The translations under genes and the position numbers were made by a program. A stretch of DNA of 56,155 nt from a virus (taxonomy: Duplodnaviria > Caudoviricetes), in the IMG/VR virus record IMGVR_UViG_3300032287_004275, positions 1-56,155 of that record; one strand, written 5' to 3'. Below, one piece after another: positions 1 to 56,155 of this stretch. The notes beneath the pieces are model-generated. The model had not been told where the DNA came from, made no database searches, and saw only the letters and a program-made list of their open reading frames with translations. How positions within the stretch are numbered: position 1 is the stretch's first letter; every line of letters starts with the position of its first letter.

Positions 1-23
1 AGTATAATTAAAAAATAAAGGTT

Positions 24-149
24 ATGACAAAAGCAGAGATAAAATTGATGAGGTTATTGATTAAACAAGAATTGGCTTGTGGGATTATTATAAATCCAAC
101 CCTATTAAGTGTATTGGAATTTGATGATTGTGTAATTAGATGGAATTAA
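24..149 (+). CDS. small hypothetical early protein (41 aa)
   Basis: Hand-translated MTKAEIKLMRLL...; preceded by right half of the early cassette motif and aaggttATG. Confidence 0.55.
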   Translation: MTKAEIKLMRLLIKQELACGIIINPTLLSVLEFDDCVIRWN

Positions 150-172
150 GGATTAAGTAGAGTAAAGTAGAG

Positions 173-197
173 TTCGTATATTTCAGTATAATTAAAA
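173..197 (+). promoter_or_regulatory. early promoter cassette TTCGTATATT-N5-ATAAWTAAAA
   Basis: Motif recurs at 173, 381, 868, 1171, 3481 (partial at 1 and 1984), each just before an ATG; resembles Bacteroidota -7 element TAnnTTTG. Confidence 0.7.
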
Positions 198-205
198 AGG
201 TAAAT

Positions 206-376
206 ATGAAATTAAGTTTAGAAGAATTAGATTTATTGGTTGACGGTTTAGATTTAGTATTAAGTCAAACCAATAAAGAATTAGATAGTAGAAGAGGTTT
301 TAAGGCTAAATTAGAAAAAATTAAAGTGATAAATAGTTTAGCTGTTAAATTAAGTTTGGAATTGGAGAGTAAATAA
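206..376 (+). CDS. small hypothetical early protein (56 aa)
   Basis: MKLSLEELDLLVDG...; follows promoter motif. Confidence 0.65.
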   Translation: MKLSLEELDLLVDGLDLVLSQTNKELDSRRGFKAKLEKIKVINSLAVKLSLELESK

Positions 377-380
377 GAAA

Positions 381-405
381 TTCGTATATTGTAGTATAAA
401 TAAAA
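381..405 (+). promoter_or_regulatory. early promoter cassette copy
   Basis: TTCGTATATTgtagtATAAATAAAA. Confidence 0.7.
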
Positions 406-513
406 ATGATGAAAATGAGATTAACAGAAACACAAGCTTGGGGAATTGCGATTATATTAGGTGGGATAATGGGAGTGATTTTATGGAATGTATTACTTAA
501 TATTATGATGTAA
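406..513 (+). CDS. small membrane peptide (35 aa)
   Basis: MMKMRLTETQAWGIAIILGGIMGVILWNVLLNIMM, one hydrophobic helix. Confidence 0.55.
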   Translation: MMKMRLTETQAWGIAIILGGIMGVILWNVLLNIMM

Positions 514-514
514 T

Positions 515-622
515 ATGAAAAAGTTAGGGTTTGAAAATATAGGGCAAGTAGGGATTGGTGTTTTGGTAATAGGTGGGATGATTGAATTTGTGATTTATGG
601 ATTGATGGTAAATGTGATTTAA
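515..622 (+). CDS. small membrane peptide (35 aa)
   Basis: MKKLGFENIGQVGIGVLVIGGMIEFVIYGLMVNVI, starts 1 nt after previous stop. Confidence 0.5.
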   Translation: MKKLGFENIGQVGIGVLVIGGMIEFVIYGLMVNVI

Positions 623-630
623 AATAATAT

Positions 631-758
631 AGTCAGGTGGCGGAATGGTAGACGCATGAATAAAGGTTAACATTAAAGATAACGCAGAGTAACCTCGAAA
701 AACCCGGTGCAAGTCCTGCTCATAAGTTATCATGCAGGTTCGAATCCTGCCCTGACTA
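631..758 (+). ncRNA. tRNA-like RNA (Leu-type D arm, intact acceptor and T arms, anticodon/variable region replaced by ~78 nt insert)
   Basis: Acceptor AGTCAGG(631-637)/CCTGACT(751-757); D arm GGCGGAATGGTAGACGC; T arm GCAGG-TTCGAAT-CCTGC (734-750); no canonical anticodon arm. Confidence 0.75.
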
Positions 759-784
759 CAATTAAGATACCGCTTCATAACGGT

Positions 785-840
785 TTTATCTTTTTTAATT
801 ATACAGCCCTGTGAGCCCGGTCACCCGGGCTTTCGGGGTC
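785..840. repeat. GC-rich hairpin repeat, copy 1
   Basis: TGAGCCCGGTCACCCGGGCTTTCGGGGTC (812-840) identical to 1495-1523; upstream tttatctttt..aattatac also shared. Confidence 0.9.
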
Positions 841-867
841 GGGGGGAATATGGGGTGCGAGGGTGGA

Positions 868-892
868 TTCGTATATTAAACCATAATTAAAA
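868..892 (+). promoter_or_regulatory. early promoter cassette copy
   Basis: TTCGTATATTaaaccATAATTAAAA. Confidence 0.7.
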
Positions 893-899
893 GAGCAAT

Positions 900-1169
900 A
901 TGACAAAATCAGAAATATTTAAAGACAAGTTTCCGGGGTTCAAGGGTGAGGTTGATGCCTGTAAGAGTGACCAATGGGGTGATACAAGTGATGTACTTGA
1001 TTTTATTGATGTGCCTAATAACCAAGTTAGATACACCTACTATTTTGTAGAGCAGTGTGGTTGCTGCCATGGTAGGGATGAAGACACTGAGACCCTAGAG
1101 TTTATGTTGGATGATATGTCAGATAATGAGTTTGAGGAGTTATGTAAGGACGTAATTAAGCGGCTTTAA
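900..1169 (+). CDS. acidic hypothetical early protein with CGCCH motif
   Basis: ORF track, promoter upstream. Confidence 0.75.
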   Translation: MTKSEIFKDKFPGFKGEVDACKSDQWGDTSDVLDFIDVPNNQVRYTYYFVEQCGCCHGRDEDTETLEFMLDDMSDNEFEELCKDVIKRL

Positions 1170-1170
1170 G

Positions 1171-1195
1171 TTCGTATATTGTGGTATAAATAAAA
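1171..1195 (+). promoter_or_regulatory. early promoter cassette copy
   Basis: TTCGTATATTgtggtATAAATAAAA. Confidence 0.7.
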
Positions 1196-1204
1196 ACGAG
1201 ACAT

Positions 1205-1462
1205 ATGATTAAAGTTGATTTTACAGTGAGCGATTTAGATGGTAATGTGGTTAAGACATACTCCCTAGACCTAGAGCCAAGCATGGTATTGATTGAGATG
1301 GATAACGCCCGAGAAGTATGGGATGAGTACCATGTGAGAGCCAAAAGTGATAACCCGATTGCTCCATTTGAGGTGTTCAAAGCCAAGACATACAAACAAG
1401 AAATGATGGAGCGCCAACACATGCTTGACATGCACGATGAGTGCTGTGGAGAAGATTGGTGA
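1205..1462 (+). CDS. hypothetical early protein
   Basis: ORF track, promoter upstream. Confidence 0.75.
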   Translation: MIKVDFTVSDLDGNVVKTYSLDLEPSMVLIEMDNAREVWDEYHVRAKSDNPIAPFEVFKAKTYKQEMMERQHMLDMHDECCGEDW

Positions 1463-1472
1463 TACCAAACGA

Positions 1473-1523
1473 TTTATCTTTTAATTATACGCCCTGAGCC
1501 CGGTCACCCGGGCTTTCGGGGTC
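1473..1523. repeat. GC-rich hairpin repeat, copy 2
   Basis: 29-nt identity with 812-840. Confidence 0.9.
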
Positions 1524-1540
1524 TAAAGTATAGACACAAC

Positions 1541-1708
1541 ATGACAACAGACACATTCATCAAGATCAATAGACCCAGAATCCAAAATATAGATGGTAAC
1601 CTAGATACAGCCACAATCACCATATTAACCCCAGATGGCAAGTTGGCGTTTTACTGGTTTGAAAATGGTGTGGTGGTAGGATCTAAGACCAAGGTACAAG
1701 GGTGGTAA
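1541..1708 (+). CDS. small hypothetical protein (55 aa)
   Basis: Hand-translated MTTDTFIKINRPRIQ...VQGW. Confidence 0.55.
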   Translation: MTTDTFIKINRPRIQNIDGNLDTATITILTPDGKLAFYWFENGVVVGSKTKVQGW

Positions 1709-1997
1709 TCCTGGTGCGGTACCGCCGTATATATATGGTATGCGTATGGTCATACATACCCACGCGCGCCGTTGTCAATACGGCGCGGGGTGGTGAGGAC
1801 CGGTGATTAGACACATTTACAAATCGAAAACGATCTTTCCACATCGACATTGTATATCTTTATATATTGAACTTGTTATCCCCCACAACCACACCCAAAA
1901 TCCCAAAATGCCAAAAAGGACAAAACCCCAAAAAAATCAAATCTTTCTTTTTTAAAAGATCTTTGGCATCGACATGGGATATACGTATATTTTAAAC
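1709..1997. other. structured non-coding locus (candidate origin, terminus or pac region)
   Basis: Clustered palindromes, direct repeat GATCTTT..CATCGACAT x2, phased CCAAAA tracts, G-rich to C-rich switch. Confidence 0.45.
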
Positions 1998-2105
1998 ATG
2001 ATAAAAAACATACTTAGGGTACCCGCATATTTCGCTATTGGTTTTATAACTATATTTTTATGTGCTCACCTAATTTTATTTGACATATGTATAATAAAAA
2101 AATAA
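1998..2105 (+). CDS. small hydrophobic peptide (35 aa)
   Basis: MIKNILRVPAYFAIGFITIFLCAHLILFDICIIKK; CGTATATT upstream. Confidence 0.35.
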   Translation: MIKNILRVPAYFAIGFITIFLCAHLILFDICIIKK

Positions 2106-2396
2106 ATGGCTATTTTTACATTTTACAACCCTTCCGGTTCCGCATATTTTACATTTGAAGGAGCTAATAGAAATACCAAGGGATTTTATGATTCTTCTTC
2201 AGTTAAATATGCTTCAGGATCATTTTCTTCATTTACAAGTTCAAATTCAGATTACATAGTTCAATCAGATTACATTTGGTCCCAAGTTATCCCACCAGGA
2301 ACATCAAGCTTTACATTTACACCAAGTATTGAAACCCCAGTAAGTGGTGTTTATTTTAGAGGAACAGGAGAATTTAATGTAACTATAGAAGTATAA
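2106..2396 (+). CDS. Ser/Thr-rich beta-strand virion-type protein
   Basis: MAIF start, SGS/TSS motifs, ATATGTAT late-type motif at 2085. Confidence 0.65.
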   Translation: MAIFTFYNPSGSAYFTFEGANRNTKGFYDSSSVKYASGSFSSFTSSNSDYIVQSDYIWSQVIPPGTSSFTFTPSIETPVSGVYFRGTGEFNVTIEV

Positions 2397-2410
2397 AATA
2401 GTATATACGG

Positions 2411-3235
2411 ATGGCAATTTACACATTAACAGCAGCACAAATTAGAGGAGCAGGAATTTATAATGGATTCATTATACCCTCTGGAGGTGGAAGTCTTGAC
2501 CCGGATGCACAAGCATTTTTAACTGCTACTGCAATTACAGACCCAACAATTTCAAGCGCGATTAATACATTTGTTGTTAGTTGGAAAAATTATGGCTTAT
2601 GGACAAAAAGCTATGCATTGTATCCATTGGTAGGTGGTACAAGTTCAACCCATAAATTTAACCTTAAAGATCCAAGAGATTTAGATGCAGCATATAGATT
2701 AGGGTTTAATGGTGGATGGACACATTCAAGTACTGGGATTTTACCTAATGGGGTTAATGCTTGGGCTAACACTTTTTTAGTTTCACAAGGAACACTTGGT
2801 TTAAATTCAACAAGTTTTGGAGTTTATTCAAGGACAAACAATGGCACGCAAAATGCACCTGCAATTGGAAATGTAACGGGTGCTGCTTCAGGAGAATGTT
2901 CTTTATGGTTAAATTTTGGAAATGTTGCATATTTAAGGGTTAACAGTGCAACTATTTCAAATACATCTAACTTTGATTCAAGAGGTTTATTTATTGCAAA
3001 TAGAGTAAATTCAACACAAGTACAATTACAAATTAGAGGAACACAAACTACATTTGCTAATATAAGTCAAAATACTTATACAAATCCTTTTCAATTAGGT
3101 GGAGTTAATCCAAATAATTTCGATAATAAAGAACTTGCATTCGCCTTTATTATGGATGGGTTAACAAGCCAAAATATGACCGATGCTAATACAGCAATAG
3201 TAGCATTCCAAACCGCATTAAGTAGAAACGTATGA
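2411..3235 (+). CDS. putative fibre/receptor-binding protein (lectin/LamG-like beta domain)
   Basis: DPDAQAFL...YPLVGG...HKFNLKDP module, N/T/S/G-rich beta composition, C-terminal FQTALSRNV. Confidence 0.5.
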   Translation: MAIYTLTAAQIRGAGIYNGFIIPSGGGSLDPDAQAFLTATAITDPTISSAINTFVVSWKNYGLWTKSYALYPLVGGTSSTHKFNLKDPRDLDAAYRLGFNGGWTHSSTGILPNGVNAWANTFLVSQGTLGLNSTSFGVYSRTNNGTQNAPAIGNVTGAASGECSLWLNFGNVAYLRVNSATISNTSNFDSRGLFIANRVNSTQVQLQIRGTQTTFANISQNTYTNPFQLGGVNPNNFDNKELAFAFIMDGLTSQNMTDANTAIVAFQTALSRNV

Positions 3236-3453
3236 TAGAAGTAGGACTTTTAACAGTAACCCAAAAAGATGAATTAGTAGGACAATCTTATGCTCCCGAT
3301 TCTTATTTTAATCCAATTCAAGACCTAAATAATAATTGGGTAATATCAATTGAAGAAATAAACCAATGTGTTAACCCTGATTTTTTATGGGTTAAAAATT
3401 TACCCATAATTGAATACGTTCCGAAACCTCCACCATTTCCTCCAATAATTTAA
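3232..3453 (+). CDS. small protein, probable partner or chaperone of the upstream fibre
   Basis: Coupled start; FNPIQDLNNNWVISIEE. Confidence 0.5.
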   Translation: MIEVGLLTVTQKDELVGQSYAPDSYFNPIQDLNNNWVISIEEINQCVNPDFLWVKNLPIIEYVPKPPPFPPII

Positions 3454-3480
3454 AAAAGAGCTTGGTTAACTAATCTTTTA

Positions 3481-3505
3481 TTCGTATATTTTAGCATAAT
3501 AAAAA
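3481..3505 (+). promoter_or_regulatory. early promoter cassette copy
   Basis: TTCGTATATTttagcATAATAAAAA then aaggttATG. Confidence 0.7.
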
Positions 3506-3515
3506 AATAAAGGTT

Positions 3516-3797
3516 ATGTTTGAAAATTTAGAAAAAATGAGCCAAGAAGACGCTCAAAGAAGATTAAAAGAATTGAATCGTGAAATTCGTAAACACGAAA
3601 TTGCTTTCGTATTATTCATTATTTTAGGAATCACAAATATTGTTTTTACAATTATTGGATTAATTTCTTTTAATGTTATATCCGTATTAATGGTTTTAGG
3701 ATGTGGTTTGGCATGTTATGGGATTGTTAAATATTCTGAACCGTTTGAATTAGAAAAATATTTTATCAAATTAATTTATGGAGAAAATGGAAAATAG
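3516..3797 (+). CDS. two-TM membrane protein
   Basis: Two hydrophobic stretches. Confidence 0.7.
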   Translation: MFENLEKMSQEDAQRRLKELNREIRKHEIAFVLFIILGITNIVFTIIGLISFNVISVLMVLGCGLACYGIVKYSEPFELEKYFIKLIYGENGK

Positions 3798-4029
3798 CAA
3801 ATATCAACCCTCAAGAAAAATTACAACAGCAGACGGAACTATAATGTTTATGTTTGATGGTAAATTGCATAATTGGGAAGGTCCCGCGTTAATACCTCAA
3901 GGAAATAATCGTTTACGTGAGTATTATTTAAATGGAATTAAATATACGGAGGAAGAGTGGAAGGAGCGATTGCGTACAAGAGAAGGTTTACCTTGGTATA
4001 AAGGTTCGGGAGCGCAAGCTAGATTTTAG
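3778..4029 (+). CDS. hypothetical with one GKLHxxxGPA (MORN-like) unit
   Basis: DGKLHNWEGPALI...EYYLNG. Confidence 0.7.
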   Translation: MEKMENSKYQPSRKITTADGTIMFMFDGKLHNWEGPALIPQGNNRLREYYLNGIKYTEEEWKERLRTREGLPWYKGSGAQARF

Positions 4030-4049
4030 AAAATAATAAAATAAAGGTT

Positions 4050-4502
4050 ATGCAACGTATTACACACAAAGAAGCTAAACAATATATTCCTTGTTCTGAA
4101 GATTATTCCAATAATCCACCTTCATATTTTACGGTTCAAGAACAAGAAGATGGTTGGGATGAAATAACGTATTACACGAGTAAAAAACGAGGTCTATATG
4201 TTGGCCGCGAGGGTGATGAATGGGTTTATATCTTATCAAATCCCGCGATACCTGATATGGTTAAAATAGGTTATACAAAAAATGATCCCCACAACAGAGC
4301 AACTCAAATTTCTAGAGGAACAGGTGTTCCAATGGGTTATGAGCTTGAATGGGCTTACAAGTGTTTTAAGGGTGAACGTATAGAACAAGAAGTTCATAAG
4401 TATTTTAAAAGTCAAAGAGTAAACCCACAAAGAGAATTTTTTAAAGTTTCTTTAGAAGAAGCTAAACAGGTTATAGAAAAAATAGGAGAAAAATATGTCT
4501 GA
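4050..4502 (+). CDS. T5orf172/MUG113-type GIY-YIG domain protein
   Basis: WVYILSNPA...VKIGYT...TGVP...E..VH...REFF. Confidence 0.85.
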   Translation: MQRITHKEAKQYIPCSEDYSNNPPSYFTVQEQEDGWDEITYYTSKKRGLYVGREGDEWVYILSNPAIPDMVKIGYTKNDPHNRATQISRGTGVPMGYELEWAYKCFKGERIEQEVHKYFKSQRVNPQREFFKVSLEEAKQVIEKIGEKYV

Positions 4503-4743
4503 TATTTATCAACAAATTGTAGATATGGAACTACAAGAACTAGAGATGAAAATTTCATCAATTCAAAATCAACTAATAATGGATTATGGGATGCTAGATG
4601 AGTTTTGGCAATACCACCCTGCAAATCCTGATTTTATCAATCCCATTAAAGCATATGATGATTTGAAAAAATCAATTGGGAATTTAGAAGCTAAATTAGC
4701 TGATATTGAAAGTAAAATTAATCATTTGAAATCAACGAATTAA
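4495..4743 (+). CDS. hypothetical coiled-coil protein
   Basis: ORF track. Confidence 0.65.
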   Translation: MSDIYQQIVDMELQELEMKISSIQNQLIMDYGMLDEFWQYHPANPDFINPIKAYDDLKKSIGNLEAKLADIESKINHLKSTN

Positions 4744-4784
4744 CGCGTGGATTTTATTTTGAAATTGTATATACATATAAAAGT

Positions 4785-5237
4785 ATGAATATAGGAAACA
4801 TATTTGCATTATTTGGGTCTAATGAAGGAGATAAGGAAGATAAAAAGCTAAAAAAAGATTTAGAAGCTTTTAAAGAAACCCCTCACTTTAAAGTTGGAAT
4901 GTTTATTAAAATGGTTTCTCAAGGTATGAGTTTTAAACATCAACTTTTAAATTTCTTTTCGAATGTGCATCCCAAAATGGATACTTCTGATTTAGGAGAA
5001 GCTGGGGATTTTATGATGTATAATAGAGCTTGGTTTTGGATTTCAGAATGTAATTTAAGGAAAAAAGATTGGAAATTAGCTTTACAGGATAAGGCTTCAG
5101 AAGATTTTATAGATTGTCTTGAAATAGTATTGCGTTATTTTGAAAATATAGAAGAGTATGAAAAGTGTGCTTTTCTTAAAAAAATACAAGATTTTATAAA
5201 AAAGTCATTAGTTAAAAAGGAAAACGTGACTTCCTAA
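4785..5237 (+). CDS. hypothetical with C-terminal UvrB/C (UVR)-like motif
   Basis: YFENIEEYEKCAFLKKI. Confidence 0.6.
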   Translation: MNIGNIFALFGSNEGDKEDKKLKKDLEAFKETPHFKVGMFIKMVSQGMSFKHQLLNFFSNVHPKMDTSDLGEAGDFMMYNRAWFWISECNLRKKDWKLALQDKASEDFIDCLEIVLRYFENIEEYEKCAFLKKIQDFIKKSLVKKENVTS

Positions 5238-5324
5238 AAGAAGGTTATTATCTTTAATTATATTTTAATATTTAACATTATTGAAATAATAAAGGTTGTA
5301 AAGAAAATAAGTAAATAAATAAAA

Positions 5325-5492
5325 ATGAAATATAAAGAATTAGTATTGAGACGTTTGGAGTCTCTAGAAAGTAAATTAAAACGAATGAGAAACGTTTTAA
5401 ATGAAAGAAATGTTGAAGCAGCCCGTCAAATCCTACAAGAGGTATTAGAATTAAGGGATGACACTCAATCTATTGTTGAAAGAGAAGATTAA
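5325..5492 (+). CDS. small helical protein (55 aa)
   Basis: Hand-translated MKYKELVLRRLESLESK...VERED, A-rich leader. Confidence 0.65.
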   Translation: MKYKELVLRRLESLESKLKRMRNVLNERNVEAARQILQEVLELRDDTQSIVERED

Positions 5493-5509
5493 TTAAAAAT
5501 AAATAAGTT

Positions 5510-6304
5510 ATGAATTTGACAGCCGAACAAATCCAAGATAATTGGAATGAATTAATGCGGGTTATTGAAACTAATATTTCATCACCACGTAAAGAAAAAT
5601 TAAAAGCATTTTATGAACAATATGCTGATCGTTTAATGTTAATGCCTGCCGCGCATAAAAAAGAATATCATAATGCTTTCCCTGGAGGATATGTAGAACA
5701 TGTTTTACGCGTTATTCGATGTGCTATTAAACAGGCTAATTTATGGGAAGATGAAGGAGCAGATATGTCTACTTTTACTACTGAAGAATTAATATTTTCA
5801 GCTCTAAACCATGATTTAGGTAAAATGGGATCTGAAGATGAAGATTCATATGTTCCCCAAACTGACCAATGGAGAAAAGATAAGTTAGGAGAGGATTACA
5901 TGTTTAATACTAAAGTACCATTTTCTTCAGTTCCAGATAGAGGATTATTTATGTTGCAATCCCATGGTATTCAGTATACATTTAATGAAATGATTGCTAT
6001 TCAAACACATGATGGTTTATATGATGAAGGTAATAAAAAATATCTTATGTCATTTATGCCGGAACAAAAACCAAGAACATCTTTACCTTTTATATTACAC
6101 CAGGCCGATTTAATGGCAGCACGAATCGAATTTGAACGTGAATGGTTACCTAAATTGAAAGAAGGTAAGAAGTCCGTGGATGCCGGAAAAGGGAATTTTA
6201 CATTGGGGAATAAACCAAACATGTCTAAGAAAACCTCAACAAAAGAGAAAGCATTAGGTTCATTTAAAAGCGAAGGTTTAAAAAATATATTTGATAATTT
6301 ATGA
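5510..6304 (+). CDS. HD-domain phosphohydrolase (YhaM-like)
   Basis: YHNAFPGGYVEH, NHDLGK, THDG, HQAD. Confidence 0.85.
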   Translation: MNLTAEQIQDNWNELMRVIETNISSPRKEKLKAFYEQYADRLMLMPAAHKKEYHNAFPGGYVEHVLRVIRCAIKQANLWEDEGADMSTFTTEELIFSALNHDLGKMGSEDEDSYVPQTDQWRKDKLGEDYMFNTKVPFSSVPDRGLFMLQSHGIQYTFNEMIAIQTHDGLYDEGNKKYLMSFMPEQKPRTSLPFILHQADLMAARIEFEREWLPKLKEGKKSVDAGKGNFTLGNKPNMSKKTSTKEKALGSFKSEGLKNIFDNL

Positions 6305-6588
6305 TAGGATTAATAGTTGCCATTTGTGTCTTATCAGTGTTAGTCGTGATCCTAGGGTTCACGACTTTCAACTTGATGAAAAAACAAGAGAAATCAGAAG
6401 ACATTTTGTCTGGTTATTTGGATTATCTAGATAGATTATCTCGTGTAATTGAAATTTCAGATAAAAAACTTAAAGAAATAGACCGCGGAGGCATGTTTGA
6501 AAAAGATGACGATGTTGGTGTAATATTCCAATCAATTTTAAACATACAAGAAATTCTCAATGAATTCAATCTTAGAAAGTTCAAGTAA
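6301..6588 (+). CDS. N-terminally anchored membrane protein
   Basis: Hydrophobic N-terminus, coiled coil, FEKDDDVG. Confidence 0.7.
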   Translation: MIGLIVAICVLSVLVVILGFTTFNLMKKQEKSEDILSGYLDYLDRLSRVIEISDKKLKEIDRGGMFEKDDDVGVIFQSILNIQEILNEFNLRKFK

Positions 6589-6589
6589 A

Positions 6590-7300
6590 ATGGCTAGAAA
6601 AGCTAAAAATAAAAATTATTTTACCCAAGAAACGGAAGATGCTATTGTATTATACAATAACACTCTTAACCCAGCTCTAAAAAGTAAAATATATGAGGAA
6701 AAAATACATTACGCATTTTTCAAATTAACTCAAAATATAATTCATACATTTAAATTCTACCATACTGAAGTAGAGGATTTAGAGCATTTACAACACGAAA
6801 TAATAGTATTTTTACTTTCTAAGATACATTTATTCAACCCACAAAATGGAGCTAAAGCATATTCATATTTTGGTACTATAGTTAAACGTTGGTGTATTTT
6901 ATATAATGATAAAAATTATAAGAGTAAAATTAAAAAAGTATCTATTATTGAATTAGAACAAGATGACTCATACTCCTATACTTTAGATTCAGTTTCACCC
7001 CAAAAAGATAAATTATCACTATTTATAGATCAATATGTTATTTATGTAACCGAAAACATCTATAATTTTTTCCCTAAAGAATACGATGCAAAAATTGCAG
7101 ATGCTATTCTAGAATTATTTAGAAAAAGAGACCAAATAGATATTTTCAATAAAAAAGCACTTTACATTTATATCCATGAAATGATTCCAGATGTGAAGAC
7201 CCCTAAAATCACTAAAATAGCAAATTCGCTATATGATATATTCAAGAAAAATTATCTATTTTATTTAGATCAAGGGTATATCAAATTTCAATCCTTTTAA
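6590..7300 (+). CDS. late-transcription sigma factor (T4 gp55-like)
   Basis: KNYFT..EDAIV.YN; region-2-like FNPQNGAKAYSYFGTIVKR; start chosen at MARKAK. Confidence 0.7.
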   Translation: MARKAKNKNYFTQETEDAIVLYNNTLNPALKSKIYEEKIHYAFFKLTQNIIHTFKFYHTEVEDLEHLQHEIIVFLLSKIHLFNPQNGAKAYSYFGTIVKRWCILYNDKNYKSKIKKVSIIELEQDDSYSYTLDSVSPQKDKLSLFIDQYVIYVTENIYNFFPKEYDAKIADAILELFRKRDQIDIFNKKALYIYIHEMIPDVKTPKITKIANSLYDIFKKNYLFYLDQGYIKFQSF

Positions 7301-7306
7301 TTTTTC

Positions 7307-7314
7307 ATATTTAT
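7307..7314 (+). promoter_or_regulatory. late promoter ATATTTAT (representative copy)
   Basis: Same octamer shortly upstream of starts at 10579, 13183, 20691, 32716, 37247, 38874, 44033, 50963, 51688, 52195, 52597, 55553. Confidence 0.7.
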
Positions 7315-7328
7315 ACCCAAAAAATACT

Positions 7329-7667
7329 ATGAGTAATTTAGAAGAAAATATTTGGGGTAAGAAAAAATTCTCGGATTTATTAAAAGAAATTTACGAAAAC
7401 TCAAAGAAAAAAGAAACCCAAATTAATGCTTTAATAGGCGAGCTAAAACCTCTTATTACAGATATTGGAGATGCTACTTTAATAGTTCCTTTGATTAAAG
7501 AATATATGGAACTAGGTATCAAAAATGACGAGCAATTAATCAAAATGGCTACAATTGCACAACGTGCTATTGCTAGTGGAAAATCAAGTGAAGAAGGATT
7601 TGGAATGACTGAGGAAGAAAAAGCACAGTTATTAAACGAAGTTAAAAAATTTAATTCTAAAGATTAA
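7329..7667 (+). CDS. helical protein, possible terminase small subunit
   Basis: Size, helical pattern, late promoter; weak. Confidence 0.35.
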   Translation: MSNLEENIWGKKKFSDLLKEIYENSKKKETQINALIGELKPLITDIGDATLIVPLIKEYMELGIKNDEQLIKMATIAQRAIASGKSSEEGFGMTEEEKAQLLNEVKKFNSKD

Positions 7668-8914
7668 TGTCACATAAGTTTGGTTTTCCTGCAATGACCA
7701 ATAGGGCTTTGGGTAGTAAATCATCTAACCAATCCCCTACATCTGAAGTTACAAAATTTTTAATTCGAGTAACAGAAATAAACCTAGACCCTTCTAAAGG
7801 ATTAGATCAAATTGGAGTCATCTCAGGTTATAAAATCAGTTCAACAGGAGTTGATACTGGAAAGATTCTTACTAATGTTTATCCTTCTAATACATCTACT
7901 AGAAAATATCCTGTTATAAATGAATATGTTTGGGTTTGGAAAACATTAGCACCTAATTCTTTTGGTGGTCAATATGTTTGGGAAGGACCTATTTCTTTAT
8001 ATGGAGCCGCTGCACCTAACGCTAATATACAACCTTCTCCATTTAATGATGCAAAACCACCATCTCAAAAAGTTGATTATTCTCAAGTAGAGGCAGGAGC
8101 TGTAAATATAATAGATAATAACCCTATTGATGTAAGTAATTCAATATCTCCAAGAGATACATTTGTTGAAAAATCTAATATTCACCCTTTACTTCCATTT
8201 TCAGGAGACGTAATATATGAAGGTAGATGGGGAAATAGTTTACGTTTAGGTAATACATCAAAAGTTACAGGACAATACTCCAACATATGGTCAACCTCAG
8301 GTAATAATGGTGACCCAATTACTATTTTACGAAACGGACAAAATCCAAACTCTAGTGATTTTGGAGCTGAACCTATTGTAGAAAATATAAATAAAGATTT
8401 ATCTTCAATTTATTTAACTTCTTATCAAAAATTACCATTTAGTTTAAAAAACGAATTATTTCAATCATATCCTAGAGGAAAAGAACCAACAACTCCTTCT
8501 CAATATGCTTTCCCTCAAGTAATATTAAATTCAAATAGAGTAATATTAAATGCTAAAACTGATAGTGTTTTAATTAGTGGACAAAAATCAGTTGGTTTAT
8601 CTGCTAATGAGAGTGTAAATGTAGATGCACCATCATTTTATGTAAGTTCCAACAATGTAAAATTAGGATCAGTAAACGCTACTGAACCGGTTTTAAGAGG
8701 AGACGTAACAGTTGAATTATTAAAACAATTAACTAAATCAATAAAAGATTTAGCATCTATAATTGAAAAATTAAATATTGGAACCTCAGGCGTAGTAACT
8801 GTAGGATATAATGCTGTTGCAGGTAATGCCATATTAGCTTTAACTGAAATTGCTCTTCAATTAGAATCCACAGGAGATGATAGTCTAAAATCCAAAACAA
8901 CAAAAGTACAATAA
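7667..8914 (+). CDS. baseplate hub/spike protein (gp5/gpV-like)
   Basis: OB-like N-terminus (YPVINEYV), GDVIYEGRWGNSLRLG, beta-helix-like C-terminus, EPVLRGD. Confidence 0.6.
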   Translation: MSHKFGFPAMTNRALGSKSSNQSPTSEVTKFLIRVTEINLDPSKGLDQIGVISGYKISSTGVDTGKILTNVYPSNTSTRKYPVINEYVWVWKTLAPNSFGGQYVWEGPISLYGAAAPNANIQPSPFNDAKPPSQKVDYSQVEAGAVNIIDNNPIDVSNSISPRDTFVEKSNIHPLLPFSGDVIYEGRWGNSLRLGNTSKVTGQYSNIWSTSGNNGDPITILRNGQNPNSSDFGAEPIVENINKDLSSIYLTSYQKLPFSLKNELFQSYPRGKEPTTPSQYAFPQVILNSNRVILNAKTDSVLISGQKSVGLSANESVNVDAPSFYVSSNNVKLGSVNATEPVLRGDVTVELLKQLTKSIKDLASIIEKLNIGTSGVVTVGYNAVAGNAILALTEIALQLESTGDDSLKSKTTKVQ

Positions 8915-8915
8915 C

Positions 8916-10574
8916 GTGAAGAGTTTAGGACCATACAAATATGATATAAAATACAAGTCTGAAGGGTTTGGAGGGAATTATAAAGGATTTTATTATAAAG
9001 TTAACATATATTATAATAATAGATTAGTTAACACTAAATGGTATGATAATAGTTATTCTCAATCTGAAGTAGAACAAGATATAATTAATCAAATTACTGT
9101 AATAGGAATTGATGATATACCTAATGGAAGACCACTACCCCCATATGATCCTCAAGCTACTGGTGATGAAGAAATTGATCCTAATGAAAGCGGGTCTATT
9201 AATTTAGCTGAGTCTATAGATTTAAGTAAAATTTTAAGCATACTTGGTATAGACCTTCCCATTTCTAATCTACCAGTACCTCCCCCAGGCAGTCTTTCTC
9301 CTTCCGGTTCAGGAGAATCCCCAACTTCTATTACAGGCAGTCTTTCTTCTATTTCTGGTAGTTTACCTACTCCACCACCACTACCTAAAAAATTAAACTT
9401 AGTCCCCATCTCAGGAAAAATAGTAGATTTAAACACTAATGAACCTTTAATAGGAGTTAAAGTTATTAGTCCTTTAAAAAAAATTACTAAAACCGATAAA
9501 AATGGAGATTTTGAAGTTAAAGTACCTAAAATAGTAAATACTCCCTTAGATCCTAAAAAATTTACAATTAGTGTATCAAAAAATAAATATGCTCCTACTA
9601 CAATTATTCCGTATACATCTAATTTAGATACTAAAACAAACTTAGGAATAGTTACTTTAAAACCATTAGAATCTAATTTAAAACAAGAAATTATTGATTT
9701 TTTAACTTTTAAAGAAGCAGAAGTAAAAGAGTATACTGAAAAAAATGTTACTGTAGAATTTAAAACTCAAAAAAAATTAAATGAATCTATTAATAATTTA
9801 AAAAAATTAGTTATTCCTTTATTGTTGGGGTTAATAGCTCAATATGGTGTAACTAAAGTTCAAGAATTAATAGATGAAATAGAATTAAATGGAGGGCAAT
9901 TACCTGATAAAATTAAAGAATTAATTACATGTCCTCCCCCAGAAGTAATAAGTAAAATAATTGAAAGAAAAAATAAATTAGTTAAACAATTAACTAATGT
10001 TTTAAATTCAATCAATAAAGCAACTGAAGTTTTAACTATATCTCAAAAATATATTTCTATAGCAGATATATCTCTTAAAATTTTAGAAAATATCCCCACT
10101 CCTACTGCGATAGGTGGAGTAGGTATTCCTATTAGTGTAATTAATGGTATTCAAAAAACTATTAACTTTTTAAGTCAATTAATTGGAAAATTAAATATAG
10201 CAAATGGATTTATTTTATCTATATTACTTTTACTTCGAGCTACTTTAACCCAAGTACTTAATATCCTAAAACTATTAGATCTTATAACCCAATATTGTTC
10301 AGGAGCAACCCCAACCCCAATCTCAGCAGAATTAACAGCTTTAACTATCCAACAATCAAATCAACTTTCCCCAGTAGTTACAAATGTAAATGGATTTGAA
10401 ATGGGGGTTGAAACAGAACCAACAACAAAAACACTTAAACGTAGAAGAGCTATAGCTAGAAATAAACAAGGTGTAGTCATGTTGCAAGGAGAATGGTCTT
10501 ACAGCTCAATTGATCAGATATTAATAGATGAACTTGTATTTTATATACAACAAAATAATTTAAAAGCAGATTAA
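8916..10574 (+). CDS. baseplate-associated protein with carboxypeptidase-regulatory-like domain
   Basis: ISGKIVD..TNEPLIGV...TDKNGDF; helical C-terminus. Confidence 0.55.
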   Translation: MKSLGPYKYDIKYKSEGFGGNYKGFYYKVNIYYNNRLVNTKWYDNSYSQSEVEQDIINQITVIGIDDIPNGRPLPPYDPQATGDEEIDPNESGSINLAESIDLSKILSILGIDLPISNLPVPPPGSLSPSGSGESPTSITGSLSSISGSLPTPPPLPKKLNLVPISGKIVDLNTNEPLIGVKVISPLKKITKTDKNGDFEVKVPKIVNTPLDPKKFTISVSKNKYAPTTIIPYTSNLDTKTNLGIVTLKPLESNLKQEIIDFLTFKEAEVKEYTEKNVTVEFKTQKKLNESINNLKKLVIPLLLGLIAQYGVTKVQELIDEIELNGGQLPDKIKELITCPPPEVISKIIERKNKLVKQLTNVLNSINKATEVLTISQKYISIADISLKILENIPTPTAIGGVGIPISVINGIQKTINFLSQLIGKLNIANGFILSILLLLRATLTQVLNILKLLDLITQYCSGATPTPISAELTALTIQQSNQLSPVVTNVNGFEMGVETEPTTKTLKRRRAIARNKQGVVMLQGEWSYSSIDQILIDELVFYIQQNNLKAD

Positions 10575-10592
10575 CCCTATATTTATAATCAT

Positions 10593-10928
10593 ATGAAAAG
10601 TACAGATTTTAAAAAAATTATTAAAGAAGCCGTAAGAGAAGCAATACAAGAGGAATTGAAAGATATTCTATTGGAAGCTATTAAAGTTCCAAAACAAATA
10701 GTTAGAGAATCTATCCAACCAATTGAAACTCCAAAACCAACATTTACTCAACCAACAATGGATTTGAGACAAAAATATAAAGATGTATTAGGAGAAACAG
10801 CTTTAAGTTTCAATTCAAGTGATGTTCAACAACCATTTAGACCACAAGTAAGTGATCCTGTAAATGGTAATTTAGGAGCTGGAGAGGTAGGAATGGATCA
10901 AATTATGAGTTTATTAAATACTAAATAA
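10593..10928 (+). CDS. hypothetical late protein with KKIIKEAVRE leader
   Basis: ORF track, late motif. Confidence 0.7.
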   Translation: MKSTDFKKIIKEAVREAIQEELKDILLEAIKVPKQIVRESIQPIETPKPTFTQPTMDLRQKYKDVLGETALSFNSSDVQQPFRPQVSDPVNGNLGAGEVGMDQIMSLLNTK

Positions 10929-11332
10929 TGGCATTTAGCCCACAACAAATATATCCAATTGATTTAAATGCAAGTGCTGCTGTTGGGGTAAATCTCCCCC
11001 TAAGTGGTCCTGCAGTTTTTATCTCAAATTATCAAACCAAAGATGCTATTAAGAATAACTTAATTAATTTCTTTTTAACCAACCCAGGAGAACGCCCATT
11101 AAATCCAACATTTGGGGGTGGATTACGTGCTTTTATATTTGAACAAATTACAACAGATAATTTAAATTTTCTTAGAGAAGATGTAAATTCTAAAATATCT
11201 ATTTATTTTCCTAACATAACTGTAGAAGATTTAATAGTAACTGGACAAGAAGACTTAAACCAAATTACCGTAACCCTCAAATACTCAGTAATTAATACTA
11301 ATATAACTGATATCTTAGAAATACAACTTTAA
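10928..11332 (+). CDS. gp25: baseplate wedge gp25/gpW-like
   Basis: IKNNLINFFLTNPGERPLNPTFGGGL. Confidence 0.9.
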   Translation: MAFSPQQIYPIDLNASAAVGVNLPLSGPAVFISNYQTKDAIKNNLINFFLTNPGERPLNPTFGGGLRAFIFEQITTDNLNFLREDVNSKISIYFPNITVEDLIVTGQEDLNQITVTLKYSVINTNITDILEIQL

Positions 11333-11333
11333 A

Positions 11334-13178
11334 ATGGCTAATACAAATAGAGATATAAAATATATTAATCGTGATTTTTCAGATCTTAGACAACGATTAA
11401 TAGAATATTCTAAAACATATTTCCCCAACACATATAATGATTTTTCTCCTGCATCACCTGGTATGATGTTTATGGAACAATCAGCATATGTTGGTGATGT
11501 TTTAAGTTTCTATTTAGATAATCAATTACAAGAAACATTTACTCAATACGCCCAACAAACAAATAACATTTATGAATTGGCATATATGTTTGGGTATAAA
11601 CCAAAAGTTTCTTCGGTAGCTCAAGCTACAATTGATTTTTACCAACAATTACCAGCTAAACAAGTAGGTTCAGAATATGTACCTGATTACGATTATGCTT
11701 TAACAATTGGAGAAAATACTACAGTATCATCTCAAAATGGAACTTCATTTTTAATCCAAGATAAAATTGATTTTTCAGTATCAAGTTCTCAAGACCCAAC
11801 AGAAGTTTCTGTTTACCAAATTGCAGGAAATATACCTCAATATTTTTTATTGAAAAAAAGTAGAAATGCAATTTCTTCAAATATAGTTTCTGCTACATAT
11901 ACTTTTTCAGACCCTATCCCTTTTGATACTATTGATATTACCTCAAATAATTTTATTAAAGTACTAGATGTAATTGATTCGGACGGGAATAAGTGGTATG
12001 AAGTGGATCATTTGGGTCAAGAAATGGTATTAGATCCAATTAAAAATACTAATATAAATGACCCTAATGCGGGAACAGATGCTTCATATTTGCTAAGACT
12101 TAAAAAAGTCCAACGTAGATTTGCTTCTCGTGTGATTTCATCTACCCAAATCCAATTACAATTCGGTGTAGGTTCTCCAAATAATGTAGATGAAGAAATT
12201 ACTCCAAATGCAAATAATGTAGGTATAGGATTACCATTTATGAAAGATAAATTAACAGCAGCTTATTCTCCTGTTAACTTTTTATACACTGGAACCTATG
12301 GAATTGCTCCTTCCCAAACCACATTAACTGTTAGATATTTAACAGGTGGAGGAGTTGAATCTAACATAGCAGCTAACACTTTAACATCTGTTTCCCCAAC
12401 TAATGTAAAGTTTAATACTACTAATTTAAATGCAACTGCTGCTAATTATATATTCAGTTCATTAGCTTCAAATAATCCATTAGCAGCTACTGGAGGAAAA
12501 GCTGGCGATACAGTGGAAGAAATAAGACAAAATACATTAGCACTAATAGCATCTCAAAAACGTTCTGTTACAGCAGATGATTATTTAATCAGAGCATTAA
12601 GTATGCCTTCTGAATATGGTGCTATATCTAAAGCATATATTGAACAACCAAAATTAACAGATAATCAAGTATCAACAATTGAAACTTTAAATCTATATGT
12701 TTTATCTCAAAATTCAAGTGGGCAATTAGATTATGCTGGAGAAACCCTTAAAAACAATCTAAGAACTTATTTATCTCAATATAGAATGATTGGTGATAAT
12801 ATTGAAATTAGAGATGCTTTTATAATTAATATAGGTGTTGACTTTGAAATCATAGTTTACCCAGAATATAATAATAGTGAAGTTTTATTAGCGTGTATCA
12901 CGGCTTTACAAAATTATTTTAATATTAATAATTGGCAATTAAATCAACCAATTATGTTAAGAGATCTATACATTTTAATTAATAAAATTGCAGGGGTCCA
13001 AACAGTAAAAAATATATCTATATCAAATAAAGCAGGCACCTCATCAGGATATTCACAATATGCTTATGATATAACTGGAGCTACTCAAAACCAAGTAATT
13101 TATCCTTCACTTGACCCTAGCATTTTTGAGGTAAGATATCCAAATCAAGATATAAAAGGTAAAGTAGTTCCTTTATAA
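11334..13178 (+). CDS. gp6: baseplate wedge gp6/J-like
   Basis: YINRDF, AYVGDVLSFYLD, GYKPK, GG..DTVEEIR, RSVTADDY. Confidence 0.88.
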   Translation: MANTNRDIKYINRDFSDLRQRLIEYSKTYFPNTYNDFSPASPGMMFMEQSAYVGDVLSFYLDNQLQETFTQYAQQTNNIYELAYMFGYKPKVSSVAQATIDFYQQLPAKQVGSEYVPDYDYALTIGENTTVSSQNGTSFLIQDKIDFSVSSSQDPTEVSVYQIAGNIPQYFLLKKSRNAISSNIVSATYTFSDPIPFDTIDITSNNFIKVLDVIDSDGNKWYEVDHLGQEMVLDPIKNTNINDPNAGTDASYLLRLKKVQRRFASRVISSTQIQLQFGVGSPNNVDEEITPNANNVGIGLPFMKDKLTAAYSPVNFLYTGTYGIAPSQTTLTVRYLTGGGVESNIAANTLTSVSPTNVKFNTTNLNATAANYIFSSLASNNPLAATGGKAGDTVEEIRQNTLALIASQKRSVTADDYLIRALSMPSEYGAISKAYIEQPKLTDNQVSTIETLNLYVLSQNSSGQLDYAGETLKNNLRTYLSQYRMIGDNIEIRDAFIINIGVDFEIIVYPEYNNSEVLLACITALQNYFNINNWQLNQPIMLRDLYILINKIAGVQTVKNISISNKAGTSSGYSQYAYDITGATQNQVIYPSLDPSIFEVRYPNQDIKGKVVPL

Positions 13179-13205
13179 TTGCATATTTATAATAAAACAT
13201 TATAA

Positions 13206-14321
13206 ATGGCTGTTTATAAAATTTTTCCTACAAAGGATACTACTTTATATTCTTATTACCCCCTTATGAATACTGGTTTAGATGCTATTTGTGAAACTGC
13301 AAATACTTTAAACATAGATGGCAATCCTGGTGTTTCAAGATTTTTAACTCAATTCGATACTGAAGAAATACAAGATATTATAAATAATAAAATATCTGGA
13401 AGTTCATATAAAGTATATTTTAAAAATTTCATATCAACCGCGGAAGGAATAAATGCTAATACTTCTATTGAGGTATTAACTTTAGCCCAACAATGGAATA
13501 ATGGAACAGGATATTATTTAGACTCCCCACAAACCACAGATGGAGCATCTTGGTATTTCTCTTCATTTTCAGGTTCAGGAAATTGGTCAACAAGTGGATC
13601 TAATAATGGATATTATTTCACTAGTTCATTTAATTCTTCATATGTTGGAGCTGGAGGAGGTAACTGGTATACAGGATCTAGTTTTAAAGTTACTGAATCG
13701 TTTGGTTTACGTACTGTAAAAGATATTGAACTAGATGTAAGTAATATAGTAAATACTTGGTATAGTTCCTCTATTCCAAATTATGGATTCATAACTAAAC
13801 TAACCAGTTCCCAAGAATTCAACTCAGATGTAGATGTTCAACCTATATTAAAGTATTATAGTGTTGATACTAATACTATTTACCCCCCTCAACTAGAATT
13901 CAGGTGGGTAGATTATTCATCTGTTATATCACCCTCATCTTCTGTAGTTACTACTACAAACCTAAAAATGTCTTTAGCAGAAAACCCAGGTGTATTTTAC
14001 CCGGATAGTGTTAATAGATTTTATATAAATGTAAGTCCTTTATACCCTGCTAGGGTGTACCAAACATCATCGTTGTATACTAATTTAAATTATTTACCAA
14101 CTTCTTCATACTATGCTATAAAAGACTTGGCTACCAATGAATTTGTTGTTAACTTCGATAATCAATATACTAAAATTAGTTCTGATGGTGAAGGAAACTA
14201 TTTTGATGTTTATATGAGTGGTTTAGAACCTGAAAGATATTATAAAATTTTGATTAAAACTACAATCAATGGTTCTACATTAATATTTGATGACAATTAT
14301 TATTTTAAAGTTATTAATTAA
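13206..14321 (+). CDS. virion structural protein (DNRLRE-like)
   Basis: KDTTLYS, WNNGTG, DVSNIVNTW, NYGF, PQLEFRW. Confidence 0.6.
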   Translation: MAVYKIFPTKDTTLYSYYPLMNTGLDAICETANTLNIDGNPGVSRFLTQFDTEEIQDIINNKISGSSYKVYFKNFISTAEGINANTSIEVLTLAQQWNNGTGYYLDSPQTTDGASWYFSSFSGSGNWSTSGSNNGYYFTSSFNSSYVGAGGGNWYTGSSFKVTESFGLRTVKDIELDVSNIVNTWYSSSIPNYGFITKLTSSQEFNSDVDVQPILKYYSVDTNTIYPPQLEFRWVDYSSVISPSSSVVTTTNLKMSLAENPGVFYPDSVNRFYINVSPLYPARVYQTSSLYTNLNYLPTSSYYAIKDLATNEFVVNFDNQYTKISSDGEGNYFDVYMSGLEPERYYKILIKTTINGSTLIFDDNYYFKVIN

Positions 14322-14683
14322 TGGCTGAAAATATTTCATTTAATAAACAGGTATATAACAAAGGAGATTATACTAAAATTATAGATACTTCTTTTAAACA
14401 GTTAGGTGTTCAAACAATTCAACAACAAATACAACAACAACCAACTGTTAATGATTTTTTTAATATGTACAATGAATTGTTTTATGATATTCCTGAAGTA
14501 GGAGAAACTAATTCTCATGAATATTTAATTCAACAAAGTAGTGAATACATTAATTTTGAAGCTAACCAAGAAGAAATAGCAGCATTACAGGCCGAAATAG
14601 CCCAATTAAGAACAGATTTACTTGATGCTCAAAAACAAATAATAGAGTTACAAACAGGAACAACATTAGCTAATCCACAATAA
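14321..14683 (+). CDS. baseplate-module protein with C-terminal coiled coil
   Basis: Context, ORF track. Confidence 0.65.
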   Translation: MAENISFNKQVYNKGDYTKIIDTSFKQLGVQTIQQQIQQQPTVNDFFNMYNELFYDIPEVGETNSHEYLIQQSSEYINFEANQEEIAALQAEIAQLRTDLLDAQKQIIELQTGTTLANPQ

Positions 14684-17600
14684 TGGCAGCAGAAATTACC
14701 CAAATAGATACACAAGATTTTACTTCTCAAATGTATGAGGGGCAAGATACAAATTTAATTTCAACATTTGATTTAAGTACTTCTTTCGTATCTTCAAGTT
14801 ATATAGAATCTTTTATATATGATAATAATCGTAATATAATTACTTTTAATTATAATTTTACCGATTATACTATCCAAAATGATGGGCAATCTGCTGGGAG
14901 TAACGGAAATGTATCTCAAATAACAATAGATCCCGAACAGTTTCTTATAGATAATGGATTTGACCAAGGAGAATATATTACCTACTTCAATTTCTTTAAT
15001 AACAAAATAGGTTCCGAACTCCAACCACTATATATAGCTGAAATTTCCTCAGATAGAACTGAAATTCGTTTAGATAGTACAACTCTTTCAAATTTAGATA
15101 TAGTTGAACAGGCAAATCAATTTATACAAGAAAGAGAAGATAGTACTTATTTTTTAGATTTCTATTTAAATTTTGGAGAAAATAATTTAAGCATAGCAAA
15201 TAATCTTCAGTTAGATGATGCTGACCCAATTAACCCTACTGTACTTGTTAAGTTATATGAACCTCTCCCAGAAGAGTTTGATATAAATTCTGTATTATGG
15301 GTTGTAACTACTTTTGAAGAACCAGTAGCTTATCAAGTTACTTTTGAAGATGAACCTATTGTTCTTAATGATTTTGAAAATATAAGTGGTCCTAATTTTA
15401 ATATAGATTTAAAAGATAGAGTAAATAATTCTACTCAAAATTTATCTTATGAAAATTTAGTTTCAACCTCGTTAACAAGTTCAATTCAACAATTAAATAG
15501 TTTACTTGAGGAAAAAGAAATTGATATAAATGTAGATTATACTTCATTTGAAAATTTTATCCATTTCAGTTCAGTACAAACACGTTTAGAAAATTTTTAT
15601 TCTAAAATCCAATTAATTGAACAGTATTCTTCCTCTATTGCTATATTAAACAATACAACAAATTCATCTGCATCTATTAGTAGTAGTGCAGCAGTATATG
15701 AAAGTAAAATAGATAATATCATAACTAATTTTGATGGTTATGAATATTTTTTATATTATGAAAGTAGTTCATATGCTTGGCCTAAAACCAATTCACAAAA
15801 ACCATATAAATTAGAAAAATCAAATAACCCAATAGTTTTAAATTGGATTGGAAGTGCAAACGAATCTGACTCATATTTTGGAGGACTACTTTACACAGCA
15901 TCATTATACGACAATAATAACAAAGATAATCTTTATTTCTCAATCCCAGAATATTTAAGAGAAGACCCTGCTAATGATCAATACCTATTGTTTATTGATA
16001 TGGTTGGGCAATTTTATGATAATATCTGGATTTATTATAAAGATGTAACCCAAAAATATAATGCTGATAATCGTTTAGAATATGGTATTTCAAAAGATAT
16101 AGTTGCAGATGCAATTCGTGATTTTGGAATTAAATTATACCAAAATAATTTCTCAAACGAAGATTTATACACAGCATTTTTAGGTTTAACCCCAGAAGGT
16201 GGTTTATTTCCTTTTCCAAACATAACAGGATCTTTACCAACTCCTTCAGGTTACGAATATGTTAATACTTTAATATCAGCATCTAGTGATTATATACCGT
16301 TAGATGATGTGAATAAATCGCTATATAAACGCATTTACCATAATTTACCATACCTGCTTAAAGCAAAAGGTACAATACCTGGTTTACGCGCACTTATTAC
16401 CTCATATGGTATTCCTGATACTATATTGAGAATAAATGAGTATGGTGGAAAAGATAAAGTAAACTCAAATGATTGGGATTATTGGCAAGATGAATTCAAC
16501 TATGCTTTTAATACTAAAGGAGATAATTTTTTATTTAGTAGATGGAATCTTAATTCAAATTGGGGTTCTTCAAAATTAATTCCTTTAACTATAGGATTTA
16601 GATTTAAACCCACAGGTTTCCCACCATCTGATGTTTCCCAATCATTATTAAGTTTTAATGTAAGTTCAACAACTTCTGTAGGGGTACTTAGTTTAGAATA
16701 TACAGGATCTGGATTAACAAGTGGTTCATATAGTGGTTCTATTGTTGATCCTTATTATCAATATGCTAAATTAACACTTTACCCATCATCATCAAATTTA
16801 AACCTTTCAGCAAGTGTTTATTTACCATTTTATGATGGAAATTGGTGGTCCGTAATGTTAACTAGTGGAAGTAATGGATATACATTACATGCTGGAAACA
16901 AAATATATGAAGGTGGCGATAATAATACTGTATTAGGATTTTATTCAACTTCTTCTGTTACATCATCTTACAATAGTTGGGATAATTCTATTAGGATTAA
17001 TTATTGTTCTTCTTCTTTATTTTCTCCATATGTAGGAAATCTTCAAGAAATAAGATATTACAAAAATCCATTAAGTGAAAGTGTATTCAAAGATTACATA
17101 ATGAACCCTTATTCAATTGAAGGAAATTCATTAAATTCCTCCCCAGAAGAACTTATATTTAGAGCACCTTTAGGAGGAGAATTATATACAGGGTCCGTTT
17201 CAATCCACCCTAAAATAACAGGTTCATGGGCCTCAACCCAATCATTTTCAGACAATACTAGTAATATTTCTTTCTTTTCAACCCCAGAATATACAACTAA
17301 TAGAGAATATTTCTTTTATGATCAACCCATAGCAGGTATTAAAAACACAATTTCTGACAAAATTAGAATAGAAGATAATGTAATGCCTGGAGGAGATACT
17401 TTATCTCAATATAAAGCACTTTCTCAACAATCTAATATATCTCAAAGTTATACTTCAAATATTAATTATTTAGAGGTAGCTTTTTCACCTACAAATGAAA
17501 TAAATGAAGATATAATGGATCAAATAGGTTCATTTAACATAGGTGAATTTATTGGAGATCCAAGATTAAGATCATCTTCTGCAGTTACATACCCTGCATT

Positions 17601-20600
17601 AGATCAATTACGAAATGCTTATTTTCAAAAATATACTAAAAATTACGATTTAGTTGATTTTATTCGTTTAATTAAATTTTTTGATAATTCATTATTTAAA
17701 ATGATTCGAGATTTTGTACCTGCACGTACAAGTCTTGCTTCTGGTGTTGTAGTAAAACAACATTTACTTGAAAGAAATAAATATCCTCAACCACAAATGG
17801 AGTGGGAAGATTTAGATATTTCTGGAACTTTAAAACCAACTTGGAACGATTACGAACCAGGAACTGTAGAACATTTCGAAGGTAGTACTGGAGGGTCATT
17901 TAACCAATTTAATTTAATAACTAACACAGCACAGAGTTGGACCGAAAGTATTAATACCCCTTCAGGCTCAGTGCTTGTAATTCATAATTCACAAGATGAA
18001 TTTTATAACGGTGAATTTAGTGGATCTACAATATTGGTTTCTAATGGTATAGTAAATGAAGCATATCCAATAAGTAATCAAGAATTTGAATATAAACAAG
18101 TTCATTATTATGGAACTTCAAGCAATGCCTCATATGCTTCAGCTTCAATTGAAGATTCAATATTTTTAAATAATTTTTTAAATAATGTTACTTCACCTCA
18201 AAACGGAGAAATATTATTTTATAATGAAATGATATTTGTAAATATTTCTATTTTTGGACAATCTGTTACTGTTTGGGGTGGAAATTGGAGAACTAAATAT
18301 TTAAAAATAGCAAAAACTGATTGTAGTGGAAGTAATAATACAACTGTATTAGGAAATATTGATAAAGCTTTAATATATAATCCAATATCAAATTTATATA
18401 CTCAATATAATTTAACAGTTTTAAATGAAAAACCAAATTATTATCTATATCAAGTAAACCCAACTTTACGATATATTCCATCTCAACTTCCAAATCAAGT
18501 ATTTGATTATACTGTTTCTGCTTCAAAAGGAATTACTAAAAATATAGATGAACCAGATGTTTCAAATCCTTTTTTAGATAGAATTAATTCATGGACCTCA
18601 GTAACAGGAAATGCAGCTCATTACGGAACTCCATATTTTAGTACCTCATCAGGATTATTTTCCCTAGAAAACACCCCAAATACTCCTTTAGCATTCTCAG
18701 CTTCAATTACCACATCAGGTTCATCTACTACTCAAGGGTCAGGGCGTTTATCACTTAGATTATATAGAAATGGAGTATTTTCAACATTAGATAGTATATC
18801 TGGTATTAGTTTAACTACTGTTACTACAACTACATTTACCTCATCTTTAATATATCCTTTACAAAATGATGTATTGTTCTTATCTCTTACTAGAAATGCT
18901 ACTGGAGGACCTATTCCTGTTTTAAAATCCGGTAGTTTATTAATTACTCAAAGCAGATTAGTTAGTACTTCAAGTTGTGAACCTGTTATATTTGAACCAT
19001 ATCTTACAACTCCAAATTTTTATAATAGTGATGAAAATGCATTGTTAAATAATGTTTTTGATTTAAGAGATAGCTCATATTATATGGATGTTGATTATGC
19101 AAGAGGTATAACAGAACCCGTTAATTTTGATCAATTAATAAGTGGAAGTGCAACTCGAGCAAAAGTACAAGATTCAAATTATACTACACAACGCCATATA
19201 ATTCCTAGATATTTAGGTTCAAAATCAACTTCTCAACACTTAAATAAATGGACTGAAGGAGATGCAGGAACATATGGTAAACTCCCAACAGTTGAAAATT
19301 TAAAAACATATGTAGCATATGGAGAAATGGGAGGAAGTTGGGCACCTGAAAGAATGAATGCTTCTACATTTCAAATTAAATACTTGATTAAAGAAGATGG
19401 GACAATAGATTCTCCAAATGTTTCCGAAAACTCACTTCAAAACAATCAGGGTACTTTTCAATCTGGAGAAAGATTTAAAATAAGCTCTACTGTTCCTGGA
19501 GGAGGAGAAGCAATAGAATATAGAACAGTTATTAGAGGAGGAACTCGAATTGAACCTATTCTGTATACTCAGATAGGCCATTCTCCTGCTTCTTGGAATA
19601 ATGTAACTATGTCTTTTACAACAGATTTTATTACTAGTGCTGCCGTTGGTAATTATACCGCTAAATCTTCCCCATCAGCTTCTAGCCCATTTTTTGGAGA
19701 ATATGGAGATTTTGCTGGTATAGATTTTAATAATAATGTTTTAATAGGTGCAAATGCTTCTTCTTGGTCCAATAACACATATGTAGTTAATTCTGGCATT
19801 ATACTTGAAAATGTAACTTTAAGAATTAAAGTCCATATTGAACCAGTATTAAGAGCTGGAACTATAGGGAATCAAATTCATTACGCTGCCGCTAGATTAA
19901 TTAGAAAAAGAGGAGCAAATGAGACCATATTGGAAGAAATAACAATTCCATTAAGTCTTATTATTGCTAATCTACCCACCCCAATTGGAGTAACCATTTC
20001 AGATCTTTCATTTAATAATATTGATTTTGATTATTTAATACAACCCCAAAATCTTCAACCAAACGATGAAATTTTTATCAGAGCAACCCATATCACTAAT
20101 ACTTATGGTGATACAATCCCAGCGATTAGATATAAAAAGAATTCATCTTATTTTCAAGTAAGTCAAATCCCTGCCCCAACCTCAACCCAAGTAACTTCCT
20201 CAGGTACTAATACTCTCTGGGGTTATCCTGATAATACTAAATTATATGCTATAACAGCATCTAACCCAGTATTAAATGGTCTTTATGATCAAGGATTTAA
20301 ACAAGTTGATATAACAGGATCAGGATTTAATACAATATCATTACCTTGGTCTATAAAATATGGAGATGAATTTAGATTTGAAGGTAATGAAAATAACAAT
20401 TTCATAGTTAAAAAAGTATATGATGCTCCAGAAACAGATAATGATCGAGTATCCCAAACGGGTTCAATTGAAGTTCAATTTGGAGGTACTTTACCATCTG
20501 CATCCATTAACTTAGATCATTTCTTAATTAGAAGATATGTTGATGATGCTTCACAAGTTTTATTTGAAGGATTTAAACCAACCAACTCACAAGGACCATA

Positions 20601-20688
20601 TATAATAACCCCAGAATATGTAACTCCATCATTAAACCAAAATGTTGATACCTTTATTACGGATCTTACACAGAAAGGTTTGATTTAA
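14683..20688 (+). CDS. large baseplate wedge/fibre-attachment protein (gp7/P2 gpI-like domain)
   Basis: IPEYL, NLPYLLKAKGTIPGLRALI, LamG-like middle, FVPART; 2001 aa. Confidence 0.65.
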   Translation: MAAEITQIDTQDFTSQMYEGQDTNLISTFDLSTSFVSSSYIESFIYDNNRNIITFNYNFTDYTIQNDGQSAGSNGNVSQITIDPEQFLIDNGFDQGEYITYFNFFNNKIGSELQPLYIAEISSDRTEIRLDSTTLSNLDIVEQANQFIQEREDSTYFLDFYLNFGENNLSIANNLQLDDADPINPTVLVKLYEPLPEEFDINSVLWVVTTFEEPVAYQVTFEDEPIVLNDFENISGPNFNIDLKDRVNNSTQNLSYENLVSTSLTSSIQQLNSLLEEKEIDINVDYTSFENFIHFSSVQTRLENFYSKIQLIEQYSSSIAILNNTTNSSASISSSAAVYESKIDNIITNFDGYEYFLYYESSSYAWPKTNSQKPYKLEKSNNPIVLNWIGSANESDSYFGGLLYTASLYDNNNKDNLYFSIPEYLREDPANDQYLLFIDMVGQFYDNIWIYYKDVTQKYNADNRLEYGISKDIVADAIRDFGIKLYQNNFSNEDLYTAFLGLTPEGGLFPFPNITGSLPTPSGYEYVNTLISASSDYIPLDDVNKSLYKRIYHNLPYLLKAKGTIPGLRALITSYGIPDTILRINEYGGKDKVNSNDWDYWQDEFNYAFNTKGDNFLFSRWNLNSNWGSSKLIPLTIGFRFKPTGFPPSDVSQSLLSFNVSSTTSVGVLSLEYTGSGLTSGSYSGSIVDPYYQYAKLTLYPSSSNLNLSASVYLPFYDGNWWSVMLTSGSNGYTLHAGNKIYEGGDNNTVLGFYSTSSVTSSYNSWDNSIRINYCSSSLFSPYVGNLQEIRYYKNPLSESVFKDYIMNPYSIEGNSLNSSPEELIFRAPLGGELYTGSVSIHPKITGSWASTQSFSDNTSNISFFSTPEYTTNREYFFYDQPIAGIKNTISDKIRIEDNVMPGGDTLSQYKALSQQSNISQSYTSNINYLEVAFSPTNEINEDIMDQIGSFNIGEFIGDPRLRSSSAVTYPALDQLRNAYFQKYTKNYDLVDFIRLIKFFDNSLFKMIRDFVPARTSLASGVVVKQHLLERNKYPQPQMEWEDLDISGTLKPTWNDYEPGTVEHFEGSTGGSFNQFNLITNTAQSWTESINTPSGSVLVIHNSQDEFYNGEFSGSTILVSNGIVNEAYPISNQEFEYKQVHYYGTSSNASYASASIEDSIFLNNFLNNVTSPQNGEILFYNEMIFVNISIFGQSVTVWGGNWRTKYLKIAKTDCSGSNNTTVLGNIDKALIYNPISNLYTQYNLTVLNEKPNYYLYQVNPTLRYIPSQLPNQVFDYTVSASKGITKNIDEPDVSNPFLDRINSWTSVTGNAAHYGTPYFSTSSGLFSLENTPNTPLAFSASITTSGSSTTQGSGRLSLRLYRNGVFSTLDSISGISLTTVTTTTFTSSLIYPLQNDVLFLSLTRNATGGPIPVLKSGSLLITQSRLVSTSSCEPVIFEPYLTTPNFYNSDENALLNNVFDLRDSSYYMDVDYARGITEPVNFDQLISGSATRAKVQDSNYTTQRHIIPRYLGSKSTSQHLNKWTEGDAGTYGKLPTVENLKTYVAYGEMGGSWAPERMNASTFQIKYLIKEDGTIDSPNVSENSLQNNQGTFQSGERFKISSTVPGGGEAIEYRTVIRGGTRIEPILYTQIGHSPASWNNVTMSFTTDFITSAAVGNYTAKSSPSASSPFFGEYGDFAGIDFNNNVLIGANASSWSNNTYVVNSGIILENVTLRIKVHIEPVLRAGTIGNQIHYAAARLIRKRGANETILEEITIPLSLIIANLPTPIGVTISDLSFNNIDFDYLIQPQNLQPNDEIFIRATHITNTYGDTIPAIRYKKNSSYFQVSQIPAPTSTQVTSSGTNTLWGYPDNTKLYAITASNPVLNGLYDQGFKQVDITGSGFNTISLPWSIKYGDEFRFEGNENNNFIVKKVYDAPETDNDRVSQTGSIEVQFGGTLPSASINLDHFLIRRYVDDASQVLFEGFKPTNSQGPYIITPEYVTPSLNQNVDTFITDLTQKGLI

Positions 20689-20729
20689 CAATATTTATTA
20701 GTATAATACATCTATAACAAAATAGAATA

Positions 20730-21386
20730 ATGGGATATTTAAATAATAATGTCGTTACAGTTGACGCGATTTTAACAACAAAAGGTAGAGAACTTTTAGC
20801 AAAAAATGATGGTTCTTTTAGAATTACACAATTTGCTTTAGCAGATGATGAAATAGATTATACATTATATAATCCAAACCACCCATCAGGTTCAGCGTTT
20901 TATGGAGAAGCAATTGAGAACATGCCTTTACTTGAGGCATTTCCTCTTGAAACTCAAATTATGAAATATAGATTAGCTACTTTACCTCGTGGAACAGCTA
21001 AATTACCTGTACTTGATTTAGGTTATTCTGCTATTACATTAGTTCAAGGAGCTTCATTAGCAATTACTCCTCAAACATTAAATTACTTAGGTAATAACCA
21101 AACTTATGAAACTAGTGGATACTCAGCTACTATTTCGGATGTTCGTTTAATGTCTACATTTACTGGTATTGGTATTAATACCACAGCTGCATTAACTGCT
21201 AATACAACTACTACATTAGGAACTAATGTTTCTACAACAGTAATAGGTTCTCAAATTAACTTAAGAGCAACTACTGTAAATACATTATTTGGAACCAATA
21301 CTCAACTTTCAGCTACATTAACAGTAGTAGGTTTAGATAGTGGTGCTAGATTAACTATTCCAATTACAATCAATAAAACTCAATAA
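20730..21386 (+). CDS. baseplate structural protein
   Basis: LTTKGRELLA..ITQFALADDEIDY. Confidence 0.65.
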   Translation: MGYLNNNVVTVDAILTTKGRELLAKNDGSFRITQFALADDEIDYTLYNPNHPSGSAFYGEAIENMPLLEAFPLETQIMKYRLATLPRGTAKLPVLDLGYSAITLVQGASLAITPQTLNYLGNNQTYETSGYSATISDVRLMSTFTGIGINTTAALTANTTTTLGTNVSTTVIGSQINLRATTVNTLFGTNTQLSATLTVVGLDSGARLTIPITINKTQ

Positions 21387-21398
21387 AAATAATAAACG

Positions 21399-22406
21399 AT
21401 GTCATATAAAAGATTTGATCCTGAAGATTTTGTAGTAAGTAGTGATTCAATTACCTCTACATTATGGTCAAGTGGGGCTCCAACATTAACAACATTTTTT
21501 ACTAGTTCTGTTCAAGAAGCAAGCTCAGCAGGAGACTATTATTTAAGTATATATAATACTTCTTCAGCTGACCAAGAAGTTCAATTTGATATAGTGTATT
21601 GTGATTCTCGAGGAAGCGGTAGTACATGGTTTAATCCAATTGTACCAGGTGCTTCTCCAACAAAAACAATGTATGGTCAATATCGTGCTTTAATTTTAGA
21701 GGATGAAAATGCTAATTTTATTTTTGGAAAAGGAAATAATGTTGTAACAGGATCAAATTTTTGGGTTTTATCCATTGAAAGAGCAAGATATAAACAATCA
21801 CTCTTCCCAGGATCTTTAAATTTAAAACTTTCTGGATCAGCAGGTATTATAAATTTAACAGATGATTCTTTAGACAACCCAGTAAATACATTTATTGGTT
21901 CATCTCGTGTATTTCAATTAATTTCAGGTTCAGGTGGAACAGCAGGGTCTTTAGCTGCTAGTGGGTATGTAGCCGGATCTGGTTCATATGGTTTAGTATT
22001 TCCTGATTTAGGAACTATTATTTTAAATCCATTTGCAATTTCCCAATCAATTGGAGTTTCACCTAGTCGTTCAAATAATTCTGATGGTTTAAATAATGGA
22101 AAACTATTTACTTCTATTAACTTAGGTAAATCCTTTGCTTTAAACTCAGAAGAAACTATTACATCTGATTATGTATTTGTTAGAGCTAGAAACAGTGAAT
22201 TTAACTACTCAGAAAACCCATCATTTATATCAGGTTCTACAGGTGAGGTAATTTATGATAATTTTATAAATGCTCCTCAAGTATACATTACAACTGTAGG
22301 AATGTATAATGATTCTAGTGAACTTTTAGCAGTTGCTAAAATGTCAAGACCATTGATAAAAGATTTTACAAAAGAAGCTCTAATTAGAGTAAAACTTGAT
22401 TTTTAA
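21399..22406 (+). CDS. baseplate/tail-collar fibre-like protein
   Basis: C-terminal ITTVGMYND..ELLAVAKMSRP. Confidence 0.65.
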   Translation: MSYKRFDPEDFVVSSDSITSTLWSSGAPTLTTFFTSSVQEASSAGDYYLSIYNTSSADQEVQFDIVYCDSRGSGSTWFNPIVPGASPTKTMYGQYRALILEDENANFIFGKGNNVVTGSNFWVLSIERARYKQSLFPGSLNLKLSGSAGIINLTDDSLDNPVNTFIGSSRVFQLISGSGGTAGSLAASGYVAGSGSYGLVFPDLGTIILNPFAISQSIGVSPSRSNNSDGLNNGKLFTSINLGKSFALNSEETITSDYVFVRARNSEFNYSENPSFISGSTGEVIYDNFINAPQVYITTVGMYNDSSELLAVAKMSRPLIKDFTKEALIRVKLDF

Positions 22407-22412
22407 TAATGA

Positions 22413-23300
22413 ATGAGCATCTTCAAACCATTCATAACTTCTGACATTGTTGTCTCCCCATTCAAAGTAAATAAATCTTTTACTTTTAAAGGTAACTTTG
22501 AATTAACTGCTTCTAATGTAGGGATTGATAGGTATATTGGACAAAATATTACATCTTCACTTTGGGTATCTGGTTCATATCCAACAGGCCAAATAAATAC
22601 CCAAGATAAAATTTTAGTCTACCGCTCAGTTAAAGAACTCTATTATTCAAATTATCTTACAAACCCATCAGGTTCACCTGCAGGAACTGCTTCTTTTAAT
22701 ACAGACGGAACCATTACAGGTCCTGCTTATACTCCAAATTACTATAATTATTTATCAACAACTCTCCCAACTTACAGATATATCCCAACAGGATCAGGAG
22801 ATATAATTGGGGTTATATCTATACCTTCAAATTTATTTGGTGAATATTTAACCCCAGCATCCTTAACTTTAAAATCAGGAAGTATTACATTACAAGATGA
22901 TGGAATTGGAAATATAATCTCAGGATCAACTAATGTAGGAAATGTAATCTATGAACATGGGATGATAATATTAACTAGTGGATCATTTATTAATAATTTT
23001 ATTACTACCCCAAATTTAACTTGTTCTTTTGAAAGTACAGTTACTATATATGAATCCCAATATAAATGTACTCTTAGACAAAATGAATTTAATTTTTCAC
23101 AAAACCCAACATTAATTTCTGGTAGTTCAAATAGTGGGAAAATATATGATTTTGCAACTGGTTCTTACTTTGATCCATATGTTACAACAGTAGGTTTATA
23201 TAATAACAACTATGAACTTTTAGCTGTTGCTAAATTAGCACAACCTTTACCACTTTCATCTGTAACAGATACATCAATATTAGTTAATTTAGATTTATAA
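22413..23300 (+). CDS. baseplate/tail-collar protein, paralogue of upstream gene
   Basis: EFNFSQNP..ISGS..VTTVGLYN..ELLAVAKLAQP. Confidence 0.65.
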   Translation: MSIFKPFITSDIVVSPFKVNKSFTFKGNFELTASNVGIDRYIGQNITSSLWVSGSYPTGQINTQDKILVYRSVKELYYSNYLTNPSGSPAGTASFNTDGTITGPAYTPNYYNYLSTTLPTYRYIPTGSGDIIGVISIPSNLFGEYLTPASLTLKSGSITLQDDGIGNIISGSTNVGNVIYEHGMIILTSGSFINNFITTPNLTCSFESTVTIYESQYKCTLRQNEFNFSQNPTLISGSSNSGKIYDFATGSYFDPYVTTVGLYNNNYELLAVAKLAQPLPLSSVTDTSILVNLDL

Positions 23301-23305
23301 ATTTT

Positions 23306-23761
23306 ATGTCAAATTGGTTTTATAATGGTAAATGGATAGAATCCATTGAAGATTTCCCTCAAGATACCTACGGTTTTATTTACATAACAATACATGAACC
23401 CTCAGGTAAAGCATATTTGGGTAAAAAAGTACTATACCATAACGTTAAGAAAAAATTAACAAAAAAAGAACTTGCTGAGCAGACTGGCAGAGGAAGAAAA
23501 TCAACTACCCAAGTTGTACAAAAGGAATCTGATTGGAAAACCTATTATGGCTCAGCTAAACCTATACTTGAGCTAATAAAACAAGGAAAACAAAAAGATT
23601 TTACTCGTAAAATTTTATGTACTGTTGAAAATAAAAAACTTTTAACATATTACGAATGTAAATATCTATTCCAATTAGGTGTTTTAGAAAACCCGGATGA
23701 ATGGATAAACGATAACATTTTAGGTAAGTTTTTTAGAAAAGATTTTGTTACCCAAGAATAA
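23306..23761 (+). CDS. GIY-YIG superfamily nuclease-like protein
   Basis: YGFIYIT...YLGKK, ESDWKTYYGS, NDNI. Confidence 0.6.
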   Translation: MSNWFYNGKWIESIEDFPQDTYGFIYITIHEPSGKAYLGKKVLYHNVKKKLTKKELAEQTGRGRKSTTQVVQKESDWKTYYGSAKPILELIKQGKQKDFTRKILCTVENKKLLTYYECKYLFQLGVLENPDEWINDNILGKFFRKDFVTQE

Positions 23762-23778
23762 GATTGTATCTTATATTT

Positions 23779-24708
23779 ATGGTAAATGAACTACTAGTTA
23801 ATTTAGTAAATTCTGTTTTAGGAGCAGGGAAACGAACAGCAAGAGGAAATCAAGCATATACGTGTCCATTTTGTCATCACCATAAGCCAAAACTCGAAGT
23901 TAATTTTACTGAAAACAAAGAAGGAAATAATCCTTGGGCGTGTTGGACATGTGGTAAAAAGGGTAAAACTATAAAAAGTTTATTTAAACAAGTACAAGTT
24001 GATGCTTCATATTTTCAAGAACTAGGCAAATTAGTTAAAAATGTTTCTGTAGAAGATATAGGAGAAGTAAAACAATCATTACTTGAATTACCAAAAGAAT
24101 TTAAAACATTTATCAACAATAAAGATATTGTAGCAAAACATGCTTTAGTATACCTCAAAAAACGAAATCTTACCAAACAAGATATTTTAAAATACAATAT
24201 TGGATATTGTGACTCAGGTCAATATAATAATATGGTAGTCATACCATCATATGATAACAACGGTAAATTAAATTATTTTACCGCGAGATCATTTGAAAAA
24301 GACCCTTATGTCAAGTACCGCAACCCTGAAACGTCTCGCGATATAATACCGTTTGAATTGTTTATTAATTGGGATTTACCTATTATATTATGTGAAGGTC
24401 CATTTGATGCAATTGCAATAAAACGAAATGCTATACCATTATTTGGTAAAAACATACAATCAAATTTAATGAAAAAAATTGTTACTTCTAAAGTACAAAA
24501 AATATACATTGCATTAGATACTGATGCTGTTAAACAAGCCCTTGGTTTTTGTGAACAGCTTTTAGACATTGGAAAAGAAGTTTATCTTGTAGAAATGCAA
24601 GGAAAAGATCCAAGTGAAATGGGTTTTGAAAACTTTACCAAACTTGTACAAACAGTTTCTCCTTTAACTCAATACAATTTAATGGAGAAAAAATTATATA
24701 CCATATGA
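23779..24708 (+). CDS. DNA primase (Zn finger + TOPRIM)
   Basis: CPFC..CWTC, CEGPFDA, LDTDA, KDPSE; start chosen at MVNELL. Confidence 0.9.
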   Translation: MVNELLVNLVNSVLGAGKRTARGNQAYTCPFCHHHKPKLEVNFTENKEGNNPWACWTCGKKGKTIKSLFKQVQVDASYFQELGKLVKNVSVEDIGEVKQSLLELPKEFKTFINNKDIVAKHALVYLKKRNLTKQDILKYNIGYCDSGQYNNMVVIPSYDNNGKLNYFTARSFEKDPYVKYRNPETSRDIIPFELFINWDLPIILCEGPFDAIAIKRNAIPLFGKNIQSNLMKKIVTSKVQKIYIALDTDAVKQALGFCEQLLDIGKEVYLVEMQGKDPSEMGFENFTKLVQTVSPLTQYNLMEKKLYTI

Positions 24709-25478
24709 AAAAAAGGAATATTAAAAAATCCTATGATCGAATTTTAGAAATATCTGATGATGCACAACAAATAACTTTACCTGACTCCCGTTATTATAGA
24801 AGAAATGGAAAATATTATCCATCTGTAACATATGTTTTAGGATATTATCCAAAAGGTAAATTTTTTGAAAATTGGTTAAAACAAGTTGGATTTGCTTCTG
24901 ACTATATTGTTAAAAAAGCAGCTGAAGAAGGTACTCAAGTGCACGAACTGTGTGAGGCTTATTTAAATGGAGAGGAATTAAAATTTTTAGATGATAAAGG
25001 ACGCCCCCAATACAACCCAGATGTTTGGCAAATGTTTTTACGTTTTGTTGAATTTTGGGAACTTATTAAACCTACTCTAATTGAAACTGAAGTTCATTTA
25101 TTTTCAGATATATTAAAAGTAGCTGGTACTTGTGATTTGATTGTTGAAATTAATGGTGAACTATGGTTATTAGATTTAAAAACATCAAATCAACTTCAAT
25201 TAACATATGAATTACAAACTGCAGTTTATGGCCAATGTTATGAAGAATGTTTTGGAAGAAAAATAGACCGTTATGGGATTTTATGGTTAAAATCATCTAA
25301 ACGTGGAGCTAAAAAAGATAAAATGCAAGGTAAAGGATGGGAAATAGTTGAATCAACTCGTACATTTGAAGAAAATATTGATATTTTTAAAACAGTAAAA
25401 CGTTTATTTGATTTGGAAAATCCAACACATTCCCCAACTTTCACTGAATTTAGAACAATAGCTAAACGAGAGCTATAA
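24705..25478 (+). CDS. PD-(D/E)xK exonuclease
   Basis: YPSVT, GTQVH, AGTCDL, LDLKTS, QTAVY. Confidence 0.85.
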   Translation: MKKRNIKKSYDRILEISDDAQQITLPDSRYYRRNGKYYPSVTYVLGYYPKGKFFENWLKQVGFASDYIVKKAAEEGTQVHELCEAYLNGEELKFLDDKGRPQYNPDVWQMFLRFVEFWELIKPTLIETEVHLFSDILKVAGTCDLIVEINGELWLLDLKTSNQLQLTYELQTAVYGQCYEECFGRKIDRYGILWLKSSKRGAKKDKMQGKGWEIVESTRTFEENIDIFKTVKRLFDLENPTHSPTFTEFRTIAKREL

Positions 25479-25489
25479 TATGTATAAGT

Positions 25490-26239
25490 ATGATAAGTCT
25501 GGTTCAATTGTTAAAAGAGGTTCAAAGCAGCCCTAAAGCTATTTTTATGGCAGGACCTGCTGGATCAGGTAAAACAACTATACTTAATCAATTAGGTCTT
25601 CAAAACTTTAAAGTAATAAACGTAGATGATGTTTATGAAGAACTTTTAAAAACAGAACTAGGTAAAGAAGATTTTGCTTCAATGTCACCTGAAGAACTAT
25701 CCCAAGCCGCTAAATTAATGGGTAAAGCTAGAGTAGTAACTAAAGAAAAAGAAACCCAAGCTTTATCAAATTCAGAAAATGTTATAATTGATGGTACAGG
25801 AGCTGCTTCAAGACCATTACTTAAGAAAAAGGAAGATTTAGAAGCGATGGGGTACGATACGTTTATGATATTACTTTATGTATCACCTATGACATCTTTA
25901 AAACGTAATGCTGAACGTGGTAGAAGTTTACCTACAAGTGCTGTATTAAAGAGTTGGGAAGGTGTAGTAAAAAATATTGATTTATATAAACAAGCATTTG
26001 GAGAAAACATTATTGTTATAAATAATGACCCTAAAAATGCTGATCCATCATTTGATGTTCAATCAATAATTAGTACTTTTCCTCAACCTAAAGGAAAACC
26101 TAAATCATCTGAGGAACTAGCAAAATCAAAAGCAGAAAAAGAAAAAACAAATCAAGAAATAAAATCACTTTTAAATATTGAACGTGAGTTTGATACATTA
26201 GAAGATGCAAAAAATAAAGTAAATGAATTCGTTAGTTAA
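25490..26239 (+). CDS. P-loop kinase (zeta-toxin/AAA_33-like)
   Basis: AGPAGSGKT, INVDD, IIDGTG, RNAERGR. Confidence 0.8.
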   Translation: MISLVQLLKEVQSSPKAIFMAGPAGSGKTTILNQLGLQNFKVINVDDVYEELLKTELGKEDFASMSPEELSQAAKLMGKARVVTKEKETQALSNSENVIIDGTGAASRPLLKKKEDLEAMGYDTFMILLYVSPMTSLKRNAERGRSLPTSAVLKSWEGVVKNIDLYKQAFGENIIVINNDPKNADPSFDVQSIISTFPQPKGKPKSSEELAKSKAEKEKTNQEIKSLLNIEREFDTLEDAKNKVNEFVS

Positions 26240-27626
26240 ATCAATTCTACAACCTTTATTAGAGCAAGATTCAAAAAATATTGCTCTTATCCCTGGTGGA
26301 TTTAAACCACCTACATTAGGTCATTTTTATTTAGCAGATGAGGTAGCTAAAAATCCTAACATAGATAAAGTAATTGTTCTAATAGGCCATAAAGATAGAG
26401 ATGGTATAACTAAAGAAGAAAGCAAACAAATATGGGATATTTACAAAAAATATCTTCCTTCTAATGTTGAAATCCAATTATCCCAAAATCCTTCCCCAAT
26501 CACAGATGTAAATTCAATTATTAAAAACGACCCAACAAATATGTATTTTCCTGTAGTTGGAATTAGAGGAGAAGAAGATATGGGTGATTTAAAACGTTTT
26601 GATAGTTTAAGAGGAAAATACGATAATTTTGAACCTATTGTAGTTAAAAGCGATGAAGAAGGAGATCGCATAAGCGGCACAAATGCTAGATTAGCTGTTT
26701 TAAACGGTGAATTTGAATCGTTTCAACGTTATCTTCCAACAGAACTCTCAAATAAAGATAAAGATCAAATATGGTCTATTTTAACCAAAACACCTATCCA
26801 GGAAATAATGTATGCTGAACCTAGCAAATTCAGTTACCCTACAATGTTATCTTCACTTATACAATACATGTTAAGTAAAGGAATGGATATTCGACCTTTA
26901 CCTAAAGTGAAATTTGTAGATGATGATATTAAAAATTCCCAAAATTTCTTTGGAAAAACAGCATATTATAATCCAAATGATAAATCTATAGTTTTATACA
27001 CTTATGGACGTCATCCAAAAGATGTAATGCGTTCGTTTGCTCATGAAATGATTCACCATGAACAAAATTGTAATGGTAAATTAGGTAATATTACAACCCA
27101 AAACACAAATGAAGAGGGAGATTTACCTGAAATTGAACGTGAAGCATATGAAAAAGGCAATATGATGTTCCGAAATTGGACAGATACTATTACTGAAGGT
27201 GTTTTAAAAGAAGAACAAGAAGATGATGTAATACTTTACCCTAGTACACTTAAACCAGGAGTAAACATCATGGTTGTCTTTAAAGAAAATGAAAACTATG
27301 AAAACCTATCTCCACTATTTGATGAATACGGGTATGGTTTTTACTACCCAGAACAAAAATCAATAATCATTGATGGTGAGGTATTTGTTAATTCTGATTT
27401 AGATCTTAACGATTTAAAATTTGTTGAAGCACACGAAGTATCTCATTTGCTTTTAGGACATACAGGACCTTATTCAGAAGACGATGAAATAGATGCTGAT
27501 TTAGGAGCATATATTTTATTAAAAGATAAAGGATTGTCTACTGAAAAATTAGAAAAAGAATTTAAAAATAGACATGGGATAGATTTTAGTGAAGAATTAC
27601 TTGAGAGAGTAAAAAACATGTTGTAA
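26223..27626 (+). CDS. HIGH-type nucleotidyltransferase fused to two HExxH zincin-like domains
   Basis: PGGFKPPTLGH, ISGTNAR; HEMIH..EREAY; HEVSH..EIDAD. Confidence 0.75.
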   Translation: MNSLVKSILQPLLEQDSKNIALIPGGFKPPTLGHFYLADEVAKNPNIDKVIVLIGHKDRDGITKEESKQIWDIYKKYLPSNVEIQLSQNPSPITDVNSIIKNDPTNMYFPVVGIRGEEDMGDLKRFDSLRGKYDNFEPIVVKSDEEGDRISGTNARLAVLNGEFESFQRYLPTELSNKDKDQIWSILTKTPIQEIMYAEPSKFSYPTMLSSLIQYMLSKGMDIRPLPKVKFVDDDIKNSQNFFGKTAYYNPNDKSIVLYTYGRHPKDVMRSFAHEMIHHEQNCNGKLGNITTQNTNEEGDLPEIEREAYEKGNMMFRNWTDTITEGVLKEEQEDDVILYPSTLKPGVNIMVVFKENENYENLSPLFDEYGYGFYYPEQKSIIIDGEVFVNSDLDLNDLKFVEAHEVSHLLLGHTGPYSEDDEIDADLGAYILLKDKGLSTEKLEKEFKNRHGIDFSEELLERVKNML

Positions 27627-27644
27627 ATTTACCCAAACTTTAGA

Positions 27645-28244
27645 ATGAAAAAAATACCTACATTATTAGATTTATATAGATTAATCACTGAAGATAAATC
27701 TTTTACATATACCATATATTGTGATATGGATGGTGTGTTATGTAATTTTGATAAAGGATACAAAGATTTAACAGGGATGTCAACTGATGAAGCTAATATG
27801 TATCCAAAACCATTTTTTTGGGAACTCTTTAGAAAAAATTTAGACGAAAAAAATATTAAAGAAAGAAATTTTTGGGCTAATCTACAACCCCAACCAGGAG
27901 CAGAAAAATTATGGAAATTTATTGCTCCATACATGCCAAATATACTTTCTGCCCCTTCTATTAATTTGTCCCATTCTAAAAAAGACAGATATAATCCCGA
28001 AATAAATGAAGCTATTATAGGTAAAAAAATGTGGATTGCAAAAAATTTATCTAATGTAGGAGAAGAAATTTTTGTTCCTGCCCCAGAAAAAGCTAAATTT
28101 GCTGCTCCAAAACATATACTTATAGACGACATGAATAAAAACATAGCATCTTGGAAAGCAGCTGGTGGGATAGGAATTTTACATACTTCAGCAACTGATA
28201 CTATAAAAACTTTAATAAACGATTACGGATTTAATGAAAGATAA
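27645..28244 (+). CDS. HAD 5'(3')-nucleotidase (NT5C-like)
   Basis: YCDMDGVLCNF, ILSAP, GKKMW, LIDD, GGIGILH. Confidence 0.85.
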   Translation: MKKIPTLLDLYRLITEDKSFTYTIYCDMDGVLCNFDKGYKDLTGMSTDEANMYPKPFFWELFRKNLDEKNIKERNFWANLQPQPGAEKLWKFIAPYMPNILSAPSINLSHSKKDRYNPEINEAIIGKKMWIAKNLSNVGEEIFVPAPEKAKFAAPKHILIDDMNKNIASWKAAGGIGILHTSATDTIKTLINDYGFNER

Positions 28245-28806
28245 TGTTTTAAAAAAACAGTTCCAAAAACGTGACGTAGAACGTTTACGTAACCTTGTAA
28301 AAGGTAAACATGGTGATCGAACCACAGTTGGAATTGGTTATAATGGAGAAATAACAGAAGACCATAAAGAAGGTGATGTTTGGGAACAAGGTGGAAAAAC
28401 TTGGACAATTAGAGATGGCATCAAAGAGAATATCACTAAATTAGATAAATTTAAAAAAACAGCAGTTCCTTTATTTTGTCCCGAGTGCAAACAAATTATG
28501 GACAAACAATTAGATCCACATTATTTTAAATCGTATAATCATTGTTTAGATTGTAGAACAAAATTTGAAACCCAACTTAAAATAGAAGGTAAGTGGCAGG
28601 ACTATGTTAATTCTACATTTAATGCTGAAATAGATAAACAAATAGAAGAGTATAAAAGTTATTTTGAAAACCTCCTTTCAGAAGGAAATCAAAACTATGT
28701 TTCTGAAAATGGTGAAATTCAAAAATGGGTTGGCGGAATAGATAAAGAGCGTGCTCAAAACGCTTTAGATGAGATGGTTAAACACTTAAATTCTTTAAAA
28801 AAATGA
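28234..28806 (+). CDS. hypothetical with Zn ribbon
   Basis: CPEC...CLDC. Confidence 0.7.
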   Translation: MKDNVLKKQFQKRDVERLRNLVKGKHGDRTTVGIGYNGEITEDHKEGDVWEQGGKTWTIRDGIKENITKLDKFKKTAVPLFCPECKQIMDKQLDPHYFKSYNHCLDCRTKFETQLKIEGKWQDYVNSTFNAEIDKQIEEYKSYFENLLSEGNQNYVSENGEIQKWVGGIDKERAQNALDEMVKHLNSLKK

Positions 28807-29420
28807 CAACTGTTGGAGTTACAATAATTGTAGCATTGATTACTGCTGTAGTTGGACCTATAATTGTTAACTGGGTTAAATTAAAAATGGAAAATAAAGA
28901 TGCTTCTACCCCAATGAGAGATGCTCTTGAAACTTCCACACTAATTGATACTCAATTAGAGCAAATAATGGAAGAACTAGAATGTGATCGAATTTGGATA
29001 GCCCAATTCCATAATGGAGGATATTTTTACCCCACAGGAAGATCAATTCAGAAATTTTCTATATTTTACGAAAAATGTACCCCCGAAACCCTAACCATTC
29101 AAAATACATTCCAAAATATTCCAGTATCTTTATTTCCTAGAGTATTATCTAAAGTATACAAAGACAATGAATTGTCAATTGAGGATGTTGAAGTAGAAGA
29201 AGATACATATGGTTTAGAATATATAACAACTCAATTTGGTACTAAATCAATTTGTATGGTTGGTTTACATAGTTTAGATAATCATTTAATAGGTGTACTA
29301 GCTATTTCATTTCTAAATCCCCACCACATCACAAGAGATGAATGGATTTATATAAGACAAAAAGTAGGAGTTGTAGGAACATTACTTTCCGAATATTTAT
29401 ACACGACTAATAAAAAATAA
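28803..29420 (+). CDS. single-TM GAF-domain protein, candidate T4-T-like holin
   Basis: N-terminal TM; CDRIWIAQFHNGG...LIGVLAISF GAF pattern. Confidence 0.5.
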   Translation: MTTVGVTIIVALITAVVGPIIVNWVKLKMENKDASTPMRDALETSTLIDTQLEQIMEELECDRIWIAQFHNGGYFYPTGRSIQKFSIFYEKCTPETLTIQNTFQNIPVSLFPRVLSKVYKDNELSIEDVEVEEDTYGLEYITTQFGTKSICMVGLHSLDNHLIGVLAISFLNPHHITRDEWIYIRQKVGVVGTLLSEYLYTTNKK

Positions 29421-29423
29421 AAA

Positions 29424-29978
29424 ATGGATAATTTTGACTTAAAAAAATTCTTAAAAGAAAGTAAAGCTATTGAGAATTTAAACCCTATATTAAAAAAAGA
29501 TAATCTTAGTGAAATCAACATGCGTGATAAAATCAAAGAAATGATTTTAGCTGAACTAGAATTGGATGTTAATGACCCTGATAGAACTGATGCTGCAGAA
29601 GCAAGTGCTTATGATCCACTATATGAAGGCGATGATAAAGAAGAAGAGGATACAGAAAAAGAAGAAGCTTATATAGAGGGAGGTTTTGGTAGTTTTGAAG
29701 AAGCTAAAAAGAAAAAAGGAGAAGAAGTAGAAGATGTTGAAACAACAGATGTTGAAACAACCGATACAACTGAAGAAGTACCTGCTGAGGAAGCACCTGT
29801 AGCAGGTGGTTTAGAAGATGTAGCTGCTAATATGGAGGGTACAGAATCTGAATTAATGGGACACTTAATGGATGCCCTTAAAATTTCTAAAGGAATGGGC
29901 AATGAAAAACTTGAAACACAAATTGGAAATACACTTAAATTTTTCGTTAGCGAATATATTGGAAGTGGACAAGAGTAA
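29424..29978 (+). CDS. acidic putative internal head protein
   Basis: MDNFDLKKFLKE leader, many LxE sites. Confidence 0.65.
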   Translation: MDNFDLKKFLKESKAIENLNPILKKDNLSEINMRDKIKEMILAELELDVNDPDRTDAAEASAYDPLYEGDDKEEEDTEKEEAYIEGGFGSFEEAKKKKGEEVEDVETTDVETTDTTEEVPAEEAPVAGGLEDVAANMEGTESELMGHLMDALKISKGMGNEKLETQIGNTLKFFVSEYIGSGQE

Positions 29979-30007
29979 ATAATTAAATCTATATAAAAAT
30001 AAAATCT

Positions 30008-30178
30008 ATGAACACAACAGAAATTTTAGAAACAATTAAAGCAGAAGTAGCTATTTTAGAAACAGAACATGCAAAAACTTCAAAAGCAGCTCGCGGTAGA
30101 GCACGTAGTGCAGCTAACACAATTAAAAAATTAGCAGCTGAATTTAAAAAGACTTCAACTGCAGAAGACAAAGCGTAA
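30008..30178 (+). CDS. histone H1-like Hc1 family protein (56 aa, absent from ORF track)
   Basis: MNTTEILETIKAEVAILETEHAKTSKAARGRARSAANTIKKLAAEFKKTSTAEDKA. Confidence 0.75.
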   Translation: MNTTEILETIKAEVAILETEHAKTSKAARGRARSAANTIKKLAAEFKKTSTAEDKA

Positions 30179-31026
30179 TGCAAAAAAAAAGAACCAATTT
30201 ATCAATTAAGAAATCCAACGGAACTTCCGTTGGATCTTTTGGTTCTTTAAATGAAGGATTTATCCCAACCCCTGAACAATCACAGGAAATAGTAGATAAA
30301 TTTAAATCCATTATCAATACTCGTTTAGATAAATTATATGATACTAAAGGAGCAGATGGGGAATTGTATGCTTACGGTATTGCTGTTAATCAAGTAAAGA
30401 AAAAAACAGAACCAGGTGAAGAAACACCTACAGAAGAAACACCAACAAAAAAACCAATGGATAAAGATCAAAAATTAAAAGAAATGATTCAAGCGGCTTT
30501 GTCTAAGCCATTAGAAGAAAAGAAAAAATCTTTCCCTGATTTAACAGGTGATGGTAAAGTAACCCAAGCTGATATTTTAAAAGCAAGAGGGGTTGAATTA
30601 GATGAAGATCTTGATTTAGGTCACCAAGATGATGAACCACATATGCTTAAAGCTGATCTATATCGTATTGGAAAATATGCTATGGAACTTTATAAAATGG
30701 TTGATCAATTTGAAGGTGAACAAGAAGTTGATTTCCCACATTGGTGGCAATCCAAAATCATTAAAGCTAAAGATATGTTAATCTCAGCAAAACATTATCT
30801 TGATTTTGAATTAAAAGAACCTCAAGTTGATGCTATGGTAGATGTTGCTTCTGAAGAAGAAGCAATTGACGAAATGTCAAAAAAACAAATTAAAAAACGT
30901 GGTGAAATATTTGATGCTTTAAAAGCTAAAGGTATGTCTGATGAAAAAGCAGGTAAAATTGCTACATCAACAGCAATGAAGAAAAAAATTAAAGAAGCTA
31001 TTTTAGCTAAACTTAAAAATAAATAA
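30178..31026 (+). CDS. multi-module putative head protein
   Basis: EF-hand/dockerin-like DLTGDGKVTQAD; DFPHWWQSKI module; LxE linkers. Confidence 0.65.
   Translation: MQKKRTNLSIKKSNGTSVGSFGSLNEGFIPTPEQSQEIVDKFKSIINTRLDKLYDTKGADGELYAYGIAVNQVKKKTEPGEETPTEETPTKKPMDKDQKLKEMIQAALSKPLEEKKKSFPDLTGDGKVTQADILKARGVELDEDLDLGHQDDEPHMLKADLYRIGKYAMELYKMVDQFEGEQEVDFPHWWQSKIIKAKDMLISAKHYLDFELKEPQVDAMVDVASEEEAIDEMSKKQIKKRGEIFDALKAKGMSDEKAGKIATSTAMKKKIKEAILAKLKNK
30213..30248 (+). terminator. terminator-like hairpin after Hc1, inside next ORF
   Basis: ATCCAACGGA-ACT-TCCGTTGGAT then CTTTTGGTTCTTT. Confidence 0.55.
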
Positions 31027-31490
31027 TGACTCGCGACCAACTAAAAAATAGAATCAGAGGTTTAATAAAACAGGTTTATACTGTAAACGCAGTAACACCT
31101 GAAGAAGCTGCTCAATATGATGAGTTAACTAAATTTCCTGAACTTAAAGCAGTTATAGTTGATTTATTGACAGATGAATATGATAATTTTTTAGATTCAA
31201 TTGATTGGGTAGCACCACGTCCTACTACATTTAGAATTAATTTAAAAAATGGTCAAGATTTTTATTTAATGTATGGCAAACGTAGTTGGATTGCCCAAGT
31301 TCAAGGTAAAAAGTACTATTTACTTAATTTACCAGAAGAAGAAAGAGCAGCAGAAGCCATTGCTCGTATTTTAAGATACGGAACTAAAGAAGAAACAACT
31401 GGAGAAGAAGCAGGATTTGAACCACCATCAACTGAAACACCAGCTGAAACCCCAGCTGAAACCCCACCAACAGAAGAAACCCCAGCATAA
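31026..31490 (+). CDS. hypothetical protein with PAET C-terminal repeats
   Basis: ORF track. Confidence 0.7.
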   Translation: MTRDQLKNRIRGLIKQVYTVNAVTPEEAAQYDELTKFPELKAVIVDLLTDEYDNFLDSIDWVAPRPTTFRINLKNGQDFYLMYGKRSWIAQVQGKKYYLLNLPEEERAAEAIARILRYGTKEETTGEEAGFEPPSTETPAETPAETPPTEETPA

Positions 31491-32716
31491 TGGATATATT
31501 AGAACAGTTTTTACATAGTATAGCTTATAAGTTTCCTAAAGGATATCCTGATCTAAAAAATAAACAGGATTATTTATTACTTGAACGTGAATTATTTAAA
31601 CATAATATTGATTTAAGAGAGGGAACTAAAGCATCTAATACGCGTAAAGCAATTGATGCTATTGTTAATTCCCAAGAAGGTAAAGCAGCTGGTTTAGCAA
31701 AAATGAAAGATACCTATAGAATAGGCAACGTCAATAAAATAGATAAAGATAAATTTATTGAAATTTTAAACAAAGTATTTAATTCACCTAAAATTAAAGT
31801 ATATGGTCCTAAAGAAGGACCTAACGATAGTTCAAAATATAACATGTTTGAATTTGAATTAGAAGGTGAAGGTCAAGTTCAAATTACTTTAGCAGGTGGG
31901 GCAAATGAAGGTGAAAAATATGAACAAGGTTTACTTGGAAAATTAAAATCGTTTGCTGGAACTCCGTTAGATTCAATAGATGATTATGAAGTAAAACAAA
32001 TATTTACTACTTTAGGAATAGACCCAACCCAATTAACCCCAGAAGATATTTACTTTGCAGGTGCATCTGATACTTCAAGAAAACTTTCATTTGATGGACC
32101 TCAAAAAATAGGTGATGTTATTGCAGATATTGTAATTGAAGCCCCAAACCAAACATATTATTTATCAATTAAAAATGTTGGTGGTTCTGCTATTTACAAT
32201 GGTGGAAATATACCATTTATTGTATTTGATAAAGAAGGTAAAGTAATATTTGATCAATCCAAATATCAAGATAATCCATTATTTGCAGATATATTTGACA
32301 CTTTAAATATTGATTCTCAAAGAATAGCAGATGGGTTAAACAATTACATTAATCAAACAGGTACACCAAATAGTTGGGAATCTGTTAGTGGAATTGATGT
32401 AAATAAAGTTAAAAATCTTTTAGCTTCATCTTTTGGATATGGTTATTGGTATGTTAGAGAAAAACCTGGAGGAAAATTATTCATGTACCACGTAGCAACC
32501 CCAGAGGATGCTTATAAAATGGTAGGTGATCTTAAATCAGATTCAGTCAAAGTAAAATACCCAGGCCCAACTACAAAAGTACTTGAAGTTCGAATTGAAA
32601 CTGAAAGTGAAGTGCTAGAAGGAGGTAAAAACGTTCCTTTAGTATATCAAATTGTAGCTAGGAATGCTGCTGGTAAAGTATTACCATTACGAATGAATAT
32701 TAGAACAAATAAATAA
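31490..32716 (+). CDS. restriction-endonuclease-fold protein
   Basis: NEGEKYE...ADIVIE...YLSIK resembles a PD-(D/E)xK core. Confidence 0.45.
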   Translation: MDILEQFLHSIAYKFPKGYPDLKNKQDYLLLERELFKHNIDLREGTKASNTRKAIDAIVNSQEGKAAGLAKMKDTYRIGNVNKIDKDKFIEILNKVFNSPKIKVYGPKEGPNDSSKYNMFEFELEGEGQVQITLAGGANEGEKYEQGLLGKLKSFAGTPLDSIDDYEVKQIFTTLGIDPTQLTPEDIYFAGASDTSRKLSFDGPQKIGDVIADIVIEAPNQTYYLSIKNVGGSAIYNGGNIPFIVFDKEGKVIFDQSKYQDNPLFADIFDTLNIDSQRIADGLNNYINQTGTPNSWESVSGIDVNKVKNLLASSFGYGYWYVREKPGGKLFMYHVATPEDAYKMVGDLKSDSVKVKYPGPTTKVLEVRIETESEVLEGGKNVPLVYQIVARNAAGKVLPLRMNIRTNK

Positions 32717-32727
32717 TATTTATAAAC

Positions 32728-33402
32728 ATGGAACGCCTAAGAAAATTAATAAAAGAAGTACTTTCCACACCACCAAAAAAAGACAAATGTAATTGTGGTT
32801 GTCACGATTGTGATAATGTAGGTAATGCTGGTGTAGTATTAAATGAAAGTATTGCCCCAAAGCAGATCTTATCTGAAAATCTGCGATATCATGTGGAAAA
32901 TAAATTACCACTAACCGAAAACACATTCCGTTATGGTTCCGAATCTTTCCTTAATTTATGGGCAGAAGCTCGTTCTTTGTATTTACGTGAAATAATTCAT
33001 GTAAATGATGATGATAAGGAAATTTTAGAGGAAACTGATTTAGGTAACTTTGGTATATATGAAAACCAAAAAGTACCTTTAGATTTACTTTTACTTGAAA
33101 GTGAAGAACTTGAAGAAGCTGAAGGTAAAAAGAAAACCCCACCAATTGGAAAACCAAAACGGGGTGGACCCAAAAAATTCTACGTTTACGTAAGGGATAA
33201 AGGCAAAGTTAAAAAAGTATCTTTTGGAGACACAACAGGCCTTTCAGCTAAAATAAACAACCCAGAGGCACGTCGTGCATTTGCAAAACGTCATGATTGT
33301 GCTAATAAAACAGATAGAACAAAAGCATCCTATTGGAGCTGTCGCTTACCAAGATATGCTAAATTATTAGGTTTAAAATCATCCTTTTCAGGATTTTGGT
33401 GA
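32728..33402 (+). CDS. hypothetical with basic C-terminal domain
   Basis: KKFYVYV..KKVSFGD..RRAFAKRHDC..YWSC. Confidence 0.7.
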   Translation: MERLRKLIKEVLSTPPKKDKCNCGCHDCDNVGNAGVVLNESIAPKQILSENLRYHVENKLPLTENTFRYGSESFLNLWAEARSLYLREIIHVNDDDKEILEETDLGNFGIYENQKVPLDLLLLESEELEEAEGKKKTPPIGKPKRGGPKKFYVYVRDKGKVKKVSFGDTTGLSAKINNPEARRAFAKRHDCANKTDRTKASYWSCRLPRYAKLLGLKSSFSGFW

Positions 33403-33415
33403 TAAAAAATAAATT

Positions 33416-33781
33416 ATGGAAAATTGCGCAAAATTAGTATCCTTCTTGTTTCACTCTAGAACACAAGCACACGTATTTCACTTACAAACAACTTCATTTG
33501 CTGAACATAAAGCATTAAATGACTATTATGATGGTATAGTTGATTTAGTAGATGGTTTAGTTGAATCTTATCAAGGTAAATATGGTGTTTTAAGAGGATA
33601 TTCAAATTACCCACTTTTAGAGTACACAGACAAAAATCAAGTAATAACTTATTTTGAGGCTTTGGTTAGTAAAGTTTGTGCTTTGAGAGAAGGAGTTACA
33701 GATTCTTACATACAAAATCAAATTGATACTGTTATGGAATTAATAGAATCAACTCTATACAAATTAAAATGTCTAAGCTAA
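33416..33781 (+). CDS. ferritin/Dps-like four-helix protein (DUF5856-like)
   Basis: AHVFHLQTTSFAEHKALNDYYD..D.LVESYQG. Confidence 0.75.
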   Translation: MENCAKLVSFLFHSRTQAHVFHLQTTSFAEHKALNDYYDGIVDLVDGLVESYQGKYGVLRGYSNYPLLEYTDKNQVITYFEALVSKVCALREGVTDSYIQNQIDTVMELIESTLYKLKCLS

Positions 33782-34236
33782 TAAATTTAGTTAGAGAAGT
33801 CCTACAAGAGGAAAAAGAAAAACGCGATAGATGTTTACGCATTGCTGATCGCAAGTTCGATAAACCTTCCGCTTATAAATCTGGCGCTGTAGTTAGATGT
33901 CGTAAGGGAGATATCTGGAAAGGCATAAAAGAAACAGATGACCCACAATCAGGTAAAGCTGCTCCTTATGGATCAGGATTTTCTAAAGTTACAGAAGAAT
34001 TAATTCTTGAAAAAGTAAAGGAAACATTACGCACTTGGTTTTCACGTAAAGGTGAACCTGGTAAAAAAGGTGGATGGGTTGATTGTAACACTTGCCGTGA
34101 AGTAGACGGTAAAACAAAATGTAAAGCATGTGGTAGGGAAAAAGGAGAAAAACGCTCAAAATATCCTTCATGTCGTCCTACACCTGCACAATGTAAATCA
34201 CCTGGTAAAGGTGAAAAATGGGGTAAAACAAAATAA
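33769..34236 (+). CDS. basic Cys-containing protein (DUF5872-like)
   Basis: PSAYKSGAVVRCRK; LRTWF..WVD..YPSCRP. Confidence 0.55.
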   Translation: MSKLINLVREVLQEEKEKRDRCLRIADRKFDKPSAYKSGAVVRCRKGDIWKGIKETDDPQSGKAAPYGSGFSKVTEELILEKVKETLRTWFSRKGEPGKKGGWVDCNTCREVDGKTKCKACGREKGEKRSKYPSCRPTPAQCKSPGKGEKWGKTK

Positions 34237-34238
34237 AT

Positions 34239-34676
34239 ATGGATAATTTTGATTTAAGAAAATATTTAGCTGAAGGTAAATTATATGAAGCTGCTATGGC
34301 TTGCCCTTTACCTACTCAAGATTTAGAACTTAACACTAAAAATAGAGACTCATCTATTAAAGCAGATTATATTAAATATGGTCCTTTAAATGTTGATGAA
34401 CCTGGAGATTATTGGGATGAATTAGCAGAACATTGGGACACAACAGTTGAAGCTGCCAAACAATCTTTATGTGCTAATTGTGCAGCATTTGATATTTCTC
34501 CAAGAATGGAAGATTGTATGCCTGGCCCATTATCAGATGAAGACGGTAGATTAGGATATTGTTGGATGCATAGTTTCAAATGCCACTCAGCTCGTACTTG
34601 TAGAACTTGGGCTAAAGGTGGTCCTATTGTAAAAGATAGTATATCTTACGAATGGCAAGAACGTAAAGAAAAATGA
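34239..34676 (+). CDS. Cys-rich metal-binding protein
   Basis: CANC, GYC..FKCHSARTC..W; MDNFDL leader. Confidence 0.65.
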   Translation: MDNFDLRKYLAEGKLYEAAMACPLPTQDLELNTKNRDSSIKADYIKYGPLNVDEPGDYWDELAEHWDTTVEAAKQSLCANCAAFDISPRMEDCMPGPLSDEDGRLGYCWMHSFKCHSARTCRTWAKGGPIVKDSISYEWQERKEK

Positions 34677-34933
34677 CCCCATACACCGACATAGAAGTTA
34701 CAGACAAATATATTATTCGTGAGTTTAACGAAAATATAGATCCAATTGAATTGCTATGGCATCGTGATAACGAAGATAGAACAGTTGAAATTTTAGAAGA
34801 CACAGATTGGAAACTTCAATTAGATAATAGCTTGCCTACCTCACTTAAAGAACGTATATTTATACCAAGACACGAGTGGCATAGAGTCATTAAAGGAACA
34901 GGAACATTAAAGTTAAAGATACATAAATCATGA
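34673..34933 (+). CDS. cupin-like protein
   Basis: WHRD..R; IFIPRHEWHRVIKG. Confidence 0.65.
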   Translation: MTPYTDIEVTDKYIIREFNENIDPIELLWHRDNEDRTVEILEDTDWKLQLDNSLPTSLKERIFIPRHEWHRVIKGTGTLKLKIHKS

Positions 34934-35208
34934 AAAAAACCGATTTAAAAAATACAATTAAAGAAGAAATTAAAAAAATCTTATCTGAAGAAAGAGACCC
35001 ACAACAAATGGCTTTAATTCGTGGTGCTTTAGCTCAAATTAAAGAAGCTGGAGACGAAGCATTAAATGCTATGACTAGAAATCTTTCAGCAGATGAGGCA
35101 CAGCAATTGAATTTGCTCATCGCAAAAGGGATAGGAAAAACATTTCCTAGAACATCCCCAGATTCCCCAGCTGCTAATCCATATTTAACCCCTGGAACAA
35201 CAGATTAA
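34930..35208 (+). CDS. hypothetical with LKNTIKEEIKKILSE leader
   Basis: ORF track. Confidence 0.7.
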   Translation: MKKTDLKNTIKEEIKKILSEERDPQQMALIRGALAQIKEAGDEALNAMTRNLSADEAQQLNLLIAKGIGKTFPRTSPDSPAANPYLTPGTTD

Positions 35209-35259
35209 CATTTAGCCAGTTCCTAATTATAAAAGATAAAAAAATTTAAAATTAAAAAA

Positions 35260-35796
35260 ATGAAAAAAGAAACTTTACGTATGCAGATGTTGGCGGGTAT
35301 CATTACTGAAAGTCAATATAAAGAAAAAATTCAAGAAAATAAAGTTGAAGGAATTGATGTTTCCCAAGTAAAAGATTTGATGAGTGATCCTAATGTTAAA
35401 AAAATGGCAGCTCAACTTAAATCAGACCCTAAATCTTTAAAAAATGCAATTAAATTTATTGCTGACCATAGTAAAGATAATACTTCTTTAGATGAAGAAC
35501 AATCCCTTGAAGAAGGATCCCTTAAAGATAGAATCAATTCAATTCTTTTAGGATCAGGAATTGCCGCTCCTATAGGATGGTTATTTGGATTTATGGCAGA
35601 TTCACAGTCTGTTGATGCTAGTTTACATGGCTTAGCAACTGCATTAACAGCAGCAATAATGATTGGTGGGATGGTTGCTCTTGGTACAACTCATGATAAA
35701 ACTCCTCAAAATCCAACAAAACAAGATATGAATGAGGTTGAAATAAGTGTTGAAGACCAAATTCAAAAAATTATTGATTTAGGAAAATCAATGTAA
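35260..35796 (+). CDS. putative head-packaged membrane protein
   Basis: RMQMLAGII N-terminal motif; two hydrophobic helices. Confidence 0.65.
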   Translation: MKKETLRMQMLAGIITESQYKEKIQENKVEGIDVSQVKDLMSDPNVKKMAAQLKSDPKSLKNAIKFIADHSKDNTSLDEEQSLEEGSLKDRINSILLGSGIAAPIGWLFGFMADSQSVDASLHGLATALTAAIMIGGMVALGTTHDKTPQNPTKQDMNEVEISVEDQIQKIIDLGKSM

Positions 35797-35846
35797 TATA
35801 TAGACAGATTCATAGCCTGTCGACTTAAAAAAAAATTAGTAGAGCT

Positions 35847-35880
35847 GTGGCCTAATCTTTGGATTAGGTCACTTTTTTTT
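35847..35880 (+). terminator. intrinsic terminator
   Basis: GTGGCCTAATC-TTTG-GATTAGGTCAC followed by T8. Confidence 0.85.
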
Positions 35881-35904
35881 GTATCTTTAAATATAAAATA
35901 GAAT

Positions 35905-37227
35905 ATGGATAAAAAAATAGTAATAGTAGGAGCCGGTGTAGCAGGTGTAAATGCTGCAACTAAATTAGTGGATAATGGATACCCTGGAGAACTAATCACA
36001 GTAATTGATATGGGTAAAGATCCATACAACCGTAAACCTGAAGAAGTAATGACAGGATTTTTAGGTGCTGGAGGATGGAGTGATGGTAAATTAACTTACC
36101 ACACAGCAATTGGAGGACAATTATCCAAATACTGTGGTGAGGATAAAGCAATGGAATTGATGGATCAAGTGATTACCAATTTTAAACGTTTCCACCCTAA
36201 ACCAGAGGAAGTACAATGTTCAAATCCTGAATCTGAACCTGAATTTATTAAACCATATTTTGGTTTACGATTATTTCCTGTATGGCACGTTGGAACAGAT
36301 TATCTATCTGAAATTGCTAAAAATTGGTACAATTATTTAGTATCTAAAGGTGTTAAATTTGAATGGGGAGCTAAAGTTTATGCTATTGATTTTGAAAATA
36401 ATATAGTTAAATTTAAAAACCAAACCCACCCTGAACTTCAAGCTAATATACAATATGATGAACTTATATTTGCAGTAGGCAAATCAGGTATTGACTTTGC
36501 CCAACAGTTAGCTAACCAATACGAACTCCCAGATGAACCTAAATCAGTACAAATTGGTGTTCGATTTGAAGCACCACAAGAACACTTCCAAAAACTAATT
36601 GATATTTCATATGACTTTAAGTTATATAGAAAATTTGATGATGAAGGTGTTTCGTTACGTTCGTTTTGTACAAACAATAATGCTGCTTATGTTGCTGTAG
36701 AAGAAACATATGGAGATCATTCATATAACGGACATGCTAAGAAAGACGAAGCATATAGAAACAATATGACCAATTTTGGTATATTAATGGAAATTAATGG
36801 TATTGAAGATCCATTTGCTTGGTCACGTAATGTAGTTTCAAAATTGCAATTTAGAGGAACCGGTTTATATTATAGCCCAACTCGTACACCCTCAACTACA
36901 TCTGAAGGTAATGAAGTAACATCTTACCAAATTGAATTTTTAGATGGAGTAAGATTTGTAATGGATGGTTATTTCCAATATGTAGAAGATTTTATTGAAG
37001 ATATGAAAAAAGTATTCCCAACATTAAAAGATGACTGGGGAATTTATATACCAGAGGTAAAATATTTGTCACCTGAGGTTAAAGTAAATTATGAAAATCT
37101 TAGTTTGATCGATTACCCTAACGTGTACTTTGCTGGAGATGCTCTTTCCGCTCGTGGCATTAGCGTCTCAGGTGCGCAGGGTATTTACATAGCAGAAAGT
37201 CTTTTAAAGGAAAATAACGAGGAATAA
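35905..37227 (+). CDS. FAD-dependent oxidoreductase (COG2509-like)
   Basis: IVGAGVAG, GAGGWSDGKL, IGVRFE, RSFCTN, YFAGD. Confidence 0.85.
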   Translation: MDKKIVIVGAGVAGVNAATKLVDNGYPGELITVIDMGKDPYNRKPEEVMTGFLGAGGWSDGKLTYHTAIGGQLSKYCGEDKAMELMDQVITNFKRFHPKPEEVQCSNPESEPEFIKPYFGLRLFPVWHVGTDYLSEIAKNWYNYLVSKGVKFEWGAKVYAIDFENNIVKFKNQTHPELQANIQYDELIFAVGKSGIDFAQQLANQYELPDEPKSVQIGVRFEAPQEHFQKLIDISYDFKLYRKFDDEGVSLRSFCTNNNAAYVAVEETYGDHSYNGHAKKDEAYRNNMTNFGILMEINGIEDPFAWSRNVVSKLQFRGTGLYYSPTRTPSTTSEGNEVTSYQIEFLDGVRFVMDGYFQYVEDFIEDMKKVFPTLKDDWGIYIPEVKYLSPEVKVNYENLSLIDYPNVYFAGDALSARGISVSGAQGIYIAESLLKENNEE

Positions 37228-37260
37228 CAGTTTCTGGGGGTGTTACATATTTATTATTAT

Positions 37261-37956
37261 ATGAATAATTATTATATTTACTTTCACAAAAATCCCTTAA
37301 CCCAACAAATATTTTATGTTGGGTTAGGTTCTCATGTTATTTACCAAAAATATAAAAGGGCAGAAGATCTTAAAAAAAGAAATTCTCATTATAAGAATTA
37401 CATTAAAAAATATGGTGATCCTATTATTTCAATAATGCATGATAATTTAACTCAAGAAGAAGCATGTTTATTAGAAACCCAATATATAATTCAATTTGGA
37501 AGAAAACATTATGAAATTAATGGAATTTTAGTAAATCAAAGTTTAGGGGGGCAAGGAGGTAAACAAGGGGTTGAAGTAACTTCTGAAACTCGCCTAAAAC
37601 AATCTAATAAACTAAAAGGAATCCCTAAACCTGAAGGTTTTGGAGATAAGATTAAAAATAATAGAGATCATAAAGCCGCTAGTATAAAATCTGGAATTTC
37701 AAACAAAAATAGAGGCCATTACGATAAAGACAGTATTAGAAATAAAAAAATATCACAAAAGCTAAAAGGAAGAAAAGTAGATTGGACTGGAGATCTAATT
37801 CTCCAATTTGATACCCAAGGAAACTTTATCCAAGAATGGCCTAGCATAAGACAAGCAGGATTAGAAATCAAAGGAACTAGTGGTGAAACCATTAGAAAAT
37901 GCCTTAAGGGTTTACAAAAAACAGCTTATGGATTTGCTTGGAAATATAAAAAATAA
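37261..37956 (+). mobile_element. free-standing GIY-YIG homing endonuclease with NUMOD-type DNA-binding modules
   Basis: YYIYFH..FYVGLG..R..E..N core; C-terminal NUMOD1-like QFD.QGNFIQEW.S...KTAYGFAW. Confidence 0.8.
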
Positions 37957-37961
37957 TTAAT

Positions 37962-38087
37962 ATGAAAAAAGAAAAAAAACAACTTACAGAATCTGAAGTA
38001 AAACAGATTGATCAAGATATTTTATTCATCCGTCAAGCTATTCAAAAAGCTAAAAATGCATTAAAAAAACATGGAAAGAATATCTAA
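37962..38087 (+). CDS. small hypothetical (41 aa)
   Basis: Hand-translated MKKEKKQLTESEV... Confidence 0.45.
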   Translation: MKKEKKQLTESEVKQIDQDILFIRQAIQKAKNALKKHGKNI

Positions 38088-38328
38088 ATTACTTGCTGAA
38101 GTATTAGCTTCTAATTATATTAAAACTATAGAATCTTTATTAACCCAAATTAATTGGGATGAATTAGATAGTGATTTTTTAGATATAAAAGAAGCATGTC
38201 ATGTTTTAATTAAAAATATTTCTAGTATAGGAGAATATGAAGGAGAAAATGCTTCAAAATACTTAAGATTATTAAAAGATGAAGCTAAAGATCTTATATA
38301 TGTTTTAAAAAGTTTAACAAATTATTAA
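38071..38328 (+). CDS. hypothetical protein
   Basis: ORF track. Confidence 0.6.
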   Translation: MERISKLLAEVLASNYIKTIESLLTQINWDELDSDFLDIKEACHVLIKNISSIGEYEGENASKYLRLLKDEAKDLIYVLKSLTNY

Positions 38329-38343
38329 AAATAAAATAAAGTT

Positions 38344-38883
38344 ATGAAAATAGGATTTTGTGGAACAATGTCTGTAGGTAAAACTACATTAGTTAATGCT
38401 TTAAAAGAACAACCTGAATTTAAAGACTATGAATTTAGAACAGAACGTTCAAAATATTTACGTGATTTAGGTATACCTTTAAATACTGATTCAACTGTAA
38501 AAGGTCAATTTGTATTTTTAGCTGAACGTGCTTCTGAATTATTTCATAAAAATGTTATTACTGATAGAACAGTAATTGATGTAATGGCTTTTACACGTTT
38601 AGCTGAATCAATTCCATATTATGTTGGAGATGAAATATGTCAAGCGGCTTCACATTTAATAAGAGAATATGACTATATATTCTATATTTCACCTAAAGGA
38701 GTTGAAATAGAGGATAACGGTGTTAGAACAACAGATGCAGAATATAGAAAAGAAGTTGACAAAGAAATTAAAAATCTGTTAAACAAGTATGGTCATAAAA
38801 ATCAAAGAATAGTTAAATTAAAAGGTAGTACCGAGGAGAGAATACAAAAAGTTAAACAAACGCTATTTTCACAATATTTATAA
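38344..38883 (+). CDS. NadR/AAA_28-type nucleoside/nucleotide kinase
   Basis: GTMSVGKTT, ITDRTVID, YDYIFY..EDNGVR. Confidence 0.8.
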   Translation: MKIGFCGTMSVGKTTLVNALKEQPEFKDYEFRTERSKYLRDLGIPLNTDSTVKGQFVFLAERASELFHKNVITDRTVIDVMAFTRLAESIPYYVGDEICQAASHLIREYDYIFYISPKGVEIEDNGVRTTDAEYRKEVDKEIKNLLNKYGHKNQRIVKLKGSTEERIQKVKQTLFSQYL

Positions 38884-38898
38884 ATAAACTATACTAAA

Positions 38899-39813
38899 AT
38901 GAAAAAAACTCGTTTACTCGAAATCGTACGTGAAGAAATTGCTTTCGCTTTAAGAGAAGGTGAAGCAGAAGAAAAAGCAGCAAAAGCTGCTGCCCTTAAG
39001 GCTATTGACGCAAAACAAAAAGCATTAGATGCTGAAAGAAAAGATACTATGAAGGGTGGTGCTCTTGAAGAAGATCAATTAAATGAAATTGAGCAGTTAG
39101 CTGAAATGGCTAGTATAGTTCAATTAAAAACTCAATTAGAGAAACAAGGCAAAACGGGTGAATTAGAAGCAGTTAAAGCAGCCGAAAAAGCTACCATTGA
39201 TAAATTAAAACAAAACCCAGTATTCTCAGGTGAAGGTAAAAATGCAAGATTAAAAGGATATGTGTCTGCATTGAAAAAAGAACTTAAAGCAGAACATGAT
39301 ATTAATCTACAAGATTTATTAACCAAAGTTATGTTAGATGCAGAAGCTGCTGGAGAAAAATTTAAAGATGATATTGCAACAAATACAATTGAAAAAGACG
39401 CTGCAGCACAAGTATTAGGTACTGAAAAAGGTCAACGTGGTAGAAAAGCAGATCCTAACAAACCGGAAAAATCAGAACCAACAGGTAAAAAAGGAAGACC
39501 AGCAGGTTCAGGTGAGAAAAAAGCAGTTAGAACTCCTGGAGATGATGGATTTGATAAAGTAGAATACGTTGATGTAGAAGATGCTGAAGGACCTTCATCT
39601 AAAGAACTAGAGAAAGACGAAACTGCAAAAGAATTAGGTTCTACACCTGAAGAGAAAAAAGTTAAATTCAATCAATTTTTAGCATCTGTTAGGAAAAATA
39701 AAGAAGATAAAGCTAAAATTGATGGTATATTAAAACTAGCAAAAGATAAATTTAAATTTACCAAAGCTATGCTTGATGATTTAAAACGAGCAGCTGGTAG
39801 AGGTGTTGAATAA
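38899..39813 (+). CDS. charged putative head protein with AT-hook-like motifs
   Basis: LLEIVREE leader; QRGRK and KKGRP. Confidence 0.65.
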   Translation: MKKTRLLEIVREEIAFALREGEAEEKAAKAAALKAIDAKQKALDAERKDTMKGGALEEDQLNEIEQLAEMASIVQLKTQLEKQGKTGELEAVKAAEKATIDKLKQNPVFSGEGKNARLKGYVSALKKELKAEHDINLQDLLTKVMLDAEAAGEKFKDDIATNTIEKDAAAQVLGTEKGQRGRKADPNKPEKSEPTGKKGRPAGSGEKKAVRTPGDDGFDKVEYVDVEDAEGPSSKELEKDETAKELGSTPEEKKVKFNQFLASVRKNKEDKAKIDGILKLAKDKFKFTKAMLDDLKRAAGRGVE

Positions 39814-40169
39814 TGGTAAAAGATAAATCCATAACTTTAAATGTATCGCACCTAATTTTGGGTGCGATCATTTTACTCCTGTTATGGTTACTTTTAAAAC
39901 CAACTAATATAGACATATCAAAATACGATAAACAAAAACAAGAAATTGATAGTCTAAACAGAATACTAGTTGATTTACAAAAAAAACAAATTGAACTAGA
40001 CAAATCTATTTTTACCCACCAATATAGAATAGATTCATTGAATGGTGAAGTAAACAACACAAACCGAGAAATAACCGATATACGTGCTTATTATGATAAA
40101 AAACTTAGGGATATTAGTACTTACACTCCTTCTCAGCTCAACGACTTTTTCTCAAAAAGATACAAATAA
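39813..40169 (+). CDS. i-spanin-like protein
   Basis: N-terminal TM plus coiled coil; overlaps next gene. Confidence 0.55.
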   Translation: MVKDKSITLNVSHLILGAIILLLLWLLLKPTNIDISKYDKQKQEIDSLNRILVDLQKKQIELDKSIFTHQYRIDSLNGEVNNTNREITDIRAYYDKKLRDISTYTPSQLNDFFSKRYK

Positions 40170-40521
40170 AATCTGTTTTGACTATAAAACCGCTCAAAAA
40201 ATAGCTGAAGATTTAACTAAAGGAGACGCTGCAGTAGAAGAGTTAAAAAAAACTCAAAAGCTGGTTGGGCAATTACAAGAAACTATTGTTGGAAAAGATA
40301 GTGTTATAAACGACTATAAAGCAAAAGATAGTATTTGCAACCAACAAAATAAAATAAATCTTGAAGCTAAAAATAAACAAGCTAATGTTATTACTGGTTT
40401 AGAAAAAGATGTTACTAATTTAACCAGAGAAAACGAAAATCTTAAAACAGGTGTTAAATGGCTTGGTGGAGGATTCGTGGGAATATTAATTTCTTTTCTT
40501 ACATTTACCATGGTAAAATAA
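40093..40521 (+). CDS. spanin-partner-like secreted coiled-coil protein
   Basis: Signal peptide ending TFS/Q, coiled coil, C-terminal TM. Confidence 0.5.
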   Translation: MIKNLGILVLTLLLSSTTFSQKDTNKICFDYKTAQKIAEDLTKGDAAVEELKKTQKLVGQLQETIVGKDSVINDYKAKDSICNQQNKINLEAKNKQANVITGLEKDVTNLTRENENLKTGVKWLGGGFVGILISFLTFTMVK

Positions 40522-40522
40522 T

Positions 40523-42115
40523 ATGGCTAACGATTTAAAACAAGCAATTAGAGAAGAATATATAAAATGCGCTGCATCCCCAGCATATTTTATGAAAAAA
40601 TATTGCTATATCCAACATCCAAAACGTGGCCGTATTCAATTTAATTTATACCCATTTCAAGAGCGTGTTTTAACTTTATTTCAAGAAAACCCATATTCAA
40701 TTGTTTTAAAATCTAGGCAGTTAGGTATATCAACATTAGCCGCGGGTTATTCTCTTTGGTTGATGATGTTTCACCAAGATAAGAACATACTTTGTATTGC
40801 AACTAAACAGGATACAGCCAAAAACATGGTTACAAAGGTTAAGTTTATGTACGAAAACTTACCTTCATGGCTTAAATTCCCAAATAAACCAGACGAAGCC
40901 AATAAATTAACTCTCCGCTTACCCAATGGTTCCCAAATTAAAGCAACTTCAGCATCTAGTGATGCAGGTCGTTCAGAAGCAGTTTCTTTATTGATTATAG
41001 ATGAGGCAGCATTCATTAACAATATAGGTGAGATATGGGCCTCAGCTCAACAAACCTTAGCAACTGGTGGAGGTTGTATTGCTTTATCTACACCTTATGG
41101 TACAGGTAACTGGTTTCATAAAACATGGGTTGCATCAGAAATGGGAGAAAATAGTTTTTTACCTATTCGTTTACCTTGGAGTGTGCACCCTGAAAGAGAT
41201 CAAGCATGGAGAGATCAACAAGATGCTGATTTAGGACCTAAAATGGCAGCACAAGAATGTGATTGTGATTTTAGCACTTCAGGTGACACTGTATTTTTAG
41301 CAGATGAAATTGAATTTTACGAAAAAACATATGTGAGAGAACCACTTGAAAAACGTGGAGTTGATCAAAATTTATGGATTTGGGAACCTGCGGATTACTC
41401 GCGTAACTATTTAATTACAGCGGACGTTGCTAGAGGTGATGGAGCCGATTATTCTACGTTTCATATCATTGATATTGAAACATATAAACAGGTAGGTGAA
41501 TATAAAGGACAAATTGGTACAAAAGATTTTGGATATTTACTTGTAGCTATAGCAACCGAATACAATAATGCTTTACTTGCTCCTGAAAACTCTAGTATAG
41601 CTTGGTCAACTATTCAAACTATCCTTGATAGAGGGTATCATAATTTGTATTATTCACCTAAAGGCAATGCTTTAACGGTTGATAGTTATTTTGATCCTTA
41701 TATGGATCATAGTAAAATGACACCTGGATTTACAATGTCTTCTGCTACTAGACCTATATCAATTGGTAAGTTTCAAGAAGCTGTTAGAGATAGAGGCGCA
41801 GTTATTCAATCTGCTAGACTAATGGAGGAAATGAAAGTATTTATATGGAGAAATGGTAGACCAGAAGCACAATCTGGATACAATGATGATTTAATTATGG
41901 GATTTTCCATTGCAGCATTTTTAAGAGAAACAGCATTTAAGCTAAGACAAAATGGTATGGAAATGACCAAAAGTATGCTTAATAGTATAAGCAGTAACAA
42001 CTATGGTTATTCAGGAGGATATTCTTCTCAACAACCAAACAAATACAATAACAATCCATTTAAAATAGATAACCCTTACTCAGATGGTCAAGAAGATATT
42101 TCTTGGTTAATATAA
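40523..42115 (+). CDS. terL: terminase large subunit (T4 gp17-like)
   Basis: KSRQLGIST, LIIDEAAF, STPYG, ADVARGDGADYS, DDLIM. Confidence 0.95.
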   Translation: MANDLKQAIREEYIKCAASPAYFMKKYCYIQHPKRGRIQFNLYPFQERVLTLFQENPYSIVLKSRQLGISTLAAGYSLWLMMFHQDKNILCIATKQDTAKNMVTKVKFMYENLPSWLKFPNKPDEANKLTLRLPNGSQIKATSASSDAGRSEAVSLLIIDEAAFINNIGEIWASAQQTLATGGGCIALSTPYGTGNWFHKTWVASEMGENSFLPIRLPWSVHPERDQAWRDQQDADLGPKMAAQECDCDFSTSGDTVFLADEIEFYEKTYVREPLEKRGVDQNLWIWEPADYSRNYLITADVARGDGADYSTFHIIDIETYKQVGEYKGQIGTKDFGYLLVAIATEYNNALLAPENSSIAWSTIQTILDRGYHNLYYSPKGNALTVDSYFDPYMDHSKMTPGFTMSSATRPISIGKFQEAVRDRGAVIQSARLMEEMKVFIWRNGRPEAQSGYNDDLIMGFSIAAFLRETAFKLRQNGMEMTKSMLNSISSNNYGYSGGYSSQQPNKYNNNPFKIDNPYSDGQEDISWLI

Positions 42116-42122
42116 ATTCAAT

Positions 42123-44021
42123 ATGGCAGATACTAGATTATTTTCAAGATTAAAACGACTATTTTCAACCGATGTAATCATCCGCAACGATGGTGGTAAT
42201 CAACTTAAAGTAGTTGATATAAATAAAATCCAAATATCGGGTGAATATGAAACAAACGCTCTTGTAGATAGATTTAATAGAATTTGGACAAATTCACATT
42301 CATCTATTTATGGGTACCAAAGTAGCTTTAACTACCAAACACTACGCCCTACACTTTATTCAGAATATGATTCAATGGACACAGATGCTATTGTTGCTTC
42401 TGCATTAGATATTATAGCTGATGAAAGTACTTTACGTAATGATATGGGTGAGGTGTTACAAATCCGTTCATCAGATGAGGATGTACAAAAAATATTATAT
42501 AATTTATTTTACGATGTATTAAATATTGAATTTAATCTATGGCCTTGGATTCGTAACATGTGTAAATACGGTGATTTTTTCCTAAAATTAGAAATTGCAG
42601 AAAAATTCGGTGTATATAATGTTATACCATATAACGCATTCCATATTGAAAGACAAGATGGATATGATAGAGATCACCCAATGTCTGTAAGATTTAGATT
42701 TGACCCAGATGGCATTTCATCACCTTCAGATTATGGTTACTATAATGTACCTAATGCTGGTGGGCAAGCTAATTCAATATATTTTGATAATTACGAAATG
42801 GCTCATTTCCGTTTATTAACTGATACTAACTTTTTACCTTATGGTAGGTCATACCTAGAACCAGGTCGTAAGTTATTTAAGCAGTATACGATGATGGAAG
42901 ATGCGATGTTAATTCACCGTATTGTTAGAGCGCCTGAAAAACGTATATTTTATATTAATGTTGGAAATATTGCACCTGCTGAAGTAGAAAACTTTATGCA
43001 GAAAACAATTTCCAAAATGAAACGTACTCCATATATTGATCAACAAACAGGTGACTATAACTTGAAGTACAATATGCAAAACTTACTTGAAGATTTTTAT
43101 ATACCTGTTAGAGGAAATGATCAAGCAACTAAAATTGATAATTTAGGTGGTTTACAATACGATGGAATTCAAGATGTTGAGTATTTAAGAGACAAATTAT
43201 TTGCTGCTCTTAAAGTTCCAAAAGCATTTATGGGATATGAGAAAGATTTAACTGGTAAGGCAACATTAGCTGCTGAAGATATTAGATTTGCTCGTACAAT
43301 TGAACGTATCCAACGTATTGTCATCTCAGAATTAACTAAAATCGCATTAGTTCACTTATATGCTCAAGGATACAATGATGAGAATTTAACAAATTTTGAT
43401 TTATCGTTAACTACACCTTCAATCATATATGACCAAGAAAGAGTAGCATTAATGAAAGAAAAAACTGAACTAGCTATCTCAATGATTGAAAATAAAATTA
43501 TGCCTACTGATTGGGTGTATGAAAATTTATTCCATTTGAGTGAAGATCAATACGATGAATATAGAGACTTGATCCTTCAAGATGCTAAACGTAAATTCCG
43601 TGTAACCCAAGTTGAAAACGAAGGAAACGATCCACTTGAAACAGGTAAATCTTACGGTACACCACATGATTTAGCTTCTTTATATGGAAGACAAAGATAT
43701 GACGTAGGAGAAGTACCTGTAGGGTATGATGAAAAAGACCCACTTGGAAGACCAAAAGAAAATGCAACAGATAGAAATACACAAGACAATGCTTTTGGAA
43801 AAGATAGAATTGGAAGAGCAGGTGTAACTAAAGACAACGATGAATCAGATTCAATTAAACCTCAATATAAAGGCGGTTCTCCTTTAGCCCTTGAAACGAA
43901 AAACAAACGAAATAAAAATTCATACGTGTTCAATGACATCAAAAATCAAAAGAAACAAATGATTTTCGAATCAGATATTAAAGGAAATTCATTGTTAGAT
44001 GAATCACAAATACGAGAGTAA
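42123..44021 (+). CDS. gp20: portal protein (T4 gp20-like)
   Basis: EDAMLIHRIVRAPEKRIFYINVGN, EDFYIPVRG, ALKVPK. Confidence 0.95.
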   Translation: MADTRLFSRLKRLFSTDVIIRNDGGNQLKVVDINKIQISGEYETNALVDRFNRIWTNSHSSIYGYQSSFNYQTLRPTLYSEYDSMDTDAIVASALDIIADESTLRNDMGEVLQIRSSDEDVQKILYNLFYDVLNIEFNLWPWIRNMCKYGDFFLKLEIAEKFGVYNVIPYNAFHIERQDGYDRDHPMSVRFRFDPDGISSPSDYGYYNVPNAGGQANSIYFDNYEMAHFRLLTDTNFLPYGRSYLEPGRKLFKQYTMMEDAMLIHRIVRAPEKRIFYINVGNIAPAEVENFMQKTISKMKRTPYIDQQTGDYNLKYNMQNLLEDFYIPVRGNDQATKIDNLGGLQYDGIQDVEYLRDKLFAALKVPKAFMGYEKDLTGKATLAAEDIRFARTIERIQRIVISELTKIALVHLYAQGYNDENLTNFDLSLTTPSIIYDQERVALMKEKTELAISMIENKIMPTDWVYENLFHLSEDQYDEYRDLILQDAKRKFRVTQVENEGNDPLETGKSYGTPHDLASLYGRQRYDVGEVPVGYDEKDPLGRPKENATDRNTQDNAFGKDRIGRAGVTKDNDESDSIKPQYKGGSPLALETKNKRNKNSYVFNDIKNQKKQMIFESDIKGNSLLDESQIRE

Positions 44022-44058
44022 TAATTTTTCATATATTTATAAATAAACAAATATTAGA

Positions 44059-44916
44059 ATGCAAGTAAAACATTCAAAGTATAAAAATACTGGTATACTC
44101 TTTGAACTCCTAGTTCGACAAATCACTACAGATACACTAGAAGGGAAAGATTCTCTAGCAAAAGATATACTTAAAAAGTATTTCGTTAAAACGGAATTAG
44201 GTCGTGAATATAGATTGTATGAAACATTGTTGAAGAAAACTACACTAACTGAAACAAAAGCTAATGTTGTGGTTTCTACTTTAATTGATTCTTCTAAAAC
44301 ATTAAATAGAGGAGTACTTAAAAGACAAAAATATAATTTAATTAATGAAATACAAAAAAGTTACGATTTAAATACGTTCTTTAACCATAAATTACCTAAT
44401 TATAAAGTATACGCTGCTTTTTATACATTATTGGAAATTACCCATTCTCAAACTCCAATAGATCCTGAACAAACTATTTCAAATAAAGTAACAATTTTAG
44501 AACATTTAACAGCAGCCCAAATTAAAGGGGATGTTGTGAAAGATGAAGTGTTAGAGGAAATAGAAAACTCAGATAAAGACATTAAGTTTCTTGCATATAA
44601 AATATTAATGGAGAAATTTAATGACAAGTATAACGATTTCAACCTTAACCAAAAATTAATCCTAAAAGAATATATTAATTCAGTAGATAATACACCACGT
44701 TTAAAAGAATTTTACACAAATAAAATAAACGAAATTAAAACTGAATTAAAAAATATAAACAAAAACACTAAAAACCCAGTTACAAAAATTAAAATTAACG
44801 AGATTATTTCTGTAATTAACCCACCAGCAAAAAATGCTAAAATAACAGACAATGATTTAGTTGATTTACTTCAGTATTGTGATCTAATTAATGAACTAGA
44901 AGCTGTAAATGGATAA
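44059..44916 (+). CDS. prohead core-associated protein
   Basis: KHSKYKNTGILFELL; position between portal and protease. Confidence 0.6.
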   Translation: MQVKHSKYKNTGILFELLVRQITTDTLEGKDSLAKDILKKYFVKTELGREYRLYETLLKKTTLTETKANVVVSTLIDSSKTLNRGVLKRQKYNLINEIQKSYDLNTFFNHKLPNYKVYAAFYTLLEITHSQTPIDPEQTISNKVTILEHLTAAQIKGDVVKDEVLEEIENSDKDIKFLAYKILMEKFNDKYNDFNLNQKLILKEYINSVDNTPRLKEFYTNKINEIKTELKNINKNTKNPVTKIKINEIISVINPPAKNAKITDNDLVDLLQYCDLINELEAVNG

Positions 44917-45364
44917 GATTAAAGAAATAATCCGTAAAAAACTCAAAGAAATGAGTGCTACCAATGTTGGTGGTGCTTCTTTTTCAGCAGGAACTGGAGA
45001 AGGCTATGCTACACCAGCTGCTTTTGCTTCTAAAACTAACGCTAAGGGAGCTAAAAATATTTATTACTATAAGTTAGGATTTAAACCTGTCCCAAATATT
45101 AAACCAAAATCTTACGACAAGAAAAAATTGTGGGAAGACGAAAAGGAAAAAACGGGAGCAGATAAATTTCAAGATGATCGAGTAAAAGAATTTGAGCAAA
45201 TTGAAAATTTAATTAAAGAACTATCCCCACTTATATCAAACGCAAAAAACGAAACTATAGAATATTATGCTGCTAACCCAGGATCGTATGATATCTATAA
45301 ACCGTCTTCAATGGTTTTAGCATATATTCAAAAAGCAGTAGACTTATTAAAACAAAAACAATGA
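44909..45364 (+). CDS. head-module protein
   Basis: KIKEIIRKKLKEMS leader; YATPAAF. Confidence 0.65.
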   Translation: MDKIKEIIRKKLKEMSATNVGGASFSAGTGEGYATPAAFASKTNAKGAKNIYYYKLGFKPVPNIKPKSYDKKKLWEDEKEKTGADKFQDDRVKEFEQIENLIKELSPLISNAKNETIEYYAANPGSYDIYKPSSMVLAYIQKAVDLLKQKQ

Positions 45365-47097
45365 AAAAAACATTACAAGATCAGTATCTATTAATCAAAG
45401 AAGGTAAAGGACATAAAGGTGTTTTCTTAACTGAAGCTAAACGTGATTTTCCTCATATTGTACCAAATGCTGCTACATTTGAGGAAGCAGCTGCATCTCT
45501 TAAAACCAAAAACATAATCTCAGAAAATGTAATTGGTTTAAGCGTAGTTAACGGGTATGAGCCAAGAAAAAAAGAATCATATGAAACTGCATTTGAAGCA
45601 TTTTTGGCTGAAGCTAAAAAGAAAAAAGAAGAAGACGAAAAAGCTGAATTGAAAAAAACTTCAAAACAAGTAGAAGAAGATCTTGAACATAATTTTGACA
45701 GTAAAGACGAGAAAAACCCAGACAATTTAATATTCGATCAAATTATGATGGGGTATTATGCTGAAATGAAAGATCCTAAAAATGCTGAAAAAACCATGCA
45801 AGAATTAAAAGACATGGTATTTAAAAATTTAGCAAAAGACCCAATTTACTATACAAAAGATGGTCAATTTGGTGTTAAAGGTTTAGGATATACTACTGAA
45901 GCACCTGGTTTAGGTACTCCAAAAGAAGCTACTGGAAAATATAAATCTTCTGGTTATGGTAATTTAAGCGAAAATAAAGCAGGCGCATATGAAGAAACAT
46001 ATGATGAACTTAAAAAGCAATTAACAACAGATAAAGAAAATAAATTCTCCCCAGAAGACATTAAAGCTAAATTAAAGAAAAAACGCGAGGAAGAACTTGA
46101 ACGTAGAAAAAAAGCAGGTGAATCACTTGAAGAAATTACTTTACGTAAAGCAATTCAAGAAATGATTGATGCTGAATTGGAAGAAGCATATCAATTAGTA
46201 AATATCCGTCCTCAAGTAAGTGATAAAGAAAGAGAAGAAAGAGACCCACAACCATTTCTTACTGTATATTTAAAAGATACAACAGAAGAACTTTTAAAGA
46301 AAAACCAACACTTAAGAGTACTTAGAAACCCTAAAAACCCAGAAGAAATTACAGGTGTTGCTATTCGTTCTAGATTACTTTCTCCACAAAATTTAAAAAA
46401 ACTACCATATGATATTAACCCAATGTTTATAGGTTTTTTAAATACTGCTAATAACATTGGAGGTAAAATAACACTCCCTACAAGAGAAGGAGTTACAGAT
46501 GATTATACTTTGTTAAACAACGTTAATGTAGGTAGAGATGGAAGACTTTCATTTAAAACCCCAAATCCTAAGTATCAAAAACCAATGGGAGATGACATGG
46601 CTGAATCTTTACGTGAAAGTGTAGAAAAAGATCTTGCCGCAATTAATAAAGAAGCAGAACACGAAATTTTACAATCTAAACTAGATAAAATTGATGATTT
46701 AATTGATAGTAAAAAATCTAAACTTTCTAAACTTGACGAAGATGAAGATATGAAAGATTTAACTGATGCTAAAAAAGTTAAAGAGATTCAAAAAGATATT
46801 AAAGCTTTAGAAAAAGCAAAATCTAAAGTTGAAAAAATGATGGGTAAAACTAAAGGTAAGAAAAAAGAAGTAATTGACGAAATGGATAATTCCGATGATA
46901 TGGTATCGGATATTAATCCTGGATATATTAGAGATGCTGAAGAAAGATTAAGAGATGGGGAAAGTATTGATTCAATTGTTGGTAATTACCCAAATCTATC
47001 GTTTGATGATAAAAATAACTTAAAAAATTTTCTTACTTGGCAACAAGATTCAGATATTGGACAAAGTGAAGAATTAGACACTGAAGAAAATTACTAA
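45361..47097 (+). CDS. large charged prohead core polyprotein
   Basis: Many LxE sites; NLAKDPIYYT. Confidence 0.6.
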   Translation: MKKTLQDQYLLIKEGKGHKGVFLTEAKRDFPHIVPNAATFEEAAASLKTKNIISENVIGLSVVNGYEPRKKESYETAFEAFLAEAKKKKEEDEKAELKKTSKQVEEDLEHNFDSKDEKNPDNLIFDQIMMGYYAEMKDPKNAEKTMQELKDMVFKNLAKDPIYYTKDGQFGVKGLGYTTEAPGLGTPKEATGKYKSSGYGNLSENKAGAYEETYDELKKQLTTDKENKFSPEDIKAKLKKKREEELERRKKAGESLEEITLRKAIQEMIDAELEEAYQLVNIRPQVSDKEREERDPQPFLTVYLKDTTEELLKKNQHLRVLRNPKNPEEITGVAIRSRLLSPQNLKKLPYDINPMFIGFLNTANNIGGKITLPTREGVTDDYTLLNNVNVGRDGRLSFKTPNPKYQKPMGDDMAESLRESVEKDLAAINKEAEHEILQSKLDKIDDLIDSKKSKLSKLDEDEDMKDLTDAKKVKEIQKDIKALEKAKSKVEKMMGKTKGKKKEVIDEMDNSDDMVSDINPGYIRDAEERLRDGESIDSIVGNYPNLSFDDKNNLKNFLTWQQDSDIGQSEELDTEENY

Positions 47098-47098
47098 A

Positions 47099-47731
47099 AT
47101 GAACAAACAACTCTTAATAGAAACCAGACATTTTGTTCCCCAGCCGGTTCGCCTTTTAGAAGGGCTAAAAGGTAATGGAAACGTTTTTGTTGAAGGTATT
47201 TTAGCTACCGTTGAGGTAAAAAACGGTAACGGAAGATACTACAAACGCGAGTTGTGGGAACGTGAAATTGATAATTTTCAACAAAAAATATCTCAAAAAA
47301 CAACAGAAACATGTGGTGAATTAGACCACCCAGATTCTCAAGTAATCAATTTAAAAAATGCATCCCATGCTATTCGCAAAATGTGGTGGGATGGAGATGA
47401 AATATGGGGAATAGTTGAAATATTCTCAGACCCAGGACCAAAAGGAACAGTATCTGGTCGTATAGCAGGTGCTTTAGTTAACAATGGTTTAACAATTGGT
47501 ATTTCCTCTCGTGGAATGGGTTCCTTAAAACAAATGGGTGAGGTAATGGAAGTGCAAGATGATTTTGAATTACTTACCTTTGACCTTGTATCAAACCCTT
47601 CTAACCCAGATTCATGGATGAAAAATGGAGCGTTAAATGAATCTAGAACAACATATTTAGACCCATACGCGCGTACAAATTCAATTATAACCGAAATTTT
47701 ATGTGCTAAAGGCACATGCCCGATATTTTAA
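47099..47731 (+). CDS. gp21: prohead protease (T4 gp21-like)
   Basis: NGNGRYY, GELDHP, GISSRGMGS, FDLVSNPS. Confidence 0.95.
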   Translation: MNKQLLIETRHFVPQPVRLLEGLKGNGNVFVEGILATVEVKNGNGRYYKRELWEREIDNFQQKISQKTTETCGELDHPDSQVINLKNASHAIRKMWWDGDEIWGIVEIFSDPGPKGTVSGRIAGALVNNGLTIGISSRGMGSLKQMGEVMEVQDDFELLTFDLVSNPSNPDSWMKNGALNESRTTYLDPYARTNSIITEILCAKGTCPIF

Positions 47732-47755
47732 AATATGCAAACCGGTACAGAAATT

Positions 47756-47778
47756 GCTCTCATTTGAGAGCTTTTTTT
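47756..47778 (+). terminator. intrinsic terminator
   Basis: GCTCTC-ATTT-GAGAGC followed by T7. Confidence 0.75.
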
Positions 47779-47919
47779 GTCTCTTGCGACTTTAACGGGT
47801 TTTGTACATACATATAACAGAATATACCACCCCCCTTAATCTATGTGGTATCAAATAAATGATTTCTATTACGTTTTAAAATAAACGTATTTTCCCAACA
47901 AAAAATAAATTTAGGAAAA

Positions 47920-49158
47920 ATGGCAAAAAACAGAGAAATGCTTAAAGAAGCAATCGCTGAAGCTAAAGCTGTAAAAGAAATGGCAATAGCAAACGCAAAA
48001 GCAGCTCTAGAAGAAACCTTTACACCTCAACTTAAGTCTATGTTATCTCTAAAACTTCAAGAAATAGAACTCGATGAAGAGGAAAATGAAAAAGAAGGAT
48101 TTGGAGATTTCGACACTAAAGACAATGCTGGATTTGGTACAATGGATGCAAAAGCTTTAGATGAAAAAGAAGACAAAATGATGGAAGTTGATTTGGAAGA
48201 GCTTTTAGCAGAGCTAGAAAAAGAAGAAGTAGAAGAAGGAGAAGGTGAAAACCTTTACGAAGCTGAGGAAGGTGAAGAAGACGAAGTTGAAGCAACTGAA
48301 GATATAGATCTTTCAGATGATGAATTAAAGGAAATGATTGAAGACGTACTCGCACAAATGATTAAAGATGGTGAGATAGAAGCAGGACCTAATTTTGAAT
48401 CAGAAGAAGGTGAAGAATCTGAAGAAGGTGAATCTGAAGAATCTGAAGAATCCGAAGAAGAAGTAGATTTAGCAGAACTTTTAAGAGAAATCGAAGAAAT
48501 GGAAGAAATGAAAGAACCAGTAGACGAGCTTTTTGGAATGAAACCTAGATCAGTTAAAGAATTTGAAGCTGATTACCCAGGTTTATTAGATAAAGCTAAA
48601 GCTGCTGGAGATGAAAAAGAAAAAATTTCAATTCTTGCTGATGCAATGAAAAAATTCAGAGATGAATATGTCAAAGACACTAGCGTAGGTGTAGCTAATG
48701 CTGCTATAGCAAAAATATGGGAGTTCATAGGCGTTAACCCAGCTACTGTCCCAGGATTTGGTTCAGAAGGAAGAGGTGGTGCTTCAATGGCTGAAGCTGA
48801 AGAAATGAAAGCTGAACTTGAAGAAGCTCTTTCTACAATTGAAACTTTAAAAGCTGAACTTAACGAGATCAACATTTTGAACGCTAAACTTCTTTATTCA
48901 AACAAAATCTTCAAAGCTAAAAATTTGAACGAAAACCAAAAAGTAAAGGTATTAAGTTCGTTTGACAAAGCTACAAACGTAGGTGAAGTAAAAATGGTAT
49001 ATGAAACTTTAAACGAGGGAATTAAAGTTAAAAAAGAAACCATTAAAGAAAACCTAGGTAGAGCTTCTAAAGCAACTAATACCCCAACTACAAAACAACC
49101 AATCGTAGAGTCAAACGATGTATTTGCAAGAATGCAAAAATTGGCTGGATTAATTTAA
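47920..49158 (+). CDS. scaffold/prohead core protein (gp22-like)
   Basis: Very acidic coiled coil directly upstream of MCP; ends RMQKLAGLI. Confidence 0.8.
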   Translation: MAKNREMLKEAIAEAKAVKEMAIANAKAALEETFTPQLKSMLSLKLQEIELDEEENEKEGFGDFDTKDNAGFGTMDAKALDEKEDKMMEVDLEELLAELEKEEVEEGEGENLYEAEEGEEDEVEATEDIDLSDDELKEMIEDVLAQMIKDGEIEAGPNFESEEGEESEEGESEESEESEEEVDLAELLREIEEMEEMKEPVDELFGMKPRSVKEFEADYPGLLDKAKAAGDEKEKISILADAMKKFRDEYVKDTSVGVANAAIAKIWEFIGVNPATVPGFGSEGRGGASMAEAEEMKAELEEALSTIETLKAELNEINILNAKLLYSNKIFKAKNLNENQKVKVLSSFDKATNVGEVKMVYETLNEGIKVKKETIKENLGRASKATNTPTTKQPIVESNDVFARMQKLAGLI

Positions 49159-49195
49159 TTAACTAATTTAAAAACTTAAAAAAAACAAAAACAAA

Positions 49196-50890
49196 ATGTC
49201 AAGTATTAATTCTCTTTTAGAAAGCTCAGCCAACGGGTGGAGAAACATGCAGAGCGATGCTGCTCGTATGGCTAGCAAATGGACCAAAACAGGTCTATTA
49301 GAAGGATTAGGAAGCGAAGTTGAAAAAAACAACATGGCTTTGATCCTTGAAAACCAAGCAAAACAACTTGTTGTTGAACAATCTTCAACTAACGTAGGTG
49401 GTGGTACTTTTACAGTAGGACAAGGTGAACAATGGGCTGGTGTAGCTCTTCCATTGGTACGTAAAGTATTTGGTTCTTTATCAACTAAAGAATTCATGTC
49501 TGTACAACCAATGAACCTACCTTCAGGTCTTGTATTCTTCTTGGATTTCCAATATGGTGATGCAAATGGTAAAATTGCCCCAGGTGGACAAATGGGTCCT
49601 GGCGGTGATGCTTACGGTGCTACTTCATCTATGTATGGTAACACTAACCCAGGAAGATCAACAGATGCATCTCAAGGTTTATATGGTGCTGGTAGATTTG
49701 CTTACACAATCAACCAATTCTCAGCTTCAGTTGGTACTACAGTAGCAACATCATCTTGGGCAGATCTTCAGTATGCTTCTGAACTTTCTTCATCTTTTGC
49801 TAGCTATTCTACAGTAACAGTTAACTTGAATTCAGCAGGTCTTGTTCGCCCAGACTTGAAAGGTATTCGTGCATTCTTCTTGAACTCAGGTTCATCAGCT
49901 ACAGCAAATGCTCAATCATCAGCTCGTTTATTACCTCAATACACTAATACTGATGGAACAACTTTTATTAAATTTGTTTACTCAGGTTCAGTATCAAGTG
50001 CTGGTATTCCTATCACTGCAACTTCATCTTCTATCTTCTATAACATGCAACCTGCTGATAATTACAGAGGTGATTTTGAAGATAACAGTGGAGCTGGTTT
50101 CCCAAATGCTGATTCTACATCTGCTGATGCATTAGCTATTCCACAGATTAACATCAACATGAAATCTGAAGCTATTGTTGCTAAAACAAGAAAATTGAAA
50201 GCACAATGGACACCAGAATTCGCGCAAGATTTGAACGCATATCAATCATTGGATGCTGAAGCTGAATTAACTTCAATTATGTCTGAGTATATCGCTCTTG
50301 AGATCGATTTAGAAAACTTAGATATGTTGATCCAAGATGCTTCTGCATGGGATGAATATTGGAATGTTCAAAACAACCAACAGTTAAATGCTGCTAGAAC
50401 AGGATATGATAACCTAGGTTTCTACAACACACAAGGTCAATGGTTCCAAACTTTAGGAACTAAAATGCAAAAAGTTTCTAACAAAATTCACCAAAAGACT
50501 CTTAGAGGTGGTGCAAACTTTATTGTATGTTCTCCTACAGTTGCTACAATTCTTGAATCAATCCCAGGATTTGCTTCAACATCTGATGGTGATGTATCTA
50601 AAGCATCTTATGCATTTGGTATTCAAAAATCAGGTAACTTGAACAACCGTTATACAGTTTACAAAAACCCTTACATGACTGAAAACGTAATGTTGATGGG
50701 TTATAGAGGATCTCAATTCCTTGAAACAGGTGCTGTATTTGCTCCATATGTTCCATTAATCATGACTCCACTAGTGTACGATCCAAATACCTTTACACCA
50801 AGAAAAGGTTTATTGACTCGTTACGCTAAGAAAATGATTCGTCCTGAATTCTTTGGTCGTATTTTCGTATCTAACTTGAATGCTCTTTAA
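49196..50890 (+). CDS. gp23: major capsid protein (T4 gp23-like)
   Basis: ILENQ, VQPMNLPSGLVF, KTRKLKAQWTPEFAQDL, APYVPL, TRYA. Confidence 0.97.
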   Translation: MSSINSLLESSANGWRNMQSDAARMASKWTKTGLLEGLGSEVEKNNMALILENQAKQLVVEQSSTNVGGGTFTVGQGEQWAGVALPLVRKVFGSLSTKEFMSVQPMNLPSGLVFFLDFQYGDANGKIAPGGQMGPGGDAYGATSSMYGNTNPGRSTDASQGLYGAGRFAYTINQFSASVGTTVATSSWADLQYASELSSSFASYSTVTVNLNSAGLVRPDLKGIRAFFLNSGSSATANAQSSARLLPQYTNTDGTTFIKFVYSGSVSSAGIPITATSSSIFYNMQPADNYRGDFEDNSGAGFPNADSTSADALAIPQININMKSEAIVAKTRKLKAQWTPEFAQDLNAYQSLDAEAELTSIMSEYIALEIDLENLDMLIQDASAWDEYWNVQNNQQLNAARTGYDNLGFYNTQGQWFQTLGTKMQKVSNKIHQKTLRGGANFIVCSPTVATILESIPGFASTSDGDVSKASYAFGIQKSGNLNNRYTVYKNPYMTENVMLMGYRGSQFLETGAVFAPYVPLIMTPLVYDPNTFTPRKGLLTRYAKKMIRPEFFGRIFVSNLNAL

Positions 50891-50915
50891 GATTAGATAA
50901 AAAACCAAAATAAAG

Positions 50916-50947
50916 AGCCTCGCTAACAAAGCGGGGCTTTTTTATTT
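50916..50947 (+). terminator. intrinsic terminator after MCP
   Basis: AGCCTCGCT-AACAA-AGCGGGGCT followed by T tract. Confidence 0.85.
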
Positions 50948-50986
50948 TCCATTAGTATGTTAATATTTATTATCAAATATAGTTAT

Positions 50987-51685
50987 ATGAATGATTTTAA
51001 TCGAACACCACAAGCACAAGAGGTTTTTAAAGAAAAAAGAAAACCAAAAGGTCCAATTAAATTTAATGTCCAATTAAATGAGGAACAAAAACGTGCAAAA
51101 GAACAAATTCTAGAAAACACAGTAACCATATTACGTGGTAAAGCAGGATCTGGTAAATCATTATTAGCAGCTAATGTTGCTTTAGATATGTTATTTAAAA
51201 AAGATATCGAAAAGATAATCATTACTAGACCTACAGTAGTAGCAGGACAAGACATTGGATTTCTCCCAGGAGACGTAAATGAAAAATTAGCCCCCTTTAC
51301 TGCCCCAGTATATGAGAACATGCATCGTTTATACAATAAAGAAAAAATTGAAAAATGTATTCAAGATGGTGAAATTGAAATTGTACCTGTATCATTTATG
51401 CGAGGTAGAAATTTTACTAATTGTTTAGTTGTAGTAGATGAAGCACAAAATTTAACAGATAACCAAACTGAATTACTTTTAACTCGTATATGTGAGGGGA
51501 GTAAAATGATATTTTGTGGGGATGGTGCTCAAGTAGATTTACGTGATAAAAAAACATCTGGTTTTGATGTTGTGTGTAAACACATGAAAGAAGTAAATGG
51601 GTTTGGTGTAATAACATTAGAAAAAAATCATAGACATCCAATAGTGGATGAAATTCTAGAAGTGTATAAATCTTTCAGAGGCTAA
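50987..51685 (+). CDS. phoH: PhoH-like ATPase
   Basis: GKAGSGKS, IGFLPG, FMRGRNF, DEAQN, GDGAQVD, RHPIV. Confidence 0.93.
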   Translation: MNDFNRTPQAQEVFKEKRKPKGPIKFNVQLNEEQKRAKEQILENTVTILRGKAGSGKSLLAANVALDMLFKKDIEKIIITRPTVVAGQDIGFLPGDVNEKLAPFTAPVYENMHRLYNKEKIEKCIQDGEIEIVPVSFMRGRNFTNCLVVVDEAQNLTDNQTELLLTRICEGSKMIFCGDGAQVDLRDKKTSGFDVVCKHMKEVNGFGVITLEKNHRHPIVDEILEVYKSFRG

Positions 51686-51706
51686 CCATATTTATAAACA
51701 AAATAA

Positions 51707-52195
51707 ATGGCTAACCTATACGTAACCATTACGGAAGAAATTACTCTACCTAACACTACTAAAGAAAAAACTAATATCTTTAAAACTATTACTGATATTA
51801 ATCAAATAGTACGTCGAGTAGATACAATTTCAACTACATTTAGTGGGTCTGGAATTGAGATTCTTCGTTTCTGCAATAGTGAAGAAGAACAAACAGGAGG
51901 AGCATTTGTAAAAGCTGATGTAAAATATGTTAGAATTACAAATTTATCATCAACTAATAACACTCTTATATATTTCATAGCTAATGACAATACTGAAAGT
52001 GCATTGATGGATTTAAATCCTGGAAAAACTATCATGTTAAGCAATGCAGATATAAATACCCCCTCAGCTAATGATTATGTTGTTGATGGGTATGTAGACC
52101 AAACATATTATAGTGATTTTACTTATGTAAATTCAATCAAAGCTAAAGCAGTTTCAGGCAGTACTCAGTTAGAGTATTTTGTAGCATCAACCTAA
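51707..52195 (+). CDS. virion structural protein
   Basis: Late motif, beta-rich, DVKYVRITNL. Confidence 0.6.
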   Translation: MANLYVTITEEITLPNTTKEKTNIFKTITDINQIVRRVDTISTTFSGSGIEILRFCNSEEEQTGGAFVKADVKYVRITNLSSTNNTLIYFIANDNTESALMDLNPGKTIMLSNADINTPSANDYVVDGYVDQTYYSDFTYVNSIKAKAVSGSTQLEYFVAST

Positions 52196-52216
52196 TATTT
52201 ATAAATAAAAAAAAAA

Positions 52217-52546
52217 ATGGCAAATTTAACTTATAGAGCAGTAAAAGGTACCCCACTTACTATTGGAGAATTAGACGGTAACTTTGAATATTTTACTGGT
52301 TCACACGCAATAACAGGTTCATTAACTATATCTGGTTCTTTAATAGTAACAGGATCCATTACTGGCTCAGTTTTTGGAACATCTTCCTTTGCACAAACAG
52401 CAGTTACAGCATCTTATGTTTCAAGTCTTCTAACTATTGCCCCATCTAACCCACTCCCATCTTCAATAAATGGTGCTATTGCATTTTCATCAAGTGGTGA
52501 TTTTTATTTTGGAAGTGGAAGTGCTTGGAGAAAATTAACTTTATAA
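52217..52546 (+). CDS. short fibre/decoration protein
   Basis: RAVKGTPLT..ELDGNF fibre N-terminus, TGS repeats. Confidence 0.6.
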   Translation: MANLTYRAVKGTPLTIGELDGNFEYFTGSHAITGSLTISGSLIVTGSITGSVFGTSSFAQTAVTASYVSSLLTIAPSNPLPSSINGAIAFSSSGDFYFGSGSAWRKLTL

Positions 52547-52568
52547 TATTATAATTTGTTTTTAAAAT

Positions 52569-52595
52569 GGGTCTCTAAATGAGACCCTTTTTTTT
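52569..52595 (+). terminator. intrinsic terminator
   Basis: GGGTCTC-TAAAT-GAGACCC followed by T8. Confidence 0.85.
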
Positions 52596-52619
52596 CATAT
52601 TTATAATAAACTAGAAACC

Positions 52620-53765
52620 ATGAATATTCCAATATGGCCCGGCTCAAGTTCATTCCAACCAGGCGATACACCTTTTGGATTTTACGACAACGATGTCCAA
52701 TTTCAACAGGATGCTGACAAATTTGCTAAATTTGCTTCGCAACGTTTAGGTTATCCTTTAACAGAAATTGAACTTCAAGATATAAACTTTTATACAGCTA
52801 TAGAAGAAGCGGTAACTACCTATGGAAATGAATTATATGCTTATCAAGTAGCAGACAATTTATTATCTTTTCAAGGTAATCCTACCACAATAGAACCAGG
52901 TAACAATGAATTAGTTCAAGAAAATTTAAGTAACGTTGTTTTACTTTCAAACCAATATGGAACTGAAGCTGGAGTTGGAGGTACTGTACCTTACCACACA
53001 GGTTCACTTCCTTTAGAACATGGTGTTCAAAATTACGATATGAACGCTTGGGCTATATCGCAAGGTATTCAAGGTCGTATTGAAATTAGACGTATATTTT
53101 ATGAAGCATCCCCAGCAATTACAAGATATTTTGATCCATATGCTGGAACTGGTGTAGGTATGATGCAGATGTTAGATTCATTTGGATGGGGTTCATATTC
53201 CCCTGCAATTAACTTTATGTTAATGCCTATAAATTACGATTTACAGAAAATCCAAGCAATTGAATTTAATGATCAAATAAGAAAATCACAATACACATTC
53301 GAACTAGTAAATAATCAATTAAGATTGTTTCCAATTCCAACTGGTTTAAAACATATGCGTTTTGAATATATGATATTGGATGAAAAAAATAATCCTTACG
53401 TTGATAGAAACGGTAGAGATATTATAACTAACGCTTCTAATGTACCTTATGAGAACCCAACTTATACACGTATTAACTCAATTGGTCGCTCGTGGATATT
53501 TGAGTATGCTTTAGCAATTGCAAAAGAAATGTTAGGATATGTTAGAGGAAAATACTCCCAAATCCCAATCCCAGGATCTGAAGTTACATTAAATCAATCA
53601 GACCTAATTTCAGCTGCAACAACAGAAAAACAAGCATTAATTGAGCGTTTAAGAACATATTTAGATTCAACTTCACGTAAAGCATTATTGGAGAAAAAAG
53701 CAGCAGAATCTGAATTTCAAAGACAAACAATAAATAACGTTCCAATGACAATTTTTATAGGATAA
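52620..53765 (+). CDS. neck protein (gp13-like adaptor)
   Basis: RLGYP..IEL; YALAIAKEMLGYVRGKY..IPG..VTLN. Confidence 0.8.
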   Translation: MNIPIWPGSSSFQPGDTPFGFYDNDVQFQQDADKFAKFASQRLGYPLTEIELQDINFYTAIEEAVTTYGNELYAYQVADNLLSFQGNPTTIEPGNNELVQENLSNVVLLSNQYGTEAGVGGTVPYHTGSLPLEHGVQNYDMNAWAISQGIQGRIEIRRIFYEASPAITRYFDPYAGTGVGMMQMLDSFGWGSYSPAINFMLMPINYDLQKIQAIEFNDQIRKSQYTFELVNNQLRLFPIPTGLKHMRFEYMILDEKNNPYVDRNGRDIITNASNVPYENPTYTRINSIGRSWIFEYALAIAKEMLGYVRGKYSQIPIPGSEVTLNQSDLISAATTEKQALIERLRTYLDSTSRKALLEKKAAESEFQRQTINNVPMTIFIG

Positions 53766-53766
53766 C

Positions 53767-54276
53767 ATGGCATTATTTGGCTCAGCACGTGATATTTCAT
53801 TATTTAGACACCTCAATAGAGAATTGTTATGGGATGTTATTACCCAACAGTGTGTATACTATCAACTCAAAACAGCTGATACTAAAGTGAATATATATGG
53901 TGAAGCATCAGGCGCTAAATACTATGCAGAACCTGTTATTTTAAACGTATTAATTGATAGAGGAGACAATACAGCCCCAGTTGATGATTTCGGTGTAAGT
54001 TATGAACGTCCTATGACATTTAAATTTTTACGTGATGATTTAGTTGATGCTCAAGTATTACCTGATGTAGGAGACATTATTATGTGGTATGAAGGATACT
54101 GGGAAATTGATAACACTACTAATAACCAGTTATTTGTAGGAAAAGACCCAGCTTATCCATACAATACAAACCCATTAAACCCAGGACTAGAAAATTTTGG
54201 TTCAAATATTTCAACTATTTGTATAGCTCATTATGTCCCTGCAGATAAAGTTCAAATAACAAAAGAAAGAATTTAA
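53767..54276 (+). CDS. head-closure/neck protein (gp14-like)
   Basis: NIYGE, PDVGDII; synteny. Confidence 0.7.
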   Translation: MALFGSARDISLFRHLNRELLWDVITQQCVYYQLKTADTKVNIYGEASGAKYYAEPVILNVLIDRGDNTAPVDDFGVSYERPMTFKFLRDDLVDAQVLPDVGDIIMWYEGYWEIDNTTNNQLFVGKDPAYPYNTNPLNPGLENFGSNISTICIAHYVPADKVQITKERI

Positions 54277-54279
54277 CAT

Positions 54280-55548
54280 ATGCCTAGAGTTAGAAAACCA
54301 AATCCAAAATCACAAAGTCAAATCTCAAATGAGCAGATTGAACCATATGTGTTTCCGGAAACTGGTGAATCTTATGGTAATCCAAACATACCATCTGATT
54401 TTGATCAATTTACAGCAAATGAGCAAAATGGAGTTGGATTAAATCGTTCTGAACAACTTTCATTTAAGGGAGACACATCAAAACCATTTACTGTTGGATT
54501 TGAAGATATTGATGAATCCATAATGTATTATTTTCAAAACATAATTAAACCATCAGTTATCCAAAACAATGTAAGAATTGCAGTACCTGTAATATATGGT
54601 TCACCTGAAAAATGGAAATCAACACATAAAGATGGATATTATAAAGATAAAAATGGTGCTATAATGGCACCGCTTATCATGTTTAAAAGAGATAGTATAG
54701 ACAAGAATCGTTCTCTAGGAAATAAAATGGATGCAAATACTCCAAATTTATATACATCTTGGAAAAAAGTATACAATACAAAAAATGCATATTCAAATTT
54801 TGACGTATTAAATAACCGTATACCCACAGAACAATTCCTAGTAAACGTTATCCCAGATTATGTTACAATAACATATTCTTGTGCCATACAAACATACTAT
54901 GTAACCCAACTAAACAAAATAGTTGAAGCAATTAATTATGCTTCAGACACATATTGGGGAGAAAAAGATCGTTTTAAATTTTATGCTACAATTAGTTCAT
55001 TTGACACCCCAATTGAAATCTCAGATAGTTCAAATAGAATAGCAAAATCAACATTTACCTTAACTATTAAAGGATATGTTATACCTGATAATATTCAAAA
55101 ACAATTAACAGCTATTAAAAAATATAATAGCAAAGCTCAAGTTATCATTGGGTTAGAAGTTGAGGGAGTTGGAGCAGGGTTTATTACCTCAAACAAAAGA
55201 AAATCCCCAACATCAATGCCTGGTCCTTCTGGTGGAGGAGGTACAGGTGGAGGTATTAACAATGATGTTCTATTGTATCTTAATACTAACATACAAAAAT
55301 TGGGTACCTATGTAAATACAACCACAGCTACATTTACCTCAGGTTGGGCAACGGCTCCACCAAATTTACCAGCAACATCAGCTTCTAATTTTACGTTCTT
55401 TATAAATGGTTCTTTAGTAGAAAACGCTGCTATAGTTTCATTTACCCAAAATGCAGGAGTTTCAACTCTAGTAATAGACTCATCTGAATTAGGTTATGGA
55501 TTAAGTCCATCAGATGAGATAATAGCAATTGGAAAATTCAGTAGTTAA
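54280..55548 (+). CDS. tail terminator/sheath stabiliser (gp15-like) with C-terminal extension
   Basis: VPVIYGSPEKW, PDYVTITY, QLNKIVEAI. Confidence 0.7.
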   Translation: MPRVRKPNPKSQSQISNEQIEPYVFPETGESYGNPNIPSDFDQFTANEQNGVGLNRSEQLSFKGDTSKPFTVGFEDIDESIMYYFQNIIKPSVIQNNVRIAVPVIYGSPEKWKSTHKDGYYKDKNGAIMAPLIMFKRDSIDKNRSLGNKMDANTPNLYTSWKKVYNTKNAYSNFDVLNNRIPTEQFLVNVIPDYVTITYSCAIQTYYVTQLNKIVEAINYASDTYWGEKDRFKFYATISSFDTPIEISDSSNRIAKSTFTLTIKGYVIPDNIQKQLTAIKKYNSKAQVIIGLEVEGVGAGFITSNKRKSPTSMPGPSGGGGTGGGINNDVLLYLNTNIQKLGTYVNTTTATFTSGWATAPPNLPATSASNFTFFINGSLVENAAIVSFTQNAGVSTLVIDSSELGYGLSPSDEIIAIGKFSS

Positions 55549-55566
55549 TTTAATATTTATAATAAA

Positions 55567-55713
55567 ATGGCAGCTAAAGCAAAAACATCAATAACTTCAG
55601 TATTTAAAAAAAGACCAAAAGTTAGACGTCCTGGAGTTCATGCTAAAAGTAAAACAAGCAAAAATAAAAAAAGCAAAAACTACGCTAAAACATATATAGC
55701 CCAAGGAAAATAA
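55567..55713 (+). CDS. small very basic peptide (48 aa)
   Basis: MAAKAKTSITSVFKKRPKVRRPGVHAKSKTSKNKKSKNYAKTYIAQGK; late motif at 55553. Confidence 0.7.
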   Translation: MAAKAKTSITSVFKKRPKVRRPGVHAKSKTSKNKKSKNYAKTYIAQGK

Positions 55714-55714
55714 G

Positions 55715-56155
55715 ATGGCATTAATCAAACCAGGACAATTACGATCAGGATCATACAGTATATCGGGTTCCTTTAGTGGCTCATTTTATGGAGATGGTAG
55801 TGGTCTATCAAATTTACCTGTTCCTATTGTTAATACAAGTTCACTTGTTACCACATCATCATTTAATGCTTTTACATCTAGTATTAATAGCTTTACAGCT
55901 TCATACAATACAGGTTCATTTACTGGAACATTTACTGGTTCTTTATTTGGGACTTCTTCATTTGCCACAACAGCATCTTACGTATCATCAAATTTCCAAT
56001 ATGAAATACACGTTAGTCAAATAGATGGAAACGATACTACAGGAAATGGAGATTTACTTAATCCTGTAGCAACTATAGGCAAAGCTCTATTATTAGTATC
56101 AGCATCAGTCGCATCAACTGATAGACGTACTATTATTGTACATCCTGGAACCTAT
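55715..56155 (+). CDS. tail fibre-like protein, 5' part (runs off window)
   Basis: MALIKPGQLRSGSYSISGSFSGSFYGDGSGLSNL..., open to window end. Confidence 0.75.
   Translation, partial: MALIKPGQLRSGSYSISGSFSGSFYGDGSGLSNLPVPIVNTSSLVTTSSFNAFTSSINSFTASYNTGSFTGTFTGSLFGTSSFATTASYVSSNFQYEIHVSQIDGNDTTGNGDLLNPVATIGKALLLVSASVASTDRRTIIVHPGTY

What the first reader, a model, noticed from the sequence alone, without database searches (positions are those of the whole stretch)
631..760. tRNA mimic with no anticodon arm and a nested second T-loop
Seen: perfect acceptor stem, Leu-like D arm and T arm, but 656-733 is a 78-nt insert. The insert can pair GATAAC(678-683)/GTTATC(726-731) and GCAG/CTGC. It contains a second T-loop-like GGTGCAAGTCC (706-716) and a Met-loop-like CTCATAA (719-725). 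It is too short for a group I intron or tmRNA. Inference: an RNase P/Z-processed stable ncRNA, such as a decoy for tRNA-targeting defences, synthetases or Ro/Rtc-type proteins, expressed early.
Basis: partly seen in the sequence, partly recalled or inferred. Interest (0 to 1): 0.7.

Follow-up and report, generated by a model that had tools for sequence, protein, structure and literature searches.

The report
Leucine-tRNA-shaped phage RNA carrying a pseudoknot
This phage gene makes a small RNA that keeps the outer frame of a leucine tRNA but carries, in place of the codon-reading arm, a conserved folded RNA domain that many other phages place between tRNA genes or inside a tmRNA; what the domain does is unknown.

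Summary
Window 631-758 has a 7-bp acceptor stem, a Leu-type D arm and a T arm, and 656-733 is a 78-nt insert. ARAGORN misses it; the Rfam tRNA model scores 39.9 bits by skipping the insert.

It is neither a decaying pseudogene nor a spliced tRNA. I found 36 distinct versions in 54 phage loci. The frame helices carry compensatory changes and the insert is almost invariant.

The insert ("cargo 1") is an independent pseudoknotted RNA motif with no Rfam match. It also occurs:
- free-standing after a gene (Cellulophaga phage Nekkels_1);
- circularly permuted between tRNA genes;
- inside the unannotated tmRNA of Cellulophaga phage phi14:2, in a region reported as highly transcribed.

The same Leu-type frame carries about 120 unrelated insert clusters in other phage contigs.

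Two details fail. The "second T-loop" lies in the variable part of the motif, and the "Met anticodon loop" corresponds to a motif linker.

Best reading: a natural tRNA-scaffolded, non-decoding, trans-acting RNA, probably trimmed by tRNA enzymes. Its target is unknown.

This scan has already noted the scaffold family on other DNA. The closest known RNAs are T5 RNA1 and T4 RNA C/D. The identity and contexts of cargo 1 did not turn up in my searches of those notes.

The parts
631..637 (+). Acceptor stem, 5' strand (AGTCAGG)
   Evidence: Pairs with 751-757. In 36 homologues, 4 of 7 pairs show changes on both sides, e.g. AGTGAGG/CCTCACT and AATCAGG/CCTGATT.
638..655 (+). U8-G9 and the Leu-type D arm. 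D stem is 640-642/653-655; loop carries A14 A15 (644-645) and G18 G19 (647-648).
   Evidence: Rfam tRNA alignment. A matching D-arm stretch (GGTGGCGGAATGGTAGACGC) is found in genuine phage tRNA-Leu genes.
656..733 (+). Cargo 1: a 78-nt pseudoknotted domain that replaces the anticodon and variable arms
   Evidence: Covariance model R1 scores 66.8 bits, E 5.7e-16, on 656-709, though the window was in its training set. Homologues occur in four contexts.
658..675 (+). 'a' loop, GAATAAAGGTTAACATTA. In free-standing copies it is the loop of a covarying hairpin (P3).
   Evidence: The closing helix varies: GC/GC, GG/CC, AC/GT, GAC/GTC, AGC/GCT, CTATAC/GTATAG. In the tRNA-framed form only one U-A pair remains.
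664..669 (+). H1 pseudoknot, 5' strand (AGGTTA)
   Evidence: Pairs with 690-695. Pair 664:695 is A-U in 79, G-U in 4 and G-C in 1 of 84 distinct copies. GGGTTT/AAACCC in L339 and L330 changes both end pairs.
678..683 (+). H2, 5' strand (GATAAC)
   Evidence: Pairs with 726-731. Only G-U variants occur among tRNA-framed copies. The helix is fully different in free-standing copies: GAATAA/TTATTC, GAGACAC/GTGTCTC, CCACAC/GTGTGG, GCATAAT/ATTATGC, CCACCTC/GGGGTGG.
688..705 (+). 'b' module, AGTAACCTCGAAAAACCC. It contains the H1 3' strand, TAACCT, at 690-695.
   Evidence: The most conserved block of the family. Pattern AGTAACCTYGARANACCC; invariant columns.
706..716 (+). Variable loop or mini-hairpin (GGTGCAAGTCC). 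It stands where other copies have the Px helix.
   Evidence: Hypervariable among 36 tRNA-framed copies. Px is an 8-12 bp helix in 17 of 17 inter-tRNA copies, with 14 distinct sequences.
717..725 (+). 'c'-like module plus linker (TGCTCATAA)
   Evidence: Aligns with (A)GTGAAGCTG followed by TTAG or ATTAAA in free-standing copies. L024 and L033 read GTGAAGCTCATAA.
726..731 (+). H2, 3' strand (GTTATC)
   Evidence: See 678-683.
732..733 (+). Two-nucleotide joiner; T733 stands at the U48 position
   Evidence: Among the insert clusters listed, nearly all end in T directly before the T stem.
734..750 (+). T arm (GCAGG TTCGAAT CCTGC)
   Evidence: 3 of 5 pairs show changes on both sides: ACAGG/CCTGT, ACAAG/CTTGT, GTAGG/CCTAC, AAAGG/CCTTT.
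751..758 (+). Acceptor stem 3' strand (CCTGACT) and discriminator A758. No CCA is encoded; CAA follows.
   Evidence: The discriminator is A in 165 of 189 distinct AGTCAGG-frame copies; the next three bases are mostly CAA or CTA, and CCA in 7.
765..797 (+). Hairpin plus T-run: a likely intrinsic terminator of the RNA gene
   Evidence: The fold pairs 769-772 with 781-784 and is followed by TTTTTT at 791-796. The consensus scan flagged only the minus-strand reading of the same hairpin.

Best explanation
Window 631-758 is a gene for a non-decoding, leucine-tRNA-shaped scaffold RNA.

The frame. The acceptor stem, Leu-type D arm, T arm and discriminator A73 are under selection. The anticodon and variable arms are replaced by a self-contained pseudoknotted domain, cargo 1. 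Cargo 1 consists of:
- loop 'a' pairing with strand 'b' to form H1;
- helix H2, which joins the domain to the frame;
- conserved joining strands 'b' and 'c'.

Likely mechanism.
- Inferred: the transcript ends at the hairpin and U-run at about 765-797. RNase P cuts at 631. A 3' tRNA-trimming enzyme and the CCA-adding enzyme finish the end after A758. The tRNA frame therefore gives the cargo defined ends and tRNA-like stability, as engineered 'tRNA scaffolds' do.
- Shown by comparison: the same cargo is delivered in other phages as a helix-closed unit lying exactly between two tRNA genes, as a terminated unit after a gene, and as an internal domain of a phage tmRNA. The same frame carries about 120 other insert clusters. 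Frame and cargo are thus separable modules, and the cargo is the working part.
- Inferred: cargo 1 acts in trans by binding a partner. I think a protein or RNA of the translation/tRNA machinery, or a host defence factor, is most likely.
- Possible: because the frame keeps the bacterial LeuRS identity set, the RNA may also be leucylated.

The target is not known.
For: 1. The frame is real and selected. RF00005 scores 39.9 bits. Among 36 distinct homologues, 99.7% of cells are paired and 9 pairs change on both sides, against 2.1 in shuffles (0 of 500).

2. The cargo is conserved as strongly as the frame (invariant columns). Its helices covary once free-standing copies are included:
- H2 is entirely different in sequence yet complementary in L048, L055, L067, L068, L081, L085, L091 and L110.
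- P3 shows at least 2 contiguous pairs in 20 of 21 free-standing rows listed.
- Px is 8-12 bp in 17 of 17 inter-tRNA copies, with 14 distinct sequences.
- H1 appears as GGGTTT/AAACCC in L339 and L330.

3. Contexts:
- Of 111 motif instances, I classed 53 as tRNA-framed, 32 as permuted (type B), 6 as type A, 2 as ambiguous between A and B, and 18 as unclassed.
- In 11 loci a tRNA starts 33-45 nt after the 'b' anchor. Upstream tRNA 3' ends lie 3-7 nt before Px.
- In Nekkels_1 the motif lies between a gene and a terminator.
- In phi14:2 the motif at 4239-4390 lies inside a tmRNA at 4031-4500 (ARAGORN; RF00023 46 bits, E 1.4e-16). Model R1 scores it 64.6 bits although it was not in the training set.
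- That intergenic region was reported as more highly transcribed than most genes and as persistent (bioRxiv 10.1101/2020.03.07.982082; passage read).

4. Modularity of the frame:
- 262 frame instances gave 187 distinct inserts in 122 clusters, with up to 6 per locus.
- L117 has the same frame with another cargo, followed 6 nt later by a free-standing cargo 1.
- Cargo clusters 1 and 2 have their own compensatory pairs.

5. Leu identity. U8, A14, A15, G18G19, U48, the T loop and A73 are all present. These are the elements named for bacterial LeuRS, and deleting the anticodon stem-loop cost only a 2.5-fold loss of tRNA affinity for Aquifex LeuRS (PMC2377443; abstract and passages read).

6. Classical stable RNAs of the same build exist: T5 RNA1 and T4 rnaC.
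Against: - There is no expression or processing data for this phage.
- The mature ends, CCA addition and aminoacylation are all inferred.
- The whole-molecule fold is not more stable than shuffles (z -0.76).
- Within the tRNA-framed copies, H1 and H2 are nearly invariant: 5 of 6 and 3 of 6 pairs never vary. Their support therefore comes from the free-standing relatives and from my own module-anchored scripts, not from an independent statistical test such as R-scape.
They are biased and are not abundances.
- No conserved protein neighbour points to a partner. A metallophosphoesterase-like ORF lies near the motif in only 15 of 111 loci and has no Pfam hit.
- A binding function has no direct support of any kind.
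Confidence: 0.7

Rival explanations
1. Cargo 1 is a new small self-cleaving ribozyme. Its job would be to cut polycistronic tRNA transcripts or mRNA 3' ends, much as HDV-like theta ribozymes trim phage tRNA trailers. The tRNA-framed copy would be a variant of that processing device.
For: - Small size, a pseudoknot, about 35 near-invariant junction nucleotides, and natural circular permutation (types A and B) are all typical of self-cleaving ribozymes.
- It is restricted to phages. Only 2 of 56 genome contigs pattern hits carry the motif, both on Bacteroidota MAG contigs (one 577 nt, one 4,119 nt).
- It abuts tRNA genes.
- Theta ribozymes next to phage tRNAs are a precedent (PMC10879173; search listing and abstract only).
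Against: - No Rfam ribozyme family matches, even at E up to 10.
- The tRNA-framed form lacks the Px helix. Self-cleavage there would break a frame that is otherwise under strong selection.
- Residence inside a tmRNA body also fits poorly with cleavage.
- RNase P and 3' trimming already account for release at tRNA borders.
- No cleavage site can be named.
Confidence: 0.12
2. One reading: the RNA is a tRNA mimic that acts as a decoy for tRNA-targeting defence nucleases, for aminoacyl-tRNA synthetases, or for Ro/Rtc-type proteins.
For: - The frame keeps the full LeuRS identity set.
- Type II tRNAs are known targets of anti-phage nucleases, and phage tRNAs can counter them (PMC13096335 and PMC11555353; search listings and abstracts only).
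- The locus type lies in tRNA arrays.
Against: - Cargo 1 also works without any tRNA frame (Nekkels_1 and the inter-tRNA copies).
- The same frame carries about 120 unrelated, individually conserved cargo clusters. A plain decoy of one tRNA would not need them.
- The parts of a tRNA that such nucleases cut, the anticodon loop and the variable arm, are exactly what is missing.
- Rfam YrlA does not match the window at E up to 10.
Confidence: 0.1
3. It is an intron-containing tRNA. Removal of the extra sequence would leave a tRNA with anticodon CAU (stem ATAAC/GTTAT, loop CTCATAA) or a tRNA-Leu.
For: - CTCATAA closed by ATAAC/GTTAT looks like a canonical anticodon arm.
- With introns allowed, ARAGORN of 205 frame-plus-cargo sequences as intron-bearing tRNAs.
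Against: - Two separate excisions would be needed: about 22 nt at 656-677 and 35 nt at 684-718. The product would have a Leu-type D arm, a 3-nt variable loop and a CAU anticodon.
- The intron-mode ARAGORN calls give inconsistent anticodons for near-identical sequences (Met, Phe, Ser, Leu, Gly, Trp).
- The insert is far too short for a group I intron.
- Homologous copies exist with no tRNA at all.
- The 'loop' is homologous to a motif linker.
Confidence: 0.03
4. It is a decaying pseudo-tRNA, or a miniature tmRNA that would read the short frame ATG AAT AAA GGT TAA TAG TAA.
For: - The 5' part of the insert has a 4-codon frame followed by three stops.
- Cargo 1 sits inside a real tmRNA in phi14:2.
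Against: - The insert is as conserved as the frame in 36 distinct copies, so it is not decaying.
- There is no G3:U70 pair (U3-A70 here).
- ARAGORN and Rfam detect no tmRNA.
- The ATG is missing in all free-standing copies (GAAAAAAGGTTAA) and reads ATA in L024 and L029.
- Host Bacteroidota tmRNAs are not matched by the cargo model.
Confidence: 0.02

Closest known systems
Phage T5 RNA1 (NC_005859 30501-30644, annotated 'tRNA-like stable RNA with unknown functions')
   Same: Leu-type D arm (GCCGGAATTGGTAGACGG), a T arm, an acceptor-like helix and an insert of about 85 nt where the anticodon and variable arms should be. It lies in the phage tRNA region and is annotated as a stable RNA.
   Different: Frame sequence and insert are unrelated to those of the window. 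The cargo model R1 found nothing in the T5 stretch (best E 3.4). Function is equally unknown.
Phage T4 RNA C / RNA D (rnaC, NC_000866 70908-71046; rnaD 71053-71171)
   Same: Small stable RNAs encoded at the end of the tRNA cluster. rnaC has a T arm (CCGGG TTCGAAT CCCGG) and an acceptor-like 3' end on a 139-nt body. Their functions are still described as unknown (PMC9697503; passages read).
   Different: No Leu-type D arm is evident and there is no similarity to cargo 1 (R1 best E 1.5). They are classed as late RNAs in T4.
Engineered tRNA scaffold for recombinant RNA (Ponchon and Dardel; recalled. Related paper PMC3753655 seen only as a search listing and abstract start)
   Same: The anticodon arm is replaced by an RNA of interest, so that the chimera is processed and stabilised like a tRNA. 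That is the architecture seen here.
   Different: It is man-made and uses other tRNA bodies. The cargo is attached through a plain helix, whereas here a 22-nt 5' strand from the D arm takes part in a pseudoknot.
tmRNA (RF00023), in particular the unannotated tmRNA of Cellulophaga phage phi14:2
   Same: A tRNA-like domain carrying pseudoknotted internal domains. In phi14:2 the cargo 1 motif itself is one of these domains, directly 3' of the tag stop codon.
   Different: The window RNA has no G3:U70, no long P2 helix, no PK1 and no credible tag frame. It has a full D arm of Leu type, and neither ARAGORN nor Rfam calls it a tmRNA.
YrlA / bacterial Y RNA-like RNAs (RF02553)
   Same: Non-coding RNAs with a tRNA-like module joined to a second functional module; some are phage-encoded (recalled).
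   Different: The topology is reversed, as recalled: in YrlA the ends lie in the Ro-binding stem and the tRNA-like acceptor is closed. There is no Rfam match in the window at E up to 10. Only sub-threshold YrlA hits (31-35 bits against a gathering score of 69) fall on ordinary tRNAs in other loci.

Membership tests
Canonical decoding tRNA (RF00005) | 7-bp acceptor stem, D arm and T arm with a TTCRANT loop | tested here: met
   (39.9 bits against a gathering score of 29); covariation.
Canonical decoding tRNA (RF00005) | Anticodon arm (5-bp stem, 7-nt loop) directly after position 26, and a variable region of normal size | tested here: not met
   78 nt lie between the D and T arms. Rfam skips 69 nt. 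ARAGORN finds no tRNA. No pairing partner for 657-661 is present in the right place.
Phage Leu-tRNA-shaped scaffold RNAs (unnamed class; T5 RNA1 type) | Leu-type D arm, T arm, A73 and an acceptor stem, with an insert replacing the anticodon and variable arms | tested here: met
   The same build is seen in T5 RNA1.
Phage Leu-tRNA-shaped scaffold RNAs (unnamed class; T5 RNA1 type) | The same frame recurs with unrelated inserts, often several per phage and beside tRNA genes | tested here: met
   187 distinct inserts in 122 clusters, up to 6 per locus. tRNA arrays lie around them. The window itself holds only one copy.
Phage Leu-tRNA-shaped scaffold RNAs (unnamed class; T5 RNA1 type) | Accumulates as a discrete stable RNA | not testable with these tools
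   No RNA run could be listed for the window. Stability is annotated only for T5 and T4.
tmRNA (RF00023) | G3:U70 in the acceptor stem, tag reading frame, P2 helix and PK1 | tested here: not met
   The pair is U3-A70. ARAGORN and Rfam give no tmRNA hit.
Intron-containing tRNA (group I or bulge-helix-bulge) | Removal of one intron restores a canonical cloverleaf | tested here: not met
   No single excision does so. ARAGORN intron-mode calls are mutually inconsistent. Bulge-helix-bulge motifs were not searched formally.
Known riboswitch, ribozyme or sRNA families of Rfam 15 | The covariance model reaches its gathering score on the insert or on its free-standing relatives | tested here: not met
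   Searches found only tRNA matches above gathering score; nothing above gathering score overlaps the motif.

The most novel reading that the evidence does not exclude
The Leu-tRNA-shaped frame is more than a stabiliser. It is an aminoacylatable handle: LeuRS ignores the anticodon arm, so leucylation is possible. Phages would use this handle to bring exchangeable RNA domains to the translation apparatus. Cargo 1 is also built into a phage tmRNA and into tRNA transcripts, and would be a ribosome- or rescue-factor-binding module. The roughly 120 other cargo clusters would then form a cassette library of RNA effectors, swapped between phages by recombination in the constant frame.
Probability: 0.12. 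Interest if true: 0.9.

Novelty: new variant of a known kind. Interest (0 to 1): 0.66.

Why it matters
Phage tRNA regions have held "stable RNAs of unknown function" since the T4 and T5 era.

This locus shows that one such build, a leucine-tRNA frame without an anticodon, is widespread in uncultivated phages. It also shows that the build is modular, and that its commonest cargo in this sample is itself an uncatalogued structured RNA. That cargo occurs in two groups of cultured Cellulophaga phages (Nekkels_1 and phi14:2).

The question therefore becomes testable at the bench. The same domain can be studied free, between tRNAs, in a tRNA frame and inside a tmRNA.

If the cargo binds a host factor, this would be a natural counterpart of the engineered tRNA-scaffold aptamer. 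It would also be a new kind of RNA-based takeover or anti-defence tool.

On the practical side, standard tRNA finders either miss these genes or, in intron mode, mislabel them.

Tried and rejected
- 23S rRNA mimicry. I recalled that GAAAGACCC resembles the 2057-2065 region. Shared k-mers between three cargo 1 forms and E. coli rrlH are at chance level: the longest shared word is reached by 28, 159 and 53 of 300 shuffles. Rejected.
- Homology of cargo 1 to the host tmRNA region after the tag. By eye, ACCTCGAAAGC and GAATTATAGTAAGAT in Flavobacterium and Aquimarina tmRNAs look similar. Model R1 gives no hit in three Bacteroidota tmRNAs. Left as an untested resemblance.
- The mini-ORF MNKG followed by stops. 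Rejected: the ATG is absent from free-standing copies.
- GCAG/CTGC helix. Not conserved.
- Isolated phages. blastn of the window RNA found only the Nekkels phages over the insert, plus D-arm and T-arm fragments. A type B query found nothing. The Synechococcus phage hit I read (S-B64) is an ordinary unannotated tRNA-Leu; for S-H35 I fetched only the annotation table, which has the same layout.
- RNA-seq. No RNA holder was listed for window 1-6000.
- The pattern GTGAAGCTGN{25,55}AAAGGTTA in viral contigs gave almost only chance matches. Only 5 of 110 matches had TAACC downstream, and none was a true motif.
- Conserved protein neighbour. The commonest neighbour cluster, a metallophosphoesterase-like ORF, lies near the motif in 15 of 111 loci at varying distance and has no Pfam hit. 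I judged this to be synteny rather than partnership.
- Column-based pair counts for the inter-tRNA form (alignment A2) were not usable, because MAFFT put Px and S out of register. I used row-wise helix finding instead.
- Free-standing copies of other cargos. A blastn screen found none beyond frame copies my regular expression had missed.
- Literature. Eight searches listed no paper whose title or abstract start described a natural tRNA-framed cargo family or this motif; none of the listed papers was opened for this question. Supplements were not consulted.
Full report
**What is there**

The window is an IMG/VR viral contig of 56,155 bp, about 30% G+C, with a CheckV completeness estimate of 35%. 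Its genes mark it as a T4-like myovirus fragment: major head protein, portal, large terminase, prohead protease, baseplate wedge and PhoH.

At 631-758 on the + strand the sequence has these parts:
- a perfect 7-bp acceptor stem, 631-637 with 751-757;
- U8;
- a D arm of the bacterial tRNA-Leu type, 640-655;
- a T arm, 734-750;
- discriminator A758.

The 78 nt at 656-733 stand where a tRNA would have about 22-40 nt. ARAGORN calls nothing in the window. The whole-window Rfam gathering search lists nothing. A sensitive search of 500-900 matches the tRNA model at 39.9 bits (gathering score 29) by skipping 69 nt. A hairpin and T-run follow at about 765-797.

**It is conserved, not decaying**

Pattern scans of viral contigs with pieces of the insert brought in 54 loci with the same construct, 36 of them distinct in sequence. 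On that alignment:
- 99.7% of pair cells are standard pairs;
- 9 of 27 pairs have changes on both sides, against a shuffled mean of 2.1, and no shuffle of 500 reaches 9;
- slid controls pair at 27-40%.

The compensatory changes lie in the acceptor stem (4 of 7 pairs) and the T stem (3 of 5 pairs). The insert is nearly invariant except for one loop.

In related phages the gene often lies on the same strand as ordinary tRNA genes and within a few hundred bases of them. Three copies (L028, L031, L080) have an extra base or a mismatch in the 3' acceptor strand; I kept them in the alignment. Two copies (L020, L041) carry an extra hairpin in the D loop.

**The insert is an independent RNA motif (cargo 1)**

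The weak blastn hit to Cellulophaga phage Nekkels_1 turned out to be the same domain without any tRNA frame. There it lies between the stop codon of a gene and an intrinsic terminator.

In genome contigs it gave 56 hits, of which only L131 and L158 carry the rest of the motif; both are Bacteroidota MAG contigs, one of 577 nt and one of 4,119 nt. Among all matches held at that point:
- 62 had the upstream AGGTTA and a T arm;
- 48 had AGGTTA but no T arm;
- 69 lacked AGGTTA, and I treated these as chance.

The motif has three conserved blocks:
- 'a': AAAGGTTA;
- 'b': AGTAACCTYGAAAGACCC, followed by GAAG;
- 'c': (A)GTGAAGCTG.

It has four helices:
- H1 is a pseudoknot between AGGTTA and TAACCT (window 664-669/690-695). 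Pair 664:695 is A-U, G-U or G-C. In L339 and L330 the helix reads GGGTTT/AAACCC, changing both end pairs.
- H2 (window 678-683/726-731) differs completely in sequence, yet stays complementary, in the free-standing copies.
- P3 closes the 'a' loop in free-standing copies and covaries. In the tRNA-framed form it is reduced to one possible U-A pair.
- Px closes the other side. It is 8-12 bp in all 17 aligned inter-tRNA copies, with 14 different sequences. In the tRNA-framed form it shrinks to a variable loop.

It is present in this exact form in only 4 of 36 copies.

The forms are circular permutations of one another:
- Type A is open at H2/P3 and closed at Px.
- Type B is open at Px and closed at the hairpin that carries 'a'.

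**Contexts all point to release as a discrete RNA**

Type B copies sit in tRNA arrays. In 11 loci the next tRNA begins 33-45 nt after the start of 'b', which is a few bases after Px. Where an upstream tRNA is visible, its 3' end lies 3-7 nt before Px.

Type A copies end at terminators. The tRNA-framed copies use the tRNA body.

There cargo 1 (4239-4390) lies inside an unannotated tmRNA at 4031-4500:
- ARAGORN reports the tag GSSVQKLAMVA*.
- RF00023 scores 46 bits against a gathering score of 47, E 1.4e-16.
- The motif starts directly 3' of the tag stop codon.

A covariance model of the a-to-b segment, built without phi14:2, scores it 64.6 bits. It finds nothing in three host-type Bacteroidota tmRNAs, nor in the T4 and T5 tRNA regions.

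The phi14:2 preprint reports that the g004-g005 and g005-g006 intergenic regions are transcribed above most protein genes, from the earliest sample onward, and calls them long non-coding RNAs of unknown function (10.1101/2020.03.07.982082; one passage read). This is the only expression evidence that bears on the motif, and it is indirect for the window.

**The frame is a general carrier**

In L117 the identical frame holds a different 89-nt insert and is followed 6 nt later by a type B cargo 1.

- 262 frame instances;
- 187 distinct inserts;
- 122 sequence clusters, a handful of which are genuine tRNA-Leu genes with other acceptor stems;
- per locus: one copy in 122 loci, two in 36, three in 10, four in 8, and six in 1.

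ARAGORN in default mode called 39 of 205 distinct frame-plus-insert sequences as tRNAs with assorted anticodons. I inspected 22 sequences: 21 of those 39 calls plus one comparison tRNA-Leu. The four with proper anticodon arms were the genuine tRNA-Leu genes, all with other acceptor stems. None of the AGTCAGG-frame (or near-variant) sequences had a 5-bp stem with a 7-nt loop in the right place.

Two other cargo clusters show their own conserved helices with compensatory pairs. Rfam found only tRNA above gathering score in ten such loci, 61.6 kb in all.

These counts come from scans that fixed the frame or the cargo, so they show diversity and not frequency. In 99 frame-selected loci, cargo 1 itself appeared three times, each time as a divergent type B copy.

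**Function**

Shown by comparison:
- a selected tRNA frame;
- a selected, structured and portable cargo;
- placement that would let tRNA enzymes, or a terminator plus a closing helix, define the ends.

Inferred:
- RNase P cleavage, 3' trimming and CCA addition;
- stability;
- action in trans.

The frame keeps every element named for bacterial leucine identity: A73, U8-A14, A15-U48, G18G19 and the T loop. [quoted passage not shown] Leucylation is therefore possible but unproven.

I found no conserved protein neighbour and no known RNA family. My best guess is a binding RNA aimed at the translation/tRNA machinery or at a defence factor. A self-cleaving ribozyme is the main rival because of the permutations and the phage-tRNA setting. 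The intron, pseudogene and mini-tmRNA readings are unlikely, for the reasons given in the Rival explanations section.

**Known relatives and novelty**

Earlier notes of this scan describe the Leu-tRNA-shaped frame with exchangeable inserts on other phage DNA. My results agree with them and were obtained independently before I read them.

Their lead to T5 holds up. T5 RNA1, annotated 'tRNA-like stable RNA with unknown functions', has a Leu-type D arm, a T arm and an insert of about 85 nt. T4 rnaC has a T arm and an acceptor-like end on a 139-nt body. RNA C and RNA D are still described as of unknown function (PMC9697503; passages read).

The kind is therefore known as a curiosity but has not been characterised. 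What did not turn up in my searches of those notes is the identification of this window's cargo as a widespread, permuted, uncatalogued pseudoknot motif that is also present in cultured Cellulophaga phages and inside a phage tmRNA. None of the eight literature searches listed a paper whose title or abstract start described such a natural tRNA-framed cargo family or the motif; I did not open the listed papers on this point. Subscription-only papers and supplements were not seen.

Noticed in passing
L420 (NC_021806, Cellulophaga phage phi14:2) 4031-4500: The record has no RNA annotation here. ARAGORN calls a 470-nt tmRNA (tag GSSVQKLAMVA*) and Rfam tmRNA scores 46 bits (gathering 47), E 1.4e-16. 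This is the g005-g006 intergenic region that the phi14:2 preprint reports as a highly expressed 'long non-coding RNA' of unknown function. A second GTGAAGCTGTA element lies at about 4434.
   Followed up: partly
window 800-880: A G+C-rich, strongly folding stretch (AGCCCTGTGAGCCCGGTCACCCGGGCTTTCGGGGTCGGGGGG...) in a genome of about 30% G+C. It lies just after the terminator-like hairpin and before the first longer ORF at 900. The fold of 756-900 has z -2.9 (2 of 200 shuffles as stable). Its nature is unknown.
   Followed up: partly
L020:12465-12617 (-) and L041:227-385 (+): Two tRNA-framed cargo 1 copies carry an extra hairpin of about 22-30 nt inside the D loop. An earlier scan note reports elbow hairpins in another family of phage tRNA mimics.
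   Followed up: no
L117:4480-4721: One phage has the Leu-type frame with a different 89-nt cargo, followed 6 nt later by a free-standing type B copy of cargo 1. Frame and cargo therefore co-occur as separate modules in one array.
   Followed up: partly
L032, L034, L047, L373 (frame GGTTGGG.../...CCCAACC): A second acceptor-stem variant of the Leu-type frame carries a conserved 107-nt cargo (4 loci, 2 distinct sequences). L368 holds six frame genes within 8.5 kb.
   Followed up: no
L416 (MH107246, Synechococcus phage S-B64) about 1199-1283: An ordinary tRNA-Leu(UAA) gene that is not annotated in the S-B64 record. The S-H35 record (KY945241) has the same blastn hit and the same annotated gene layout at the equivalent place, but I did not read its sequence.
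   Followed up: partly
L048:231-1490 and relatives (15 of 111 motif loci): An ORF of about 400 aa lies near cargo 1 in both type A and tRNA-framed loci, at distances from 41 nt upstream to several kb downstream. It is annotated as calcineurin-like phosphoesterase in Nekkels_1. In the one sequence I printed (the L012 relative) GNDxxH and NHD motifs are visible by eye. It has no Pfam hit. The link is probably synteny.
   Followed up: partly
window 4050-4502: A 150-aa ORF whose C-terminal part matches PHROG families that include homing and HNH-type endonucleases. It may be a mobile nuclease in the early region.
   Followed up: no

Follow-up and report, generated by a model that had tools for sequence, protein, structure and literature searches.

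Bacteriophage T4 provides the closest described example of a phage that sends accessory proteins into its own head. In the cited sections of PMC5694885, a capsid-targeting sequence (CTS) is named as the means by which every T4 core protein enters the core, and the prohead protease gp21 is described as cutting after glutamate, with Alt being processed at ITE-6 and LTE-619. The internal proteins themselves are portrayed as diverse, with only the CTS in common (PMC3012670, cited part), and a T4 review from 2023 calls their localisation to the core 'mysterious' (PMC9958956, cited part). A scaffold tail that is copied by a second protein has been described in phage 80alpha, as covered in the cited part of PMC5644958: the last 16 residues of its scaffold form an amphipathic helix and a hook with the sequence R-I-I-K that bind the N-arm of the capsid protein, and CpmB of SaPI1 copies this tail and competes for its site on the N-arm.

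Terminal peptides also bring cargo into shells in more distant systems. In the accounts consulted, encapsulin cargo proteins are diverse and are directed into an HK97-fold shell by a short terminal peptide. Encapsulins have no scaffold, protease or DNA, and their targeting peptides are usually C-terminal and of a different sequence. In the consulted descriptions of engineered P22 particles, it is the scaffold C terminus that gets a fused protein into the procapsid. In herpesvirus UL26/UL26.5, lambda C/Nu3 and P2 gpO, the coat-binding C terminus of the scaffold is shared and thereby serves as the entry into the procapsid.

Here we describe a leader peptide that combines elements of these systems. 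In the DNA that we analysed (the window; 56,155 bases, the whole viral contig of a T4-type myophage), a predicted 178-residue protein begins with a 26-residue leader that nearly copies the C-terminal tail of the phage's own head scaffold. Like the T4 CTS, which gp21 removes from IPI–III and Alt, the leader is a short N-terminal peptide on otherwise unrelated, fast-changing proteins, has an I/L-x-E protease site at its end, occurs together with a gp21/gp22/gp23 head set and is carried by what would be non-essential cargo (compared with the cited sections of PMC3012670, PMC9958956 and PMC5694885). It differs from the T4 CTS in having 26 residues with two sites rather than about ten residues, in carrying a motif that is also found at C termini and between domains, and in being a near-copy of the scaffold tail, whereas the T4 CTS is unlike the end of gp22 (..SVYAKVASRF). 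In sequence, we take the leader and the T4 CTS to be unrelated.

With 80alpha and CpmB, the leader shares the principle of a second protein that bears a copy of the scaffold C-terminal tail, and several tails here end in I-I-K. The CpmB tail, however, is C-terminal, satellite-derived and redirects capsid size, whereas the copy described here is N-terminal, lies on the phage's own candidate cargo genes and is followed by protease sites. The likeness to encapsulins is confined to the short terminal peptide on diverse cargo; the window encodes a scaffold, protease, portal and terminase, and its tag is proposed to be removed after loading. In nested genes and P22 fusions, a C-terminal domain is shared in full, as a result of nested translation or of engineering, whereas here some 10–13 residues have been copied, moved to the N terminus and spread over hundreds of gene families. 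We regard the leader as a variation on the T4 CTS principle, with scaffold mimicry as its twist. A link between the CTS and the scaffold tail was not found in the CTS literature examined, of which PMC3012670, PMC9958956 and PMC5694885 were covered in part, and the four motif strings were found in no paper of the literature searched.

A T4-type head module with a cultured relative

The source of the window is an uncultured T4-like water phage. Its T4-type gp21/gp22/gp23 head set is complete, comprising an S77 protease, a scaffold and gp23 (Table 1); head maturation protease and major head protein are among the PHROG calls, PhoH is encoded downstream of the Gp23-family capsid protein, and the portal and terminase are also present. 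The scaffold has no Pfam or PHROG match of its own, and its identity is assigned from position, composition and homology to the immuto gene; a sequence search of the PDB gave no E value below 0.2 for it. The closest cultured relative is Flavobacterium phage vB_FspM_immuto (hereafter immuto), which has Flavobacterium sp. LMO8 as host and whose DNA is 76.7% identical in part of the head module; a literature search found no immuto virion proteomics. The S77 gp21-like protease is presumed to be the enzyme that removes the leader.

Two observations on this region are recorded here in their own right. Just upstream of the protease gene, a large charged protein (45361–47097, + strand) starts MKKTLQDQYLLIKEGKGHKGVFLTE-A, its immuto homologue immuto26A_200 having ..HFIAE-A, so that a T4-like F-I-A-E/L-T-E site lies about 25 residues in, where a processed core protein would be expected to have one. 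In one related record (G005; L211), protease and scaffold are each split into two ORFs, by frameshifts or assembly errors.

Table 1. Coordinates of the head genes, of the 178-residue ORF and of the elements within and beside them (window numbering).
Feature	Coordinates	Strand	Evidence or remark
ORF, 178 aa	35260–35796	+	Leader, small helical domain, linker, two hydrophobic helices, C-terminal amphipathic helix
N-terminal leader, 26 aa, MKKETLRMQMLAGIITESQYKEKIQE	35260–35337	+	Conserved portable module; information content across 111 cargo-cluster representatives
Core motif RMQMLAGIITE (aa 7–17)	35278–35310	+	Copy of scaffold tail; ends in candidate site I-T-E
Candidate protease site I-T-E (aa 15–17)	35302–35310	+	ITE is a T4 gp21 site in Alt (PMC5694885, cited sections)
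Second candidate protease site I-Q-E (aa 24–26)	35329–35337	+	Module end; L-N-E in most relatives; E26 invariant in alignment A1
Candidate internal protease sites L-D-E (aa 77–79) and L-E-E (aa 83–85)	35488–35514	+	Linker ahead of hairpin
Hydrophobic helix 1, ILLGSGIAAPIGWLFGFMA (aa 95–113)	35542–35598	+	Kyte-Doolittle mean 1.73 over 19 residues; AF2 helix 103–114
Hydrophobic helix 2, GLATALTAAIMIGGMVALG (aa 124–142)	35629–35685	+	Kyte-Doolittle mean 1.81 over 19 residues; AF2 helices 122–136 and 138–141
Terminator-like hairpin	35847–35882	+	11-bp stem with 5 G-C pairs, then eight T (tail TTTTTTTTGT); just 3′ of the ORF
Prohead serine protease, gp21-like	47099–47731	+	Pfam Peptidase_S77, 4e-26; phrog_207, 2.9e-51
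Head scaffold, 412 aa, acidic	47920–49158	+	Flanked by protease and MCP genes, as gp22 is; homologue of the immuto gene at the equivalent place
Scaffold C-terminal tail, DVFARMQKLAGLI (aa 400–412)	49117–49155	+	Same tail in related scaffolds
Major capsid protein (MCP), gp23-like	49196–50890	+	Pfam Gp23, 3.1e-73; T4 gp23 structures, E ~1e-26

The leader repeats the scaffold tail

ORF 35260–35796 starts MKKETLRMQMLAGIITE, and the 412-residue scaffold ORF ends ...NDVFARMQKLAGLI*, its last residues being FARMQKLAGLI. Leader and tail have R-M-Q-x-L-A-G-[IL]-I in common, with the copy placed at the N terminus and not at the C terminus of its protein. In the six-frame translation of the 56,155-base window, the pattern [RK]MQ.LAG[ILV] has exactly two matches, which are these two termini, against 0.00017 expected from composition. 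This bears out the initial annotation, which had reported that the ORF begins with a near-identical version of the scaffold end; the ITE (residues 15–17), LDE (77–79) and LEE (83–85) sites and both hydrophobic segments are likewise as it described them. The motif was also sought in homologues, where that annotation had placed its refutation test, and is conserved there, which supports the observation. What it had overlooked is the 26-residue extent of the leader, the second site at its end and its character as a clade-wide module rather than a feature of a single gene. A further candidate copy at the C terminus of the protease (..ARTNSIITEILCAKG..) was dropped because the immuto protease ends ..RLDSIINNILRA, which marks this stretch as a conserved protease helix and not the motif.

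The pairing of leader and tail was found again in immuto and in four of five near-complete related genomes. The immuto scaffold has SRWQKLAGIIK* as its last residues, the mutually unrelated ORFs immuto26A_41 and immuto26A_188 both start MKKQILSEQF[KR]RMQ[FK]LAGIITES, and immuto-type leaders and scaffold tails have E.F.RMQKLAGII in common. Five genomes that are 96–100% complete hold 0 to 4 leader genes apiece; two near-complete genomes have the scaffold tail and lack a leader gene, indicating that the leader tag system is dispensable.

The tail itself is widespread among related scaffolds. An upstream scaffold ORF was present at 76 of 80 viral-contig loci collected via the capsid protein, and it ends in F.R[MF][QR]KLAG[IL].. 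in 67 of these 76 and in the variant ..RM[RQK].[LI]AFY..KH* in the other 9; several related tails end ..LAGIIK*. The same tail type occurs in immuto, Mel-JY01, LR756508.1 and G006. In the distant T4-like phages Mel-JY01 (scaffold end ..ERMKKLAGIVK) and LR756508.1 (..SRMQKLADIS), no N-terminal copies were found elsewhere in the genome, which makes the tail the older of the two and the leader the copy. The N-terminal copy is thus an invention of the immuto-like clade, and leaders alone, searched by tblastn against 50,697 cultured phage records, matched only the four immuto records. Leader and scaffold tail do not co-vary strictly, which counts against a capsid-targeting reading: among five records looked at, one with an AFY tail still has a small ORF between protease and scaffold that bears the standard FIRMQKLAGIITE leader.

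Anatomy of the 178-residue protein

A protein search seeded with ORF 35260 returned 101 matches, of which about 14 (P0004–P0017) are full-length homologues with 33–100% identity; the rest match only the first ~26 residues and are then fully divergent. In the alignment of 17–18 homologues (alignment A1), conservation is highest in the leader, E79 is invariant (as L-[DN]-E79) and both hydrophobic segments are kept. Alignment A1 and the AF2 model of the 178-residue ORF (pLDDT 73.8) together give the layout after the leader: a small helical domain (residues 34–70), a low-confidence linker with L-[DN]-E79, the hairpin, a disordered stretch and a conserved amphipathic C-terminal helix. Low-confidence linkers lie at residues 81–85, where pLDDT falls below 50, and at 142–161. 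The two hydrophobic helices are Gly/Ala-rich with a short loop between them, and the hairpin region itself is free of any [LIM]-x-E site. The candidate cargo in the window is a conserved protein with a predicted two-helix hydrophobic hairpin.

In the leader, the model predicts a helix at residues 3–11 followed by a non-helical stretch at 12–16. This predicted helix and break resembles the amphipathic helix and hook of the 80alpha scaffold and CpmB, as a likeness and not as homology.

Database searches gave the protein no name. Pfam returned nothing at the cut-off (the weak STI1-HOP_DP match, E 0.0021, reached 18.4 bits against a cut-off of 29.1), the PHROGs contained no matching family, a fold search of the AF2 model against the PDB found nothing at E ≤ 0.001, a protein atlas search with residues 27–178 gave no usable match, and tblastn of the ORF against 50,697 phage records found none. 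Among 10 ORFs scanned with Pfam and PHROGs, the upstream neighbour is without a family match and the downstream neighbour is an FAD oxidoreductase.

A portable module on unrelated proteins

A DNA pattern for MQxLAGIITE occurs in at least 119 viral-contig stretches, and 116 of 119 stretches (among the matches listed) have other genes in common with the window or immuto, which places them in one clade. The listed matches comprise 145 unique motif copies: 137 are N-terminal, starting 6–22 residues past the start codon, 6 are C-terminal and 2 internal. At the fixed residues of these listed matches, all synonymous codons are in use (six for Leu and four each for Ala, Gly and Thr), and such free synonymous variation shows that selection acts on the peptide. 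Clustering of 246 unique leader proteins gave 111 unrelated cargo clusters, 74 of them singletons. Pfam recognised DUF6576 in three of the 111 representatives and DUF3081 in one; the remaining 107 had no match. A 34-position leader profile, run against 1.84 billion proteins, retrieved 2,115 cluster representatives at E ≤ 0.001, 315 of them at E ≤ 1e-10; in 144 of the best 150 of the 2,115 matches, the copies are again mostly N-terminal (135, with 7 internal and 3 C-terminal).

Across the 111 representatives, information content stays high between the start Met and motif position +18 and is at background (~0.4 bits) from +19/+20. Motif positions 0–9 were set by the search pattern, with the flanking positions free, and the invariance at positions 0–9 is partly by construction because several sets were retrieved through the motif. 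Position +2 varies (M in 62, K in 37, Q in 5 of the 111), and the neighbouring hydrophobic positions are invariant, a further point of likeness to the amphipathic helix of the 80alpha scaffold and CpmB. I-T-E is fixed in the leader proteins, and the module boundary coincides with the second [LIM]-x-E, read as I-Q-E26 in this ORF and usually as L-N-E elsewhere. Such a second site lies at +10 to +30 from the motif start in 208 of 246 leader proteins, compared with 20.7% of control 20-residue windows. Hydrophobic cargo accounts for 8 of 111 clusters and 67 of 246 proteins, a count biased upwards by the use of ORF 35260 as the seed of the protein search.

Leader genes are located in variable regions, with head-to-tail fusions among them. 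Many lie beside the phage groES–groEL pair; others lie by an FAD oxidoreductase, recA/ssb or glycosyltransferases, or between protease and scaffold. The DNA word ATATTTAT stands before 48 of 143 leader genes (loci L006–L124), where by eye it lies within ..ATATTTATAA[TA]AAA.., about 10–25 bases ahead of the start codon; it is absent upstream of ORF 35260 and may be a clade-specific promoter.

Several proteins depart from the single N-terminal tag. Double or internal tags occur in P0107, P0108, P0112, P0154, P0191, P0202 and P0218, and two large proteins (874 and 1,005 residues) carry the tag at the N terminus and again near the C terminus, about 90 residues from the end in the larger; the arrangement of these sequences suggests polyprotein-like processing or double anchoring. 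The motif is at or near the C terminus in a charged coiled-coil family and a family of about 335 residues (L023, L107, L041, L103; L115, L015), with extra domains fused behind it in some members. A separate family of mostly ~77–78 residues (a few are longer), which is not in the window, ends ..EEI[KR].[MW]Q[VLI]RAGIIK*, a helix-and-hook-like ending. It was seen at seven named loci (L007, L008, L014, L018, L021, L046 and L050) and about 18 more, and its gene immediately precedes a leader gene in the cases inspected. In yet another protein (L029:5896–6315, + strand), a lipoprotein-type signal (..KKFAVGGAMAAAIFLPSC..) comes straight after the tag and would be N-terminal only once the tag is cut off.

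The window also contains other recurrent protein starts. Two unrelated ORFs (29424–29978 and 34239–34676, + strand) begin with a second leader class, M-D-N-F-D-L-[KR]-K-[FY]-L-x-E, that is also found on three immuto ORFs and is N-terminal in 21 of 23 regular-expression contexts at the loci at hand. Its length and its Y-L-A-E ending presumably place it nearer in appearance to the T4 CTS. The ORFs starting at 10593, 32728, 33769, 34930, 38071, 38899 and 44909 (+ strand) open with a K/R-x-x-[IL]-[KR]-E-x-[IVL]-x-x-E motif of amphipathic character that resembles the scaffold N terminus (MAKNREMLKEAIAEAK) and carries early [LIV]-x-E sites; they may represent a third leader class.

A proposed route into the prohead

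From these comparisons, we consider it fairly probable that the leader targets its protein to the capsid by imitating the scaffold tail and is clipped off by the S77 prohead protease; the hairpin protein would be its cargo here. The protein would be made as a 178-residue precursor whose first 26 residues act as the capsid-targeting leader, their core F/L-R-M-Q-x-L-A-G-I-I copying a gp22-type scaffold tail. During prohead assembly, the leader would make the contact that the scaffold tail makes, and the protein would be built into the core under the gp23 shell; this contact would lie on the inner face of the capsid protein or inside the scaffold core. The gp21-like S77 protease would then cut after I-T-E17 and/or I-Q-E26, and probably also after L-D-E79 or L-E-E85. 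The tag would depart with the scaffold fragments, whereas the hairpin product would remain in the head and accompany the DNA into the next host. Binding, cleavage, packaging, ejection and membrane action of the leader proteins are all steps that we infer. Two features count against loading: two hydrophobic helices would rather be expected to take a protein into the membrane of the producer cell than into the prohead core, and the lipoprotein-type signal after one leader would be odd for a capsid-internal protein.

The partner of the leader could equally be the scaffold core as the MCP. T4 cores containing internal proteins can form without gp23. A comparison of 7 AFY-tail with 26 LAG-tail phages found no MCP column, among 615, that separates the two groups, and thus lends no support to the MCP as partner; a complex prediction for the MCP (alignment A2) with ORF residues 1–40 (alignment A1) gave neither support nor contrary evidence. 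The initial annotation had proposed that the protein docks on the scaffold site of the MCP and is released as a membrane-inserting ejection or host-takeover protein. Its general direction gains from the tail copy, the recurrence in relatives, the T4-type protease sites after the tag and the more than 100 unrelated carriers; the MCP as docking site drew no such gain, and injection followed by membrane insertion stays at the level of inference at which that annotation had put it.

A far-reaching version of the model can be formulated, which we regard as doubtful. The tag would mimic the scaffold's helix and hook and fill the scaffold site on the gp23 N-arm; in this clade, the contact between scaffold and coat would have become a general loading port that works in any position and serves some two thousand cargo families. 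Membrane hairpins, among the commonest of this cargo, and at least one pre-lipoprotein would be unmasked by the protease in the head and injected, to insert into the membrane of the next host as a channel, exclusion or takeover device.

Competing readings

Other readings explain part of the evidence. The tag could direct ORF 35260 into the prohead core as an accessory core or scaffold component, comparable to T4 gp67/gp68, that is chopped up and expelled at maturation instead of being delivered. Such a fate would suit the conserved internal L-x-E sites (including the invariant E79), the low-confidence linkers at 81–85 and 142–161 and the scaffold-like appearance of proteins with C-terminal motifs (the coiled-coil family and the 77-residue family ending ..RAGIIK*), and T4 core proteins are indeed described as being cut into short fragments (PMC5694885, cited sections). 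We nevertheless think it unlikely, because 111 unrelated cargo clusters, mostly singletons and spread at 0–4 per genome, are not the pattern of an assembly component, and no [LIM]-x-E lies inside the hairpin region. The common peptide might instead have no role in the capsid and serve as a handle for a phage or host factor such as phage GroES/GroEL, as a protease or degradation adaptor or as a membrane-targeting helix, the scaffold using the same factor. The many leader genes adjoining groES–groEL fit this proposal, as do the incomplete co-variation of leader and scaffold tail, the 8 of 111 hydrophobic clusters and the one lipoprotein-type signal. It becomes quite unlikely in view of the module ending at prohead-protease-type sites, of the scaffold being the only structural protein with the motif, at the terminus that binds coat protein in 80alpha, and of an architecture and genomic context that fit the T4 CTS system; leader genes also cluster at places other than groES–groEL (FAD oxidoreductase, recA/ssb, glycosyltransferases and the protease–scaffold gap).

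ORF 35260 could also be a membrane protein of the producer cell, holin- or antiholin-like or acting in superinfection exclusion, with a scaffold resemblance that has no functional role. Its small size, its two Gly/Ala-rich hydrophobic helices with a short loop and its position as the last gene of its transcription unit, before the terminator-like hairpin, would agree with this. Set against class II holins, it has the two helices but lacks a holin signature and a lysis-cassette context. Neither Pfam nor the PHROGs contain a holin family that matches, neither flanking ORF is a lysis gene (10 ORFs scanned), and the leader is both the most conserved part of the family and common to more than 100 soluble unrelated proteins, which makes a producer-cell role very unlikely as the explanation. 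Last, conservation might act on the DNA, the gene 5′ ends being a recombination junction or regulatory cassette that shuffles genes, with the peptide a by-product. Gene-shuffling cassettes have been proposed for the hyperplastic regions of T4-type phages, the word ATATTTAT recurs before 48 of 143 leader genes, and leader genes lie in variable regions, some of them fused head-to-tail. This reading is largely refuted by the codon data, with all synonymous codons used at conserved residues; moreover, the motif also occurs at C-termini and inside proteins and matches the scaffold tail rather than a gene start, so that we give the DNA-level explanation hardly any credence.

Implications for T4-type heads

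How proteins are chosen to enter T4-type heads has been an open question since the CTS was discovered. If the leader is a scaffold-mimicking CTS, as we favour, nature would here be giving a direct hint on this selection, because the tag is the scaffold's own tail. The question of whether the tag acts as the tail can be reduced to two peptides and one capsid protein, with immuto available as a cultured relative. Proteins that carry the tag are candidates for injection and form an unannotated pool (Pfam matches in 4 of 111 representatives; 2,115 profile representatives), and the tag would be a natural counterpart of the engineered scaffold-fusion loading of virus-like particles. A further prediction of the model is that the T4-like head carries a membrane-type hairpin protein, which would be unusual if true, and mimicry at the gp23 N-arm, should it prove true, would supply a first mechanistic model for the way in which CTS peptides of the T4 type locate the prohead.
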